64,000 nt of DNA from an uncultured Solirubrobacteraceae bacterium (GTDB lineage: Bacteria > Actinomycetota > Thermoleophilia > Solirubrobacterales > Solirubrobacteraceae), in assembly GCA_963779065.1 (NCBI GenBank), contig CAVZWQ010000003.1, positions 1,675,502-1,739,501 of the forward strand, given 5' to 3'. Made by a program: the position numbers and the translations under genes. This document shows, piece after piece, positions 1 through 64,000 of this stretch. The notes beneath the pieces were generated by a model that saw nothing but the letters and a program-made list of their open reading frames with translations, made no database searches and was not told where the DNA came from. Each line of letters starts with the position of its first letter. The stretch's first letter is position 1.

Positions 1-6
1 GCGTTC

Positions 7-445
7 GTGACAGCCGGCGCCGGCTTCCTGCTGGCGGTGCTGTGGTTCGACCTGATGTTCGACGTGCAGGCCGCCGGGCACGCCGGGGAGGTGCCCGAGC
101 CGGCGCTCGCGTCGATCGCGGCCTACTACGCGCGCGTGACGACGGCGGCACGGCCGATGAACAGGCTGATCGCCGCGGTCATGCTCGGCGACGCTCGCCG
201 CGATCGTCGTCGAGATCGCACGGCAGCGACGAGCCGGCCTGGCTCGGCTGGGTCTCGCTCGGCCTCGCGCTCGCCGCGATCGGGCTGGCGGGGCTCGAGG
301 ACCGTCCCGGCGGCGGTGCGGCTCGGCACCCGCCGCGACCGGCCGGAGGTGCAGAGCGGCCTCGCTCGCGCGGTCCTCGCCCAGCACGTGTTCTGCTTCG
401 CGGCGATCGCCTCGCGTGATCGTCCTGCAGCTCGCCGCCGGCTGA
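7..445 (+). CDS. Hypothetical membrane protein, probably 5'-partial, frameshifted
   Basis: Hydrophobic segments (AGFLLAVLWFDLMFD; WLGWVSLGLALAAIGLAG; QHVFCFAAIA) are spread over frames. The TGA at 443-445 is an approximate end. Confidence 0.55.
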
Positions 446-489
446 ACGCCGCTCGCCGCCACGAGCGGCTTCGGTCAGACTCTGTGCCG

Positions 490-2431
490 ATGACGCGCAG
501 GCTGATCAGAACGCTCGTGCTCGCGCTGCGTGGCCGCATGCGCGCTCGGCGGCGCCCGCGCTCGCCGCGCAGGAAGCGTTCGTGCGGGTCGACCAGGTCG
601 GCTACGGCGCGCTGGCCCCGAAGCGCGCGTACCTGATGGCGAACTTCGACGCGGCCGGCGCGCCGTTCACCGTCTCCGGCGAAGGCGGCGCCGTCGTCTT
701 CAGCGGCACCGTCGGCGCGTCCGCCGGGCTCCTGGAGCAAGACGCTACCCGTTCGTCTACGCGCTCGACTTCGACGCGGCTGCAGGCGCCCGGCCGGTAC
801 ACGCTCGCCGGCGGGCGGCGCGAGCTCGCCGCCGTTCGAGATCGCCGCCGCCGGGCGCGCTGTACGCCCCGGCGCTGGCGAACGCCCTCTCCTTCTACGA
901 GAACGAGCGCGACGGGCCGCAGTACATCCCCTCGGCGCTGCGGACCGCGCCCGCGCACCTGAACGACGAGAACGCGAGCGCCTACAGCACGCCGAAGGTG
1001 AACGGGCAGGGCAGCTTCAAGGGCGATCTCCACGGCCTCGGCACGACGCTCGACGCCTCCGGCGGCTGGTGGGACGCGGGCGACTACCTCAAGTTCGTCG
1101 AGACGACCAGCTACACGGTCGATCGTGATGCTCGCGGGCGTGCGCGACTTCCCCGCTCTGATGGGCGCCGGTGCGCCCGCCTCCCAGGACTTCGCCGGCG
1201 AGGCGCGGTTCGGCGCTCGAATGGCTGCTGCGGATGTGCGACGCCGAAACCGGGACGCTCTACTACCAGGTGGGGATCGGCGAGGGCAACCGCCAGACCG
1301 CCGGCGATCACGACATCTGGCGGCTGCCCCAGGCCGACGACACCTTCGGCGGCGAAGACCCGCTCTACCGCTACATCCGGCACCGTCCCGTCTTCCGCGC
1401 CGGCCGCGCCGGGCGCGCCGGTCAGCCCGAACCTCGCCGGGCGCGACGCGGCCGCGTTCGGCCTCTGCTTCCAGGTCTTCCACGCGAGCGACCCGGCGTT
1501 CGCCGACCGCTGCCTGCAGGCGGGCGAGCGCATCTTCGCGCTGGCCGACGACGAAGCCCAGAGGGCACCTGCTGACGGCGATCCCGTTCGGCTTCTACCC
1601 CGAGCGCGAATGGCGCGACGACCTCGAGCTGGGGGCGACCGAGCTGTCGCTCGCGCTGTCCTCGGGCGGCACGCTCCCGCCGGGGCTCGCGCACACCGAC
1701 CCGAGCTTCTACCTCGCCGAAGCGGCGCGCTGGGCCAGGGAATACGTCAAGCACTCCAAGCGCAACTCGGAAACGCTCAACCTCTACGACGTGAGCGGCC
1801 TCGCCCACTACGAGCTCGTGCGCGCGCTTCGCGCCGCCGGCAGCCCGTCCGGGCTCGCGATCGGCGAAGCGGGGCTGCTCGCGAGCCTGCGCGCGCGAGC
1901 TGGAATCTGCGCAGGCAGCCAGGCCGGCAAGGACCCGTTCGGCTTCGGCTTCCCGTGGGCAGAAGCCGACACCGCCTCCCACGGCGACGGGCTCGCGGTG
2001 ATGGCCGCCGAGTACGACGGGCTGACCGGCGAATCGACGTTCGCCGCCGGACGCCGCGCGCTGGCTCGGCAACGTCCTCGGCGCGAACGCCTGGGGCGTC
2101 TCGATGGTGATCGGCGACGGCACCGTGTTCCCGCGCTGCCCCTCCCATCAGGTCGCCAACCTCGCCGGCTCGCTCGACGGCTCGCCGCCGGTGCTCGCCG
2201 GCGGCGTCGTCGAGGGCCCGAGCGACGAATCGAGCTCGGGCGAAGTCGAAGGGATGCGGGCCGTGCCCGCCGGCGGGCGGCGATCGCCTACGCGCGGCTT
2301 CGACGGCGGCGGCGCCGTCTTCAGCCGACAACGTCGAATCGTTCACGACGACCGAGCCCGCGATCGACCTCACCGCCAGCTCGATGCTCGCGTTCGCCTG
2401 GCAGGCCGGCGCACCCGCGGCGCTTCCGTAG
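490..2431 (+). CDS. Secreted glycoside hydrolase family 9 (endoglucanase-like), frameshifted
   Basis: Signal peptide; Ig-like N-terminus (VRVDQVGY); SGGWWDAGDYLKF catalytic motif; YYQVG; WRDDLELGA; C-terminal TTEPAIDLTA glutamate motif. Confidence 0.85.
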
Positions 2432-2467
2432 GGCCGCAGGCGCGCGCCCAATAGAATCCGCCGCTCA

Positions 2468-2539
2468 GGGCGCGTAGCTCAGTGGGAGAGCGCTCGCTTC
2501 ACACGCGAGAGGTCGCAGGTTCGAAACCCGCCGCGCCCA
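2468..2539 (+). tRNA. tRNA-Val (CAC)
   Basis: GGGCGCG/CGCGCCC acceptor stem, TAGCTCAG D arm, anticodon arm CTCGC-TTCACAC-GCGAG, GGTTCGAAA T loop. CCA is not encoded. TAGAAT -10 box upstream. Confidence 0.97.
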
Positions 2540-2542
2540 TGC

Positions 2543-3418
2543 CTATTCCACGCACTGCCCGTTTTCGCAGTTCCCCGACGGGCAGACGTTCCCGCACGCG
2601 CCGCAGTTGTTCGCCTGGTTGAGGTTCGTGCAGACCTTGTCCTGGCTGCCCGCGACCGGGCACGGCCCGTAGTGGGCCGCTTCGTCGGCCGGCACGTTCC
2701 AGTAGACGTTCGCGAAGGTCGGGCAGTCGATGCAGCAGCCGCACGTCGCCTTCTGGCCGGCTTCCCACGCTTCCTGGCCGGTCCCGGTCGAGGACACGGC
2801 CGCGTAGTAGGCGTGGGCGACCGTGAGGCAGAACGCGTACTGGTTGGCGTGGATGATTTCGTTGGCGACGGTGTTCGTCGGCCAGGTCTCTTCGCAGATC
2901 GAGAGCATCTGCGTCAGGAAGTTGCTGTCGCACTGCGCCTTGTCGCTTTCGCACGCGCCGTAGCAGCAGTCGTGGCCCTTGCACGCGTTGAAGAAGTTGG
3001 CGACGCCGAACGGTTCGTCGGGCACGTAGTCGCCTTTGCCGAAGACCGGCAGGTCGATGCCGCCTTCGGGGCCGCAGCCGTTGAACGTCGAGGGGGTGCC
3101 GAGGACGATCGTCTCGCTGCACGCCGGGGTCCAGGGCCGGATCCCGCCGTTGCAGCTCGCGATCCCCGAGGGCTGGGCCGGGCAGATGCCGTGCTGTTTT
3201 TCGGCCGCGCGGGCGAGGGGAGCCGCCGCCGTGCCGCCCGGCGTCGTCCCGCCTGCTCTGGCGAGCGCCGGACGCGCCCAGCCGGGGACCAATGCGCCGA
3301 GCGCGGCCCCTGCCGCGAGCTTCAGGACCTGCCGGCGGGAGTGGCCGCGGGAGGCCAGCGCGAGCGCGTCCAGGCGCGCCGAACGCTCGCCGCCGGGCCG
3401 CTCAGAGAGGCCAGTCAT
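2543..3418 (-). CDS. Tat-exported cysteine-rich protein with a group XII-like phospholipase A2 domain and a C-terminal Cys-rich (Stig1-like) module
   Basis: SRRQVLK twin-arginine leader; NGCG ... ACKGHDCCYGAC...KAQCDSNF...IC matches the PLA2G12 pattern; 22 Cys; NNCGACGNVC tail. Confidence 0.8.
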   Translation of the reverse strand: MTGLSERPGGERSARLDALALASRGHSRRQVLKLAAGAALGALVPGWARPALARAGGTTPGGTAAAPLARAAEKQHGICPAQPSGIASCNGGIRPWTPACSETIVLGTPSTFNGCGPEGGIDLPVFGKGDYVPDEPFGVANFFNACKGHDCCYGACESDKAQCDSNFLTQMLSICEETWPTNTVANEIIHANQYAFCLTVAHAYYAAVSSTGTGQEAWEAGQKATCGCCIDCPTFANVYWNVPADEAAHYGPCPVAGSQDKVCTNLNQANNCGACGNVCPSGNCENGQCVE

Positions 3419-3800
3419 GTCCGGCCTTGTGCGCCTTGGCGCTCGCTGCGCTCAGCGCCGCCATGCCTTCGGCGGCGATTTCGAGCGTCTTGTTCGGATC
3501 GGCCGCCTTGTTCGCGGCGATCAGCTTCAGCAGCCCGGCTTCCAGCTCGGCGAGCCCGGCGACGACGAGCTTCGTGTGCCTGCCGGCGCCTTCCTTCTTG
3601 ACCTGCGCCCGCACCGACTTGATCGTCGCCAGCAGCGGCTTCGCGGTTGCGGAGATGTCATGCGGACCGGCCGTGGCCGTACCCAGCGCCGCCTTCAGCT
3701 GCAGGGTGACGGCCCGGCTCTGCGCGCGCGCCTTCGTGCGATGCAGCTTGAGCTTGGCTTTCCCCTTCGCGGCGGCGGCCTCGGTCGCGAGCTCGCTCAT
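3402..3800 (-). CDS. Hypothetical Ala/Lys-rich helical protein (132 aa)
   Basis: ATG at 3800 overlaps the upstream stop (ATGA); the end overlaps the start of the PLA2-like gene; normal high-GC codon pattern. Confidence 0.7.
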   Translation of the reverse strand: MSELATEAAAAKGKAKLKLHRTKARAQSRAVTLQLKAALGTATAGPHDISATAKPLLATIKSVRAQVKKEGAGRHTKLVVAGLAELEAGLLKLIAANKAADPNKTLEIAAEGMAALSAASAKAHKAGHDWPL

Positions 3801-5267
3801 GCCGCGACCTCGCTGACGTGCAGCAGCGGGGCGGGCATCAGCGCGAGGATCGCCTCGCGGCCGATCGCGGGCGGCGCCGCGAGCGTGCCGTCGGCGGCGA
3901 CCAGCAGCGCGGAGGGCGTTCCCCGCGCGCCGAGGCGCCTGACGGCGGCGCCCCGGCGGTCCTGGAAGACCGGGAAGTCGAAGCCGAGCGCGGCGATCTC
4001 CTGCTCGCTGCCCGTGCTCAGAAGCACGATGCGCGGGTCGGCCTCGCCGAGCCGCGCCGCGCGGCTCGCGAGGTCGCGCTCCATGCTGCGGCAGAACCCG
4101 CAGCCCGGGTTCCAGAGGACGAGCAGCGTGGGACGATCGCCCGCGAGGACCGAGGCCGAGTCGCGCGGCCGGCCGTCGAGTTCGTGGAGCTCGAGGGCGG
4201 GCAGCACCTCGCCGACGCGCGGACCGCGCTCGCGGCGGCCGGCGGCCTCGTGCAGCACGCCCGTCACGGCCTCGGAGCCGAGGGCGAGGGACGTCGCGAC
4301 GCGACCATCGCCGTCGATCACGACTGCCGCCGGCGTCGCGCCGACCTCGAAGCTCTTCGCGGCCTCGCCGCCCTCGTCCGACATCACGCCGCTCAGGCCA
4401 TGCTCCTGCGCCTTCGCTCTCGCATGCTCGAGCGAGCCCCGGGTCAGGACGCCGATCGTGAGCTCGTCGCCGAGCCGGCGCTGGAGATCGGCCAGCTCTC
4501 CGAGCAGCGCGTTGCAGGGAGCGCAGCCGGGGTCCGCGAACACGAGGGCGAGAGGGCGCCCGGCGACGAACAGCGCGTCGAGGCCGACCGGCGCGCCGTC
4601 CTCGGCGCGCCGCGCCCGGAACGCCGGCGCCTCGCTCCCCACCGGGAGGTCCCGCCGCCCGGGCCGAAGCCGCGTCGAGGAGGGAGTCGGCTTTGACGCC
4701 CGTGTGCATCTCGAGCGCCTCCAGGCGCGCGACGAGCGTGCCGTGGCGCCGCAGCAGCCCGAGCGCGAAGAAGGTGACCGCGGCGAGCGCCGCGCTCAGC
4801 GCCGCGCCGCCGGCGAGGACGGCCAGCTGCGCCCCGGAAAGGGCGCCGAGCCACGAAACAGCGCTCGGCCCCGGATCGCTCCAGCCGAGCACCAGCACGA
4901 GCGCGGCGAGGAGCCCGATCAGCGCGTTGCGCGCCAGGGCCGCGGGCCCCGCGGGCGCGGAGTGAAGCTGCCCGAAGCAATGGCACTCGGGCTGCTCGCC
5001 GCGCGCCATCGCGAGGGCGATCGCAGCGCAGAAGCCGAGCAGCAGAGCGAGCGCGCCGGCCGCCCCGAGGGGCGCCGAGGGCGGGATCAGAAGTGCCGCC
5101 GCGACCCCCAGCTCGAGCAGCGGCAGCGCGGTGGCGAGCGGGGCGGCGAGCCTGCGCGGGACGCGGAATCCGGCCAGCGCCTGAGCCGCCCCGGCGCGGT
5201 CCGCGAGCTTGGCGATCCCGGCGGCGAAGAAGACGGCGGCGAGTGCCAGACGCGCGCTGAGCAGCAT
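3797..5267 (-). CDS. MauE/DoxX membrane domain fused to two TlpA/MauD-like redoxin domains, frameshift near 4650-4680
   Basis: ARLALAAVFFAAGIAKL, CHCFG and ARNALI motifs of MauE; then APAF...PGCAPC and WNPGCGFC thioredoxin-fold CxxC motifs with ATP/GTP cis-Pro loops. Confidence 0.85.
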
Positions 5268-5363
5268 CGGGGCCTGACCCTACAGTCGCCCCCGGCGGCG
5301 CTCCTCTCATCCCCCGTTCGGCTACGCTCCTGATAACCGCAGCGCTTGGGAGGAGGGGAAGAA

Positions 5364-6608
5364 ATGGCATCGACGAGCAACGAGTCGCGCTCGCTCGAGA
5401 GCGTGCGCGTCGGCGACCGCGAGAACTTCGCAGAGGGCCCGCCGCACGAGCTGTTCAAGGAGATGCGGGCTCGCTGCCCGGTCCACTGGAGCGACGGGAT
5501 CAGCGAGTACCCAGACGAGGACGGCTTCTGGTCGGTCACGACCGCCGAGGACGTCCACGAGGTGAGCCGCGACTGGCAGACCTACTCCTCGGAGATCGGC
5601 GGCATCACGGCTCTGAAGAACGCGATCCTGCCGCTGGAGCTCCAGCAGGCGATGTTCATCGGCATGGACCCGCCGAAGCACGACAGGCTCAAGGCGCTCT
5701 TCCAGCGGGGCTTCACGCCCAAGCGGATCGCCGAGCACGAGCCCGCGATCAGGCAGATCGCCGCCGAGGTGCTCGACGGCCTGCAAGGTCGCGAGGAGTG
5801 CGACCTCGTCACCGATGTCGCGCAGCCCTTCGTCGCGCGAGTCATCGGCAGCTTCATGGGCGTGCCGCCCGAGGACGACGCGATCTGGGCCACGATCATG
5901 AACAACGTGCTCGGCGCGGGCGACCCCGACAGGACGCCGGAGGGCGCCCAGACGGTCGTCGAGAACGAGGTGCCCGAAGTCTTCGAGCGCTGCGCGAAGC
6001 TGATCGCCGAGCGGCGTGCGCATCCGACGGATGACCTCACGAGCGTGCTGGTGCACGCGGAGGTGGACGGCGAAAAGCTCGAGGACCACGAGATCGTGAT
6101 GGGTTTCTTCCTGCTGATGGCAGCGGGCAACGACTCGACGAAGGCCACCTACTGCAGCGGCATGCGCGCGCTGATGGAAAACCCGGCTCAGCGCGAGATG
6201 GTCCTCGCCGACCCGTCGCTCGTGCCGGCCGCGGTCGAGGAGGCGCTGCGGATGTTCCCGGCGTTCGCGCACTTCGCGCGGACGGCGACCCACGACACCG
6301 AGCTGCACGGCCAGACGATCCACAAGGGCGAGAAGGTCGTCATGTGGTACCCGTCCTCGAACCGCGACGAGAGCCGCTACGAGAACCCGGATGCGTTCGA
6401 GATCACCCGGGAAGCCGAGCATCAGGCCTTCGGCGCCGGCGGCCGCCACTTCTGTCTCGGCACGGCGCTCGCGCGACTGGAGCTGCGGGTGCTGATCGAG
6501 GAGACGCTGAGCCGCTACCCGCGAATGGAGATCGCGGGCGAGCCGAAGTTCGTCGAGTCGCCGTTCGCCAACCAGCTGAAGACGCTGCCGGTCAAGCTGA
6601 ACGCCTGA
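5364..6608 (+). CDS. Cytochrome P450 (CYP125/142-like group)
   Basis: MDPPKH, AGNDST I-helix, EEALR (ExxR), FGAGGRHFCLG heme motif; GGAGG RBS. Confidence 0.95.
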   Translation: MASTSNESRSLESVRVGDRENFAEGPPHELFKEMRARCPVHWSDGISEYPDEDGFWSVTTAEDVHEVSRDWQTYSSEIGGITALKNAILPLELQQAMFIGMDPPKHDRLKALFQRGFTPKRIAEHEPAIRQIAAEVLDGLQGREECDLVTDVAQPFVARVIGSFMGVPPEDDAIWATIMNNVLGAGDPDRTPEGAQTVVENEVPEVFERCAKLIAERRAHPTDDLTSVLVHAEVDGEKLEDHEIVMGFFLLMAAGNDSTKATYCSGMRALMENPAQREMVLADPSLVPAAVEEALRMFPAFAHFARTATHDTELHGQTIHKGEKVVMWYPSSNRDESRYENPDAFEITREAEHQAFGAGGRHFCLGTALARLELRVLIEETLSRYPRMEIAGEPKFVESPFANQLKTLPVKLNA

Positions 6609-6620
6609 GGCCCCGCGCGT

Positions 6621-6893
6621 TCAGGCGTCCGCGAGCAGCCGCCGCCGCGCGTCGGCGGCGGCCAGCCCGGCGACCCTGACCGTCTTGCGGCGCGAGCGCT
6701 CGCCGCGGAGCAGCTCGACGGCGCCGGTCCGCACCCCGAGCCTCGCCGCGATCAGCCGCCGCACGGCGTCGTTGGCCCTGCCGTCCTCGGGCGCCGCCCG
6801 GACGCGCACGAGCACGCAGCCGTCGCGCTCGCCGGCGATCTCGTCGCGGCCCGCACGCGGCACGACCTTGATCTCGAAGCCCTCGCCCGCCAC
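6621..6893 (-). CDS. DUF167/YggU family protein
   Basis: IKVVPRA...VRAAPEDGRAN...GERSRRK signature; TACCGT -10 box 6 nt before the GTG. Confidence 0.85.
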   Translation of the reverse strand: MAGEGFEIKVVPRAGRDEIAGERDGCVLVRVRAAPEDGRANDAVRRLIAARLGVRTGAVELLRGERSRRKTVRVAGLAAADARRRLLADA

Positions 6894-6973
6894 GGCGCGA
6901 CGGTACCTGAGCCCGCACGTCCAGGCTCGCGGCGCGCGGCTAACCCTTATCGCGATCGCGCCGATGCAAAGGC

Positions 6974-8035
6974 GTGATCGCCTCGCCCTCGCGTGCCCGA
7001 TCGACCTCGAAACGCCGGGCGCGCCCGGCGCGGGCGCTCGCGTGCACCCTGCTCGGCGCCGCCGCGCTGTGCGCCGTCCCGGCTCAGGCCGCGGCCAGGA
7101 GGTACACGGCCGCGAACTGGGACCTCCCCGCACAGCGGCTCGTCATCGGGGCCGGGCTGATGTCGGAATCGCCGAGCGGCGGGTTCGCGGGCGCCTCCCC
7201 CTTCACCGCGCAGGCGGCCTCGCAGGCGATGGCCGCGCTCTCCGCGCGCAGCCAGACCTCCCCGGTCGCGGTCCAGGCCGGCGCGCGCATCACGGTCACC
7301 GGCTTCGACGCGCTGGTGGTCTCCCAGCTCGGGCTCGGCGCCGTGGCCGCGCATGTCGAGCGCACCGCGAAGGCCGCGGGCCTGAGGCCGCCCGGGTACT
7401 TCGGGACCGAGGTGATCGCGCGCTACCTGGGGCTTCGCTACAACCACCCCGCCGGCGAAGACTCGCTCGAGCTCTTCCCCTCCGACCAGATCACCCGCGC
7501 CGAAGCGGCGCACTCGCTCGCCGCCGCGCTCGAAGCCGGAGAATGGGAGACCCAGTCGGCGCGGGAGACGTTCGAAGCCTTCTCCCTGCCCCGGTACTCA
7601 GCGGCCCAGCTCGAAGTGCTCCGGATCGCCGTCTCGAAGATCGGCATGCCGTATGTCTGGGGCGGCACGACCGACGGCACCGAAGACGGCCTCGAACACG
7701 GCGGCTATGACTGCTCGGGCTTCGCCTGGCGCGTCTACAAGGTCTCCGGTCTTCCGTGGGGCGCGTCGATCCTGGGTCGCACCGCCGCCGAACAGGCCGG
7801 CGAGATCCCCAAGTCCGCGCGCGTCCCGCTGAACAGCGTCCAGCCTGCGGACCTCCTGTTCTTCGGCTCGGCCCACTTCACCTCGAAGGCGACGGAGGCG
7901 AACGTCACCCACGAGGGCATCGCGCTGAGCGGCGAATGGGCGATCCACTCCTCGAGCCAGGGCGTCTACGTCCTGCCGCTCGACTCGGGCTGGCTGGCGA
8001 GCAGCTTCGCGTGGGCGCGCAGCGTCATCCGCTAG
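6974..8035 (+). CDS. Secreted NlpC/P60 peptidoglycan hydrolase with an SLH-like N-terminal region
   Basis: Signal peptide; ITRAEAA SLH-like motif; GMPYVWGG, GYDCSGF, ADLLFF, THEGI, IHSS. Confidence 0.88.
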   Translation: MIASPSRARSTSKRRARPARALACTLLGAAALCAVPAQAAARRYTAANWDLPAQRLVIGAGLMSESPSGGFAGASPFTAQAASQAMAALSARSQTSPVAVQAGARITVTGFDALVVSQLGLGAVAAHVERTAKAAGLRPPGYFGTEVIARYLGLRYNHPAGEDSLELFPSDQITRAEAAHSLAAALEAGEWETQSARETFEAFSLPRYSAAQLEVLRIAVSKIGMPYVWGGTTDGTEDGLEHGGYDCSGFAWRVYKVSGLPWGASILGRTAAEQAGEIPKSARVPLNSVQPADLLFFGSAHFTSKATEANVTHEGIALSGEWAIHSSSQGVYVLPLDSGWLASSFAWARSVIR

Positions 8036-8073
8036 ACGGTCACGGCCGCCGCGCGGCGGTCGGAGAAGCAAGC

Positions 8074-8777
8074 ATGCCGGGCACCGTCCCGTTCCTCGCC
8101 GGCCGCGCCGGCGCCAGCGCCGGGGCCAAGGCCGAGCAGATCCGCTCCGAGCGCGATGCTCTCCGCGCCGCGCGCAGCCCGCTCGGCAGGGCGATCCGGG
8201 CGATCTACGGTCCCTCCCCGCGCGAGCGGCGGCTGCTCGCGGAGGCGCGCAACTGGCAGAGCGGCGCTGACGGCGAGCGAATCCTGGCCGCGGCGCTCGA
8301 ACGCCGGTGCCCCGACGCGCGTGTTCCTGCACGACCTCGGGATCCCGGGCGGGCGCGCGAACATCGATCACGTCGCCTTCGCGCCGAACGGCGTCCACGT
8401 GATCGACGCGAAGCGATACCGCGGCAGGATCCGCGTCCTCCGATTCGGCGCGGAGACGCGGCTCGTGATCGCCGGGCGCAACAAGACGCGGGCTGATCGC
8501 CGGGCTCGAACGCCAGGTCGCGCTCGTGGCGGAGGCGATGGAGGCGATCGCGCCCGAGGTCCCGGTGCACGGCTGCCTCTGCTTCCTCGCGCCCAAGGGC
8601 TGGCTCGCCGAGGCGGAGCTGCCGGCGTTCCGCACGCTGCGGGTCAACGACGTGCCGATCTACTCGACCCGCCGGCTCGTCAGGCGGCTGCGCGAGCCCG
8701 GCCCGGTGAGCGCCGCGCGGGCGCGCGAGCTGCGGCGGCGACTCGGGCTCAGGTTCCCGCCCGCATCCCCCGCCTAG
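8074..8777 (+). CDS. NERD (nuclease-related) domain protein, frameshifted
   Basis: W..GA.GE..LA, then HDL.IPG..ANIDHV...NGVHVIDAK.Y.G motif. Confidence 0.8.
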
Positions 8778-8818
8778 CCCCCGGGCGGCGCCGGACACCG
8801 CGCCGGTATGGTCCCCGC

Positions 8819-9427
8819 ATGCGCATCTACCACCGCGACCACGCGGGGCGCCCGGTTCGCGCGGCGTGGACGCTCGAGGAGGCCGGCGAGCCCTACGAGA
8901 TCGTGAAGATGAGCTATGAGGAGGGCAAGGGCGAGGAGCATCGCGCGCGCCATCCACTCGGCCGCGTGCCCGTTCTGGAAGACGACGCCGGGCGGCTGCT
9001 GTTCGAGTCCGCCGCCGTCTGCCTGCAGATCGCCGACACCCACCCGGACGCCGGGCTGATCCCGGCACCGGGCACCCACGAGCGCGGCCTCGTCTACCAA
9101 TGGGTCGTGTTCGGGCCGGCGGAGCTCGAGCCGCCGCTGATCGAGAGCGCCATCTATGCGCAGAGCGACCCCGAGCGCTCAGCGAAGGCGCAGCAACGCT
9201 TCGAGAAGGCCGTCGATGCCGTCGCCGGCGCGCTCGGCGCGAACGAGTATCTCGTCGGGGATGAGTTCAGCGTCGCGGATGTGATGGTCGGCTCGGCACT
9301 CGCTTTCACGATCCGCGCCGGGCGCCCCGACCTGCTCCCGGAGAGCCTGCAGGCCTACGTCGGACGGCTGCGCGAGCGCCCCGCGTACAAGCGCGCGTTC
9401 GAGCGCACCGAGGCGCCGGCCGCCTGA
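8819..9427 (+). CDS. Glutathione S-transferase family protein
   Basis: HPLGRVPVLED, LFESAAVC, YLVGDEFSVAD; TATGGT -10 box 6 nt upstream. Confidence 0.92.
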   Translation: MRIYHRDHAGRPVRAAWTLEEAGEPYEIVKMSYEEGKGEEHRARHPLGRVPVLEDDAGRLLFESAAVCLQIADTHPDAGLIPAPGTHERGLVYQWVVFGPAELEPPLIESAIYAQSDPERSAKAQQRFEKAVDAVAGALGANEYLVGDEFSVADVMVGSALAFTIRAGRPDLLPESLQAYVGRLRERPAYKRAFERTEAPAA

Positions 9428-9524
9428 GCGCCGCCGCGTCGACCCCAGCGAGGGGCCGGCGCGCGGTGGGCTGTGGTCGCGCGCTGCGGCCCCGGCGGAG
9501 GGGTTGCCGGGACCGCACGCAGGC

Positions 9525-10817
9525 TCAGCCGAGCGTGACTTCCGTCCCCGAGAAGACGCCCTTCTTCACAGGCTTGGCCGGTTTGCCCGACTGCGGGACG
9601 CCGCAGGTGGGGCCGCCCGTGAAGCTCTCGAGCAGTTCACCGCCCGTGAACGCCTGCGGGGCGCTGAACGGGCCTGATTCCAGCGCGCCGGTGAGCGACG
9701 CGCCTGAGGCTTCGGTGATCGGCACGACGAGCGTGCCGTGCGAGGTCCCGAGTTCGTGCGGCGCCCACTTGACGCTCACCGAGACCGATTCGGTGGTCGG
9801 TTCGGCTGAGAAGCTCTGCAGCAGCGAGCAGGTGACTTCTTCGGTCGTCTTCAGATGGGCGACGTAGGTCGCCGATTCGGCGCCCGCGGTTCCGCCGCAT
9901 TCGCCGAGTGTGCCCTTGATCGTGATGGTCTGGACGTGCGGCGTTTCAGTCAGCCCGGGCGAGAGCTTGATCGTGCCGGTGTTCTTTTCGCAGGAGGCGG
10001 CGTGCTGGGCGCCGCCACCGCCTTTTTCGGCTTCGCCGTCGGAGTTGGGGCTCTTGATTTCGACCGCTTCGCTGGATTCGCTGGTGCCTTCGGCATCGGT
10101 GCTCGTGACGGTGACGACGTAGGTCGTGTTCGGTTCAACCGGGCCGAGGGCCGCACTCGTCCAAGAGCCGCTGGTGGTGGCGGTGAGCACCGGGGGACCG
10201 GCGGGGACCGGCGTCGCGGTCACCGTCGAGGACGTCACGAGGCCGGCCGTTTCCGGCGCCAGGGAGAACCCGACGGACATCCTCAGGTATTCGGTCGAGC
10301 CAGATTCGTAGAGCCCGACCGACGCCGTGACGTTGGTCGGCGCCCCGGGGCGCTGCACAGGCGGTTCGCCGGTTTCGAGGTAGGCGGCGGTGCCGACGTT
10401 GTAGATGCGGTCGCCGTGCGTGTCTTCGGCCGAGAATTCCGGTCCCCCGCCGCCCGGGCCTTCCAGGCGCGCGAAGGAGCGCGTCTGACCGAGCCAGTTC
10501 CAGACCACGCTCGCCGCGGCTGTGTACGTCGTCGTTTTGTAGCCGCCGCCCCGCCCGCTGCCTCCACACCGCGTCGAGAGGTAGGCGTCCCCTTCGGGAT
10601 ATCCGCCCGGAGCGGGGCCGAAGCCCGTCACGTAGACCTGCTCCTGGATGCCGCCGCATGAGTGCCCCAGCAGGGAGAACGCCGAGCCCTGGTCGAGCAC
10701 GAGCCTGATCGGCGTCGACGCACTGGCGGCGGGCACGGCGATCAGGCAAATCACGGCGGCGGCGATCAGGCCGGCGGCGGCGCGGCGGGTTCTCATGGCG
10801 GCTCCCTTTTTGTCCAT
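9525..10817 (-). CDS. Secreted hypothetical protein with a central fibronectin type III-like domain
   Basis: Signal peptide (MRTRR...PAASA, alternative start 10796); PGAPTNVTA...PNTTYVVTVT...GTS FN3 pattern; Cys-containing flanking domains. Confidence 0.75.
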   Translation of the reverse strand: MDKKGAAMRTRRAAAGLIAAAVICLIAVPAASASTPIRLVLDQGSAFSLLGHSCGGIQEQVYVTGFGPAPGGYPEGDAYLSTRCGGSGRGGGYKTTTYTAAASVVWNWLGQTRSFARLEGPGGGGPEFSAEDTHGDRIYNVGTAAYLETGEPPVQRPGAPTNVTASVGLYESGSTEYLRMSVGFSLAPETAGLVTSSTVTATPVPAGPPVLTATTSGSWTSAALGPVEPNTTYVVTVTSTDAEGTSESSEAVEIKSPNSDGEAEKGGGGAQHAASCEKNTGTIKLSPGLTETPHVQTITIKGTLGECGGTAGAESATYVAHLKTTEEVTCSLLQSFSAEPTTESVSVSVKWAPHELGTSHGTLVVPITEASGASLTGALESGPFSAPQAFTGGELLESFTGGPTCGVPQSGKPAKPVKKGVFSGTEVTLG

Positions 10818-10885
10818 GGCTCTCTCGCGGAGCGGCGCCCCGGCGCCGCCCCCTCTGCCTATTAGACATCGTCGAGAGCGTCAGC

Positions 10886-11254
10886 TCACGCTCCGGCAAA
10901 CGAATTCTCACGGAAGGGCAGCTCCGACAGCCCGGCCCCGCGGAAGGCCCGGGCGACGTGCGGGCGCGCGCCCACGAGCTCCACGGCGACCCCGCGCCGG
11001 CCGCAGAGGCGGCAGCGCATCGCGATCACGCCGACCCCGGTGCGGTCGATCGCCTCGAGCCCGGTCAGGTCGAGGACGAGCCGGTTCACGCCGGCGGCGC
11101 AGAGCTCCTCGATCGCGGCTTCGAGCGCGACGGCGCTGTCGTGCCCCAGCTCGCCGCTCACCACGAGCCGGTGGATGCGAAACGGCTGGGCATGCGGGAG
11201 CGTGCGGCGCGCCACATGGCTGCGGCCGCGGCGAGACCACTCTCGCTGGTTCAT
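10886..11254 (-). CDS. STAS domain protein (anti-sigma-factor antagonist-like)
   Basis: VSGEL...LVLDLTGLEAIDRTGV...VARAF...GL; AAGGAG RBS. Confidence 0.8.
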   Translation of the reverse strand: MNQREWSRRGRSHVARRTLPHAQPFRIHRLVVSGELGHDSAVALEAAIEELCAAGVNRLVLDLTGLEAIDRTGVGVIAMRCRLCGRRGVAVELVGARPHVARAFRGAGLSELPFRENSFAGA

Positions 11255-11335
11255 CTGGCTTCTCCTTTTCGAGTCGTGGCGATCACGAGCCGCCCGGCTG
11301 GGCCGGGGACGGCTCGGCGGGCGACGAGCTCGGAG

Positions 11336-12220
11336 CTAGCCCGGTCTGTCGAGGATCAGCAGGAGGCGGAGGTCAAGGACCGCGCCGGCGGGAGGACGCA
11401 GGCGCCGCGCGAAGCTCGCGAGCCACGCCAGCAGCGCCAGTACGAGGATCATCGCGAGCCCGGCACTGCTGCCGGAGCCCGCGACGGCCTGAGCCGGGGC
11501 GCTGCCCGGCCCCGGCAGCGGAGCGTGCGGGTGGGCGCCGCCGCGGCTCGCGGGCCCGGCCGCCGGCCCGCGCTTCTGCGGCGGCGTGTGCGAGCGGCGC
11601 GGCGAGCAGCGGGACGGACAGCAGGGCGAGCTTGCGCGGCTCGGGCGCGGCGGCATCTGCCCCGACGGCGTCGGCGGCTCGTGGAGACCGGCGCGCCGTT
11701 GCGGGCGGCCGGCTTCCTGGCCGCGCTCGCGCGCGCCGGAGCGCTCGACGGAGGCCGGCATCGGCGCGAGCGCGGCCGGCCCCGGTCCCGAGCGCGCCGG
11801 CGGCCGTTGCGCAGGCACCGGAGCCTGCGACGAGGCGGGGCCCACGTGCGGGGAAGGCGAGGGCGCCACCGTGCGCGCCACGTTCCGCAGCACCAGGGGC
11901 GCCGGAGCGGGCTGCGGCAGCGTGTGGACGACCGCGTAGGCAGCGGCTCCGGCGTTCTCGGCCGCACCGGCGAGAACGGCTGCCTGCCCGCTCGCGTCCT
12001 GACCGGCGGCGCTCACGGCGGGCGCCACCGCCACGGGTACCGGCAGGGCTCCCGCGGCCTGCGCCGGGATCGCACCGGCCTGCGCGACCGTCCGCTGCGC
12101 CGCCGTGCTCGCCGCGTGCAGAAGACCCTGCGAGGAGTCCGCACGGGCCGCGCCGGCGAGGAGGAGGCTGGAGAGGAGAGCGGCCGCGAGCAAGCGGCCC
12201 GCGGTGCGAGCTAGCGCCAC
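11336..12220 (-). CDS. Secreted Pro/Ala-rich protein with a C-terminal TM helix and terminal LDRPG
   Basis: GGAGG RBS and GTG at 12220; signal peptide LLAAALLSSLLLAGAARA; low-complexity body; GLAMILVLALLAWLASFARRLR...LDRPG-stop. Confidence 0.6.
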   Translation of the reverse strand: MALARTAGRLLAAALLSSLLLAGAARADSSQGLLHAASTAAQRTVAQAGAIPAQAAGALPVPVAVAPAVSAAGQDASGQAAVLAGAAENAGAAAYAVVHTLPQPAPAPLVLRNVARTVAPSPSPHVGPASSQAPVPAQRPPARSGPGPAALAPMPASVERSGARERGQEAGRPQRRAGLHEPPTPSGQMPPRPSRASSPCCPSRCSPRRSHTPPQKRGPAAGPASRGGAHPHAPLPGPGSAPAQAVAGSGSSAGLAMILVLALLAWLASFARRLRPPAGAVLDLRLLLILDRPG

Positions 12221-12415
12221 GGCAGCCTCCAGCGGTCCCTGCGCCGGCGAAGGTGGCCGAGCGCGCGGCCGCGGCGGCCTGCGACGGTGTTCTGCGCAGG
12301 ATTGGCCATCCTTGAGCAGGTTTACCCGGATCTGGCGCCGGGTCACTGCAAAGGCGCCAACCCGTGGGTCAGCGCACGGACCCGCATCGCGCGCTTAGGG
12401 TTCGCCGCGAACGCG

Positions 12416-13190
12416 ATGCGGATCGCAACCTGGAACGTCAACTCGCTGCTCGCGCGCCTGCCGCGCGTGGTCGAGTGGCTGGCCGCCGTGCAGCCCGACG
12501 TCGTCTGCCTGCAGGAGACCAAGACCGGCGCCTCCACGTTCCCCACCGCCGAGCTGGAACGCGCCGGCTACGAGTCGGTCGCCGACGGGGACGGCGCCTA
12601 CAACGGCGTCGCGATCCTCTCGCGCGTCGGTATCGAGGACGTGACGCCGCGGGTTCCCCGGCGAGCCCGGGTTCCCCGATCCCGAGCGCCGGTCGATCGC
12701 GGCGAGCTGCGGCGGCGTGCGGGTCTGGTCGGTGTATGTCCCCAACGGCCGCACGGTCGCGGATCCCCACTACGCCTTCAAGCTCGAGTGGCTGCGGGCT
12801 CTGGCTGGCGCCGTCGAGGCCGAGCTCGACGGCGGGCCGCCGCTCGCCATCTGCGGCGACTTCAACGTGGCTCCCACCGACGCCGACGTGTGGGACCCAT
12901 CGGCCTTCACCGGCTCGACGCACGTGACGGCGCCGGAGCGCGAAGCGATCGCGGCGCTGCTCGCCCTCGGCCTGACCGACGTGATGCCGCGCGCGCTCAA
13001 GGGAGCCCCCTTCACCTACTGGGACTACCGCGCGGGCATGTTCCACAAAGGCGAAGGCATGCGGATCGACCTCGTGCTGCTCGACGGCCGGCTCGCGGCG
13101 GGGGTCGAGGACGCCTACATCGACCGCGACGCGCGCAAGGGCACGAAGCCCTCGGACCACGCGCCGGTCGTCGTCGACGTGCGCGTCTAG
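12416..13190 (+). CDS. xth: Exodeoxyribonuclease III, frameshift near 12650
   Basis: MRIATWNVNS, CLQETK, YNGVAI, SVYVPNG, GDFN, TYWDYR, RID, PSDHAP. Confidence 0.95.
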
Positions 13191-14587
13191 GCGCGGCTCG
13201 CCGCGGCGCGCGCAGCGCGCGGCTTTGCGAGCGGCCTGCCGCGGGCCTGGCGGCGCACCCGCGCGCTGCCGGAGCGCCCGAGCTTCGCGATCTCGGAGAG
13301 GGGCGCCGGGCGGCCGAGGTAGAAGCCCTGCGCGTGGAGCACCCCGAGCTGCTCGAGCGCGCGCCAGTTCGGCGGCGGTCTCGACGCCCTCGGCGACGAT
13401 CGTCGCGCCGGATTCCTCCGCGAAGCGCATCAGCGAGGCGGCCAGGGAGCGCTTCGTCGGGATCGGTGTCGAGCCCGTGGATCAGCTGGCGGTCGAGCTT
13501 GATGAAGTCGGGGGCGAGACGCAGGATGTGCATGAGGCTGGCGAAGCCGGCGCCTGCGTCGTCGATCGCCAGGCGCACGCCCGCCGTGCGCAGGCCCGTC
13601 GAGCGACGCGGCCAGCGACGGGTAGTCCTCGACGGCCGCGTGCTCGGTGAGCTCCACGACGATGCGCGACGCCTCGACGCCCTCGAGCAGCGCGCCGACG
13701 TCCGTGCCCGCAAGCGCGTCGGGCCCCGCGTTGACGCGTCAGCACCACGTTCGGCGGCAGCTGCGCGAGCTCGGCCACCGCCGCGCGCAGCAGCGCCGCC
13801 TCGAGCTCCACGCCGAGCCCGGACGGCATGCGCTTCGGCGAGCCACACGTCAGGCGCGCGGTAGGGCTCGTCCGCGAAGCGGGCCAGCGCCTCGACCGCG
13901 AAGATCGTGCCGTCGCGCAGGTCGAAGATCGGCTGGAACGCGATCTGGTAGCGGCGCTCGGCCAGGACCTTCTCGATGCGCTCGCAGGCGGCCACGCGCT
14001 CGAGCCCGCGGGGATCGAGGACGCTCGCGACGAACTTGTTGGTCCGCTCCGCCTCCTCGCCCGGCGCCAGCTCGCGCGGCTGGCGGGAGCAGAGCCTCGC
14101 GGTGATCTCCATCAGGTCGGTGGCGGCGCCGATCGCGGTGCTGATGAACTCGGCGAGCCCGGACAGGAGGCCGAGGTCGGCCGAGTTGAAGGCATGCGGG
14201 CGCTGGGAGCAGACCGCCAGCATGCCGACCGACTTCTCGCCGCGGCCGAGCGGCACGCAGACTGCGGAGCCCACGCTCCACGCGCGCGTGGTCTGTTTGT
14301 GGACCCGCCCGTCGGCCTCGGTGTCGTCGGTCACCTGCGTGCGACCGGTGCGGATCGTCTCGCCGCAAAGGCTGCCGTCCATCGGGAGCGCGTTGCCGAC
14401 CTGCGGCGCGAGATGCCCCGATCCGCTGACGAAGCGGAGCTGGTGCTCGTCGATCTGCAGACCCACGATCGCGCCGTCGGCGACGTCGACCATCGCGACG
14501 AGCTGGTCGCCCACCCGCTGCATCAACTGCAGCGGGATCGATGGTCTGGCGAATCAGCTCGTCCAGATCCTGCGGCTCACCGGCCAT
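13187..14587 (-). CDS. GAF + EAL domain c-di-GMP phosphodiesterase, frameshifted
   Basis: GAF region (SAVCVPL...GML); FQPI, VEALARF, ELTEH, IDDAGAGFASL, PDFIKLD, VAEGVET, QGFYL. The start is approximate (14587 or 14608). Confidence 0.88.
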
Positions 14588-14791
14588 GGGCGAGTAATCG
14601 ACCGGCATTTCGATTTCGTTGAGGTCCGCCTTCGGACCATTCGGCGGCCTTGACAGCGGCGCCTAGTCCATCTGTGCGAGCCCGGAGGCCCGACGGAAGG
14701 ACGAGCGCGGCGCCCATCGCTAATCGGGGTGAGAAATCCGACCGACACGTCCGGAGACAGACAGCCCCCCAGAAGTCCATCCCCCCATCAG

Positions 14792-17700
14792 ATGTTCGTC
14801 CACCACAACGCGAAGGCGCGACGGCTGGGTCGCACGGCGGCCCGCCTCACAGCCGCGGCCGCCCTGGCTCTGGCGCTCCTCGGAGCCGGCGGCGCGGCCC
14901 CGGCTCCCGCGGCGCTCATCACGAGCTTCAGCGCCGGCGTCCTGAACGACGAAAACGTCGCCAACCCGCAGAGCGCCGACTACTTCACGCAGGCGGGCGG
15001 TCACCCGGACGTCGCCTTCACGAAGTTCACGCTGAACACCTCCGACAGCCCGGCCGAATTCGTGCGCGTCGACCTGCCCGCGGGCCTGGCCGTCAACCCG
15101 CAGGCGACGCCGCGCTGCTCGTCGGCCACGGTCACCAGCTGCCCCGCCAACACGCAGGTCGGGACCACCAAGGTGACGATCGCGAACATCCCGCTGATCG
15201 GCAAAGAAACGGTCACCGGCAAGGTCTTCAACATGACCCCGGAAGCAGGCCACCCCTCCGACTTCGCCTTCGAAGTGACGGTGGGCCTGCTGTTCACCGT
15301 CCGCACCGACCTCGTGGGCGGCGTCCGCTACTACCCCTCCGGAGGCCGGCCCGGGGACTTCGGCAACTACTTCACGATCAGCGGCATCAGCAACCTGCTC
15401 GGGACCCAGCTCGAAAAATCGGAACTCGTCTTCTGGGGCGCGCCCGCCGAGCACAACGGCGGGGGCGGGACCGACAACGCGTTCATCTCGAACCCGTCGA
15501 CGTGCAACGGGCCCGAAACGACCTACATGTTCGCGTCGACCTACTCGCCGGTCGCGAGCGAAGGCACCTCCTACACGACCCCGGTCGGCGCGACGGGCTG
15601 CGACAAAGAGCCGTTCGCGCCGACGATCGCGGTGACGCCGAGCACGACCCAGCGCGACAAGCCCGACGGGCTCGCGGTCGACCTGCACGTCCCCCAGGAC
15701 CAGACCCCGTCTCACATCGCCACCTCGCAGGTCGAGAGCGCGACCGTCACGCTGCCCGAAGGGCTGACGCTGAACCCGGCGGCGGCCAACGGGCTGCAGG
15801 CCTGCGCCAACGCCCAGTTCAAGGCCGGGACCAACGAAGCCCTGGCGTGCCCCGCGGCCTCGCAGGCGGGCACGGCGGAAATCACGACGCCCGGTGCTCG
15901 GCTCGGCCCTCACGGGCAACCTCTACGTCGGCCAGCCGCTCTCGGGCGAACCGGCTCGGGCCAGGAGTACCGGCTCTTCCTCGACGCCGAGAACGCGACC
16001 GCGGGCGTGAAGGTGCGCCTCGTCGGCACCGTCAAAGCCGACCCGGCGACCGGCCGGCTCACCGCGAGCTTCGCCGAAACGCCGCAGGTGCCGTTCACCG
16101 ACATGAAGCTGACGTTCAAAACCGGCGCCGCCGCGCTGTTCGCGAACCCGCTCGCGTGCGGCAGCGCCGCGACGACGACCGCGCTCGCGCCCTGGTCCGG
16201 GCAGTCCGACGCGGCCCCGGGCAGCTCGCTTCACCGTCGACCAGAACGGGGCGGGCGGCGCCTGTCCGGGCACCGCGCCGTTCGCGCCCGCCGCCGGCGT
16301 CACGCCGTCGGCGACCGTCGCGGGCGGCACGACCAACCTGGCGCTCGAAGTCGTCCCGCGCCGACGGCGAACAGCTGCTCGGCGCCCTGAACACCGCGCT
16401 CCCGGCCGGGATGCTCGCGAACCTGAACGGCGTCGCCCTCTGCGGCGAACCCGCCGCCGCACAGGGCAAATGCGGCGCCGAAAGCCAGATCGGCACCGTC
16501 ACGGTCGCGGCCGGGGCCGGCTCCGCGCCGCTCACGCTCAAAGGCACCGTCGCGCTCACGGGGCCCTATGAAGGCGACCCGTTCGGGCTGTCGATCGCCG
16601 TGCCCGCCGAAAGCGTCGGCCCATACGACTACGGCACGATCGTGGTGCGCGCCGGGGTGGCGGTCGACACCGTGCACGGGCGCGTCTCGATCGCGGCGCC
16701 CTCGCTCCCGAGCATCGTCGGCGGCGTGCCGCTGCGCCTGAGGACGATCGCCGTCGCGATCGACCGCGCGGGCTTCATCGTCAACCCGACCGACTGCAGC
16801 GCGAGCGAATTCAGCGGCTCGCTCACCTCGACGGCCGCCGCCGTGCACCCCTTCTCCACTCCCGTGCAGATGACGGGCTGCGGCTCGCTGACGTTCTCGC
16901 CCTCGCTCTCGGTCACGCCCTCGACGACGGAGCGCGACACGCCGACCGGCCTCACCGTGGACCTCCACCTCCCCTCGGGGAGCTCCGATCTCGCATCGGC
17001 CGTCGCCCAGCTCCCCGCGGGCCTGACGCTGAACCCGGCCGTCGCGAGCGGCCTGCGAAGCGTGCACCGACCTCCAGCTCGCGGCCGGCAGCGAGAACCC
17101 CGTCGCCTGTCCCGCGGCGTCGGCTGTCGGCACGGTTGAAATCGCGACGCCGCTGCTGCCGAGCCCGCTGACGGGCTCGCTCTACGTCGGCCAGCCGCTC
17201 TCCGGCGAACCGGGGTCCGGCCAGGAGTACCGGCTGTTCATCGACGCCGAGAACGCCGCCTACGGGCTGTCGGTGCGGCTCGTCGGCCACGTCGCGGCCG
17301 ACCCGGCGACCGGACGGCTGACCGTCACCTTCCCGGAAACGCCGCCGATCCCGTTCACCGACCTGAAGCTGAACCTCGCGGCGGGCCCGCGGGCGGTCCT
17401 CGCCAACCCGCCGGAATGCGGCGCGGCGAGCTTCGCGAGCACGCTGACCCCGGTGAGCGGCTCGGTCGCGGCCCCGGGGGCGGGCTACACGGTCGACGGC
17501 AACGGCGCGGGCGCCGCCTGCCCGTCGCCGCTGCCCTTCGGCCCCGCCCAGAGCGCGGCGTCGGCGCCCTCCACCGGCGGCGCGGGCGCCGCCTTCACGA
17601 TCAGCCTCGGCCGCCCCGACGGCGAGCAGTTCCTCTCCGGCGTCACGACCGCAGCTGCCGCCGGGCCTGGTCGGGCGCATCGCCGCGGTTGCCGAGTGCC

Positions 17701-19190
17701 CGGAACCGGCCGCCGCGAGCGGCGCGTGCCCCCCGTCGAGCCGGATCGGCTCCGCGACGGTCGCGGTGGGCGCCGGACCCGAACCGCTGCAGCTCCCGGG
17801 CTCGGTCTATCCTCACCGGTCCCTACGCGGGCTCGCCGTTCGGCCTCGTCGTGGCGGTCCCGGCCGAAAGCGTCGGGCCGTTCGACTACGGCACCGTCGT
17901 CGACGCGCGCACGGATCGACGTGGACGAACACACCGCGCGCGTGACCGTCACGAGCGACCCGCTTCCGACGCATCGTCGGCGGCGCGCCGCTGCGGCTGC
18001 AGGCGCTGACGATCGCGACCAGCCCGTCCTTCACCGTCAACCCGACGAGCTGCGCGGCGAGCGCCACACAGAGCCGGCTCGTCTCCTCGGGCGGGGCGGC
18101 GAGCGAAGCCGCGACGCCCTTCCAGGCGACCGGCTGCGCCGGGCTTGCGTTCGGTCCTTCGTTCGCCGCCACGACGAGCTCCGCCGCCAGCCGCGCCGAA
18201 GGCGCGCCACTGCGGGTGGAACTGGCCTATCCGGGCGCAGGGCAGGCGAACCTCGCCTCCGTCTCCGCGACGCTGCCCTCGCAGCTGCCGGTGCGCCAGA
18301 CCACGCTCAAAATGGCCTGCCCCGAAGCGACGTTCGCGGCCTCACCGGCCGCCTGCCCGGCCGCCTCGCGCGTCGGGAGCGCCAGCGCGGCCACGCCGCT
18401 GCTGCCGGTGGCGCTGGAAGGCCCCGCCTACCTCGTCTCGCACGCGGGGGCCTCGTTCCCCGACCTCGACCTGGTCCTCCAGGGCGACGGCGTGAAACTC
18501 GCGCTGCGCGGCGAAACCGACATCAAATCGTCGGTCATCACGACGACGTTCGCGGGCCTGCCCGACGTGCCGCTGTCGCGCTTCGTGCTCTCGCTGCCGA
18601 TGGGCCCGTACTCGGCGCTCGGAACCGTCGGCGAACCATGCGGGGAACAGCTCACGATGTCGACCACGCTCGTCGCTCAGAACGGCGCACGGCTTGCGCA
18701 GCAGACACACGTGACGGTCAGCGGCTGCGCCGGCGGGCGGGCGCGGGCACAGCGCGGCTCGCGCAGCCTGCGGATCGCACCCTCGCGCTTCAGCGCGGCG
18801 CCTCACGGGGCGAGCACCCTGCCCAAGGCGCCGCGCGCCAGGCACGGGCGGCATCGCAAGCCCGCCCCGGGCGCCAAGATCTCCTACACCGACTCCGCCG
18901 CGGGGACCGTGACGTTCACGGTGCTGGCGCCGGCGCGCGGGGAACGCCGCGGCAAGTCGTGTGTCGCCCGCAGCAAGCGGCGCCACAAGCACGGCCGCGC
19001 CTGCACGCGCCACAGCTCGCTCGGGAGCTTCAAGCACGCCGACCGCGCCGGGGCCGACTCGTTCTGGTTCACCGGTCGCGTCCACGGCCGCAGGCTCCGC
19101 GCCGGGAGCTATGAGCTCGAAGCGCGCGCCGCGTATCCCGGCGGCGGCCGCAGCGCGCCTGTCACGGCGCGCTTCAGCGTCAGGGGTTGA
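14792..19190 (+). CDS. Large secreted multi-repeat protein (~1,460 aa), frameshifted
   Basis: Signal peptide; six ~200-aa modules each with LP.G....N...C, CP..S..G and NP..C; basic beta-rich C-terminal domain. Confidence 0.8.
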
Positions 19191-20413
19191 GCCGGACCGG
19201 CAGCGACTTCAGCTGGTTGACGAAGAGCGATTCCGCTGCGCGAGGCTCCCCGTCGAGCTCGATCCGCGGGTAGCGCTTCAACGTCTCCTCGATCAGGACC
19301 CGGAGCTCGAGGCGGGCCAGCGCGGTGCCCAGGCAGAAGTGCCTGCCGCCGGCGCCGAAGGCCTGGTGCTCGGGTTTCCTCGCGATGTCGAAGGTGTCGG
19401 CGTCCTCGTATCTGCTCTCGTCGCGGTTCGAGGAGACGTACCACATCACCACCTTCTCGCCCGCCTTGATCTTCTGGCCGTGGAGCTCGGTGTCGCGGGT
19501 GGCGGTGCGGCGGAAGTGCGCGAACGCGGGGAACATCCGCAGCGCCTCCTCGACCGCATCCGGCACGAGCGCCGGGTCGTCGACGAGCATCTGCTTCTGG
19601 CCGGGCGCTTCCATCAGCGCGCGCATCGCGCTGCAGTAGGTCGCCTTCGTCGAGTCGTTACCGGCGGCGACGAGCAGGAAGAAGCCCATCACGATCTCGT
19701 GCTCCTCGAGTTTCTCGCCGTCGATCTCGGCGTTGATCAGCACGCTCGTGAGGTCGTCGGTCGGGTTCTCCCGCCGCTGGGCGATGAGCTCGCGGCAGCG
19801 CTCGAAGATCTCGGGGATGTCTTTGTGGATCGCGCCTTCGACGCCGTCCGGGTTGATGTCGGGGTCGCCGGCGGCGAGCACCGAGTTCATCAGCCGCGCC
19901 CAGGTGGCGTCGTCCTCCTCGGGGACGCCCATGAAGCTGTGGATCACACGCGAGACGACCGGCTGCGCCACGTCCTCGACCAGGTCGCACGTCTCGCGTC
20001 CCTCCAGCCGGTCGAGCACGCGGACCGCGATCTCCCGGATCGCGCTCCTCGTGGTCGGCGATCCGCTTCGGCGTGAAGCCGCGCTGGAACAGCGCCTTGA
20101 CGCGGTCGTGCTTCGGCGGGTCCATGCCGATGAACATCGCCCGCGAGAGCTCGAGCGGGAAGTCGCCGCGGGCCGCGAGCACGCCGCCCAGTTCCGAGGA
20201 GTAGGTCTCCCAGTCGCGGCTGACGGTGTGGATGTCATCCGCGGTCGTGACCGACCAGAAACCGTCCTCCTCCGGGAATTCTTCGAACTTGTCGGTCCAG
20301 TGGATGGGGCACTTCGCCCGCATCTCCTTGAACAGCTCGTAAGGCGGGCCGTCAACCCAAAGCTCTGCCTCGGTCAGTTCGACGCTCTCGATGTCACGCC
20401 CGACTGTTGCCAT
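19180..20413 (-). CDS. Cytochrome P450, paralog of 5364-6608, frameshift near 20040
   Basis: MDPPKH, AGNDST, EEALR, FGAGGRHFCLG. Confidence 0.95.
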
Positions 20414-20591
20414 CTGGACCTCCGCGGTTCCCCGGCGCTGGCTGGTTGCGCGGATGATACTGGCTGGCTGGCCAGTTTTGTGTGAGCGACGTCACCGCGG
20501 GGGATACCGCGCGCGCCGGCCGAGCTAGTCTGTCCGCCGAGGGCGCCCTCGCCCCAGACCGGGCGCCGCGTCGAGCGAGAGGGAGCGGCGG

Positions 20592-21953
20592 ATGACCGAG
20601 ACGGTGAAGTACCTGCTGTCAGAGCAGGACGTGCCCACGCAGTGGGTGAACCTGCTCGTCGACATGCCCGGCGAGCCGCTGCCGCCGCTGCACCCGGGAA
20701 CCATGGAGCCGGCGGGCCCGAGCGACCTCGCGCCGCTCTTCCCGATGGCGCTGATCGAACAGGAGGTCTCGGGCGAGCCGGAGATCGCGATCCCCGAGGC
20801 CGTCCAGCAGGCCTACAGGCTGTGGCGGCCCACGCCCCTGTACCGCGCGCGGCGCCTGGAGCGCGAGCTCGACACCCCCGCCCACATCTACTACAAGTAC
20901 GAGGGCGTCTCGCCTGCCGGCTCGCACAAGCCCAACACCGCCGTGCCGCAGGCCTACGAGAACGCACAGGCCGGGATCGGGCGCCTGACAACGGAGACCG
21001 GCGCCGGGCAGTGGGGCTCCTCGCTCGCGTTCGCCTGCTCGTTGTTCGGACTCGAGTGCGAGGTGTTCATGGTCGGCTCCTCCTACGACCAGAAGCCGTA
21101 TCGCCGCTCGATGATCCGGACCTGGGGCGCCACGGTGCACCGCTCGCCGAGCACGCTGACCGAGGCCGGCAGCTCCCAGCAGCAGCACCCGACGGGCTCG
21201 CTCGGCATCGCCATCTCCGAGGCGGTCGAGATCGCCGCGGCGCGCGAGGACACCAACTACTCGCTCGGCTCGGTGCTCAACCACGTCCTGCTCCACCAGA
21301 CCGTGATCGGCCAGGAGGCGATCGCGCAGATGGAAATGGCCGGCGAGGCGCCCGACGTCATCGTCGCCTGCGTCGGCGGCGGCTCGAACTTCGGCGGCCT
21401 GACGTTCCCCTTCCTGCGCGGGGTGCTGCGCGGCGAGAGCAAGATGCGCTTCGTGGCGGCCGAGCCGTCAGCCTGCCCGACGCTGACGAGGGGCGCCTAC
21501 CGCTACGACTTCGGCGACACGGCCGGCCTCACGCCGCTGATGCCGATGTACACGCTCGGCCACGATTTCGTGCCGCCGCCCGTGCACGCGGGCGGGCTGC
21601 GCTACCACGGCGACTCGCCGCTGGTCAGCGGGCTGGTCCGCGCCGGCGTGGTCGAGGCGCGCGCCTACCGGCAGAACGAGACCTTCGAGGCCGCCGTGCG
21701 CTTCGCCCGCAGCGAGGGCATCATCCCGGCCCCCGAGCCGGCGCACGCGATCCGCGCCGTCATCGAGGAGGCGCAGGACGCAAGGGAGGCCGGGGAGCCC
21801 CGGGTGATCCTGTTCGGGCTCTGCGGTCACGGCAACTTCGACCTGTCCGCGTACGACGCGTACCTGGCCGGGAAGCTCGAGGACCCGGAGTTCTCCGAGC
21901 ACGACATGGAGAGCGCGCTGGCGCGGCTCCCGGAGGCGCCGGCGATCGCATAG
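20592..21953 (+). CDS. trpB2: Tryptophan synthase beta chain 2 (stand-alone TrpB-like PLP enzyme)
   Basis: [15 protein letters not shown] (PLP Lys), [32 protein letters not shown]. Confidence 0.93.
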
Positions 21954-22011
21954 GCGGTCGCGACACGCCCGCGTCACCCGCTCGTCGGTGGCGCTCGTCA
22001 GACTGGCGGCG

Positions 22012-23361
22012 GTGAGCTCCGCGCGCCCCTCAGCCCAGCCCAACGTGCCGGGGCGCGGCATCACAGCGTCCTACAGCCGCCGGTTCTGGGGACTGGTCGT
22101 GGTGATCGGGGTCGGCGCGGGGCTCGGCGCCGCCGCGCTGATCCTTCTGCTGCGCGCGGTCCAGCACCTCGCGTGGGACTACAGCTCGGGGCCGTTCCTG
22201 CACGCCGTCGAACAGACCTCCTCGGCGCATCGCGTGATCGTGCTGACGATCGGCGGCGTCGTCGCCGGCGCCGGGGTCGTCGCGCTCGCCCGCTCCGGCA
22301 CCTCCGACGTCTCCGAGGCGCTCTGGCTGCGCCACGCACGGCTGCCGCTGCTGGCGAGCTTCGCCCGCGCCGTGCACTCGATCGTGATCGTCGCGCTCGG
22401 CGCCTCGCTCGGGCGGGAGGCGGCGCCGCAGCAGGCCGGGGCGGCGATCGCCAGCACGCTGGGCGACCGCGCGGGCCTGCCCGAATGGCAGCGGCGCCTG
22501 CTCGTCGCCTGCGGCGCGGGCGCGGGCATGGCCGCGGTCTACAACATCCCGTTCGGCGGCTCCCTGTTCGCGCTGGAGGTGCTGCTCGGGACCCTGGCGC
22601 TGCCGCTTCGTGCTGCCGGCGCTCGCGACGGCGCTGATCGCCACCGCCGTCGCGTGGATCTCCGTCCCGAAAGCACCCACCTACCTGATCGCCGAACACA
22701 TCACGCACCCGTCGCAGATCGTGTGGGCCGCGATCGCCGGACCGATCGCCGGCGTCGTCTCCGTGCTCTACATCCGCGCTGATCGTCGGCGCCAACCGCC
22801 TGCGCCCGCGCACGACGTCCCTGCGGCTGCTCGCACCGGTCGCGGTGTTCGCCGCGCTCGGCGTGCTGTCGATCGCCTACCCGCAGCTCCTGGGCAACGG
22901 CAAGAACGTCGTCCAGCTCGCGCTCGTCGCGCAGCTGGCGGCGGGCCTGACCGCGGTGCTGCTCGTGTTGAAGCCGCTCTCGACCGCCGGCTGCCTCGGG
23001 TCGGGAGCTCCCGGCGGGCTGTTCACGCCGACGCTCGCCGTCGGCGTGCTGCTCGGAAGCCTCGGAGGCAGGGCCTGGGCGCTGCTCTGGCCGGGCGTGC
23101 CGCTCGGCACGTACGCGGTGGTGGGCGGCGCCGCCGTGCTCGCGGCGAGCATGCAGGCACCGCTCGCCGCGATCGTGCTGATGCTCGAGCTCACCCACCG
23201 TGCCGAGGGGCTGCTCGTGCCGATCATGCTCGCCGTGGTCGGGGCCACGGTCGTCTCACGCCGCATGGGCGCGCACTCGATCTACTCGGCGCGACTGACC
23301 GTCGGGCGCGAGGAGGAGGCCGCCGCGATCGCGGCCGAACGAGAAGGCGATGCCGGCGTAG
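22012..23361 (+). CDS. ClC chloride channel/antiporter family protein, frameshifted
   Basis: GASLGREAAP, CGAGAG.AAVYNIPFGG.LF..E, GAPGGLFTP, MQAPL. The end is approximate; the as-read frame runs to 23513. Confidence 0.85.
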
Positions 23362-23377
23362 CCGGGGCGGGCGGCTC

Positions 23378-24709
23378 TCAGAAGCGTTCGAGCACGCGCT
23401 CGATCGCGCTCGTCCCGAACTCGACCGCCTCGACGGGCAGGCGCTCGTCCTCGGCGTGGATCAGCTCCATGAAGCGCATCTCGGCGGGGAGCTGCATCGG
23501 CAGGAAGCCGTAGGTCTGGATGCCCAAGCTGCGAGAAGAAGCGCCCGTCGGTCACCCCCGGCAGCAGCAGCGGCACGGGCTTCGCCGCGGGGTCGAGCTC
23601 GCGCAGCACGCCGGACAGGCGTCCCGAACAGCGCCATGTCGGGGGCCGCGGGCGCCGGGTCGTGGCGCACCAGCTCCAGCTCGACCTCCACGCCGGCGAG
23701 ATCTCGCAGCTCGGCGAAGGCCTGTTCGGGGCTCGAGCCCGGCAGCAGGCGGATGTCGAGCTCGACGCTCGCCTCACCGGGGATCACGTTGATCTTCTCG
23801 CCGCCGCGCACGATCGTCGCGCGAACCGTGTTGTGCAGCAGCGGGTCGAACATGCGCCCGCGGTCGCCGAGCGCGTCGAGCACCCTGTCGGTGATGCGCG
23901 GTCGCAGCAGGCCTCGGAGCGGCAGGGCCGCCAGCAGGCGGCAGCTCGGAGGCGATCGCCTCGACCATCATCCGCGTGACGGCCGGGACGTGAACGGGAA
24001 GCCGCCCGCCGTCGATGCGCTCGAGCAGCCGGCCGAGCGAGCCCATCGCCCCGCCCTTGACCGGCATCGAGCCGTGCCCGGCGCGCCCGCGCATCGTCGC
24101 GCGCGTCCAGCAGATCTGCTTCTCGGCCACCATGACCGGGTAGAACGCGCGGCCCGCGACCTCCATGCGGAAGGCCCCGAACTCTCCGATCGAGTAGCGC
24201 ACGCCGTCGAACAGCTCGGGGTGCTCGCGCACGAGGAACTCGGCGCCGAGCGCGCTGCCGGCCTCCTCGTCGGCCATCAGGCAGAGGATCACGTCGCCCG
24301 GCGGACGGCGGCCGGCCGCCTTCGCGCGCATGAACGCGGCGAGCATCATCGCCACGCCGCCCTTCATGTCGAGCGCGCCGCGGCCCCAGATGAAGCCGTC
24401 GTGCTGCTCGCCGGCGAACGGGGGATGGCGCCAGTCTCCCGGGGCGGCGACGACGTCGACGTGTCCCTGCAGCAGCAGCGGCGGGGAGCTGCCCTCGCCT
24501 TCCAGGCGCGCGACGAGGCTCGGCCGCTCGGGCTCGGCCGCCAGCACCCGCACCTCGCAGCCCAGCTCCTCGAGCAGGCCGCGCACCCAGTCGATGCACT
24601 CGCGCTCGTTGCCGGGCGGGTTGGTCGTGTCGAAGCGCAGCAGCCGCGCGAGCAGCTCCGCCGGGCGATCCTGGATCGGGGCCTCAGCCGGGGCCGGGGT
24701 GGTGCTCAT
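23378..24709 (-). CDS. M20/M25/M40 metallo-hydrolase, frameshifted
   Basis: DTTNPPGNE, GHVDVV, GRGALDMKG, ADEE, GHGS, NVIP, TDGRFF, IHAEDER. Confidence 0.9.
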
Positions 24710-24749
24710 CGCGTCAGTCTCTCCGATCGGGCCCGCCCTTGCAGATGCT

Positions 24750-24775
24750 GTTTGCGCGCGCAAAGAGCTGGTAAC
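24750..24775 (+). promoter_or_regulatory. Putative SigB/SigF-type promoter of ku
   Basis: GTTT-N15-TGGTAA just upstream of the ATG at 24786. Confidence 0.4.
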
Positions 24776-24785
24776 ACTACGAACG

Positions 24786-25722
24786 ATGCCCCGTTCGATC
24801 TGGACCGGCGCGATCAGCTTCGGCCTGGTCACCGTGCCGGTCAAGCTGTACAGCGCGATCAACCGCAAGACCGTCCGCTTCCACCAGCTCAACGGCAAGA
24901 ACGGCGTGCGCATCGCCCAGAAGCGGGTCGACCCCTCCAGCGGCGAGGAGGTCCCCTACGAGGACATCGTCAAGGGCTACGAGATCGCCCAGGACCGCTA
25001 CGTCGTGATCGAGCCGGGCGAGCTCGAGGCGCTCGCGCCGAAGAAGACGAAGACGATCGAGATCGAGGACTTCGTCGAGCTGGCCCAGATCGACCCGATC
25101 TTCTACGACCACCCCTACTACCTCGCGCCCGGCCCGGGCGGCGCGAAACCGTACCGGCTGCTGCTCGAAGCGATGGCGCGAGACCGGCAAGGTGGCGATC
25201 GCCCGCGTCGTGATCCGCTCCAAGGAGCAGCTCGTCGCGCTGCGCCCGATGGGCGACGCGCTCGGGATGGCGACGATGATCTTCGCCGACGAAGTGCTGC
25301 CGGCCGACAGCATCGACGAGATCGCCGAGGTCGCCGGAGGTCAAGACGACCAAGCGCGAGCTGGACATCGCCAAGCAGCTCGTCGACTCCCTCGCCGGCG
25401 ACTTCGAACCCGAGAAGTACAGCGACACCTACCGCGAGCAGGTGCTCGACATGATCGAGCGCAAGGCGCAGGGCGAGCACATCGCGGTGCAGCCGGAGCC
25501 CGAAGAGGTCGGGGCGCCGGCGCCCGACCTGATGGGCGCGCTGAAGGCGAGCCTCGAAGCCGTGCGTGCCCGCGAGGGCGAGGAGGGCGCCAAGCCGAAG
25601 CCGCGCCAAGCGCAAAGCCAGCCGCGAAAAAAGCCGCAGCCAAGAAAACGCCGAAATCGGCGGGCAAGAAAGGCTCCGGCACCGGCACCAAACGCAGCTC
25701 GCGCGCGACCGCGAAAAGCTAG
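24786..25722 (+). CDS. ku: Ku NHEJ protein with a basic C-terminal tail, frameshifted
   Basis: RSIWTGAISFGLVTVPVKL, IVKGYE, IDPIFYDHPYYL, DLMGALKASL, Lys/Ala tail. Confidence 0.95.
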
Positions 25723-28488
25723 GTGGGCTCCCGCCGGGAAGCGTCCGGCGAGAAGGGGCGCCCGGAGAGCCGCGGCGCAGCGGCGAGCAGGAGCGCGGGC
25801 GGCAGACCCAAAGCCGCCGGCAAGGCGAACGCCGCAGCCAAGCCAAGAGCCGCAGCCAAGCCCAAAGCCGCAGCCAAGCCCAAAGCCGCAGCCAAACCCA
25901 AAGCCGCGGGCAAGCCGCAAAGCCGCGGCCAAACCCAAAGCCGCGGGCAAGCGCACCCCGGCCGGCGGGAAGAAGACCGCGTCGTCCAAGCTCTCCCGCT
26001 ACGAGCGCAAACGCGACTTCGCCGCGACGCCTGAGCCCGGCGCGCCGGCGACGGCGGCGCGCCCGACGGGCTGCCGCGGTTCGTGATCCACCAGCACAGC
26101 GCGCGACGCCTGCACTGGGACCTGCGCCTCGAGCACGACGGCGTGCTCGCCTCGTGGGCGGTGCCGAAGGGGATGCCGGAGGAGCCGGGCGAGAACCGGT
26201 TCGCCGCCCACACCGAGGATCACCCGATCGAGTACCTCGACTTCCACGGCGAGATCCCGAAGGGCAACTACGGCGCCGGCCAGATGACGATCTGGGACCA
26301 CGGCACCTACGAGCTGCTGAAGTGGGAGCCGCGCAAGGTCGAGGTGCGACTCGCACGGCGAGCGCCTGGACGCGCGCTACGCGCTGTTCGCGATCGACAA
26401 GGAGGACCCGCCGAAGGACTGGATGATCCATCGCATGGATCCGCCTGCGGACCCATCGCGCGAGCCGATGCCCGAGCGGATCGTGCCGATGCTCGCCCGC
26501 ACCGGCGAGCTGCCGGCCGGACGACGCGCACGTGGGGCTTCGAGATCAAGTGGGACGGCGTGCGCGCGATCGCCTACTGCACGCCCGGCGAGGTGCGCCT
26601 CGAAAGCCGCAACCTCAAAGAGATCAGCGACAGCTACCCGGAGCTCGCTCGCCTGGACCGCGCCCTCGGCTCCCGCCAGGCCGTGCTCGACGGCGAGATC
26701 GTCGCTTTCGACGAACAGGGGCGCCCGAGCTTCGGCCGGCTACAGCAGCGCATGCACATCGCCTCGCGCGAGCAGGCCCGGCGCCTCTCCAAACGGGTCG
26801 CCCGTCGATCTACATGGTCTTCGACCTGCTGTGGCTCGACGGGCATTCGCTGATGGTCCGTGCCCTACTCCGAGCGGCGCGAGCGGCTGCGCGAGCTGAA
26901 GCTCTCCGGAGAGTCCTGGCAGACGCCCGAGCACGTCGTCGGGCACGGCAGGGAGCTGCTGGAGGCGAGCAAGGAGCAGCACCTCGAGGGGATCGTCGCC
27001 AAGCGGCTGGACTCGCGCTACGAACCCGGCAAGCGCGGCGGCTCCTGGGTGAAGATCAAGACGTTCGGGCGCCAGGAGTTCGTGGTCGGCGGATGGCTGC
27101 CCGGCAAGGGCCGGCGCAGCACGACGATCGGGGCGCTGCTGCTCGGCGTCCATGAGACAGGCGGGGCCCTGCGCTACGTCGGGCGCGTCGGCACCGGCTT
27201 CAGCGAGAAGGAGCTGGAGCGCCTGCAGGGCCTGCTCGAGCCGCTGCGGCGCGAGTCCTCGCCGTTCGCGGCGGGCGAACGCCCGCCGCGGGAGGCGCTG
27301 TTCGCCGAGCCGCAACTCGTCGCGGAGGTCTACTTCGCCGAGTGGACGAGCGCCGGCAACATCCGCCACCCCTCCTACAAGGGCCTGCGCGAGGACAAGC
27401 CCGCCGAGCTCGTGGTCCGCGAGGACACGCGCGGCGCCGGAGCGGCGGCGCAGGCCGGAGGCCGGCACGGAGCGCCGGCCGACACCGGAGGCCGGCACGG
27501 AGCGCCGGCCGACACACTCAAGGCGGAGCTGCGCGACTCCGAGACCGGGACGCTGACGATCCTCGAGCGCAAGGGCGACGCGGCGAGCGCGTCGGCGGGC
27601 GGGCGCGAGCTGAAGCTCTCGAACCTCGAGAAGGTGCTCTACCCCGAGACGGGGTTCACCAAGGGACAGGTGATCGACTACTACGCCGCCGTCGCGCCGG
27701 TGCTGCTCGCGCACCTGCAGGGCCGGGCGCTCACCGTCACGCGCTGGCCGGACGGCGTCGACGCCAAGTCCTTCTTCCAGAAGCAGTCGCCGGCGCACCG
27801 CCCCGAGCTGGGTGCGCACCGCGACGCTTCCCGCCGGCAGCAAGAAGATCGACTACACGCTCGCCGACGACCTGCCGACGCTGATCTGGCTCGCCAACCT
27901 GGCCTCGATCGAGCTCCACACGCCGCTGGCCCGGGCCGAGGCGCCCGACCGCCCGAGCGCGATGGTCTTCGACCTCGACCCGGGGGCGCCCGCGGACGTG
28001 CTCGACTGCGCGCGCGTCGCACTTGAGGTGCGAGGCCTGTTCGAGAACCTCGGGCTCGCGAGCTTCGTCAAGACGTCGGGGTCGAAGGGCCTGCAGGTGT
28101 ACGTGCCGCTGAACGTGGCGGACGTGGACTTCGCGCGCACCAAGACCTTCGCCAAGGCCGTCGCCGAGCTGTTCGAGCAGACCGACCCCGGCCACGTCGT
28201 CTCGCGCATGACGAAGGCCCGGCGCGAGGGCAAGGTGCTGATCGACTGGAGCCAGAACGACCGCAACAAGACGACGGTGTGCGCCTACTCGCTGCGCGCC
28301 CGGCCGCGGCCGACCGCCTCCACGCCGCTCGATTGGGAGGAGGTTCGCGAGGCGCTGGACGGCCGGGGAGGCCGAGCGCCTCGTCTTCGAGGCGGCGCAG
28401 GTGCTCGAGCGCGTGGCCGAGCACGGCGACCTGCTCGCCCCGGTGCTGTCGCTCGCACAGCGCCTGCCCGCGTTCGATGCGGGCGTAG
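25723..28488 (+). CDS. ligD: DNA ligase D (phosphoesterase-ligase-polymerase), frameshifted
   Basis: Y..KRDF..TPEP, HWDLRLE (PE); EIKWDGVR, EGIVAK, WVKIK (ligase); SNLEKVLYP, RWPDG, FDLDP, KTSGSKG, DWSQN (PrimPol). Confidence 0.93.
25810..25954 (+). repeat. 18-nt tandem repeat (8 imperfect copies) encoding KAAAKP-like units
   Basis: aaagccgcagccaagccc and variants at the ligD 5' end. Confidence 0.85.
27455..27514 (-). repeat. REP-like repeat, two exact 30-nt tandem copies inside ligD
   Basis: ccggaggccggcacggagcgccggccgaca x2; reverse complement of the element at 28500. Confidence 0.9.
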
Positions 28489-28499
28489 GAATGTGAGGA

Positions 28500-28591
28500 T
28501 CGGCCGGCGCTCCGTGCCGGCCTCGGATGTGAGCCGGCGCTCCATGCCGGCCTCGGATGGAGGTCGGCCGGCGCTCCGTGCCGGCCTTCGG
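28500..28591 (+). repeat. REP-like palindromic repeat, 3 copies
   Basis: GCCGGCGCTCCRTGCCGGCCT core at about 28503, 28533 and 28567, between convergent genes. Confidence 0.9.
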
Positions 28592-28592
28592 G

Positions 28593-29446
28593 CTACTCGA
28601 ACTCGGGCGCGCGCCAGCCGGGCATCACGTCCGGCAGGCCGTCGCTCACCTTGTCGGTGAAGACGGCCGGGCGCTTCTCGAGGAAGGAGGTGACGCCCTC
28701 GACGGCGTCGGCGGACTGCCCGCGCGCGACCATCCCGCGCGAGTCCGCGCGGTGCGCGTACATCGGGTGCTCGGCGCCGAGCATCCGCCACATCAGCTGC
28801 CGCGCGAGCGCGACCGAGACCGGCGCCGTGTTGTCTGCGATCTCGCGCGCCAGAGAGCGCGCGGCGCCGAGCAGCTCGCTTTCGGATGCAGGCTTCGCAG
28901 CAGGCCGCGTTCGAGGCCCTCCTGCGCGTCGAACACGCGCCCGGTCGCGACCCATTCCATCGCCTGGCTGATGCCGACGACGCGCGGCAGGAACCAGCTC
29001 GAGCGGCCTCGGGGATGATCCCGCGCCGCGCGAAGACGAAGCCGAGACGGGCGTCGTCGGCGGCCAGGCGGATGTCCATCGGCAGGGTCATCGTCGCGCC
29101 GATCGCCGACGGCGGGACCGTTGATCGCCGCGATCACCGGCTTCGTCGATTCGAAGACGCGCAGCGTGAATTCGCCGCCGTTGTCGCGCCCGGCGGCGCC
29201 CGCCGTGTCGCGCTTGCGGTAGTCGAACGTCTCGCCGCCGCCCTCGAGGTCGGCGCCGGCGCAGAAGCCGCGCCCCGCGCCCGTGACGATGATCGCGCGG
29301 ACCTCGTCGTCGGCGTCGGCCGCGTCGAACGCTTCGCGCAGCTCCTGGCCCATCTGGCCGGTCCACGCATTGAGCCGCTCCGGCCGGTTCAGCGTGATGG
29401 TGAGGACGCCGTCGTCGGTGTCGGTGAGGATCTGCTCGTAGGCCAT
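28593..29446 (-). CDS. Enoyl-CoA hydratase/isomerase (crotonase), frameshifted
   Basis: LNRPERLNA, FCAGADL, KPVIAAING, DAVEGVTSFLEKRP. Confidence 0.92.
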
Positions 29447-29462
29447 CGCGCGAGGCATCCTT

Positions 29463-30417
29463 TCACGACTCAGCGGGGTCGCGCAGCTCGCGTGCAGTGA
29501 GCTGGCGCTGGTATGGGCCGGCGCCGGTCAGGCAAGTCGCGCCGCATCGCGCCGCGAGCGCGAGCGCGTCGTCGAGCCCCAGCCCCGCCCCGAGGCCGAA
29601 GGTCAGCCCCGCCGCGAAGGAGTCCCCGCACCCGTAGGAGTCGACTGGCGGGCCCGGCGGCGGCACCGCCGCCCAGCGTCCCTCCTCCCCGCCGCGGCGG
29701 CGCCAGCGGCCCCCATGCGCGCCTTCGGTGTGGACGACGAGCTCGGCTTCGTGCTCGACCGGCCCGGCCGCCGCGAGCTCGATCTCGTCGTCCGCGCTCA
29801 GCACGAGCGCGTCGATCGCGACCCCGTGGCCGAGCGCGTGGCGCGCCCGCGGGCTCGCAACCAGGACCCGCGCCGCCGCGCGCGCGCGCTTCAGCGCGGG
29901 GACGTCCCCGGCGGTGAAGTAGACGGAGTCCAGGTCGCGCAGCGCGTCCCAGTGGGAGGAGCCCGAGTCCCCGGCCGGGTCCAGGCGCTCGCCGAACGTC
30001 GTGATCGTGCGCTCGCCCTGCTCGTCGACGATCGTCACGGCGCGCCGCGTCGCGGCGCCCTTGACGGGCACCGCCCCGGTCCACTCGCCCGCCCCCGGCG
30101 GCGGCTCGCCGCCGGTCCGCTCGAGGCCGGGCTCGAGCACCGGCTTGGCGGCCGGCTCGTCGAGCACCCGCACGTCGAGCTCGCCGAGACGCCGGCGCGA
30201 GGCGCGCCCGGGCTCGTCCTCGCCGAGCACGGTGAAGAGCATGCATGACCCCGCCAGGCGCGCGAGCTGCACGGCCGCGACCGCCGCCGCCGCCCGCGGG
30301 CTCCTCGAACGCGCCCGTGGCATGGGCGACCTCGCCGGCCGAGGGCAGCCGCCGGACGCGGCCGAACAGCACCCACTCGACGTGGCCGACGACGGCGACG
30401 AGCGGACCGGCGTGCAC
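29463..30417 (-). CDS. PfkB/ribokinase family carbohydrate kinase, frameshifted
   Basis: VVGHVEW, GERTIT, VDSYGCGDSFAAG. Confidence 0.88.
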
Positions 30418-30445
30418 GGCGTGAGTGTCACATAAGAGCGGCGGG

Positions 30446-30508
30446 GTCGGCCGGCGCTCCATGCCGGCCTCGGCGGCCGGGTCGCCCGGCGCTCCATGCC
30501 GGCCTCCG
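30446..30508 (+). repeat. REP-like palindromic repeat, 2 copies
   Basis: gtcggccggcgctccatgccggcctcgg and gtcgcccggcgctccatgccggcctccg, between divergent genes. Confidence 0.88.
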
Positions 30509-30531
30509 CGGCCGCTGCCGTTTAGGCGAAG

Positions 30532-30951
30532 ATGCCCGCCATGGCCACCCCGGAGCAGCTGCGCGACCTCATGCCCTTCGCCGCGCTGATCGGCGCCGAG
30601 CTGCTCGAGGCGACGCCCGAGGTCGTCCGCGGACGCATGGAGTGGGCGCCCGAGCGCTGCACCGGCGGCGGGCTCCTCCACGGCGGCGCGCTGATGGCGA
30701 TGGCCGACGGCGGCGGCGGCGCGCTCGCGTTCCTGAACCTGCCGGACGGCGCGGTCGGCACCGCGACGATCGAGTCGAAGACCAACTTCCTGCGCGGCGT
30801 CCGCGACGGCGCCGTGACGGCGACCAGCCGCGTGCTGCACAAGGGGCGCACGACGGTCGTGATCGAGACCGAGCTCGCGCGGGAGAGCGACGGCGCGCTC
30901 GTCGCGAAGGTCACCCAGACGCAGGCCTTCCACTACCCGCGCGCGGAATAG
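30532..30951 (+). CDS. PaaI family thioesterase
   Basis: LLHGGALMAMAD, TIESKTNFLR hotdog-fold motifs. Confidence 0.92.
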   Translation: MPAMATPEQLRDLMPFAALIGAELLEATPEVVRGRMEWAPERCTGGGLLHGGALMAMADGGGGALAFLNLPDGAVGTATIESKTNFLRGVRDGAVTATSRVLHKGRTTVVIETELARESDGALVAKVTQTQAFHYPRAE

Positions 30952-30961
30952 GATGCCGCCG

Positions 30962-31768
30962 ATGCCCGAGCAGGTGCTGATCGACGAGCAGCCGGCGCCG
31001 CACGTGCGGCGGCTGACGATGAACCGTCCCGAGCGGCTCAACACGATGACCGCCGAGCTGTGCGGCGCGCTGCACTCGGCGCTCGAGGAGATCGGCCGCG
31101 ACCGCTCCTGCCGCGCTGTCGTGCTGACCGGCGCCGGCCGCGGGTTCTGCGCGGGGCTCGACCTCGGTGGCTACGGGCGCGCGCCTGGCAACACCGGCGA
31201 GGACGAGTCGCGCGACCGGCTCGCCAACCAGCAGCACATGTCGCGCCTGGTGCTCGCGCTGCGCGCTCTGCCGCAGCCGGTGATCGCGGCGGTGAACGGG
31301 CCCTCGGCCGGCTTCGGCCTGGCGCTGGCGCTCGGCTGCGACATCCGCTTCGCCGCCGAGGAGGCGGTGTTCCGCGTCGCGTTCGTCAACATCGGCGTCT
31401 CGAACTGCGACATGGGCACGAGCTGGCTGCTGCCGCGGCTGATCGGCGCGTCGCGCTCGCACGAGCTGATGCTGACCGGGCGCCGCGTCGACGCGCAGGA
31501 GGCGCTGCGCATCGGGCTCGTCGCCGACGTGGTGTCCCAGGACGCGCTCGCGGACCGCGCGCTCGAGGCGGCGGGCCAGATCGCCGAGCTCGCGCCGTGG
31601 GGCGTGCAGCTGACCAAGCAGGGGATGTGGACGGCGCTCGAGATCCCCTCCGAGCAGGCGGCGGTCGAGTACGAGGATCGCCAGCAGATCATGAGCACGT
31701 TCGGCCTCGCGCCGCCGGAGGCGATCTCCGCCTTCCTGGAGAAGCGCCCGGCGGAGTTCGCCGACTAG
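30962..31768 (+). CDS. Enoyl-CoA hydratase/isomerase
   Basis: NRPERLN, FCAGLDL, QPVIAAVNG, AFLEKRP; start chosen from the TAGGAT -10 box. Confidence 0.92.
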   Translation: MPEQVLIDEQPAPHVRRLTMNRPERLNTMTAELCGALHSALEEIGRDRSCRAVVLTGAGRGFCAGLDLGGYGRAPGNTGEDESRDRLANQQHMSRLVLALRALPQPVIAAVNGPSAGFGLALALGCDIRFAAEEAVFRVAFVNIGVSNCDMGTSWLLPRLIGASRSHELMLTGRRVDAQEALRIGLVADVVSQDALADRALEAAGQIAELAPWGVQLTKQGMWTALEIPSEQAAVEYEDRQQIMSTFGLAPPEAISAFLEKRPAEFAD

Positions 31769-31776
31769 ATGGCCTC

Positions 31777-32554
31777 ATGAGCGACCTCTTCGACGTGTCG
31801 GGCAAGACCGCCCTCGTGACGGGCGGCTCGCGCGGGATCGGGCTGATGATCGCCCGCGGCCTCGTGCAGAGGGGCGCGCGCGTGATCGTCTCCTCGCGCA
31901 AGGAGGGCGCCGTCCAGGAGGCGGCCGGCGAGCTGGCAGCGCTCGGCGACTGCGTGGGGATACCGGGCGACGTCTCGACTCCGGAGGGGGCCGCCGCGCT
32001 CGCGCACGCGACGACGCGAGCGCTTCCCGACGCTCGACATCCTCGTCAACAACGCGGGCACCACCTGGGGCGCGCCGCTCGAGGAGTTCCCGGCGACCGG
32101 GTGGGACCGGGTCGCGCACACGAACGTGGAGGGCGCGTTCCACCTCACGGTCGCGCTGCTGGCAGCCCTGCGCGGCGCCGCCACGCGGGAGGACCCGGCG
32201 CGCGTCGTGAACATCGGCTCGATCGACGGCATCCGCACGCCGTCGGTCGAGAACTACAGCTACAGCGCGAGCAAGGCGGCCGTGCACATGCTCACGCGCC
32301 ACCTCGCCAAGCGGCTCGCGGCCGAGAACATCACGGTCAACGCGATCGCGCCGGGCCCGTTCCAGAGCAAGATGATGGCGTTCCTCCTCGACGATCCCGA
32401 GTCGCGCGCGGCCGTCGAAGGGACCGTGCCGCTGAAGCGCATCGGGCATCCCGACGATGTCGCCGGGCTGATCGTCTTCCTGTGCTCGCGGGCCGGCTCC
32501 TACATGACCGGCACGGTGATCCCGCTCGACGGCGGCATCACCGGCTGCGGCTAG
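31777..32554 (+). CDS. SDR family oxidoreductase, frameshift near 32015
   Basis: TGGSRGIG, NNAG, YSASK, NAIAPG. Confidence 0.93.
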
Positions 32555-32555
32555 C

Positions 32556-33041
32556 TCAGTCCCCGAGCGGCCAGGGGTTCTCGGCCGGCCGCCACGGCTC
32601 GCGGCGCCAGTCGGCGTACGCCTCGGCGGGATCGTCGGTCTCCTCGGAGACCGAGGCGTCGTAGCGTGCCGCGACCTCGTTGACCGGGTAGTGGGCCTGG
32701 TCGACGCGGCGCGAGCCGATCATCAGGACCGCGCACGGTCCCTCGCCGGCGCCGACGAAGACGTGCTCGACCCCCGCCGGGCAGTGGAAGAAGTCCCAGC
32801 GGCGCAGCCGGTGCTCCTGCCCTTCGACGATCGCGATGCACTCGCCGTGCAGGACGAGGAAGTCCTCCTGGACCGGCTCTGAGTGGTAGCGGCAGTTCGG
32901 CTGGCCCGGCTGCAGGATCTGGACGTTCACGCCCGTGTCGGGCCAGGGCGCGGCATCGTCCTCGGGATCGAGCTGCATCGCGCGGTGCGGGTGTGCGCGC
33001 GCGGGCCAGTCCGCGACGTTCGCGATCAGCCAGTCCGGCAT
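32556..33041 (-). CDS. Cupin domain protein
   Basis: YHSE...EDFLVL.G...HCPAGVEH. Confidence 0.88.
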   Translation of the reverse strand: MPDWLIANVADWPARAHPHRAMQLDPEDDAAPWPDTGVNVQILQPGQPNCRYHSEPVQEDFLVLHGECIAIVEGQEHRLRRWDFFHCPAGVEHVFVGAGEGPCAVLMIGSRRVDQAHYPVNEVAARYDASVSEETDDPAEAYADWRREPWRPAENPWPLGD

Positions 33042-33550
33042 GCCGCAAGCCTACTCATTCGGCGCCCGGGTCCAGCTTCGCTTCGAGCGCCTCGAAGCGA
33101 CCGCTCTTCCCCCGCGCCGCGCTCGATCACCCGCGAGGGCTCGGCGACCACCGTCGCGCCGTCCGGCACGTCGCGGACGACCAGCGCGCCCGCGCCGATG
33201 CGGGCGCCGCGCCCGATCCGCACGCTGCGCCCGCGCGGCGCGAGGATGATCGCACCGGCGCCGATCCCGACTTCGTCCTCGATCACGATCCCGTGCTCGG
33301 AGCCGGTGGCGGCCCGCACGGCGATCGTCACGTTCTGCCCGATCCGCACCCCGCGCCCGATCGTCACGTTGCTGTGGATCACGGTGCCGAAGCCGGAGTG
33401 CAGGAACCGCACGTCGGGACTGAACCGCACGCCGGGTGCGAGGGAGTTGCGGTAGATCGCGGAGTTGACTTTCTTGACGAACAGGGCGAGCCGCCGCATG
33501 CCCCTGCGGCGCAGGAACGCGGAGATCCGCCACAGCCGTTCCGGGCTCAC
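33026..33550 (-). CDS. Hexapeptide-repeat acyltransferase (serine acetyltransferase-like)
   Basis: H.GFGTVIH..VTIG.GVRIGQNVTI, IGAGA.IL, IGAGALVVRDVP. The end is uncertain. Confidence 0.82.
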   Translation of the reverse strand: MSPERLWRISAFLRRRGMRRLALFVKKVNSAIYRNSLAPGVRFSPDVRFLHSGFGTVIHSNVTIGRGVRIGQNVTIAVRAATGSEHGIVIEDEVGIGAGAIILAPRGRSVRIGRGARIGAGALVVRDVPDGATVVAEPSRVIERGAGEERSLRGARSEAGPGRRMSRLAACRTG

Positions 33551-33695
33551 CGGACCACCCCCGGGAACGAACCCCGACGGGCCGGCCCGGTGCGCGTGGC
33601 GGCAGTCGTCATGCCGCTTGAATACCAGCAACCGCGCGGGGAGGGCATGCAGGCGGGCCGAGCACAGGCGCGTGCCGGGCCATAAGCTTGCCGCC

Positions 33696-34766
33696 GTGGA
33701 CTTCCTGATCGCACGCGGAGACCTGCACGAAACCCGCTTCGAGGACGGATCGGCACCGGCCCCCGACCCCGGACAGGCGCTGCTCAGCGTCGATCGATTC
33801 GGGCTCACATCCAACAACATCACCTACGCGGCGTTCGGCGAGGCGATGTCCTACTGGAAGTTCTTCCCGGCGCCGGAGGGCTGGGGACGGATGCCCGTCT
33901 GGGGCTTCGCGACGGTGGCCGAGAGCCGCGTCGAGGGGCTCGAGGAGGGAGCGCGGATCTACGGCTACCTGCCGCCGTCGAGCGAGCTGCTCGTCACCCC
34001 GCAGCGCGTCGGGCCGCACGGCTTCGTGGACTCGGCCGCGCATCGCGCCGAGCTGCCGGCCGCGTACAACAGCTATCTGCTCACCGGCGCGGACCCCTCC
34101 TACGATCCCAGCCGCGAGGACCAGCAGATGCTGCTGCGCCCGCTGTTCTTCACGTCCTGGCTGATCGACGACTTCCTGCGCGACAGCGAGATGTTCGGGG
34201 CGGCCACGGTCGTGCTCTCGAGCGCGTCGAGCAAGACCGCGAGCGGGCTGGCGTTCCTGCTCTCGCGGGACGGCGCCGCCGACGTGGTCGGTCTCAGCTC
34301 CGAGCGCGGCGCGGAGTACGCCCGCTCGATCGGCGTCTACGACGCGGTCCTCACCTACGACGAGCTCGAGGACCTGCCGGCCGGCCGCGCCGTCTACGTG
34401 GACATGTCCGGCGACGCCGCGGTCCGCGAGGGCGTGCACCGCCGCTACGGAGCCGAGCTCGCGCACTCGGCCGTCGTGGGCGCGACCCATCACGACCAGA
34501 TGGGGGCGGTCCCGGACGATCTCCCCGGGCCGCGGCCCACCTTCTTCTTCGCCCCGGACCGGGTCGCGAAGCGCTCGGGCGAGTGGGGGCGCGAGCAGCT
34601 CGAAGCGCGGCTCGCCGAGGCCTGGGGGCCGTATGTGAAGTGGACCGACGGCTGGCTCGAGGTGATCCACGAGCAGGGGCCCGACCCCCTGCGCGCGACC
34701 TACCTGGACCTGCTCGACGGGCGCATCGACCCGTCGCGGGCGCACGTGCTCTCACTGCCGCGCTAG
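33696..34766 (+). CDS. DUF2855 family protein
   Basis: FGLTSNNITYA, YWKFFP, PVWGFA, RPLF.TS, SSASSKTA, FFFAP. Confidence 0.88.
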   Translation: MDFLIARGDLHETRFEDGSAPAPDPGQALLSVDRFGLTSNNITYAAFGEAMSYWKFFPAPEGWGRMPVWGFATVAESRVEGLEEGARIYGYLPPSSELLVTPQRVGPHGFVDSAAHRAELPAAYNSYLLTGADPSYDPSREDQQMLLRPLFFTSWLIDDFLRDSEMFGAATVVLSSASSKTASGLAFLLSRDGAADVVGLSSERGAEYARSIGVYDAVLTYDELEDLPAGRAVYVDMSGDAAVREGVHRRYGAELAHSAVVGATHHDQMGAVPDDLPGPRPTFFFAPDRVAKRSGEWGREQLEARLAEAWGPYVKWTDGWLEVIHEQGPDPLRATYLDLLDGRIDPSRAHVLSLPR

Positions 34767-34801
34767 ATCCGCCCGGGCGCCGGCTGCCGGCCTCTCGCGC
34801 C

Positions 34802-34828
34802 GTTTGAGATCCCGCCACCGCGGGGTAG
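34802..34828 (+). promoter_or_regulatory. Putative SigB/SigF-type promoter
   Basis: GTTT-N17-GGGTAG upstream of the secreted hydrolase gene. Confidence 0.45.
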
Positions 34829-34875
34829 TCCCCCCTGTCAACAGTCTGGGGAGGGGGCGAGCCAGGAGACAGCAG

Positions 34876-36681
34876 ATGCACATGCCCGTCGGCGGCCGCC
34901 GCCGCAACACGATTCTCGCCGCCGCGTGCGCCTGGGCGCTCGCGCTCGCCCCGGCGGCCGCCGCCGCCAAGCCGAAAGGCGAACCGGCGCCGTTCGGCCA
35001 CGCCTGCACCGCCCAGGACGGGGTGCGCTTCTGCCCCACCGCCGGCCTCGAAGACCGCGTGCCGAGCTTCGACGGCGTCCCGCTCGACGTCGACGTGACG
35101 TTGCCGCCGAGCGGCAGCGGGCCGTTCCCCACGATCGTGATGATGCACGGCTGGGGAGGCAGCAAGACCGCGTTCGAGTCCACCACGCCCGGCCGGGGAC
35201 GGAAACGAGACGTTCGATTACAACAACGTCTACTTCGCCCAGCACGGCTTCGCCGTCGTCAACTACTCCGCCCGTGGCTGGGGCCGCTCGTGCGGGAGCT
35301 CGGAATCCCGCACCGAACCGGGCTGCAAAGAAGGCTGGATCAGGCTCGCCGACCAGCGTTACGAGGCGCGCGACACCCAGTACCTGCTCGGCCTGCTCGC
35401 CGACGAACGGATCGCCAAGCCGAAGTCGATCGGCGTGACCGGCATCTCCTACGGCGGGGGGCAGTCGATCGAGCTCGCCTACCTGAAGAACCGCATCCGG
35501 CTCGAGAACGGCGAATTCCAGCCGTGGACGAGCCCGGGCGGGAAGGCGATGGAAATCAAGGCCGCCTTCCCGCGCTGGCCGTGGTCCGACCTCGTCGACG
35601 CGCTCGAGCCCAACGGCCGCTTCCTCGACACGCAGATCGCCTCGCCCACCCAGAGCCGGGAACCGATCGGCGTCGAGATCCAGAGCTACGTGACGGGCCT
35701 CTTCGCGGACGGCGCCGCGGGCGGCTATATCGCGCCGCCGGGCGCCGACGAAGAAGCCGACCTCACCAAGTGGTTCGCGTTGATCAACGCGGGCGAGCCG
35801 TTCCCGCTCGAAGCCGAAGCGATCGAGAACCAGATCTACGAATACCACGACGGCTACTCCATCCCCCTCGACCGGCAAGCCCGCACCGATGCTCCTCGAG
35901 AGCGGCTGGACCGACGACCTGTTCCCGCCCGAGCAGTCGCTGCGCGTCTACAACCAGGTTCGCGCGGCCAAGGGCTACGCGGCCCTGATGTTCGGGGACC
36001 TCGGGCACAGCCGCGGCGACAACAAGCAGAACACCGACCACGCGTTCAACGAAGAGGGCGCCGGCGTTCCTCGCGGCGCGTCTGGAGCACTCCGGCAAGG
36101 CGCCGCACAACGGCTCCGTGACGGCCTACACCCAGACCTGCCCGACCGAAGCTCCGGCCGAAGGCCCGTTCACGGCCAAGAGCTGGGCGAAGCTCCGCAC
36201 CGGCGCCGTCACGTTCGGCTCGGCCGCCCCGCAGACGTTCACCGCAGCGGGCGGGAACCCGGCGACGGCGGCCGCGTTCGATCCGATCGCGGGCACGAGC
36301 GAAGCGTGCAAGACCGTGACCGCCGAAGAAGAGCCGAACACCGCCGGCTACACGACGGTCAGCAGCGGCTTCACGATGCTCGGGCTGCCCACGGTGACCG
36401 CGCACGTCGTCGAGACCGGTCCGTACGGGGAGATCGCCGCACGGCTGTGGGACGTGCTGCCGTCAGGTGTACAGCGGCTGATCAGCCGCGGCGTCTACCG
36501 GCTCGACGAAGGCGAGAACGGCACCGTCACGTTCCAGCTCCACGGCAACGGCTACCGCTTCGCCGCAGGCGACACGGTGAAGCTGCAGCTGCTCGGACGC
36601 GACGCGCCCTACTACCGGGCGAGCAACGGCGCGTTCTCCGTGGAAGCGAGCGACGTGACCGTCACCCTGCCGACTGGCTGA
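34876..36681 (+). CDS. Secreted CocE/NonD-like alpha/beta hydrolase (acyl esterase), frameshifted
   Basis: Signal peptide; SFDGVPLDVD, HGWGG, ARGWG.S, GISYGG nucleophile elbow, DDLF, GH; C-terminal RLWDV...LHGNGYRF..GD..KLQL domain. Confidence 0.85.
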
Positions 36682-36692
36682 CGGTCGCGGCC

Positions 36693-36725
36693 GCCGCCGC
36701 GCGGGGCACTGCCCCGCGCGGCGGC
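36693..36725. terminator. GC-rich hairpin between convergent genes
   Basis: gccgccgcgcggggca-c-tgccccgcgcggcggc, 16-bp arms. Confidence 0.6.
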
Positions 36726-36741
36726 ATCGGCCGGTCCTGGC

Positions 36742-38988
36742 CTAGTGGCGCGTGACGCGCAGTTCGACCGCGGCGGTGCCCGCCCCGGCGACCGGGCCGT
36801 CGCCGGCCCACTGGGCGACGAAGTCGGTCGTCGAGGAGATGCCCGAGGCGCTCAGCGTGAACGCGCCGTTGGAGGCGACCGTCACGGTCTGCTCGCGCCA
36901 GACCGCCCGGCCGACCGTGCGGTAGGCCACGTCCACGGTCTCCCCGCCCTGCGCCGGGCTGAGCAGGCCCTTGAGCTTCACGCGCCCGTGAGCCCGCGCC
37001 AGCTTCCTGCGCGAGAGCTTGTGCGGGCCGGCGATCGACAGGGTGAGCGCCGAGCTGGTCGGATTCAACCCGCCGCTCTCGGTCTGGAAGAGCCCCCCTT
37101 CGCCGAGCAGGTAGTCCACGAGCCCGGCGGCCGCGACCGCTTCGACCTTCCGCGGCAGCGTCTCGGGGATCCAGGTGCGCCCGCCGTCGGAGGTGCGCAG
37201 CACGCGCTTGCCCCCGCCCGCGAACAGCGCGTAGCCGTCCGCCGCGGAGCTGAACGCGATCGTGCCCTGACCGCCCAGCGCCATGCTGCCCATCCCGTCG
37301 ATCTCCTTCCAGCTGTGACCGCTGTTGCGCGTGAAGAACAGGCGCTGCTGCGACACGGCGTAGCCGGTGGTCGGGCTCACGAACGAGAGCGATTCGATGT
37401 TGCCGTGCTTCAGCGGGCGCGGGATCAGCGTCCACCGGGCGCCGCCGTTGCGCGACTCGATCGCTTCATCGCCCCAGGCGATCATCGCGGAGCCGACGGT
37501 CTCCCCACCCGCGAACAGCGGGAAGGCGGAGAGGCGGCGCCGCAGGACCTTGCGGTGCCTGGTGCCGATCACGACGCTGCCCGCCACGGGTCCGAAGCTC
37601 GCGCCCGCGTCGGTGCTCCGCCGCAGGCCGGTCGGCCCCACCAGGACGACGGTCCCCCCCTGTTCGCCCGGAGCGAGCAGCGCGGCGGGCGCGCCGCCGC
37701 CCGAGTTGAGGATCGTCCAGCTCAGGCCGCCGTTCGACGTCCTGTAGACGGTTCCGGCTTCGTTGACCGCGTAGCCGACCGCGGTCGTCGGGAACGCGGC
37801 GTCCTCGATCGTGGAGGAGGTCGGCACGCGCAGCGCCGCCCAGCTCGCGCCGCCGTTCGTCGTCGCCGCGATCACACCAGAGTGGCCGGGAACGTAGGCG
37901 TCTTCCGCTCGCGCCCCGAGCCGAACGACGCCGCCGAGCTGCACGCCGAAGCGGTGCGTGATCGAGGTCGGGAACGTGGCGCCCCCGTCGGTCGAGAGCA
38001 CGGTCTCGCCGGCGGCGCCGACGGCGACCGCGCTGCCGGCCGTGGAGAAGGCGACCGAGAGCAGGTTCTGGTCGGCCGGGGACACGAGCGTCCCGGTCGC
38101 GCCGCCGTCGGTCGTGCGCACGAGCATGTTGGTCGCCGGCGCAGGCTGCGGCGCCGTCGCGATCAGGCAATGTTCGGCGTCGCTGCAGGAGATCTGCATG
38201 AGCGTCGGCCGCGGCGCCCCCGCCGGCAGCGCCAGCGCCAGCGGCGTCCAGGTCGCGCCGCCGTCGGTGCTGTGAAGCAGCGTGCCCCCGGCGCCCACCG
38301 CATAGGCGAGCGTCGGGCTCACGAACGTGATGCCGTAGAGCGGCTGGCCGCTGCCGGCCACCTGCGTCCACGAGCCGGCGCCGTCGGTCGTGCGGTAGAT
38401 CTTGCCGCCGCCCTGGTTCACGAGCGCGAAGCCGGTCGTCGCAGAGACGAACGCGATCTGCCCGGCGGTGGCGCCGGCCAGCGGCACGCTGGTCTTCGGT
38501 TCGAGGGTCTGGCCGGCGTCTTTCGTCAGGAAGATCGAGCCGTCGGCCTGCTCGACGTAGCCGGTGTTCGCATCCAGGAAGGAGACCGCGGCGACCTTGG
38601 TCGCGCAGCCCTGTTCGGATTCGTTGACGGGCAGGCGGTGGAAGCTCGCGCCGCCGTCGGTGGACTCGCGCACCGTGCAGCCGCCCCCGACGACCACGGT
38701 GTTCGGATCGACCTCCTGCAGGAGCGTGAGGTTCGAGGACGAGCCGCTGGGGAGCCCGCTCCAGCTGGCGCCGCCGTCGTCGCTGCGCAGCACGGTGCCG
38801 TCTTCGCCGACGGCGTAGCCGCGGGCGCCCTGGAACGCGACGCTGTTCAGCGTTTCGCCCTGCGGGACCGGGTTCCCCCACGTCCAGCCGGACGTCCCGA
38901 CCGACACCGGCGCGGCGCTCGCCGCCGCCGTTCCGGCCAGCGCCCATGCCGCGATCGCGGCGAGCGCGATCCTCGCAACCCGTCCCAT
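36742..38988 (-). CDS. Secreted BNR/Asp-box beta-propeller (YCF48-related) protein with a basic C-terminal Ig-like domain
   Basis: Signal peptide; more than ten S/T.D/NGG.S/TW repeats. Confidence 0.88.
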   Translation of the reverse strand: MGRVARIALAAIAAWALAGTAAASAAPVSVGTSGWTWGNPVPQGETLNSVAFQGARGYAVGEDGTVLRSDDGGASWSGLPSGSSSNLTLLQEVDPNTVVVGGGCTVRESTDGGASFHRLPVNESEQGCATKVAAVSFLDANTGYVEQADGSIFLTKDAGQTLEPKTSVPLAGATAGQIAFVSATTGFALVNQGGGKIYRTTDGAGSWTQVAGSGQPLYGITFVSPTLAYAVGAGGTLLHSTDGGATWTPLALALPAGAPRPTLMQISCSDAEHCLIATAPQPAPATNMLVRTTDGGATGTLVSPADQNLLSVAFSTAGSAVAVGAAGETVLSTDGGATFPTSITHRFGVQLGGVVRLGARAEDAYVPGHSGVIAATTNGGASWAALRVPTSSTIEDAAFPTTAVGYAVNEAGTVYRTSNGGLSWTILNSGGGAPAALLAPGEQGGTVVLVGPTGLRRSTDAGASFGPVAGSVVIGTRHRKVLRRRLSAFPLFAGGETVGSAMIAWGDEAIESRNGGARWTLIPRPLKHGNIESLSFVSPTTGYAVSQQRLFFTRNSGHSWKEIDGMGSMALGGQGTIAFSSAADGYALFAGGGKRVLRTSDGGRTWIPETLPRKVEAVAAAGLVDYLLGEGGLFQTESGGLNPTSSALTLSIAGPHKLSRRKLARAHGRVKLKGLLSPAQGGETVDVAYRTVGRAVWREQTVTVASNGAFTLSASGISSTTDFVAQWAGDGPVAGAGTAAVELRVTRH

Positions 38989-39103
38989 TGCCGCCCCCTT
39001 CGTTCAGGTTCGTAGGTGCCCGGCCATCGGCAGAGTTCCGCCAACTTAGATCGAGCACCGCCTAGAACAACCGAGGGCGGCGAAGGTTGCTGTGCTCTCC
39101 GAA

Positions 39104-39145
39104 CGGCGACCGCGTGGCGGCCCGCGGGCCGCCACGCGGTCGCCG
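39104..39145. repeat. Perfect 42-bp palindrome (terminator-like)
   Basis: cggcgaccgcgtggcggcccg|cgggccgccacgcggtcgccg, 8 nt past the stop at 39154. Confidence 0.85.
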
Positions 39146-39153
39146 CGCCTGCC

Positions 39154-39868
39154 TCAGAGCGTGTGCGTGGCGCCCGGCTCGAGCACGACGACCTCGCCGT
39201 GCCCGGCGCCCTCGACGTCGGACTTGAACGCCTGCGCGTCGGTCTCGATCGGAGGGAACGTGTTGTAGTGGCAGGGGATCACCTGCCGCGCTCCCACGAG
39301 CCTCGCCGCCTCGACGGCGTCGAAGCGGTCCATCGTGTAGTGACCGCCGATGCACATCAGCGCCACATCGATCTCGCCGTCGCCCTGCGCCGAGGAGCTC
39401 GCAGCGCGCGCGGCGATCGCACGCATCAGCGAGAGGTCGGAGAACAGCGCCGTGTCACCGAGGTGGTAGATCGTGCGCCCACCGAGGTTGACGATCAGCC
39501 CGGCGGGGGTGTTGACCGCCCCTTTCGGGGTCGTCGAGGTGTGCCACGCCGGCACGAGCTTGACCCAGCCCCAGTCGAAGCGCACGGTGCCACCCAGGTT
39601 CGGGTCGCGCACGTTCTCCACGCCGTCGGCCGTCAGCTCGCTCGCGATCTCCACGATCGCGACGCACGTCCGGCTTCGCGCGCTGTGCGATCGACACCGT
39701 GTCGCCGATGTGGTCGGCGTGACCGTGCGTCAGCAGCACCGCGTCCGGGCTAAGCTCATCGGCCGCCACCGCCGCCTTCGGGTTGCCGGTGAGAAAGGGG
39801 TCGATCAGGACCCGGGTCGATCCGTCGTTCAGCTCGAAGGCCGCGTGGCCAAGGAAGCGAATCTCCAT
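39154..39868 (-). CDS. MBL-fold metal-dependent hydrolase (UPF0173-like), frameshift near 39670
   Basis: FLGHA, IDPFLTGNP, THGHADH, AWH, YHLGDT, PCHYNTF. Confidence 0.92.
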
Positions 39869-39930
39869 CGTCACCGCCATTCGGTCGATTTCCATTCCGC
39901 GCCCGGCCGTAGCGGGCGACGTCACCATAT

Positions 39931-41271
39931 ATGCCCGCTGACGGCCCCGGCGCACGCTCGGTGCAGGCCCTGCTCTGCGCCTGCGCGCTGCTCTGGGGCG
40001 CCCCAGCCGGCGCGGGCGCCTGGAGCGCGCCCGCGCAGCTCGCCCCCTGCGCGTCCGCGGGCGCGCCGCGCGTCGTGTTCCCGTCGGATTCGCCGTCACA
40101 TCCCACCGGCGCCGGCGCGATCGTCTGGCCCGCCGGCCCCTCGTGCCCCGGGGGCGCCGGGGCGCGGGTCGACGCGCTGGCGCCGGGTGCCACGCCCGCC
40201 GCTGCGGTCGCGCCGCGCCCCTCCGGTTCGGACCCGCGTGCGCCCCTGGGCGCGTCGGCGGCGCCGGGCGGACGGATCGCGATCCTCGGCACAGACCCGC
40301 GGCGCCCGGGGCGCGGGCTCGCGCTGGAGGGCATCGCCGGCGGGACGTTCGAGGCCCTGCCGGGGGCCGGCGCGCCGGCGCCCGGGGCGGCGCTGAGCAC
40401 CGCTTACCTCGGCGACCTCGCGCTGCTCGCCCCCAGCCGCGATGCGCTCGTGCTCCAGGTGCAGCGGTGGTTCGGCGGCCCCGCGGGCGCGCCCAGGCAG
40501 GTGACCGGCGCGGGCGCGAGCCTCGGCGCTCTCACCGTCGCGATGGACTACCGGAGCGACGCCCTCGCGGTGTGGACCGCGGGCGGCGGGGTGTGGGCGC
40601 GCGCGATGCCGGCAAGCGGCCGCGTGCTGCCCGCGCAGCGGCTCGGACCGGCCGGCGCGGGCACCCGGGCCGCGGCGCTGCTCAGCGACGACAACCGCGC
40701 GATCGTGATGTGGTCGACCGAGCGCGCCGGCGCGACCGACGTGTACTTCGACCAGTCGGCGGCCGGGCCGCGCTTCGGCCACGCGAGCCGGATCGAGCAC
40801 GCTCCGGGCGCGGCGGCTCCGGAAGGCTCGCCGCAGATCGTGCGGCTGAGCTCGGAGAGCGTGATGTGCGCCTGGACCGGCGCCGGCGAAGGGCACCTGG
40901 TCGTGCGGACGGCGCCGATCGACCAGCGCGGGCTGCGGGCCGTCTCCACGATCGCCGCGCCGGCAGGCGGCGATCTCTTCCTGAGCGCGCTCGCACCGGG
41001 CCCGAACGGCGAGGCGGTCGTGCTGCTGGGCGAGCCCGCGAGGAGCCCGGCCGGGACGCTGCTCCCGGGCGAGGCCGCGCTGCTCGCCTCGCGCGGCACC
41101 GACGCCGCTCCCGGGCGTACCCTGTTCGGCCCGCCCCAGCTCGTGGCCCCGGCAGGGCCGCTGTCGGGCGCCAGCGTGGCGGTCGAGCCGGGCACGGACC
41201 GGGCGATCGCCGCCTGGCGCGGCGCCGCGGGAGCCATCGACTACGCCGTGCAAACGGGCGCCCACGACTGA
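39931..41271 (+). CDS. Secreted hypothetical protein (repetitive beta-rich)
   Basis: Long ORF with a signal-like N-terminus; recurring A.V.W strands. Confidence 0.65.
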   Translation: MPADGPGARSVQALLCACALLWGAPAGAGAWSAPAQLAPCASAGAPRVVFPSDSPSHPTGAGAIVWPAGPSCPGGAGARVDALAPGATPAAAVAPRPSGSDPRAPLGASAAPGGRIAILGTDPRRPGRGLALEGIAGGTFEALPGAGAPAPGAALSTAYLGDLALLAPSRDALVLQVQRWFGGPAGAPRQVTGAGASLGALTVAMDYRSDALAVWTAGGGVWARAMPASGRVLPAQRLGPAGAGTRAAALLSDDNRAIVMWSTERAGATDVYFDQSAAGPRFGHASRIEHAPGAAAPEGSPQIVRLSSESVMCAWTGAGEGHLVVRTAPIDQRGLRAVSTIAAPAGGDLFLSALAPGPNGEAVVLLGEPARSPAGTLLPGEAALLASRGTDAAPGRTLFGPPQLVAPAGPLSGASVAVEPGTDRAIAAWRGAAGAIDYAVQTGAHD

Positions 41272-41327
41272 GCCGGAACGCAGCCGGCAGGCGCGAAGCA
41301 GGGAATTTAGGAAAAGATGGACCGCTG

Positions 41328-42058
41328 ATGGACCGCGACTACGAGCAGCAGACCTTCCAGGCCGAGGACCGCCACTGGTGGTACCGGGGCCGGAGAACCG
41401 TGCTGGAGCGCGTGCTGGACGGGCTCGCCCTGGCCGGAACCGGTCCGCATCCTCGACGCCGGCTGCGGCAGCGGCCGCAACATGGTCGAGCTCGCGCGGC
41501 GGGGCACCGTCACCGGCGTGGAGCTCTCGCAGACCGAGCGTCGAGAAGGCGCGCGAGCGCGGCTGCGGCGAGGTGATCGAAGGCTCGGTGCTCGAGATGC
41601 CGTTCGCCGACGCGAGCTTCGACCTCGCGGTCTCGCTGGACGTCATCGAGCATCTCGAGGACGACCTCGGAGCGCTGCGCGAGCTGCGGCGCGTGGTCGC
41701 GCCCGGCGGGGCGCTGCTGCTCACGGTCCCCGCCTACGGCTGGCTGTGGAGCGGACACGACGAGATCAACCACCACCAGCGCCGCTACACGATGCGCTCG
41801 CTGCGGACGGTCGCCGAGCAGGCCGGCTGGCGCCAGGAGCGCACGAGCTACTTCAACTCGCTGCTGCTCCCGGTCGCGATCCTGCTGCGCGTGCTCGACC
41901 GCTTCAACCGCAAGACGACCGAGTCGAGCCTCGACCTGTGGGTGCCGCCCGAACCGGTCAACCGGGCACTCGAGGTGCCGCTGATGCTCGAGTCCAAAAT
42001 GATCGGGCGCGGCGGCCGGATCCCGGCCGGGCTCTCGCTGCTCAGCGTGTTCCGCTAG
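41328..42058 (+). CDS. Class I SAM-dependent methyltransferase, frameshifted
   Basis: EDRHWWYRGRR, ILDAGCGSG, DVIEHL, TVPAY..LWS.HD..NHH.RRY. Confidence 0.9.
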
Positions 42059-42558
42059 AGGTTGGTGAGCTGGGAGGGCTCCTCCGCGAGCGGAACGTGG
42101 CGGAAGGTCCAGGCGCGGTTCACGAGGAAGGTCGTGATCGTCACCGCGACCGTCGCGAGCGCCTGGGCGACGAGCTCGTCGATGCCCGCGTCGTGGACGA
42201 GCAGGTAGAGCAGCCCGAGGTTCAGCCCGAGCCCGCCCGATTGCACGATCGCCCAGCGCACGGGGGTCAACGAGTCGCCGACGTGGTCGGCGAACGTCCA
42301 GCGCCGGTTCAGCAGGAAGCCGTTCGTCGCGCCCACGACGAAGCCGATCGCCGAGGCCGCGATGTACCAGACCCCGAACACCTTCAGCAGCACCGTGTAG
42401 ACGGCGAAGGTGATCAGCGTGTTCGAGATGCCGACGATCCCGAACTTCACGAACTGCACGAGCACGGCCGGCGCCCGCAAGCGGCGCGCCCGCGGCGGGC
42501 GCGGAGGCGTCTTCTGGCGGTACCCTTTGGGTACGTTCGCGCGGAGCACCGCGTCCAT
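42055..42558 (-). CDS. GtrA family protein
   Basis: QFVKFGIVG, LNRRWTF, NRAWTF. The start is uncertain. Confidence 0.9.
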   Translation of the reverse strand: MDAVLRANVPKGYRQKTPPRPPRARRLRAPAVLVQFVKFGIVGISNTLITFAVYTVLLKVFGVWYIAASAIGFVVGATNGFLLNRRWTFADHVGDSLTPVRWAIVQSGGLGLNLGLLYLLVHDAGIDELVAQALATVAVTITTFLVNRAWTFRHVPLAEEPSQLTNL

Positions 42559-42678
42559 CCTCTGCCGAGCTCATCCCCAGGAAGGATGAACGATAAATTG
42601 AGCGCCGGCTTAGGGATCTCGTCGACGATGGGGTCTGCCGCGCTCCTACGCGGCGGCACACCGGGCAAAATCACACCT

Positions 42679-43699
42679 ATGCAGGACACACCTCCCCGCA
42701 CCCCCAAGCTGCTGAGCCTCGTCGCGCCGGTCTACGACGAGGAGCTCCTGATCGAGGAGTTCGTCGCCCGCTCGACCGCCGCGCTCGCCGACTACGACTT
42801 CGAGCTGGTGCTGGTCGACGACGGCAGCAAAGACAGCACGTCCGCAGCTGCTCGACCAGATCGCTGCGGCCGATCCGCGCGTGCGCGTGATCCACCTCTC
42901 GCGGAACTTCGGCCACCAGGCGGCGCTCACCGCCGGCCTCGAGCACGCTGTCGGCGACGTGGTCGCGATGATCGACGCCGACCTGCAGGACCCGCCCGAG
43001 CTGATCCCGGACATGGTCGCCCAGTGGAGCCAGGGCGCAGACGTCGTCTACGCGGTCCGCAAGGAGCGCGAAGGCGAGACCGCCTTCAAGCTCGCCACCG
43101 CCTCGTGGTTCTACAAGCTGTTCGACAAGCTGGCCCAGGTCGAACTCGAGCCGAACTCCGGCGACTTCCGCCTGCTCGACCGCCGCGCGCTGAACGCCCT
43201 GCTCTCGATGACCGAGCGCTCGCGCTTCCTGCGCGGCATGACCGTCTGGATCGGCTTCAACCAGACCGCGATCTCCTACGAGCGCGACGCCCGCAACGCG
43301 GGCGAGACGAAGTACACGCTGCGCAAGATGCTGCGCTTCTCGCTCGACGCGATCGCCTCCTTCTCCCATCTGCCGCTGCAGCTCGCGACCTACGCCGGGC
43401 TCCTCTCCGCGGGACTCGCCTTCATCGCGATCCCGGTCGTGATCGGGCTGCGGATCGCCGACTCCTACCTTCCCGGCTTCGGCTCGATCACGATCGCGAT
43501 CCTGCTGCTGGGCGGGATCCAGCTGATCGCGATCGGCGTGATCGGCGAGTACGTCGGCCGTATCTACGACGAGATCAAGCACCGCCCGCTCTACATCGTG
43601 CGCGAGGAGATCAACCACCCCGCGTCCTCGGGCCGCGCCGCGGTGGTGCCTGTCGCGCGCGCCGGGCTCGGGGCCCGCACACCCGAGCGCGTCCCCTAG
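42679..43699 (+). CDS. GT2 glycosyltransferase (GtrB/DPM-synthase-like), frameshift near 42840
   Basis: VDDGSKD, SRNFGHQAA, DADLQDPP, GDFRL, two C-terminal TM helices, GEY.GRIY.E...RP.Y. Confidence 0.92.
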
Positions 43700-43801
43700 G
43701 CGCCCGATCGTCCTGATCGCGGGACCGTCGCCGGGGTCCCGGCGCGCGGGCCTGATGCGAGAACCGCGACACGGCGGGCGGCGGCGTGTTGTGATCCAGC
43801 G

Positions 43802-46125
43802 ATGCGCCTGCGCCCCCCTGCCGCCCCCGCTTCCGGGGAAGCCCTCGCGACGGCGCGCTCGGCGCTGCGCGAGACGGCCGGGCTCGTGCTGCTGGCGCTC
43901 CTGTCCCTGCTCACGACGAGCTGGCTCGTGCCGACCGACGCCCACGCCGGCGGCTGCCCCGGCGCCGCCGTGTGTCCCGTACGCGGGCGTCCAGCTGATC
44001 GGGCGACGCGCCGAAGGCGTGCTGCGCTTCCCCGAGGCCGTCGCGATCGGGCCCCAGGGCGACATCTACGTCGCAGACCAGCTCGGCTACGTGGTGCAGA
44101 AGTTCAGCCCGGCTGGGACGCTCGAGGCCCAGTGGGGCTCGTTCGGCGGAGGCCACGGCCAGTTCGGGCCGATCGGCGGCCTGGCGGTCGACGCCGCGGG
44201 AGCGGTCTACGTCGTGGACTCGAGCCACGACCGGATCGAGAAGTTCGGCCCGAACGGCGAATACGTCACGAGCTGGGGCAGGCACGGCTCCGAACCGGGC
44301 CAGTTCAGCTTCGGCTCCTCCCAGGATCCGACCAAGCCGCCGGGCGGGGGCATCGCCGTGACCGGCAACTACGTGTTCGTCGCCGACAGCGGCAACAACC
44401 GCATCGAGCGCTTCAACCTCCAGGGGCGGCGAACCGATGGCGTGGGGCACGAAGGGCAGCGGGCCCGGGCAGCTCAGCTACCCGCGCGGCCTCGCCGCCA
44501 ACGAACACGAGGTGGTGGTCGCCGACGACGACAACCACCGCGTCGAGGTGTTCACCACCGAAGGTGCCTACGTCGCGGAAGCCGGGTCGCAGGGAACGGG
44601 CCCGGGCCAGTTCGGCTTCCCCTACGGCGTCGCGCTCGACGCCGCGGGCGACGTCTACGTCGCCGACGACCTCAACCATCGGGTCGTGAAGCTCACGCCG
44701 CAGCTCACCTTCGCCGGGGCCTGGGGCGGCTTCGGCACGCAAACCCGGCCAGTTCGCGTTCCCGCGCGCGATCGCCAGCGACCCCGCGGGCGAAACCTAC
44801 GTCGCCGACACGGCCAACCACCGCGTTCAGGTGTTCGACCCGCTCGGCAACTACCTGCGCACGATCGGGCATCTCCTCGCGCGGGCCGGGCGAGCTGACC
44901 GCCCCCCGCGGAGTGGCCGTCGATCCGACGGGGCGCCTGCTGGTCTCCGACACCGACCAACGACCGGATCGAGCTGTTCCCGGCGCCCAGCTTCGCGTTC
45001 GCCGGCCAGTGGACCGCCGTCGGCGGCGTGTCCGCGAGCTTCTACCGGCCCACCGGGATCGGGGTCGACCCGGCGGGCTCCGTCTACGTCGACAGACCGC
45101 GGCTACGGGCGCCTGCTGCAGCTCTGGGGCGACGGCACATGGCTCTCGGAAACCGGCGGCCCGGCCGCGCCGCGGCGGCGTCCAGCTCAGCGGCAACGAC
45201 GCCGTCGCTGTCTCCCCCGCCTGCCCACCAGACCTTCGTCGCCGACGCCGGGCACAACCGCATCCTCGTGTTCGGGCCCGAAGGCACGCTGCTCGCCCGC
45301 TGGGGCGCGGGCGGAGGCGGCGGCGCGGCGGGAAGCGCGCCGGGGTCGTTCAACCGCCCGGAAGGCGTCGCCGTCGAGCCCGACGGCAACGTCTACGTCG
45401 CCGACACCGGCAACAACCGCATCGTGAAGCTCTCCCCGGCGGGCGCCGTGCTCGGCGGATGGGGCGCAGCCGGGCGGCGAAGACGGCAGCTTCCACTCGC
45501 CCGACGGGATCGGCTTCGACGCGCCGGGAACCTCTACGTCGTCGACGCGAACAACAACCGCGTCGAGGTATTCGACATCAGCGGGCGCTGGCTGGGCGGC
45601 TGGGGCAGCCGCGGCGCCGCGGCCGGGCCAGTTCTCCCAGCCGACCGCGCTTGCCGTCGGCTGCGAAGGCGACGTGTACGTCGCGGACACGAACAACAAC
45701 CGCGTCGCAGCGCTTCGAACCGGTGCACCCCGCGGGCAGCGGCTGCGTACCCGCCGCGGCATGGCCGCCGCCGCTCGACGTCGCGCCGGTGCTGACCGTG
45801 AAGCTGCTGCGCTCGAGCGGGGTGCTCGCCCGGCGCGCCGTGGCCATGACGGTCGCCTGCCAGCGCGGGCTGCAAGGTGCTCGTCACCGGCACGCTCGAG
45901 CCCGGCGGCCGCGCCCGGCGCGCCGTTCGGCTGCAGGCGGTCGCGCGCGGCCTGCAGGCCGCGCGCAACGGGCACGTGCGGCTGCGCGTCACCGCAGGGG
46001 CGCTGGCGCGGCTGCGCTCGGCGCTCGGCGCTCGGCGCGCGATGCGGGCGCGCGTCACGATCGTCGCGGTGGGCCCGACGGGGCGCCGCACGACGGTGCA
46101 TCGGACCTACCTCGTGACCCGCTGA
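43802..46125 (+). CDS. Secreted NHL-repeat protein, multiply frameshifted
   Basis: About 12 G.F..P.GVA.D..G.VYVAD..N.R repeats; basic C-terminal domain. Confidence 0.87.
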
Positions 46126-46150
46126 GGCGCAAGGCCCGATAATGGCGGGG

Positions 46151-46421
46151 ATGGCCGAGCAGAGCCAGCAACGTCGAACAGCGCCAGGAGCGCGTGCGCA
46201 TCGAGACCGAGCGCCACCGCATCGAGGGCGTGCTGACGCTCGCGCGCGACGGTTACCGCAGCCGGGTCTCGGACGTGCTGAACGCCGCCGAGCGCGAGTT
46301 CATCACGCTCACCGAGGTGACGGTCGCGCCGCTCGAGGGCGGCCCGGTGGAGCTCCACGCCTACATGTCGCTCGCGCGCCGCCACATCGTCTTCGCGGTC
46401 GCAGCCCCCGATCAGGCCTGA
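46151..46421 (+). CDS. Small conserved hypothetical protein (DUF6812-like)
   Basis: ET..HRIEG...R.R.SD.LN....FI.LT pattern; GATAAT -10 box; frameshift near 46170. Confidence 0.65.
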
Positions 46422-46441
46422 GGCCGGCACGGAGCGCCGGC
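46420..46441 (-). repeat. REP-like repeat, single copy
   Basis: gaggccggcacggagcgccggc, overlapping a stop codon. Confidence 0.85.
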
Positions 46442-46476
46442 TCCGGCTTCCGCCTTCTGCAAGGATTACGCGCCTT

Positions 46477-48079
46477 ATGGCCACCGTGCGGGAGGCCGCC
46501 CTGGATCTCTTCAGGGCGCACGAGATGACGACGATCTTCGGCAACCCGGGATCGACCGAGCTGCCGATGCTCGCCGAGCTGCCCTCGGATTTCCGCTACG
46601 TGCTCGGGCTGCAGGAGCTGGCCGTCGTCGGGATGGCCGACGGCTACGCGCAGGCCACGGGCCGCGTCACCCACGTCAACCTGCACACGGCGCCCGGCGT
46701 CGGCAACGCCGTCGGCGGGATCTTCAACGCGCAGTCGAACAAGTCGCCCCTGCTCGTCACCGCCGGCCAGCAGGTGCGGGCCCAGATCACGATGGAGGCG
46801 AACCTGACCAACCGCGAACCGACCTACGGCCCGCAGCCGTACGTGAAGTGGAGCCACGAGCCGCCGCGCGCGCAGGACGTGCCGGCGGCGCTCGCCCGCG
46901 CGATCCACCACGCCTCGCTGCCGCCGCGCGGCCCCGCGTTCGTCTCGATCCCGATGGACGACTGGAGCCAGGAGGCGGACGCCGCGACGCTCAGGCACAC
47001 GCTCGCGCGCCGCGTCGACGGCCGCGCCGTGCCCGACCCGGCCCGGATCGCGCAGCTGGCGGGCCGGATCGCGGCGGCGCGCAGGCCCGTCATGGTCGCC
47101 GGCCCCGACATCGAAGCCGCCGGCGGCTGGGACGACGCGGTGGCGCTGGCCGAGCGCCAGCGGATGGCGGTGCTCGCCACGCCCGCGACGGGAGGCGGGC
47201 GGCTCGGGTTCCCGGAGAACCACCCGAACTTCCAAGGGCTGCTCGCGCCCGCGATCGGCCCCGCCGGGATGCAGCTCGCGGAGTACGACCTCGTGCTCGT
47301 CGTCGGCTCCTCGGTCTTCCCCTACTACCCCTACATCCCGGGCGCGCTGCTCGCCGAGGGCACGCAGCTCGTGCAGATCACCTCCGACCCCGCCGAGGCC
47401 GCGCGTGCGCCGATGGGCGAGGCGATCGTCGGCCGACGTCGCGCTCGCGCTGCGCGCGCTGAACGATGCGCTCGGCGAGTCCGAGCGCGAGCAGCCGCCG
47501 GCGCGCCCCGAGCCCGGCCCTCCCGCGGAGGCCGAGCCGCTCAGCGGCTCGCAGGCGATGCAGGCGCTCGCCGTCGCCTGGCCCGAGGACGGCATCGCCG
47601 TCGTCGAGACGCCTTCGAGCACCGCCGCGCTGCGCAACCGCCTGCGGCTGTCAAAGCCCGGCAGCTACTACTTCTCGTCCAGCGGCGGCCTCGGCTTCGG
47701 GATCTCGGCCGCCGTCGGCGTGCAGCTCGCCGAGCCTTCGCGCCCGGTCGTGTGCGTGCTCGGCGAGGGGTCCGCGCAGTACGGCATCACGGCGCTCTGG
47801 ACGGCGGTGGCGTACAAGCTCCCCGTCACGTTCCTGGTGCTGCGCAACGAGGAGTACATGATCCTCAAGTGGTTCGCCGAATTCGAGCAGGAGCAGGGGC
47901 TGCCCGGGCTCGACCTGCCCGGCCTCGACGTCGCCGCCGTCGCGAGCGGCTACGGCGTGCCCTCGCGTGAGGTCGAGGGCGCCGAGGAGCTGATCGACGC
48001 GCTCACGGTCGCGATCGCCGCCGAGGACGGCCCCCGGCTCGTGCAGGTCCGTTGCGCCAGCGGCATGTGGCTGGAGTAG
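46477..48079 (+). CDS. mdlC: Benzoylformate decarboxylase (ThDP-dependent), frameshift near 47430
   Basis: FGNPGSTELP, LGLQE, NLH...G.GNA, VSIP.DDW, GGLGFG, GEGSAQY...N ThDP motif, PGLDLPG. Confidence 0.9.
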
Positions 48080-48081
48080 GC

Positions 48082-51076
48082 GTGGCGACGGCGTACCCCA
48101 TGACGGGGCACCCCCCATCACGGGGGGCAGGCAGGCAGGCCGGCATCGCGCGGATCGCGCCCGAGCCGCCGGGCGACTGGCCGGTGCCGCGGCCCGCGCC
48201 CGACGCCGCCCCGGACTGGGTCGCCGCCGGCACCCCGCCCGAGCTGGCCGGCGCTCTGAGCGCCGCCCTCGGCGACGGCGGGCTCGCCGGCCGTGCATCC
48301 GATCTGATCCGCTATGCCTCGGATGCGAGCTGCTACCGCTCGATCCCGCGCGCGGTGGCCGTCCCGCGCGACATCGGGGAGGTCGCCGCGGTGATGGCCG
48401 TCGCGAGGAGAACCGGCACGCCGCTCGTCTTCCGCGCGGGAGGCACGAGCCTCAACGGCCAGTCCCAGACCGACGGCATCCTCGCTGGACTGCCGCCGGC
48501 ACTTCAAAGCGGTGACGGTCGAGGAGGACGGCGGCGCGGTGCGCGTCCAGCCGGGCGCCGTGCTCGGGCGCGTCAACCGGCGGCTCGCGCGGCACGGGCG
48601 CCGTGTCGGCCCCGATCCGGCCAGCACCGAGATCGCGTGCCTCGGCGGCGTGCTCGCCAACAACTCCGGCGGGATGCGCTGCGGCGTGCACGCCGACTCC
48701 TACCGCACGCTGCGCTCGCTGACCTTCGCGCTCGCCGACGGCACCGTGATCGACACCGCCGCGCCGGGCGCGGCAGAGCGGTTCGCGGCCTCCGCGCCCG
48801 AGCTCGCCGCCGGGCTCGCGCGAGATCCGCGACGAGCTGCGCGCGCGACCGCGAGCTGGCCGGACGAGTCGCGCGCAAGTTCGAGATCAAGAACACGACC
48901 GGCTATCGCCTGTGCGCGTTCCTCGACTACGACGAGCCGCTCGAGATCTTCGCCCACCTCCTGATCGGCTCGGAGGGCACGCTCGCGTTCATCGGCGAGG
49001 CCGTGATGGACACCGTGCCGCTCGGACGCCACACGACGCTCTCGCTCTCGCTTCTTCGAGGACATCGACACCGCGGTCGACGCGGTGCCGGAGCTCGTCG
49101 CGAGCGGCGCGAGCGCGACCGAGCTGATGGTCGCCCCGACGCTGATCGCCGCCGCCTGGAACATGCCCGGGACGCCCGAGCGCTGGAAGGAGCTGCCGCC
49201 CACCTCGGCCGCGCTGCTGGTCGAGTTCCGCGCCGAGGAGGCGGACGAGCTGGACGCGCTGGAGCGCGCCGCCGTCGAGATCCTCGCGGCGCGCAACCCG
49301 ATCGATCCGGCCGCGGTTCAGCCGGGATCGCGTCGAGGTCGCGATGCTCTGGCACGTGCGCGAGGGCATGCAGGGCCTGCTCGCCGCCGTGCGCGGCCCC
49401 GGCGTGACGATGATCATCGAGGACGTGTGCGTGCCGCCGGCCCGTGTCGGCGAGGCCGCCAAAGACCTGCAGGAGCTGCTCGGGCGCCACGGCTTCCTGC
49501 AGGGCGTCGCCGGTCACGCCTCGGCGGGCAACCTGCACTTCCTGCTCACGCCGAACTTCGGCGCGCAGGAGGACCTCGACCGCTACGAGGCGTTCATGGG
49601 CGAGCTCGTCGAGCTGATCGTGGACCGCTACGACGGCTCGCTGAAGGCCGAGCACGGCACCGGCGTGAACATGGCGCACTACGTCGAGCGCGAGTGGGGC
49701 CCGAAGGCGACCGAGCTGATGTGGCGCGTGAAGCGGCTCGCCGACCCGGACGGGGTCCTGGGGCCCGGGATCGTGCTGACCACCGATGAGGGCGCGCACC
49801 TGCGCAACCTCAAGTCGGCGCCGCGGATCGAGGACGTGGCCAACCAGTGCATCGAGTGCGGCTTCTGCGAGCCCGTCTGCCCGAGCCGCGACCTGACGAC
49901 GACGCCCCGCCAGCGGATCGTGCTGCGCCGCGAGATGGCGCGCCAGCCGGAGGGCTCGCCCGTGCTCGCGGCGCTGCTGGAGCGAGTACGGCTACGACGG
50001 CATCGAGACCTGCGCCGCCGACGGGCTCTGCAGCCTGCAGTGCCCGGTCGGCATCGACACCGGCAAGCTCGTCAAGGCGCTGCGCGCCCGGCGTCACAGC
50101 GCCGGCGCGGAACGGGCCGCGCTGGAGGCGGCGCGGCGCTGGGGCACCGTCGAACGCTCGGCCCGCGCCGCGCTGCGCGCCGGCAGGACGCTCGGCGACG
50201 GTCCGGCGGCCGCGCTCACGGGGATCGCGCGGACCGCCGTCTCGCACGAGCTCCTCCCGGCCTGGGGGGAGTCGCTGCCCGACCCGGCGCCCGCCCCGCC
50301 GTGGACGGCGCGCGAGGGCGCCGCCGCCGTGTACTTCCCCGCCTGCGTGAACCGCATCTTCGGCAACCCCCGCGGCTACGCCGCACGCCCGTCGCTGCCG
50401 GAGGCTCTGCTCACGGTCTCCGCGCGGGCCGGGCGCCCGCTGTGGATCCCGCCGGACGTCGCCGGCCGCTGCTGCGGCACGCCGTGGAGCTCGAAGGGCT
50501 TCGAGGCCGGCCACGCCGAGATGGCGCGCGCGACCGCCGCCGCCGTGCTCGCGTGGACCGAGGGCGGGCGCCTGCCGCTCGTCGTCGACGCGAGCTCCTG
50601 CACGCTCGGGCTGCTCGCGGAGGTCCCCGAGCGGCTCGACGACGTGCTGCGCGAGGAGTACGGCCGGGTCAGGATCGTCGACTCGATCTCGTGGGTCCAC
50701 GACGAGCTGCTTGGCGCGCTGCGGACCGGCCGCGAAGCTCGACAGCGTCGCGGTGCACCCGCCGTGCGCAGCCAGCCACCTCGGGATCGCCGAGGAGCTG
50801 ACGGCGGTCGCCGGCGCGCTCGCCGAGCGCGTCGTCGCGCCGGCCGGGCCGAGCTGCTGCGGCACCGCCGGGGACCGCGGTCTGCTGCATCCCGAGCTGC
50901 CCGAGGCCTCGGCGCGCTCGGAGCGGATCGAACGGGGCGAGGAGTCCGCCGGCGCGCACCTGTGCAGCAACCGCACGTGCGAGATCGGCCTGACGGCCGC
51001 GACCGGCCACGAGCACGGCTCGTTCGTGCTGCTGCTCGAGGAGCTGACACGGCCGGGAGCCGGCCGCGCGCAATAG
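48082..51076 (+). CDS. FAD-binding and Fe-S-binding oxidoreductase (D-2-hydroxyacid/D-lactate dehydrogenase type), frameshifted
   Basis: FRAGGTSL.GQ, GPDPAS, ANNSGGM.CG, KNTTGY, GNLHF, LKAEHGTG, CIECGFCE.VCP, CCG motifs, NRTCE. Confidence 0.92.
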
Positions 51077-51127
51077 GATCGGGCCTCGAAAGCGCTAACG
51101 CCCGCGGGCGATGAGGAGGGAGTGCAG

Positions 51128-52138
51128 ATGAGTGAGCAGAACCGGCGCCTGGTCCTGGCCGAGCGTCCCTCCGGGATGGTCGACGAGAGCACGACGCGCC
51201 TGGAGCACGTCGAGCTCGAGCCGCTGAAGGACGGCGAGGCGCTCGTGAAGGTGCGCTACGTCTCGATCGACCCCACGATCCGAACCTGGATGGACGACGC
51301 CCCCGGCTACCTGCCCCCGATCCAGGATCGACGACGTGATCCGCGCAGGCGGGATCGGCGAGGTCGTCGAGAGCCGCTCCGACGCCTACCCGGTCGGGCA
51401 GATGCTGTTCGGGATGACGGGCTGGCAGGACTACGTGATCGCCGACAGCGCCGAGCGCGCGATGCAGGCGATCCCCGACGGCGTCCCGCCGACGATCGCG
51501 CTCGGCATCCTCGGGCTGACCGGCGTCACCGCCTACTTCGGGATGATCGACGTCGGCGGCGTCAAGGAGGGCGACGTCGTGGTCGTCTCCGGGGCCGCCG
51601 GCGCGACCGGCTCGACGGCGGGCCAGATCGCGAAGATCAAGGGCGCGAAGAAGGTCGTCGGCATCGCCGGCGGGCCGGAGAAGTGCGCGTACATCGTCGA
51701 GGAGCTGGGCTTCGACGAGGCGATCGACTACAAGAACGAGAAGGTCGCGGCGCGCCTGCACGAAGCCTGCCCCGACGGGATCGACCTGTACTTCGACAAC
51801 GTCGGCGGCTCGATCCTCAACGACTGCCTGGGCAACCTCGCGATGCGCGGCCGCGTCGTGCTGTGCGGGGCGATCTCGGGCTACAACGAGGACGGCCCGC
51901 CCCCCGGCCCGTCGAACTACATCAACCTGCTGATCAGGCGCGGGCGCATGGAAGGCTTCATCGTGCTCGACTTCTTCCCGCGGCTCGCGCGAGGCCCAGG
52001 GGGCCCTCGCCGGATGGCTCGGCGAAGGGCAGCCTGAAGTCCTCCGAGCACATCGTCGAGGGCCTCGAGCGCTGCCCCGACGCGCTGAACCTGCTGTTCA
52101 CCGGCGGGAACACCGGCAAGGTGATGGTGAAGGTCTAG
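51128..52138 (+). CDS. NADP-dependent oxidoreductase (prostaglandin reductase/alkenal reductase family), frameshifted
   Basis: SIDP..R.WM, TAYFG, VSGAAGATG, YFDNVGG, CGAISGYN, GNTGK. Confidence 0.92.
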   Translation: MSEQNRRLVLAERPSGMVDESTTRLEHVELEPLKDGEALVKVRYVSIDPTIRTWMDDAPGYLPPIQDRRRDPRRRDRRGRREPLRRLPGRADAVRDDGLAGLRDRRQRRARDAGDPRRRPADDRARHPRADRRHRLLRDDRRRRRQGGRRRGRLRGRRRDRLDGGPDREDQGREEGRRHRRRAGEVRVHRRGAGLRRGDRLQEREGRGAPARSLPRRDRPVLRQRRRLDPQRLPGQPRDARPRRAVRGDLGLQRGRPAPRPVELHQPADQARAHGRLHRARLLPAARARPRGPSPDGSAKGSLKSSEHIVEGLERCPDALNLLFTGGNTGKVMVKV

Positions 52139-52143
52139 CGGCG

Positions 52144-52587
52144 CTAGAGCGACGGCGTCGGCGCGCCGGCGAGCAGGAAGAACCAGAGCAGGAAGCAGAT
52201 CACCGCCAGGTAGACGCTGACCATCACGACGCGCTCGAGCGGCGTGATCCCGGCGCCGTAGCCGGGCTGCTCGATGCCCTCGTCGCCGCTCATGCCGCGC
52301 AGCCAGGGCAGGCGGCGTTCGCCCGGGTCGCGGCCGGAGAGGCGGTCGTATTCGGCGCTCAGCCAGGCGAGCGCCATCGACATCGAGAAGACGAGCACGG
52401 CCAGCACGACCACGACGACGATCACGGCCTCCATGCTCAGCGTCGTCTTGCCGACGATCTGCGAGCCGACCCAAAGCGCGAGGAGCGGCGCCCCCGTCCA
52501 GAGGTTGATCGCCAGGAACGCGGTCGCGGCGACCATCGCGGTGCGCTTGGCCAGCAGAAAGCGCGTCTGCGGGCGCGGCGCGCTCAT
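52144..52587 (-). CDS. Hypothetical membrane protein
   Basis: Three to four TM segments; ATGA overlap with the upstream GNAT gene. Confidence 0.7.
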   Translation of the reverse strand: MSAPRPQTRFLLAKRTAMVAATAFLAINLWTGAPLLALWVGSQIVGKTTLSMEAVIVVVVVLAVLVFSMSMALAWLSAEYDRLSGRDPGERRLPWLRGMSGDEGIEQPGYGAGITPLERVVMVSVYLAVICFLLWFFLLAGAPTPSL

Positions 52588-53348
52588 GGCAGCCACGTGA
52601 GCTCCATCGTCCGGCACACCGGCCGGAAGCCGAGGCGCTCGTAGAGGCGCTTCGGGCGATCCTCGTCGTCGGCGATGATCCACAGGTCTCCGACGCCGGC
52701 GGCGGAGCGGATCGCCGCCCGCGTCATCGCCGTGCCGCGCCCGCCGCCGCGGTGCTCAGGATGAACGTAGACCTGGGAGATCTCGGCCTGGTCGCCGGAG
52801 CGCTCGATCTGGGCGAACGCGATCGGCTCATCGCCGTCACGGACGATCAGCACGCGCACGTCGCGCGCCTCGGCGACTTCCTGCGCGCCGGCGCGGAACG
52901 ACTCGTCGTAGGCGTAGCCCTCGTAGTCCTCCATGTGCCATGCGAGCCGCAGCGCGTCGGCAGCCTCGTAGGGCACCTCGTCGACCTCGAATCCCTCGCC
53001 CGCGTCGACCGCGCCCGGGTCGGCGTGGTGCATCCAGACCAGGGCCGTCGCTTTCCAGCCCATCCGTTCGAAGTCGGCGCGCCGGGCCAGCGCCGGCTCG
53101 ATCTGCTCGAAGTCGATGCGACGGTGCTGCAGGCCGGCGAGCGCTGTGTCGGCGACGGCCGCCAGCGCCGCGGCGTCGAGCACCGGCTCCTCCTCGACGC
53201 GCACCAGGTTGAAGCTGTAGTAGGTGGGGTGGCGGCTCGCGCGCAGGACCGTTCCGTGCGCCCATGGCTCGCGCAGGTCGCAGATCGTCTCCTGCTGCGC
53301 GCGCCAGAACTCGCGCGCCCGCTCTGCCAGCCCGCTCTCCTCAGACAT
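52584..53348 (-). CDS. GNAT family N-acetyltransferase
   Basis: VYVHPEHRGGGRG, LYERLGF; TAACCT -10 box. Confidence 0.88.
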   Translation of the reverse strand: MSEESGLAERAREFWRAQQETICDLREPWAHGTVLRASRHPTYYSFNLVRVEEEPVLDAAALAAVADTALAGLQHRRIDFEQIEPALARRADFERMGWKATALVWMHHADPGAVDAGEGFEVDEVPYEAADALRLAWHMEDYEGYAYDESFRAGAQEVAEARDVRVLIVRDGDEPIAFAQIERSGDQAEISQVYVHPEHRGGGRGTAMTRAAIRSAAGVGDLWIIADDEDRPKRLYERLGFRPVCRTMELTWLP

Positions 53349-53439
53349 GACGAGAAGGTTACGGGCCGTCGCGCGCCGACCGGTCGGTGCCGAGCCGGGC
53401 CGGGACCGCCGGCCCGCCGCGGCTAGCATTGGCGGCGCC

Positions 53440-54493
53440 GTGACCTTCATCGCGAGGCTCGCACCCACCTCCTACGTCCCCGCCGAGGACCGCTACGAGT
53501 CGATGCCCTACCGGCGCTGCGGGCGCAGCGGCCTGAGGCTGCCCGCGATCTCGCTCGGCCTGTGGCAGAACTTCGGCGACGACCGGCCGCTCGAGCGCAG
53601 CCGGGCGATCCTGCGGCGGGCCTTCGACCTCGGCATCACCCACTTCGACCTGGCCAACAACTACGGCCCGCCGTACGGCAGCGCCGAGAAGAACTTCGGC
53701 CGCATCCTCGCCGAGGACTTCGCCGGCCTGCGCGAGGAGCTGGTCATCTCGACCAAGGCCGGCTACGACATGTGGCCCGGCCCCTACGGCGAGTGGGGCT
53801 CGCGCAAGTACCTGCTCGGCAGCCTCGAACAGAGCCTGCGCCGGATGGGCCTCGACCACGTCGACATCTTCTACTCGCACCGCTACGACCCGGACACCCC
53901 GCTGCGGAGAGACGATGGACGCGCTCGATGAGGCGCGGCGCCGCGGGCTGACGCGCTATGTCGGCATCTCCTCCTACGGGCCCGAGCGCACCGCCGAGGC
54001 GGCCGAGATCCTGAGCGCGCTGGGGACGCCTCTGCTGATCCACCAGCCCTCGTACTCGATGCTGAACCGCTGGATCGAGGACGGACTGCTCGACGTGCTC
54101 GGCCGCGAGGGCGTCGGCGCGATCGTGTTCTCGCCTCTGGCCCAGGGCCTGCTGACCGATCGCTACCTGCACGGCATCCCCGAGGACTCGCGCGTCCGCG
54201 CCGGCAACCACTTCTCCGAGCAGATGCTGAGCGACGAGAACCTCGCGCGGGTGCGGGCGCTCGCCGAGATCGCCGCCGGACGCGGGCAGACGCTCGCCCA
54301 GCTCGCGATCGCGTGGGCGCTGCGCGACCCGCGCGTGACCTCGGCCCTGCTGGGAGCCAGCAGCGTGGAGCAGCTCGAGCAGAACGTCGCCGCGCTGGAT
54401 CGCCTCGATTTCAGCGCCGAGGAACTCGAGGCGATAGACCGCCATGCGGGCGAGGGCGGCGTCAACCTCTGGGCGGCCTCGAGCGAGGAGTAG
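53440..54493 (+). CDS. mgrA: Aldo/keto reductase, L-glyceraldehyde 3-phosphate reductase type, frameshift near 53905
   Basis: SLGLWQNFG, FDLANNYGPPYGSAE, STKAGYDMW, IHQPSYS, FSPLAQG. Confidence 0.92.
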
Positions 54494-54726
54494 CGTGCGC
54501 CCGGCCGGCTCGACGCGCGCGGCGCGCGAAACCGATCGCGTTATAGTCGGTCGTGAGTCCGGTGAGCCGAGCCCTTCTCGCTTTCCGGGCAAGATTTCTT
54601 CGTTCAGAAGGGCAGAGAGGCGGTCGGGGATGGCCACCGTGAACGAGAAGGCGCGCGTCGCGACCGCGCGGGACGCCGCTGGCGGACCGGCCCAGGAGGC
54701 GGAACCCGAGCGCGCCGCGACTGCCA

Positions 54727-55017
54727 ATGGCTAGCGGCCATCTCATCTGCCCGTGCTGCCGCATCCGCGTGCTGGCGACGGCTTCGGCGATCGACCTTCT
54801 GGAGGCTCGATGCCCGATCTGCGAGATCGAGCTGACCTCCGTCCCGGGCGCGTCGAGCGCGATCGGATTCCGCTTGTTCGACCTGGACCCCCTCGCCGAC
54901 CCGGAGCCCCAAGGGCTGCGAGACGCCGGGGCATCGCCGGTGGATCTTCCGTCGTGGCGTGCGCCCGCTTCGGCGCCGGCGGCTCGCTCCGCCCGTCCGT
55001 CACCGCGGCCGTTGTGA
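54727..55017 (+). CDS. Small putative zinc-ribbon protein
   Basis: CPCC...CPIC pair; GTGA overlap with the next gene. Confidence 0.55.
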   Translation: MASGHLICPCCRIRVLATASAIDLLEARCPICEIELTSVPGASSAIGFRLFDLDPLADPEPQGLRDAGASPVDLPSWRAPASAPAARSARPSPRPL

Positions 55018-55262
55018 GCACGTCGCATCGCATCGAGGAGATGCGCTCCGAGGCCCGCTACGCGCGAGAGCGCTACGACCTCTACCGCGCGAAGATGTAC
55101 GGCATGCGCCCCACGTCCGCCTCGCGGCTCAGAGAGCTCGAGCGCATCCACCAGGGCGCGGAGGCCCGCCTGAGGCGCGCCGAGCAGGAGGAGCTCTCGC
55201 AGCGCCAGGCCGAAGTCGCAGGTGCCGGCGACGGACCGGCGGCCGCCGGTCCGTCCCTCTAG
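55014..55262 (+). CDS. Small helical hypothetical protein
   Basis: EARYARERYDLYRAK...RLRELER; strong high-GC codon pattern. Confidence 0.7.
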   Translation: MSTSHRIEEMRSEARYARERYDLYRAKMYGMRPTSASRLRELERIHQGAEARLRRAEQEELSQRQAEVAGAGDGPAAAGPSL

Positions 55263-55349
55263 GACGTTCCCGGCACGGGCGCTGCCCGGCGCCCGCACGA
55301 GATCCCCGCGCGGGCAACCCCGCGAGCCGAGAGCGCTAACGTCTGAGGT

Positions 55350-55595
55350 GTGCCCGGAGAGAACACCGAGAACGCGGGTGAGGGCCCGAAGCAGGACCGC
55401 ACCCGGAGTTCCGAGCGGCCTGCGGAAGATGGACGCGATCCCCGCGCCAAGGAGGCCGCCCTGCAGCGGCTGCACTCCGCCTCAGACGACGTTCTCGCCG
55501 TGTTCGAGCAGAACCTGCGCGAAGACGCGACTGCGGCGGGCGCGAGCGAGCAGGAGATCAGAGAGGCGCAGGCGAAGCATCCCGAGCACCCGTGA
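55350..55595 (+). CDS. Small hypothetical protein
   Basis: ORF with acidic helical C-terminal half and coding-like codons. Confidence 0.55.
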   Translation: MPGENTENAGEGPKQDRTRSSERPAEDGRDPRAKEAALQRLHSASDDVLAVFEQNLREDATAAGASEQEIREAQAKHPEHP

Positions 55596-55644
55596 GGAGC
55601 GGCGCCGCGGCGGCGCCCCCGATCGGCGCCGGGTCGCGCTCCGC

Positions 55645-55860
55645 TCAGTCCTCGGGTCCTGCCGGTTCGCCCGCCGCGAGGACCGCGTCGTCGCTCGCCG
55701 CCGGATCCAGATCGGGATCTGACTCCACGGGGAGATCCGGGTTCTGGGCGGCCAGCTTGCGGGCGTCCTTCTTGGCCTTCTTGAGCTCCCGTTTCTCACG
55801 AAGCCGGTTCTCACGATCGCGCTTTGCCATCGTCGTCTTCTGCTTGCTGCTCGAAGCCAT
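55645..55860 (-). CDS. Small basic-then-acidic hypothetical protein
   Basis: GAGG RBS; MASSSKQKTTMAKRDRENRLREKRELK. Confidence 0.7.
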   Translation of the reverse strand: MASSSKQKTTMAKRDRENRLREKRELKKAKKDARKLAAQNPDLPVESDPDLDPAASDDAVLAAGEPAGPED

Positions 55861-55989
55861 GTCGATCCGTCCTCTCGTCAGAGAAGCGGGTCCGCCTTGA
55901 TCGCGGCCGAGGCGCCGGCCTCCCGCGGGGCGTGTTCGCATCTCCCCGCTGGGCTGGGCACGTCGGCCGCGATGATCAGGGCCGAAGCG

Positions 55990-56193
55990 CTAGGTCAGTG
56001 TGACGTTCGCGGCCTTGGGTCCCTTGTCGCCCGGTTCGGCGTCATAAGAGACCTTCGCGCCTTCGGGAAGCGAGCGATAACCCTCGCCCACGATTGCGCT
56101 GTGGTGAACGAAGAGGTCTGACGACTGGTCGTCGGGCGTGATGAACCCGAAGCCCTTGTCGTCGCTGAACCACTTCACTGTTCCGGTAGCCAT
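55990..56193 (-). CDS. cspA: Cold-shock protein
   Basis: [15 protein letters not shown] (RNP1), LFVH (RNP2); GGAGG RBS. Confidence 0.97.
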
Positions 56194-56481
56194 GTCTGTT
56201 CTCCTCCGGCTGGATAGTGCTGCGCCTTGCGGAGCATCCGATCGAAGGCTACGAGCGCTGGCACTGCTGTGTTGGACAGAATGCCCAACCTGATCCCTGA
56301 ACGGTACCAGCCGCGCCCGGCCGGCAGGCGCCGGCTGCTGCGCCTGCAAGCCTCCGCTCACCCGCGCGCCGCCCGGGCGCGCCGCGCGACACCCGCTACC
56401 CTCAAGTGACTACTCGCGTCGCTCATCAGCCGGCATTTCGGCGTCTTGCGCCCGTGAGCACACGCGATCAGGAGCGATGAC

Positions 56482-56661
56482 ATGCCGGGACCGCAGCAGC
56501 TCCGCCAGCAGGAACGTCACGAACGCAAGCTCGAGGAGATCCGTGAGCAGGTCGCTCAGGGCAAGCTCGTGATCAGGCAGATGACGGCCGCCGAGCGCAA
56601 GCGCTACCCGCCACAGACGCGCGCCGGCACTCGGCGTGGCGGCGGGTCGAAGCGTCGCTAG
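56482..56661 (+). CDS. Small basic hypothetical protein (59 aa, absent from the ORF track)
   Basis: AGGAG RBS; MPGPQQLRQQERHERKLEEIREQVAQGKLVIRQMTAAERKRYPP...KRR-stop. Confidence 0.7.
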   Translation: MPGPQQLRQQERHERKLEEIREQVAQGKLVIRQMTAAERKRYPPQTRAGTRRGGGSKRR

Positions 56662-56671
56662 CCGGCTTCTG

Positions 56672-56974
56672 ATGCCGGAAGTGACCACGCCCCCTGCCGA
56701 GCCCGCCTACGAGGAGCTGCGCGAGCAGGCGGAGGCCTGCACCGGCGAGGTGTCCAGCGGGCGCAGGATCCAGGAGATCGAATGCCGCTACGGCGGCGCG
56801 GATCACCGCATCCGCATCGGGGAGCCGGGCGCGGCCTCAGGGGCGGTCGTCGCGGCGATCTTCCAGCTCGGCCGCAACACGTTCACGATCCACCACGCCC
56901 AGCCCGGAGGGCTGCCCGACACCCCTGTGGTGCTGAACAAGAGGGACGTCTACTCGGTGGCCGAGTTCGAGTGA
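56672..56974 (+). CDS. Hypothetical protein
   Basis: Coding-like ORF starting 10 nt after the previous stop; ends VYSVAEFE. Confidence 0.7.
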   Translation: MPEVTTPPAEPAYEELREQAEACTGEVSSGRRIQEIECRYGGADHRIRIGEPGAASGAVVAAIFQLGRNTFTIHHAQPGGLPDTPVVLNKRDVYSVAEFE

Positions 56975-56990
56975 TCCGCGCCGTGCGCAG

Positions 56991-57347
56991 TCAGATGGCG
57001 AACCACACGCTGGTACCGGCCTGGCGCTCCACACCCCAGCGCCTGGATTCGCGATCGACGATCCGCAGGCCGTAGCCGCCGGCCTGGCCGCGCGGCGGGC
57101 CCATCCGCGGCAGCGATCCGCCGCCGCCGTCGGTGACCCTGACGAGGATCTCGCACTCGTCGATGCTCGCCGCCAGGTTGATCGGCTCCTCCGCGCGTGC
57201 TTCCGCATGCCGCACCGCATTCGTGACGACCTCTGAGACGAGGAGCTCGAGCGCGTCGCGCCGGAACGTCTCCATCAGCATGTGCTCCGACCAGTCTCGG
57301 ATGGCGGCCCGGGCGCGACCCGGCGCGCCGGCGTCGGAGTCCAGCAT
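56991..57347 (-). CDS. HATPase_c ATP-binding protein (RsbW-like anti-sigma factor/kinase)
   Basis: ARAA..., LLVSEVVTNAVRH, V.VTD.G, GGYGL.IV....RWG, VWF. The start may lie further upstream. Confidence 0.85.
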   Translation of the reverse strand: MLDSDAGAPGRARAAIRDWSEHMLMETFRRDALELLVSEVVTNAVRHAEARAEEPINLAASIDECEILVRVTDGGGGSLPRMGPPRGQAGGYGLRIVDRESRRWGVERQAGTSVWFAI

Positions 57348-57596
57348 CAGCTGCAGGCCGGCCGCGCCGAGGTCGCGACGCTCGCCGGGCGGAGGGAGGT
57401 CAGGGGCGATGAGAGGCTCCCTGGCTTGGCATCTCGTGCCTTCCTGCGAACGGGCTGCGGACGGGCCGGGTGCGATGCGGCCCGTGCTGCCGGACGCTGC
57501 GGTGATCGCGGGCTTCCGCATCGAGCGGAACTCGCCTTCGAAGGACATTACCCACTTTCAGGGGGTTCGCGCGCATGGCTGCGAGACCGGCAGGAC

Positions 57597-57630
57597 AAAC
57601 CCCGACCCAGCGTCCTTCGGGTCGGGGTTT
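57597..57630. terminator. Intrinsic terminator downstream of tRNA-Ser(GCT)
   Basis: aaaccccgaccc-N10-gggtcggggttt inverted repeat. Confidence 0.75.
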
Positions 57631-57643
57631 GCGCGTCGAGCGA

Positions 57644-57735
57644 TGGCGGAGAGGGCGGGATTCGAACCCGCGATGGAGTTTGATCCCCATACTCGCTTAG
57701 CAGGCGAGTGCCTTCAGCCACTCGGCCACCTCTCC
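57644..57735 (-). tRNA. tRNA-Ser (GCT)
   Basis: GGAGAGG/CCTCTCC stem, anticodon arm CTCGC-CTGCTAA-GCGAG, long variable arm, GGTTCGAATCC, encoded CCA. Confidence 0.97.
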
Positions 57736-57787
57736 CGAGGGTGAGATGCCAGTTTAGAGGCTGCGGCAGCGCCCGTCGCGAGCCCCT

Positions 57788-58443
57788 TCAGGAGCTCGCC
57801 GCCGCGCCCGCCGGGCGCAGGCGGCCGAGCACGCGCTCCTCGCCCTCGACGCGCAGACCGCGCCGCCGGGCCTCGGCGACGTCGATCTCGCCGCTCAGGA
57901 GTCCGAGGATGGCGTGCGGCGAGCCGCGTCAGGACGGCGTCGGCGCTCTCGCCCGGCGCAGCGGGCCGCGCGTGCACAGCGCCCTCCGACGGCTTCGACC
58001 ACGACGGGGTCCTCGCCGCCCCGCAGCTCGATGGAGACGGGGGGCGCGCCGGGTTCGCCGTCGACGAGGAAGCGCTCCGCCGGCCAGGCGAGCCAGCGCC
58101 CGCGGAACGCATCCTCCGGCGCCGGGCCCTCGACCATGTAGGGGACGCCCCAGCTGCCCAGCTCGTCGAGCACCGGCCGCAGCGCCTCCCCCCGCTCGGT
58201 CAGCGAGAACAGCGTCGTCGCGACCGGCGGCGGCGCCTGCTCGCGCGCGACCACGCCCGCCGCCTCGAGCTCGCGCAGGCGCTCGGAGAGCAGGTTCGTC
58301 GCGATCCCGGGCAGGCCGTTGCGCAGGTCGGTGTAGCGGCTGGGCCCTCCGAGCATCAGCTCGCGCACGATCAGCAGCGTCCAGCGGTCGCCGAGCACGT
58401 CGAGCGCCTTGGCGAGCGCGCAGTACTGGCGGTAGGAGCGCAT
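57788..58443 (-). CDS. HxlR-family winged-helix regulator with a C-terminal SCP2-like domain, frameshifted
   Basis: Y.QYC.LA.ALD.LGDRWTLLIVREL, LPGI.TN.L..RL, LT.RG. Confidence 0.9.
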
Positions 58444-58462
58444 GCGTCGAGTCTACCGCATG

Positions 58463-58497
58463 CTTGATCAACTTGTGCTAAGACTTGATTTTCTTGT
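58463..58497. promoter_or_regulatory. Candidate operator between the divergent regulator and MFS genes
   Basis: CTTGAT-N3-CTTGT twice with a 21-bp period in an AT-rich intergenic tract. Confidence 0.5.
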
Positions 58498-58525
58498 CTT
58501 CATGTTTGAGAAAGAGGTGTTGCGT

Positions 58526-60102
58526 GTGCGAAACCGAGCCCTGATCCTCCCGGCGCTGCTGCTGGCGGCCTTCGCGATCAACCTCGACACGACGATCGTC
58601 AACGTCGCGCTGCCGACGCTGGTGCGCGAGCTGCACTCCTCCAACAGCCAGCTCCAGTGGATCGTCGACGCCTACAACCTCGTCTTCGCCGCGTTCCTGC
58701 TCATCGCCGGATCCCTCTCCGACCGCTTCGGGCGCAAGGGCATGCTGCTCGGCGGGCTCGCCGTGTTCGGCACGGCCAGCGTCGCAGGCGGGCTGATGAC
58801 GAGCTCCGGCGGGCTGATCGCCGCGCGCGCCGTGATGGGTCTCGGCGCCGCGATGGTGTTCCCGGCCACGCTGTCGCTGATCTCCAACATCTTCGTCGAG
58901 CGCCGCGAGCGGGCGCGCGCGATCGGGCTCTGGGGCGCGACCGCGGGGATCGCGATCGCGCTCGGCCCGATCGCGGGCGGCTGGCTGCTCGAGCGCTTCT
59001 CCTGGTCGAGCATCTTCTTCGCGATGACGCCGGTGGCGGCGCTGGCGGCGCTGTTCGTCTGCGCGCGCGGTGCCCACCTCGCGCGACGAGAGCGCGCCCA
59101 GGCTCGACCGCCCGGGGTTCCTGCTCTCGAGCACCGCGATGGCTGCGCTGATCTACACGATCATCGAGGCCCCGCTCCACGGCTGGTCGAGCGCGCGCAC
59201 CCTCGGCGGGCTTCGCCGTCGCCGCCTTGCTGCTCGCGGGGTTCGTCATGCGCGAGCGCCACACCGACGAGCCGATGCTCGACGTGCGCCTGTTCGCGAA
59301 CCCGCGCTTCACGGCCGCCAGCGGCTCGGTGACCGTCGCCTTCTTCTCGCTGTTCGGGTTCATCTTCCTGATGACCCAGTACTTCCAGTTCATCAAGAAC
59401 TACGGCCCGCTCTCGACCGGGGTGCACCTGCTTCCGGTCGCGACCTCCGTGGGGATCGCCTCGGTGCTCGGCACGCGCCTGGCCGTGCGCTTCGGGACGA
59501 AGCTCGTCGTCGCGGCGGGCCTCGTGATGGTCGCCGCGTTCTACGCCTGGGTCGCCGCGACCGTCGCTCCCGGCACCCGCTACGCGACGATCGCCGCGCA
59601 GATGGTGCTCTACGGCGTGGGCATGGGCCTGACGAGCGCGCCGGCGACCGAGGCGATCATGGGCGTCGTGCCGCGCGCGAAGGCCGGCGTCGGCTCGGCG
59701 GTCAACGACACCACGCGGCTGCTCGGCGGCACGCTGGGGGTCGCGATCATCGGCAGCGTCTACGCCTCGCTCTACTCGAGCCGGCTGACCGAGCACCTGC
59801 CGGCTCGCGTCCCCGCGGGGCTGGCGGCGCTCGCCCACAACTCGGTCGGCGCGGCGCTCGGCGTGGCCCGCGGCCTCACGGCGACGGGCCATGTCGCGCT
59901 CGGAGGCGGCGTCGCCCGCGCCGCCTCCGGCGCGTTCATCGACGGCCTCTCGCTCGGCTGCGTGGTCGCCGGCGGCGTCGCCGCGCTCGGCGCCCTGATG
60001 GCCGCGCTGCTGCTCCCCGCCTTCCCGTCCGCATCGGCCGAGCAGTCCGAGGCCGCGCCGGCGCGCGCGCCCGCGGCGCTGGCCGCGGCGGGCGGGGAGT
60101 GA
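58526..60102 (+). CDS. MFS drug:H+ antiporter (DHA2, EmrB/QacA-like), frameshifted
   Basis: LDTTIVNVALP, WIVDAY, G.LSDRFGRK, GP..GG, PMLDVRLF, R.LGGTLG.A. Confidence 0.93.
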
Positions 60103-60228
60103 GCGATCGCCCGTTCGTACGTTGACGGCGCCTGCCGCAGATGCGAAACTCGCCGCTCGCGTTCGGGGTGTCGGGCCCCGGGCGGGCGTAGAGAGAGACG
60201 GGGCGCCCGGCGCCCACGGAGGGGTCGA

Positions 60229-62244
60229 ATGCGAGTCATGGAGGATGGGCGACGCGTGGTCCGCACACTCGCGGGCATGCTCGTGGCGCTCGCTCTGGCC
60301 CTCGCTGCGCAGAGCGCCCAGGCCGCCATACCGCAGTTCGAAGCGCGCACGCTGAACGACTGGGGCAACAACCTCGCCCATCCCGAATGGGGCTCGGCCG
60401 GCAGCGAGTACGTGCGCCTCGCCCCCGCTCGCTACGCCGACGGCAGCGGGGCGATGGTCGCCGGGCCGAACGCCCGCTACGTCAGCAACCGGATCTTCAA
60501 CTCCGGCGGCCAGGAACTCTTCTCCGAACACAACGTCAGCCAGTGGCTGTGGGTGTGGGGGCAGTTCGTCGACCACACGGTCGGGCACGCGGAGTCCGGA
60601 AGCGAAGAAGCGCCGATCGCCTTCGACGCCGAAGACCCGCTCGAGTCCTTCAGCGACACGCTCGGCCAGATCCCGTTCGCGCGCGATGCAGTCGCGCCGG
60701 GCACCGGCACGGGCCCGTCGAACCCCCGCCAGCAGGTCAACGGCGCGAGCTCGTTCATCGACGCCGCGGCGCTCTACGGCAACAGCCCCTCGCGTCTGGA
60801 ATGGCTGCGGGCCGGGCCGGACAACGGGAACCCGGCCAAGCAGCACGCGCGTCTGCTGCTGCCAGACCGCTACCTCCCGCTCGCGAGCGCGCGCGGCAAC
60901 GCGGCCACAGCGCCGCCGATGGAAACCGAAGGCGCGCTCGCAGCGCACCCGCAAGACGCCGTCGAGACCGGTGACGTGCGCGCCAACGAGAACATCGAGC
61001 TCACTTCCGTGACGACCCTGTTCGCCCGCGAGCACAATCGCATCGTCGCGAAACTGCCCTCGACGCTGACGAACGAACAGCGCTTTCAGATCGCGCGCCG
61101 CGTCGTCGGAGCGGAGGAGCAGTACATCACCTACAACGAATTCCTCCCGGCGGCCGGAGTCACGCTCAGCCCGTACAAAGGCTATGACCCGTCGGTCGAT
61201 CCGGAGCTGAGCGACGAATTCGCGACGGTCGGCTACCGCGCGCACTCGATGGTGAACAGCGAGCTGCGGGCCCACGTACCCAGCCGCGAGTTCTCGCCGG
61301 CGCGCATCCAGGCCCTCGAAGCGATGGGCGTGCAGGTCGGCCCCGGCCGCCGCAACCAGCTCGAACTCGCGATTCCCCAGGGCGCCGCCTTCTTCGACCC
61401 GCAGATCGTGCCCGCTGTCGGTCTCAAGCCGATCCTCGAAGGCCTGGGCGAAGAACCGAGCTACCGCAACGACGAGCAGATCGACAACTCGCTGCGCAGC
61501 GTCCTGTTCGGGGTCCCGGGTCCTGGCGCGGACCCGGCCACCTGCTACGCCGAACCAGCCACGCCGGGATGCTTCAGCGGCGTCGTGGACCTGGGCGCGA
61601 TCGACATGCAGCGCAGCCGCGACACCGGCATGCCGAGCTACAACCAGATGCGCGAAGCGCTCGGCCTCGCGCCGCAGACCACGTTCGACGAAGTGACCGG
61701 CGAGAACAGCGAAGAACTGCCGGCCGGGGAGAGCATCAACGACCCGCACATCCTCGAATTCACCTCGCTGCGCAACCTCGGCGGCGAAACGATCGCGCCC
61801 GGCTCCTCCGAACGCGCCGTCTCCGGCAGCCGGCGCTCCACGCTGGCGTCCCGGCTGAAGGCGATCTACGGCTCGGTCGACAACCTCGACGCGTTCGTCG
61901 GCATGCTCTCCGAGCCCCATCTCCCCGGCAGCGAACTCGGCGAACTGCAGCAGGCGCTCTGGCGCAAGCAGTTCGAAGCGCTGCGCGACGGCGACCGCTT
62001 CTTCTACGCGAACGATCCGGTGCTGGCCGAAATCGAAGCCGAGTACCACATCACCTACCGGAACTCGCTCTCCCAGCTCCTCTCGCTCGACGCGGGCGCC
62101 TACCCCGGGCGCATCGCGGCCGACGTGTTCTACGCGCAGGCCCGCAGCTCCAAGCGCGCCGCGCGGCGGGCGGCGCAGGCCGAAATGCGGGCGGCACGGC
62201 GAGCTTCGCGCGCGCCGCGCCGCGCCGCCCGCGCGCGCGGCTGA
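60229..62244 (+). CDS. Secreted animal-type heme peroxidase (peroxidase-cyclooxygenase superfamily)
   Basis: Signal peptide; WGQFVDH, RQQVN..SSFID, GDVRANE, F.REHN, YRAHS, DL.AID.QR.RD.G.P.YN, LRDGDRFFY. Confidence 0.9.
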   Translation: MRVMEDGRRVVRTLAGMLVALALALAAQSAQAAIPQFEARTLNDWGNNLAHPEWGSAGSEYVRLAPARYADGSGAMVAGPNARYVSNRIFNSGGQELFSEHNVSQWLWVWGQFVDHTVGHAESGSEEAPIAFDAEDPLESFSDTLGQIPFARDAVAPGTGTGPSNPRQQVNGASSFIDAAALYGNSPSRLEWLRAGPDNGNPAKQHARLLLPDRYLPLASARGNAATAPPMETEGALAAHPQDAVETGDVRANENIELTSVTTLFAREHNRIVAKLPSTLTNEQRFQIARRVVGAEEQYITYNEFLPAAGVTLSPYKGYDPSVDPELSDEFATVGYRAHSMVNSELRAHVPSREFSPARIQALEAMGVQVGPGRRNQLELAIPQGAAFFDPQIVPAVGLKPILEGLGEEPSYRNDEQIDNSLRSVLFGVPGPGADPATCYAEPATPGCFSGVVDLGAIDMQRSRDTGMPSYNQMREALGLAPQTTFDEVTGENSEELPAGESINDPHILEFTSLRNLGGETIAPGSSERAVSGSRRSTLASRLKAIYGSVDNLDAFVGMLSEPHLPGSELGELQQALWRKQFEALRDGDRFFYANDPVLAEIEAEYHITYRNSLSQLLSLDAGAYPGRIAADVFYAQARSSKRAARRAAQAEMRAARRASRAPRRAARARG

Positions 62245-62275
62245 GGCCGCGCCGGCACCGCGTAGCATGGGGCGC

Positions 62276-62364
62276 GGAAGGGTGGCAGAGCGGTTGAATG
62301 CGGCGGTCTTGAAAACCGTTAGGCGGGGAAACCCGTCTCGGGGGTTCGAATCCCCCCCCTTCCG
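62276..62364 (+). tRNA. tRNA-Ser (TGA)
   Basis: GGAAGGG/CCCTTCC stem, anticodon arm GCGGT-CTTGAAA-ACCGT, long variable arm, GGTTCGAATCC. CCA is not encoded. Confidence 0.97.
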
Positions 62365-62490
62365 CTCGAGACGCGGGCACCGGGTGAGATCGCGCTGCGC
62401 CACCGCGCCGCGACCGAGCCGCGGGCGGTGAACGACCGCTCGGGGGCCGGGCACGGCAGCGACGCATCGCCAGGTGGGAGAATCCGGGAC

Positions 62491-63261
62491 ATGCCCGACG
62501 CCGACAGCAGCGCGTGGCAGAAGATCCTCCTCGAGGGTCACCGCTCGATGGTCGCCTCGCGTCACGTGTGGCGCTACGTGCCCTCGGCGCCCCGCTGCAA
62601 GGTCTGCTCGAGCCCCTTCGGCGGGGTGGGCGGCGCCGTCGTCACGAGGATCGGATGGGCCCCCTCGCGCAAGAACCCGAACCTGTGCGCGCGCTGCTGC
62701 GACCAGATGCCGCCGGGCGGCGCCGAGGTCGACGTCGCCGTGCTGTTCGCCGACGTCCGCGGCTCGACGAAGCTCGGCGAGCACTCGGGGGCCAGCGAGT
62801 TCGCCGGGCTGCTCAACCGCTTCTATGCGACGGCCACCGAGGTGATCCTCCGCCATGACGGCCTGATCGACAAGCTGATCGGCGACGAGGCGATGGCGCT
62901 GTTCATCCCGGGCGTCGCCGGCCCCGACTACCGCCGCCGCGCGCTGGCGGCGGCACGCGAGCTGCTGGAGGCCGTCGGCTACGGGAGCCCCGCCGGACCG
63001 TGGCTGCCGCTCGGCGTCGGGCTGAACGCGGGGCAGGCCTACGTCGGCAACGTCGGCACCGCCGTCGTCGACTTCACGGCGCTCGGCGACGCGGTGAACG
63101 TCGCCGCGCGGCTGCAGGGCAGCGCGAACGAGGGCCAGCTCGTCGTCAGCGCGGACCTGCTCGAGGACCTGGCGTCCGAGCTGCCGGGGGCGCGCCGGCA
63201 GGAGCTCGACGCGCGCGGGCGCGATGAGACGGTGCAGGCGCTCGTGGCCGACTTCGCCTGA
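62491..63261 (+). CDS. Class III adenylate/guanylate cyclase with an N-terminal Cys4 motif
   Basis: CKVC...CARC; VLFADVRGST, DKLIGDE.MALF, DFTALGDAVNVAARL. Confidence 0.92.
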   Translation: MPDADSSAWQKILLEGHRSMVASRHVWRYVPSAPRCKVCSSPFGGVGGAVVTRIGWAPSRKNPNLCARCCDQMPPGGAEVDVAVLFADVRGSTKLGEHSGASEFAGLLNRFYATATEVILRHDGLIDKLIGDEAMALFIPGVAGPDYRRRALAAARELLEAVGYGSPAGPWLPLGVGLNAGQAYVGNVGTAVVDFTALGDAVNVAARLQGSANEGQLVVSADLLEDLASELPGARRQELDARGRDETVQALVADFA

Positions 63262-63528
63262 GCGACCGGGATCCGACGCGCGCGGCCGCGGAAAGGCTCG
63301 GGACGGCTGCTCGTTGCCGGCTTCGCCTGACCGCGGCCGGCGCATCCCTCTCTGCTCGACACCGCCCGGGACAGGACACCGGGCGGCTCCCTCGTCGAGC
63401 CGCGGAAGATCGTGCGTCGGTTCGCGATCAGCAGGATCGCGCCGCAGGCGCACAGCGTCAATCCCACGGTCGTGGTAGCCGCTCCGGCGGGGAGGGCCAC
63501 CGCAGCGGGCGGCCCCCCACCCCACCCC

Positions 63529-64000
63529 TCAGCCCTGCTCGTCGAGCCCGACGATCTCCCGGAACTCGGGCGTCGTGTTCAGGTGCGGGAACGGGGCCTC
63601 CGGCTCGGGCACTCCCAGCCCCTCGCACAGAGGCCCCCAGCCGTCGCCGGCGGTCCACTCGATCAGGCGCGCCGCGGGCACCTCGCGCCGCACGCGCTCG
63701 TTGTGGCGCTCGTATGCGGCCAGCGCGCGCCCCCGCTCCCACCAGCGCTCGTCGAAGCGCTCGGCGAGGATCGCCATCGTCATGCGCCGCTGGCGCGCGA
63801 GCTGCGGGTCGTCCTCCGGCAGCGGCTCGCGCAGCAGCGCCACGATCGTCTTCTCCATGCTCGCCCACCACTCCTCGGCCGAGGCCCGGCGGGAGAGCAG
63901 CACGGGCGCATCCGGATAGGACGCCGACAGCTCGGGCCAGAACGACGCCGCGGGCCAGTCGACCGTCGCTCGGAACTCCCCGAACACGTCCTCCCAGTCG
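63529..64000 (-). CDS. Sulfotransferase-family (P-loop) protein, 5'-partial
   Basis: ATVDWP, YPDA.V.L, W..S...TI, HN..V...VP..RL, GW.PLC..LG...P..PFP..N. Confidence 0.85.
   Translation of the reverse strand, partial: DWEDVFGEFRATVDWPAASFWPELSASYPDAPVLLSRRASAEEWWASMEKTIVALLREPLPEDDPQLARQRRMTMAILAERFDERWWERGRALAAYERHNERVRREVPAARLIEWTAGDGWGPLCEGLGVPEPEAPFPHLNTTPEFREIVGLDEQG

Follow-up and report, generated by a model that had tools for sequence, protein, structure and literature searches.

The window (the whole 64,000-nucleotide stretch that was analysed) contains, on the minus strand at 2543..5267, an operon of three overlapping genes. These genes encode a MauE-thioredoxin fusion (gene 1), a small basic helical protein (gene 2), and a Cys-rich protein with a Tat-type leader and a phospholipase A2 (PLA2) fold (gene 3, the cargo). 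The preferred reading is that gene 1 oxidises the cargo in the cytoplasm before Tat export and that gene 2 keeps the folded lipase in check. This reading is given about an even chance of being correct. What is new in this analysis is the charge-based prediction that the fusions and the classical MauE/MauD proteins face inward.

Operon Structure and Promoter

The three-gene operon is real. The gene count, the strand, and both overlaps of the initial annotation were reproduced from the sequence: genes 1 and 2 share ATGA at 3797-3800 and genes 2 and 3 overlap by 17 nt at 3402-3418. The other features are listed in Table 1. The TAGGGT that had been pointed out upstream of gene 1 is present, 9 nt from the ATG at 5267. 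On contig C3, 55 of the 102 copies of TAGGGT have an ATG or GTG 5-12 nt downstream (a raw count with no shuffle control), a frequency compatible with a leaderless -10 box. A sigma-70 promoter scan gave no match. The order fusion, gene 2, PLA2 is kept in related soil bacteria (L004, L006, L008, L011, L013, L014, and L019, and in a further set, L260, L277, L279, and L282). The tRNA-Val gene beside the operon was considered as an integration site and rejected; its 3' end is not repeated near the operon and there is no direct repeat. ARAGORN found tRNAs in 1 of 19 related loci.

Table 1. Features of the operon and its surroundings (positions in the window).
Feature	Position	Strand	Basis
TAGGGT, likely -10 box of a near-leaderless transcript	5277..5282	-	sequence; function inferred
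Gene 1, 5' part: MauE four-helix membrane domain, fifth helix, and basic LLRRHG	4650..5267	-	PF07291
CHCFG, MauE CxC active-site motif	4971..4985	-	sequence
One-base frameshift separating the MauE and thioredoxin halves of gene 1	about 4633..4650	-	ORF list, GC3, alignment
Gene 1 thioredoxin-fold domain 1, MauD/TlpA-like, CAPC at 4514-4525	4289..4648	-	AhpC-TSA/Redoxin
Gene 1 thioredoxin-fold domain 2, CGFC at 4091-4102, with stop codon	3797..4225	-	sequence, Pfam
Gene 2, 132 aa, Cys-free, net charge +11, predicted four-helix bundle	3402..3800	-	AlphaFold2
Gene 3 cargo leader: (F/L)DxL helix, then SRRQVLK twin-arginine motif	3320..3376	-	motif, leader HMM
Gene 3 PLA2-fold domain, 15 Cys, acidic	2723..3202	-	profile, fold, invariant residues
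Gene 3 variable Cys-rich tail, 7 Cys, NCGACG motif, with stop codon	2543..2722	-	sequence
tRNA-Val(CAC), boundary marker	2468..2539	+	tail to tail with gene 3 stop codon

The MauE-Thioredoxin Fusion

Every motif named in the initial annotation was found (CHCFG, CAPC, and CGFC in gene 1; SRRQVLK and 22 Cys in gene 3), and the profiles it had proposed gave 90.3 bits for MauE PF07291 (cut-off 27) and 68 bits, in two stretches, for the Pfam family AhpC-TSA. The CxC-F-G of gene 1 is placed between helices 3 and 4, and the conserved K20 and E52 are present. The MauD profile TIGR02661 scored 54.5 bits on the anchor-less frame, under its cut-off of 188.6, and the thioredoxin part is a MauD homologue but not an equivalog. 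An intact fusion (L018) aligns with Paracoccus MauD from residue 2, from the anchor onwards (E 5e-10), and has the anchor, the basic segment, and the CxxC thioredoxin fold of a MauD-like protein. Through alignment via an intact relative, the fifth helix and basic LLRRHG of gene 1 correspond to the MauD anchor.

The description of gene 1 as a MauE-double-redoxin fusion holds for its relatives, whose intact architecture is MauE–TM–Trx–Trx. Here, the fusion lies in two frames, and this frameshift had been overlooked. The MauE frame starts at 5267 and the two-thioredoxin frame, offset by one base, ends at 3797; read literally, the MauE frame continues out of register into gene 2. The break was seen in three ways: in the ORF list, as a GC3 switch, and in the alignment to a close relative (L006). 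It is most likely an assembly error, because relatives are intact (L004 and L018 are uninterrupted) and frame breaks occur in the assembly at about 0.6 per kb, including that of EF-G-sized L264_1. Among sequencing runs, none came from this strain; six shared 5-8% of the words, and the contigs compared do not extend across the break. The rpoB gene is unbroken. A true pseudogene in a cassette that is decaying in this strain would fit the break in the given sequence and the patchy occurrence of the cassette (gene 2 is in 9 of 401 family genomes). Such decay is very improbable, as breaks affect 19 of the 45 orthologues that were tested in this assembly, TatC is likewise broken, all motifs as well as genes 2 and 3 are intact, and the close relative is continuous over the position of the break.

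The Cys-Rich Cargo

The gene 3 product is made up of a Tat-type leader, a PLA2-fold domain, and a Cys-rich tail. The TAT_signal profile gave 18.3 bits, under the cut-off of 22.7. The S/T-R-R-x-x-hydrophobic motif, the h-region, and the AxA site are all present, and the twin arginines are invariant (13 of 13). By motif, gene 3 is a predicted Tat substrate. Profile matches were found to 4aup (E 3.6e-8) and 1faz (E 2.2e-7). The modelled fold resembles 4aup with Z 8.1 (rmsd 3.6 Å over 95 residues; next 5.3), and the five best Foldseek rows were all PLA2 (top E 5.7e-3). PLA2G12 (PF06951), also among the proposed profiles, matched with 31.1 bits (E 2.9e-7), just under the cut-off of 34, and 6 of 8 relatives match it at E<=0.01. 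The putative site consists of an NGCG loop (113-116), H149-D150, Y153, and D164, and these residues do not vary across 21 of 21 rows, near-duplicates included. In its modelled fold and catalytic residues, gene 3 is a secreted-PLA2-fold protein and a putative phospholipase. The tail of its relatives is Stig1-like.

The Small Basic Protein

The AlphaFold2 model of gene 2 has a pLDDT of 81.7, and no signal peptide was seen. Pfam, NCBIfam, and Atlas returned no family for it, one weak NCBIfam transposase match being disregarded. Fold searches returned only generic four-helix bundles, the best (Z 12) to a designed protein. A family search gave 68 matches at E<=0.001, and the 64 proteins inspected have 6 Cys in total. 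A C-terminal W-x-(L/I/A/F) is common to all members. Gene 2 thus represents an unnamed family of basic proteins, modelled as a four-helix bundle.

Gene 2 had been counted as part of a MauE operon. This is so in the cassette, but the gene pairs with the phospholipase and not with MauE: in loci retrieved by gene 2 alone, a PLA2 gene lies directly downstream in 8 of 8 evaluable cases. No gene 2 was found next to the non-PLA2 cargo of MauE-Trx loci, and the Chloroflexota PLA2 loci are without it. The net charge of the protein contrasts with that of the PLA2 cargo, which is -15. From this pairing and charge, gene 2 likely encodes a dedicated partner that restrains or escorts the folded lipase. The need for an inhibitor is weaker because secreted PLA2 requires Ca2+ far above the cytoplasmic level.

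Association of the Fusion with Cys-Rich Tat Cargo

The set of MauE-Trx loci comprised the best 80 of 566 confirmed, in an N-terminal alignment, with a bias to the Chloroflexota query (L018). Simply looking for nearby Cys-rich ORFs was uninformative (45 of 80 loci, versus 60% of random sites), and a leader HMM was used instead. Trained on 16 PLA2-cargo leaders only, the first-round HMM matched 19 ORFs in these loci (best 80 of 566). Each lies no more than 1 kb from the fusion and encodes at least 8 Cys. A second round gave 30 matches in the 222 kb within 1.5 kb of a fusion and 3 in the 506 kb beyond. A leader-bearing Cys-rich protein was found within 1.5 kb at 28 of the 80 MauE–Trx loci (best 80 of 566), a floor since the HMM missed L029, L034, L049, L068, and L093, versus 0 of 55 standalone-MauE loci. 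Where the fusion is not adjacent, it is located elsewhere in the genome in G557 and G950. The link that had been predicted between the fusion and Cys-rich twin-arginine proteins is supported statistically. The idea that the cargo is swappable between genomes is supported as well, a common leader, (F/L)DxL…SRR, being found on differing Cys-rich proteins at these loci.

The link is not universal. No leader match lies within 1.5 kb of the fusion in 52 of the 80 loci (best 80 of 566), and genomes G275, G276, and G278 have none at all. In genus classes A-C, the leader HMM matched 0 of 37 loci, although inspection showed Cys-rich cargo with twin arginines in classes B and C. Many fusion copies in Pyrinomonadaceae sit among housekeeping genes. 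Five PLA2 genes of the Caldilineaceae type adjoin a fusion without twin arginines and without gene 2. The module had been called private. This fits the present genome, where gene 3 carries the only copy of the leader in 3.4 Mb, but not the 52 loci without a leader match within 1.5 kb.

The genome also contains TatC and VKOR, a general oxidase. DsbB was not found in the 5 genomes searched. The reported lack of mauA agrees with there being no match to MauA TIGR02659 in this genome, in an assembly rated 58% complete and with no positive control matched.

Membrane Orientation

The membrane side on which the module works had not been raised in the initial annotation. The K+R bias to the CxC side was +3.4 in the fusions (positive in 79 of 80, best 80 of 566), +5 in gene 1 of the window, and +6 in Paracoccus and Pseudomonas MauE. 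In 55 standalone MauE proteins it was -1.8, with 9 positive. Without alignment, the bias was +7.3 in the fusions (71 of 72 usable ones positive), +11 in the window, and neutral in standalone MauE (+0.35; 17 positive and 14 negative, n=34). The CxC loop itself has equal K+R in both classes (1.9 vs 2.0). Of the 55 scorable fusions, 54 carry two or more K/R directly past helix 5. The two MauD anchors are each preceded by 0 K/R and followed by 2, and a NapC-type control anchor has the opposite pattern, with 4 in front and 1 behind. The CxC and thioredoxin domains of the fusions and of classical MauE/MauD are predicted to be cytoplasmic, unlike those of generalist MauE. The inward class is a single branch of the tree (split support 0.978), so inward orientation amounts to about one evolutionary event and not 80. 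As described in the available text of PMC13486548, ApVKORi of Aeropyrum is a precedent for an inward-facing oxidase.

Proposed Mechanism and Alternatives

The overlaps suggest coupled translation of the three genes, which are probably co-transcribed. The precursor would then be recognised, likely through the helix that precedes its twin arginines. The two thioredoxin domains could oxidise and reshuffle up to 11 disulfides, with the electrons taken up by the MauE CxC and then by quinone, as in DsbB, VKOR, and two tested MauE proteins. By the positive-inside rule only, a cytoplasmic location is predicted for these redox sites. Co-occurrence and charge suggest that the basic product of gene 2 may bind the acidic lipase. 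Tat would export the folded enzyme, which outside likely hydrolyses phospholipids, judging from its fold and catalytic residues. Cytoplasmic orientation would thus account for how a disulfide-rich protein is folded before export.

The co-occurrence data fit equally well an outward-facing dedicated oxidase, with the cargo passing through Tat reduced or partly folded and being oxidised at the surface, and with gene 2 as a pre-export chaperone. This resembles DsbB-DsbA or VKOR-thioredoxin fusions, and five helices and a cytoplasmic N-terminus would place the CxC and the thioredoxins outside. Both tested MauE proteins act in the periplasm (bioRxiv 10.64898/2026.03.05.709764). However, these two are described as standalone MauE with four helices, which here make up the other branch, and the charge bias is opposite in 79 of 80 fusions (best 80 of 566) and in both MauD anchors. 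Tat prefers folded substrates and VKOR already covers the outside, and the outward arrangement is unlikely, if with an appreciable chance. An inward-facing reductase, isomerase, or thiol-holding chaperone, the final bonds being made outside by VKOR, would suit the presence of VKOR in the genome and the predominance in domain 1 of CGPC, a motif typical of reducing thioredoxins. It is quite doubtful, as a dedicated reductase would be of little use in a cytoplasm that is already reducing, the fusions retain the CxC, Lys, and Glu found in oxidising MauE, and quinone coupling favours thiol oxidation. A possible reductase role for MauE was considered in an earlier study, as cited by bioRxiv 10.64898/2026.03.05.709764.

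In any orientation, gene 2 could instead encode a basic subunit that is co-exported with the acidic lipase and aids binding to anionic membranes. The strict pairing with PLA2, the opposite charges, and the lack of a visible signal peptide of its own are all consistent with this. Yet the family is nearly Cys-free, as a cytoplasmic protein would be, and its absence from the Chloroflexota PLA2 loci also speaks against such a subunit, which is considered fairly unlikely.

With cytoplasmic oxidation preferred, a wider proposal can be made tentatively, at somewhat less than an even chance. The inverted MauE-MauD class, with the classical methylamine-utilisation pair among its members, may be a natural and widespread cytoplasmic disulfide pathway that recognises the leader helix, oxidises proteins with 8 to >120 Cys, and passes them to Tat in folded form, and the PLA2 may be active and have its own cytoplasmic inhibitor from a new family. 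Structural disulfides of bacteria are thought to arise outside the cytoplasm, and Tat exports folded proteins. We know of no clear explanation so far for Tat signals on disulfide-rich proteins, the light chain of methylamine dehydrogenase for example, and a limited literature search found no paper linking the two. An inward-facing MauE-thioredoxin, if true, would explain these signals, and the fusion would be a ready-made single-chain oxidase for producing disulfide-rich proteins in the cytoplasm. The cassette would supply natural substrates for a pathway whose first demonstration dates from 2026, and the PLA2 with its basic partner would be an unannotated enzyme-partner pair.

Comparison with Known Systems

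Repurposing of the MauE/D machinery, as proposed in the initial annotation, is neither new nor special. MauE is already known as a general oxidase: it is widespread and DsbB-like, thioredoxin fusions make up 8.2% of MauE entries, MauA is in only 10.2% of MauE species, and the CxC was essential in two tested proteins (bioRxiv 10.64898/2026.03.05.709764, 2026). Gene 1 shares with these the CxC-F-G motif and the conserved Lys and Glu, but it is a fusion predicted to face inward, whereas the tested proteins are four-helix standalone forms predicted to face the periplasm (bioRxiv 10.64898/2026.03.05.709764). Gene neighbours, Tat cargo, and an inverted class are not discussed in the main text of that paper (bioRxiv 10.64898/2026.03.05.709764).

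The mauE-mauD-mauA genes of Paracoccus denitrificans (NC_008688) and the aau cluster (LT969519) share with the cassette the MauE CxC domain, the MauD-like anchor and thioredoxin, a neighbouring Cys-rich substrate that has twin arginines and a long n-region, and a predicted inward orientation. In the cassette, however, MauE and MauD are fused, a second thioredoxin and an extra basic partner gene are present, and the cargo is a PLA2-fold protein and not a TTQ subunit. MauA does not stand out in the leader HMM (3.4 and 10.9 bits, versus 6.2 and 10.4 for NapA), and AauA gave no match. The likeness of the MauA n-region to the cargo leader was seen by eye only.

ApVKORi of Aeropyrum pernix and engineered inverted DsbB/VKOR show that quinone-linked oxidases can have both orientations, and the inward forms produce cytoplasmic disulfides (PMC13486548, PMC4727284, in their available text). 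These are archaeal or engineered and of another family, and are described there without a tie to Tat substrates. Some decRiPPter candidate clusters in Streptomyces carry mauE/mauD with Cys-rich precursors; as in the cassette, mauE adjoins a gene for a protein of at least 8 Cys while the other mau genes are missing (PMC7794033). These were proposed as RiPP clusters, and a phospholipase, a leader family, and topology do not form part of the description in the available text (PMC7794033).

Secreted PLA2 of groups XII, XIII (Tuber borchii, 4aup), and XIV (Streptomyces, 1faz) share with gene 3 the helical core, C-x-x-H-D-x-x-Y, and the second Asp. The NGCG loop and Cys pattern of gene 3 are nearest to Pfam PLA2G12. 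Gene 3 differs from the known secreted PLA2 in its 22 Cys, its Tat-type leader, its variable Cys-rich tail, and its dedicated neighbours.

Operon and Its Genes

The operon contains genes for a MauE-double-thioredoxin membrane protein (gene 1, the fusion), a small basic helical protein (gene 2), and a 22-Cys protein with a PLA2 fold (gene 3, the cargo). The positions of the three genes, their overlaps, and their motifs in the initial annotation were all borne out. Gene 1 had been read there as one continuous frame; its motifs are present, but the frame is broken by one base. In the ORF list, the MauE frame continues into gene 2 and both thioredoxin domains sit in a different frame. Third-position GC changes frame at the break, and in alignment gene 1 of a relative with a cargo 81% identical is unbroken. 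The GC content of the host, 72%, and its named relatives point to Thermoleophilia. Assembly quality was sampled with 63 proteins of a relative (G020), 45 of which have a usable orthologue in the window's genome. Nineteen of these 45 are broken in the window's assembly (28 breaks, 0.59 per kb). TatC is likewise split, and rpoB is unbroken. An assembly error most likely accounts for the break; that the break is real and gene 1 a pseudogene is very unlikely.

Features of the window and of related loci (L, locus; G, genome; C, contig)
Feature	Location	Strand	Remarks
Operon of genes 1-3	window 2543-5267	minus
Frame break in gene 1	window, about 4633-4650	minus
Glycoside-hydrolase-9-like gene (by eye)	window 530-2477		in pieces over several frames; further sign of assembly indels
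Cytochrome P450	window 5346-6608	plus	divergent from operon, 79 nt from start of gene 1
PLA2 domain with modular tail	L008:4477-5679; L277		Cys-free, beta-rich-looking tail in place of Cys-rich tail
PqqD-domain proteins (Acidobacteriota)	L068:7609-8265; L088:8723-9181		twin-arginine-like leader, 12-14 Cys core; adjoin fusion
Hint-bearing cargo	L036:3652-5697		111 Cys, Hint domain at end
Array around second fusion	L262 (G277:C20:11000-23500)		at least four to six leader-bearing genes, 8-10 Cys each
Genus class B (L152-L169, 14 loci)	e.g., G257:C1:803691; G115:C1:391907		MauE fused to MauD-like CPLC domain
Helical ORF, 144 aa	L261 / L120:2538-2972		between fusion and non-PLA2 leader protein

Gene 1 combines a MauE domain (90 bits) with a fifth helix, which carries a basic segment, and a pair of thioredoxin folds. 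An intact relative can be aligned to Paracoccus MauD from the membrane anchor on, so gene 1 is MauE plus a MauD-like unit and one extra thioredoxin. Searches of the window's genome gave one MauE over the cut-off, one VKOR, and TatC, and no match for DsbB or MauA. Two standalone MauE (those without a thioredoxin part) substitute for DsbB via their CxC, thioredoxin fusions make up 8.2% of MauE entries, and MauA is present in only 10.2% of MauE species (bioRxiv 10.64898/2026.03.05.709764). Finding MauE in the absence of methylamine genes is therefore nothing unusual, and its repurposing, as proposed in the initial annotation, is neither new nor special.

In gene 3, a twin-arginine leader precedes a PLA2-fold domain, and the Cys-rich tail that follows is variable. 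As a 21-row profile, its family matches fungal and actinobacterial secreted PLA2 structures, and its structure model (pLDDT 88.9) is closest to 4aup. NGCG, H149, D150, Y153, and D164 are invariant in the family alignment. Gene 3 is a putative secreted PLA2-fold protein.

Association of the Fusion with Cargo

Fifteen loci were found through PLA2 or hold it (14 metagenome loci and L004). In 10 of them, PLA2 adjoins the fusion's MauE part or a thioredoxin part, and several others are short contigs. One (L010) has no fusion within 6 kb either side. The fusion side was represented by the best 80 of 566 confirmed loci, where fusions with one to three thioredoxin domains occur in Chloroflexota, Acidobacteriota, Verrucomicrobiota, Actinomycetota, and Proteobacteria. 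A profile from 16 PLA2-cargo leaders matched 19 ORFs in 17 of these 80 loci, all within 1 kb of the fusion and all with 8-111 Cys; over the window's genome it matched only gene 3. A second-round profile, trained in part on first-round matches, gave 30 near matches and 3 far. The anticipated association with Cys-rich Tat-type cargo stands as a tendency, with second-round matches at 28/80 fusion loci vs. 0/55 standalone-MauE loci with 1.5 kb flanks (Fisher p 4e-8, overstated because kin are not independent), but not as a universal rule, as 52/80 have no match to this profile. Many Pyrinomonadaceae fusions sit between apparent der and tgt genes (by eye), and in three of five genomes of this kind the leader profile matched nowhere, while in G277 leader-bearing genes are arrayed around a second fusion (L262). 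The cargo was correctly expected to be swappable: PLA2 occurs in four loci, and the 15 cargo scanned include Stig1-like, Hint-bearing, PqqD-fused, and knottin-like proteins and some with no family assignment. Gene 1 is very probably a dedicated redox partner of its cargo.

Five Caldilineaceae-type PLA2 adjoining the fusion (L017, L018, L020, L022, and L096) keep the first leader helix, xDxLTR; the twin arginines and gene 2 are absent. These argue against strict Tat dependence and for a role of the leader helix itself. At L020, L022, and L096, a second gene (20 Cys and RR) lies on the opposite side of the fusion. Other arrangements were seen. In genus class B, the fusion is followed by a 10-Cys twin-arginine protein (SWYRCC and MDCC motifs) and a membrane protein of roughly 530 aa. 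L166 and L170 encode MauE and a twin-arginine Cys-rich cargo domain in a single frame of 376-378 aa. Genus class A (L132-L149, L005) has a nucleotidyltransferase-like gene with MauE-thioredoxin about 0.8-0.9 kb downstream; at L132, a PqqD-like Cys-rich frame lies further upstream.

Gene 2 and the Lipase

Gene 2 belongs to an unnamed family of basic, nearly Cys-free proteins of about 125 residues with a C-terminal W-x-L or close variant (64 inspected of 68 matches). It is predicted to form a four-helix bundle, and fold searches gave no telling match. Counting its own genome, it occurs in 9/401 family, 3/401 order, and 1/301 class genomes. Searching with gene 2 alone brought up nine additional loci: PLA2 is directly downstream in 8 (the ninth stops at a contig edge within the leader) vs. 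the fusion directly upstream in 4. Two further genomes of this set carry the fusion elsewhere; it was unmatched in one 53%-complete genome, and G1018 was left out of that search. No gene 2 profile match lies beside any non-PLA2 cargo. The last codons of gene 2, in the other reading frame, also encode the conserved MTGRS with which the cargo starts. Because it pairs with downstream PLA2 and never with other cargo, gene 2 appears to be a partner of the lipase and not of MauE. The gene 2 profile does not detect the 144-aa ORF of L261 / L120, which may be a partner of an analogous kind.

Membrane Orientation and Proposed Mechanism

Since Tat transports proteins that are already folded, and since the cytoplasm is a reducing environment, it matters on which side of the membrane gene 1 acts. 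Lys and Arg were counted in aligned loops, with conserved Arg and Lys excluded. The CxC side has an excess in 79/80 fusions (mean +3.4), in 37/37 of the three genus classes, in the window's gene 1 (+5), and in Paracoccus and Pseudomonas MauE (+6). The 55 standalone MauE have a CxC-side deficit (mean -1.8; 9 positive), consistent with the periplasmic CxC predicted for their type (bioRxiv 10.64898/2026.03.05.709764). A cruder alignment-free count agrees for 71/72 fusions; it makes standalone MauE neutral, with helix 4 often missed there. MauD anchors have no basic residues before and two after, the reverse of a NapC-type control. In a tree of a 54-sequence subsample, fusions and mau-type sequences split from 23 standalone MauE (support 0.978), which suggests about one inversion of orientation and not many. 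For VKOR, family members of either orientation are known (PMC13486548; PMC4727284).

From these charge patterns, gene 1 probably faces inward. It would then form the cargo's disulfides in the cytoplasm, the oxidized cargo would be exported by Tat, and gene 2 would guard or escort the lipase. We give this complete model an even chance. An outward-facing oxidase would match the predicted periplasmic CxC of standalone MauE and runs against the loop charges of the fusions; it is possible but rather unlikely. An inward-facing reductase or holdase would share those charges, and the conserved CxC, Lys, and Glu of oxidizing MauE speak against it; we consider it doubtful.

Relation to Known Systems

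The decRiPPter report remarks that mauE occurs next to Cys-rich precursors (PMC7794033). A search of mainly freely accessible papers found no account of the operon, of the family of gene 2, or of an inverted class of MauE. The lipase-partner family is new, and the inward orientation is a bold, cheaply testable prediction on cytoplasmic disulfide formation. The operon shares the logic of mauE-mauD-mauA; its own features are the swappable cargo and the lipase-partner family.
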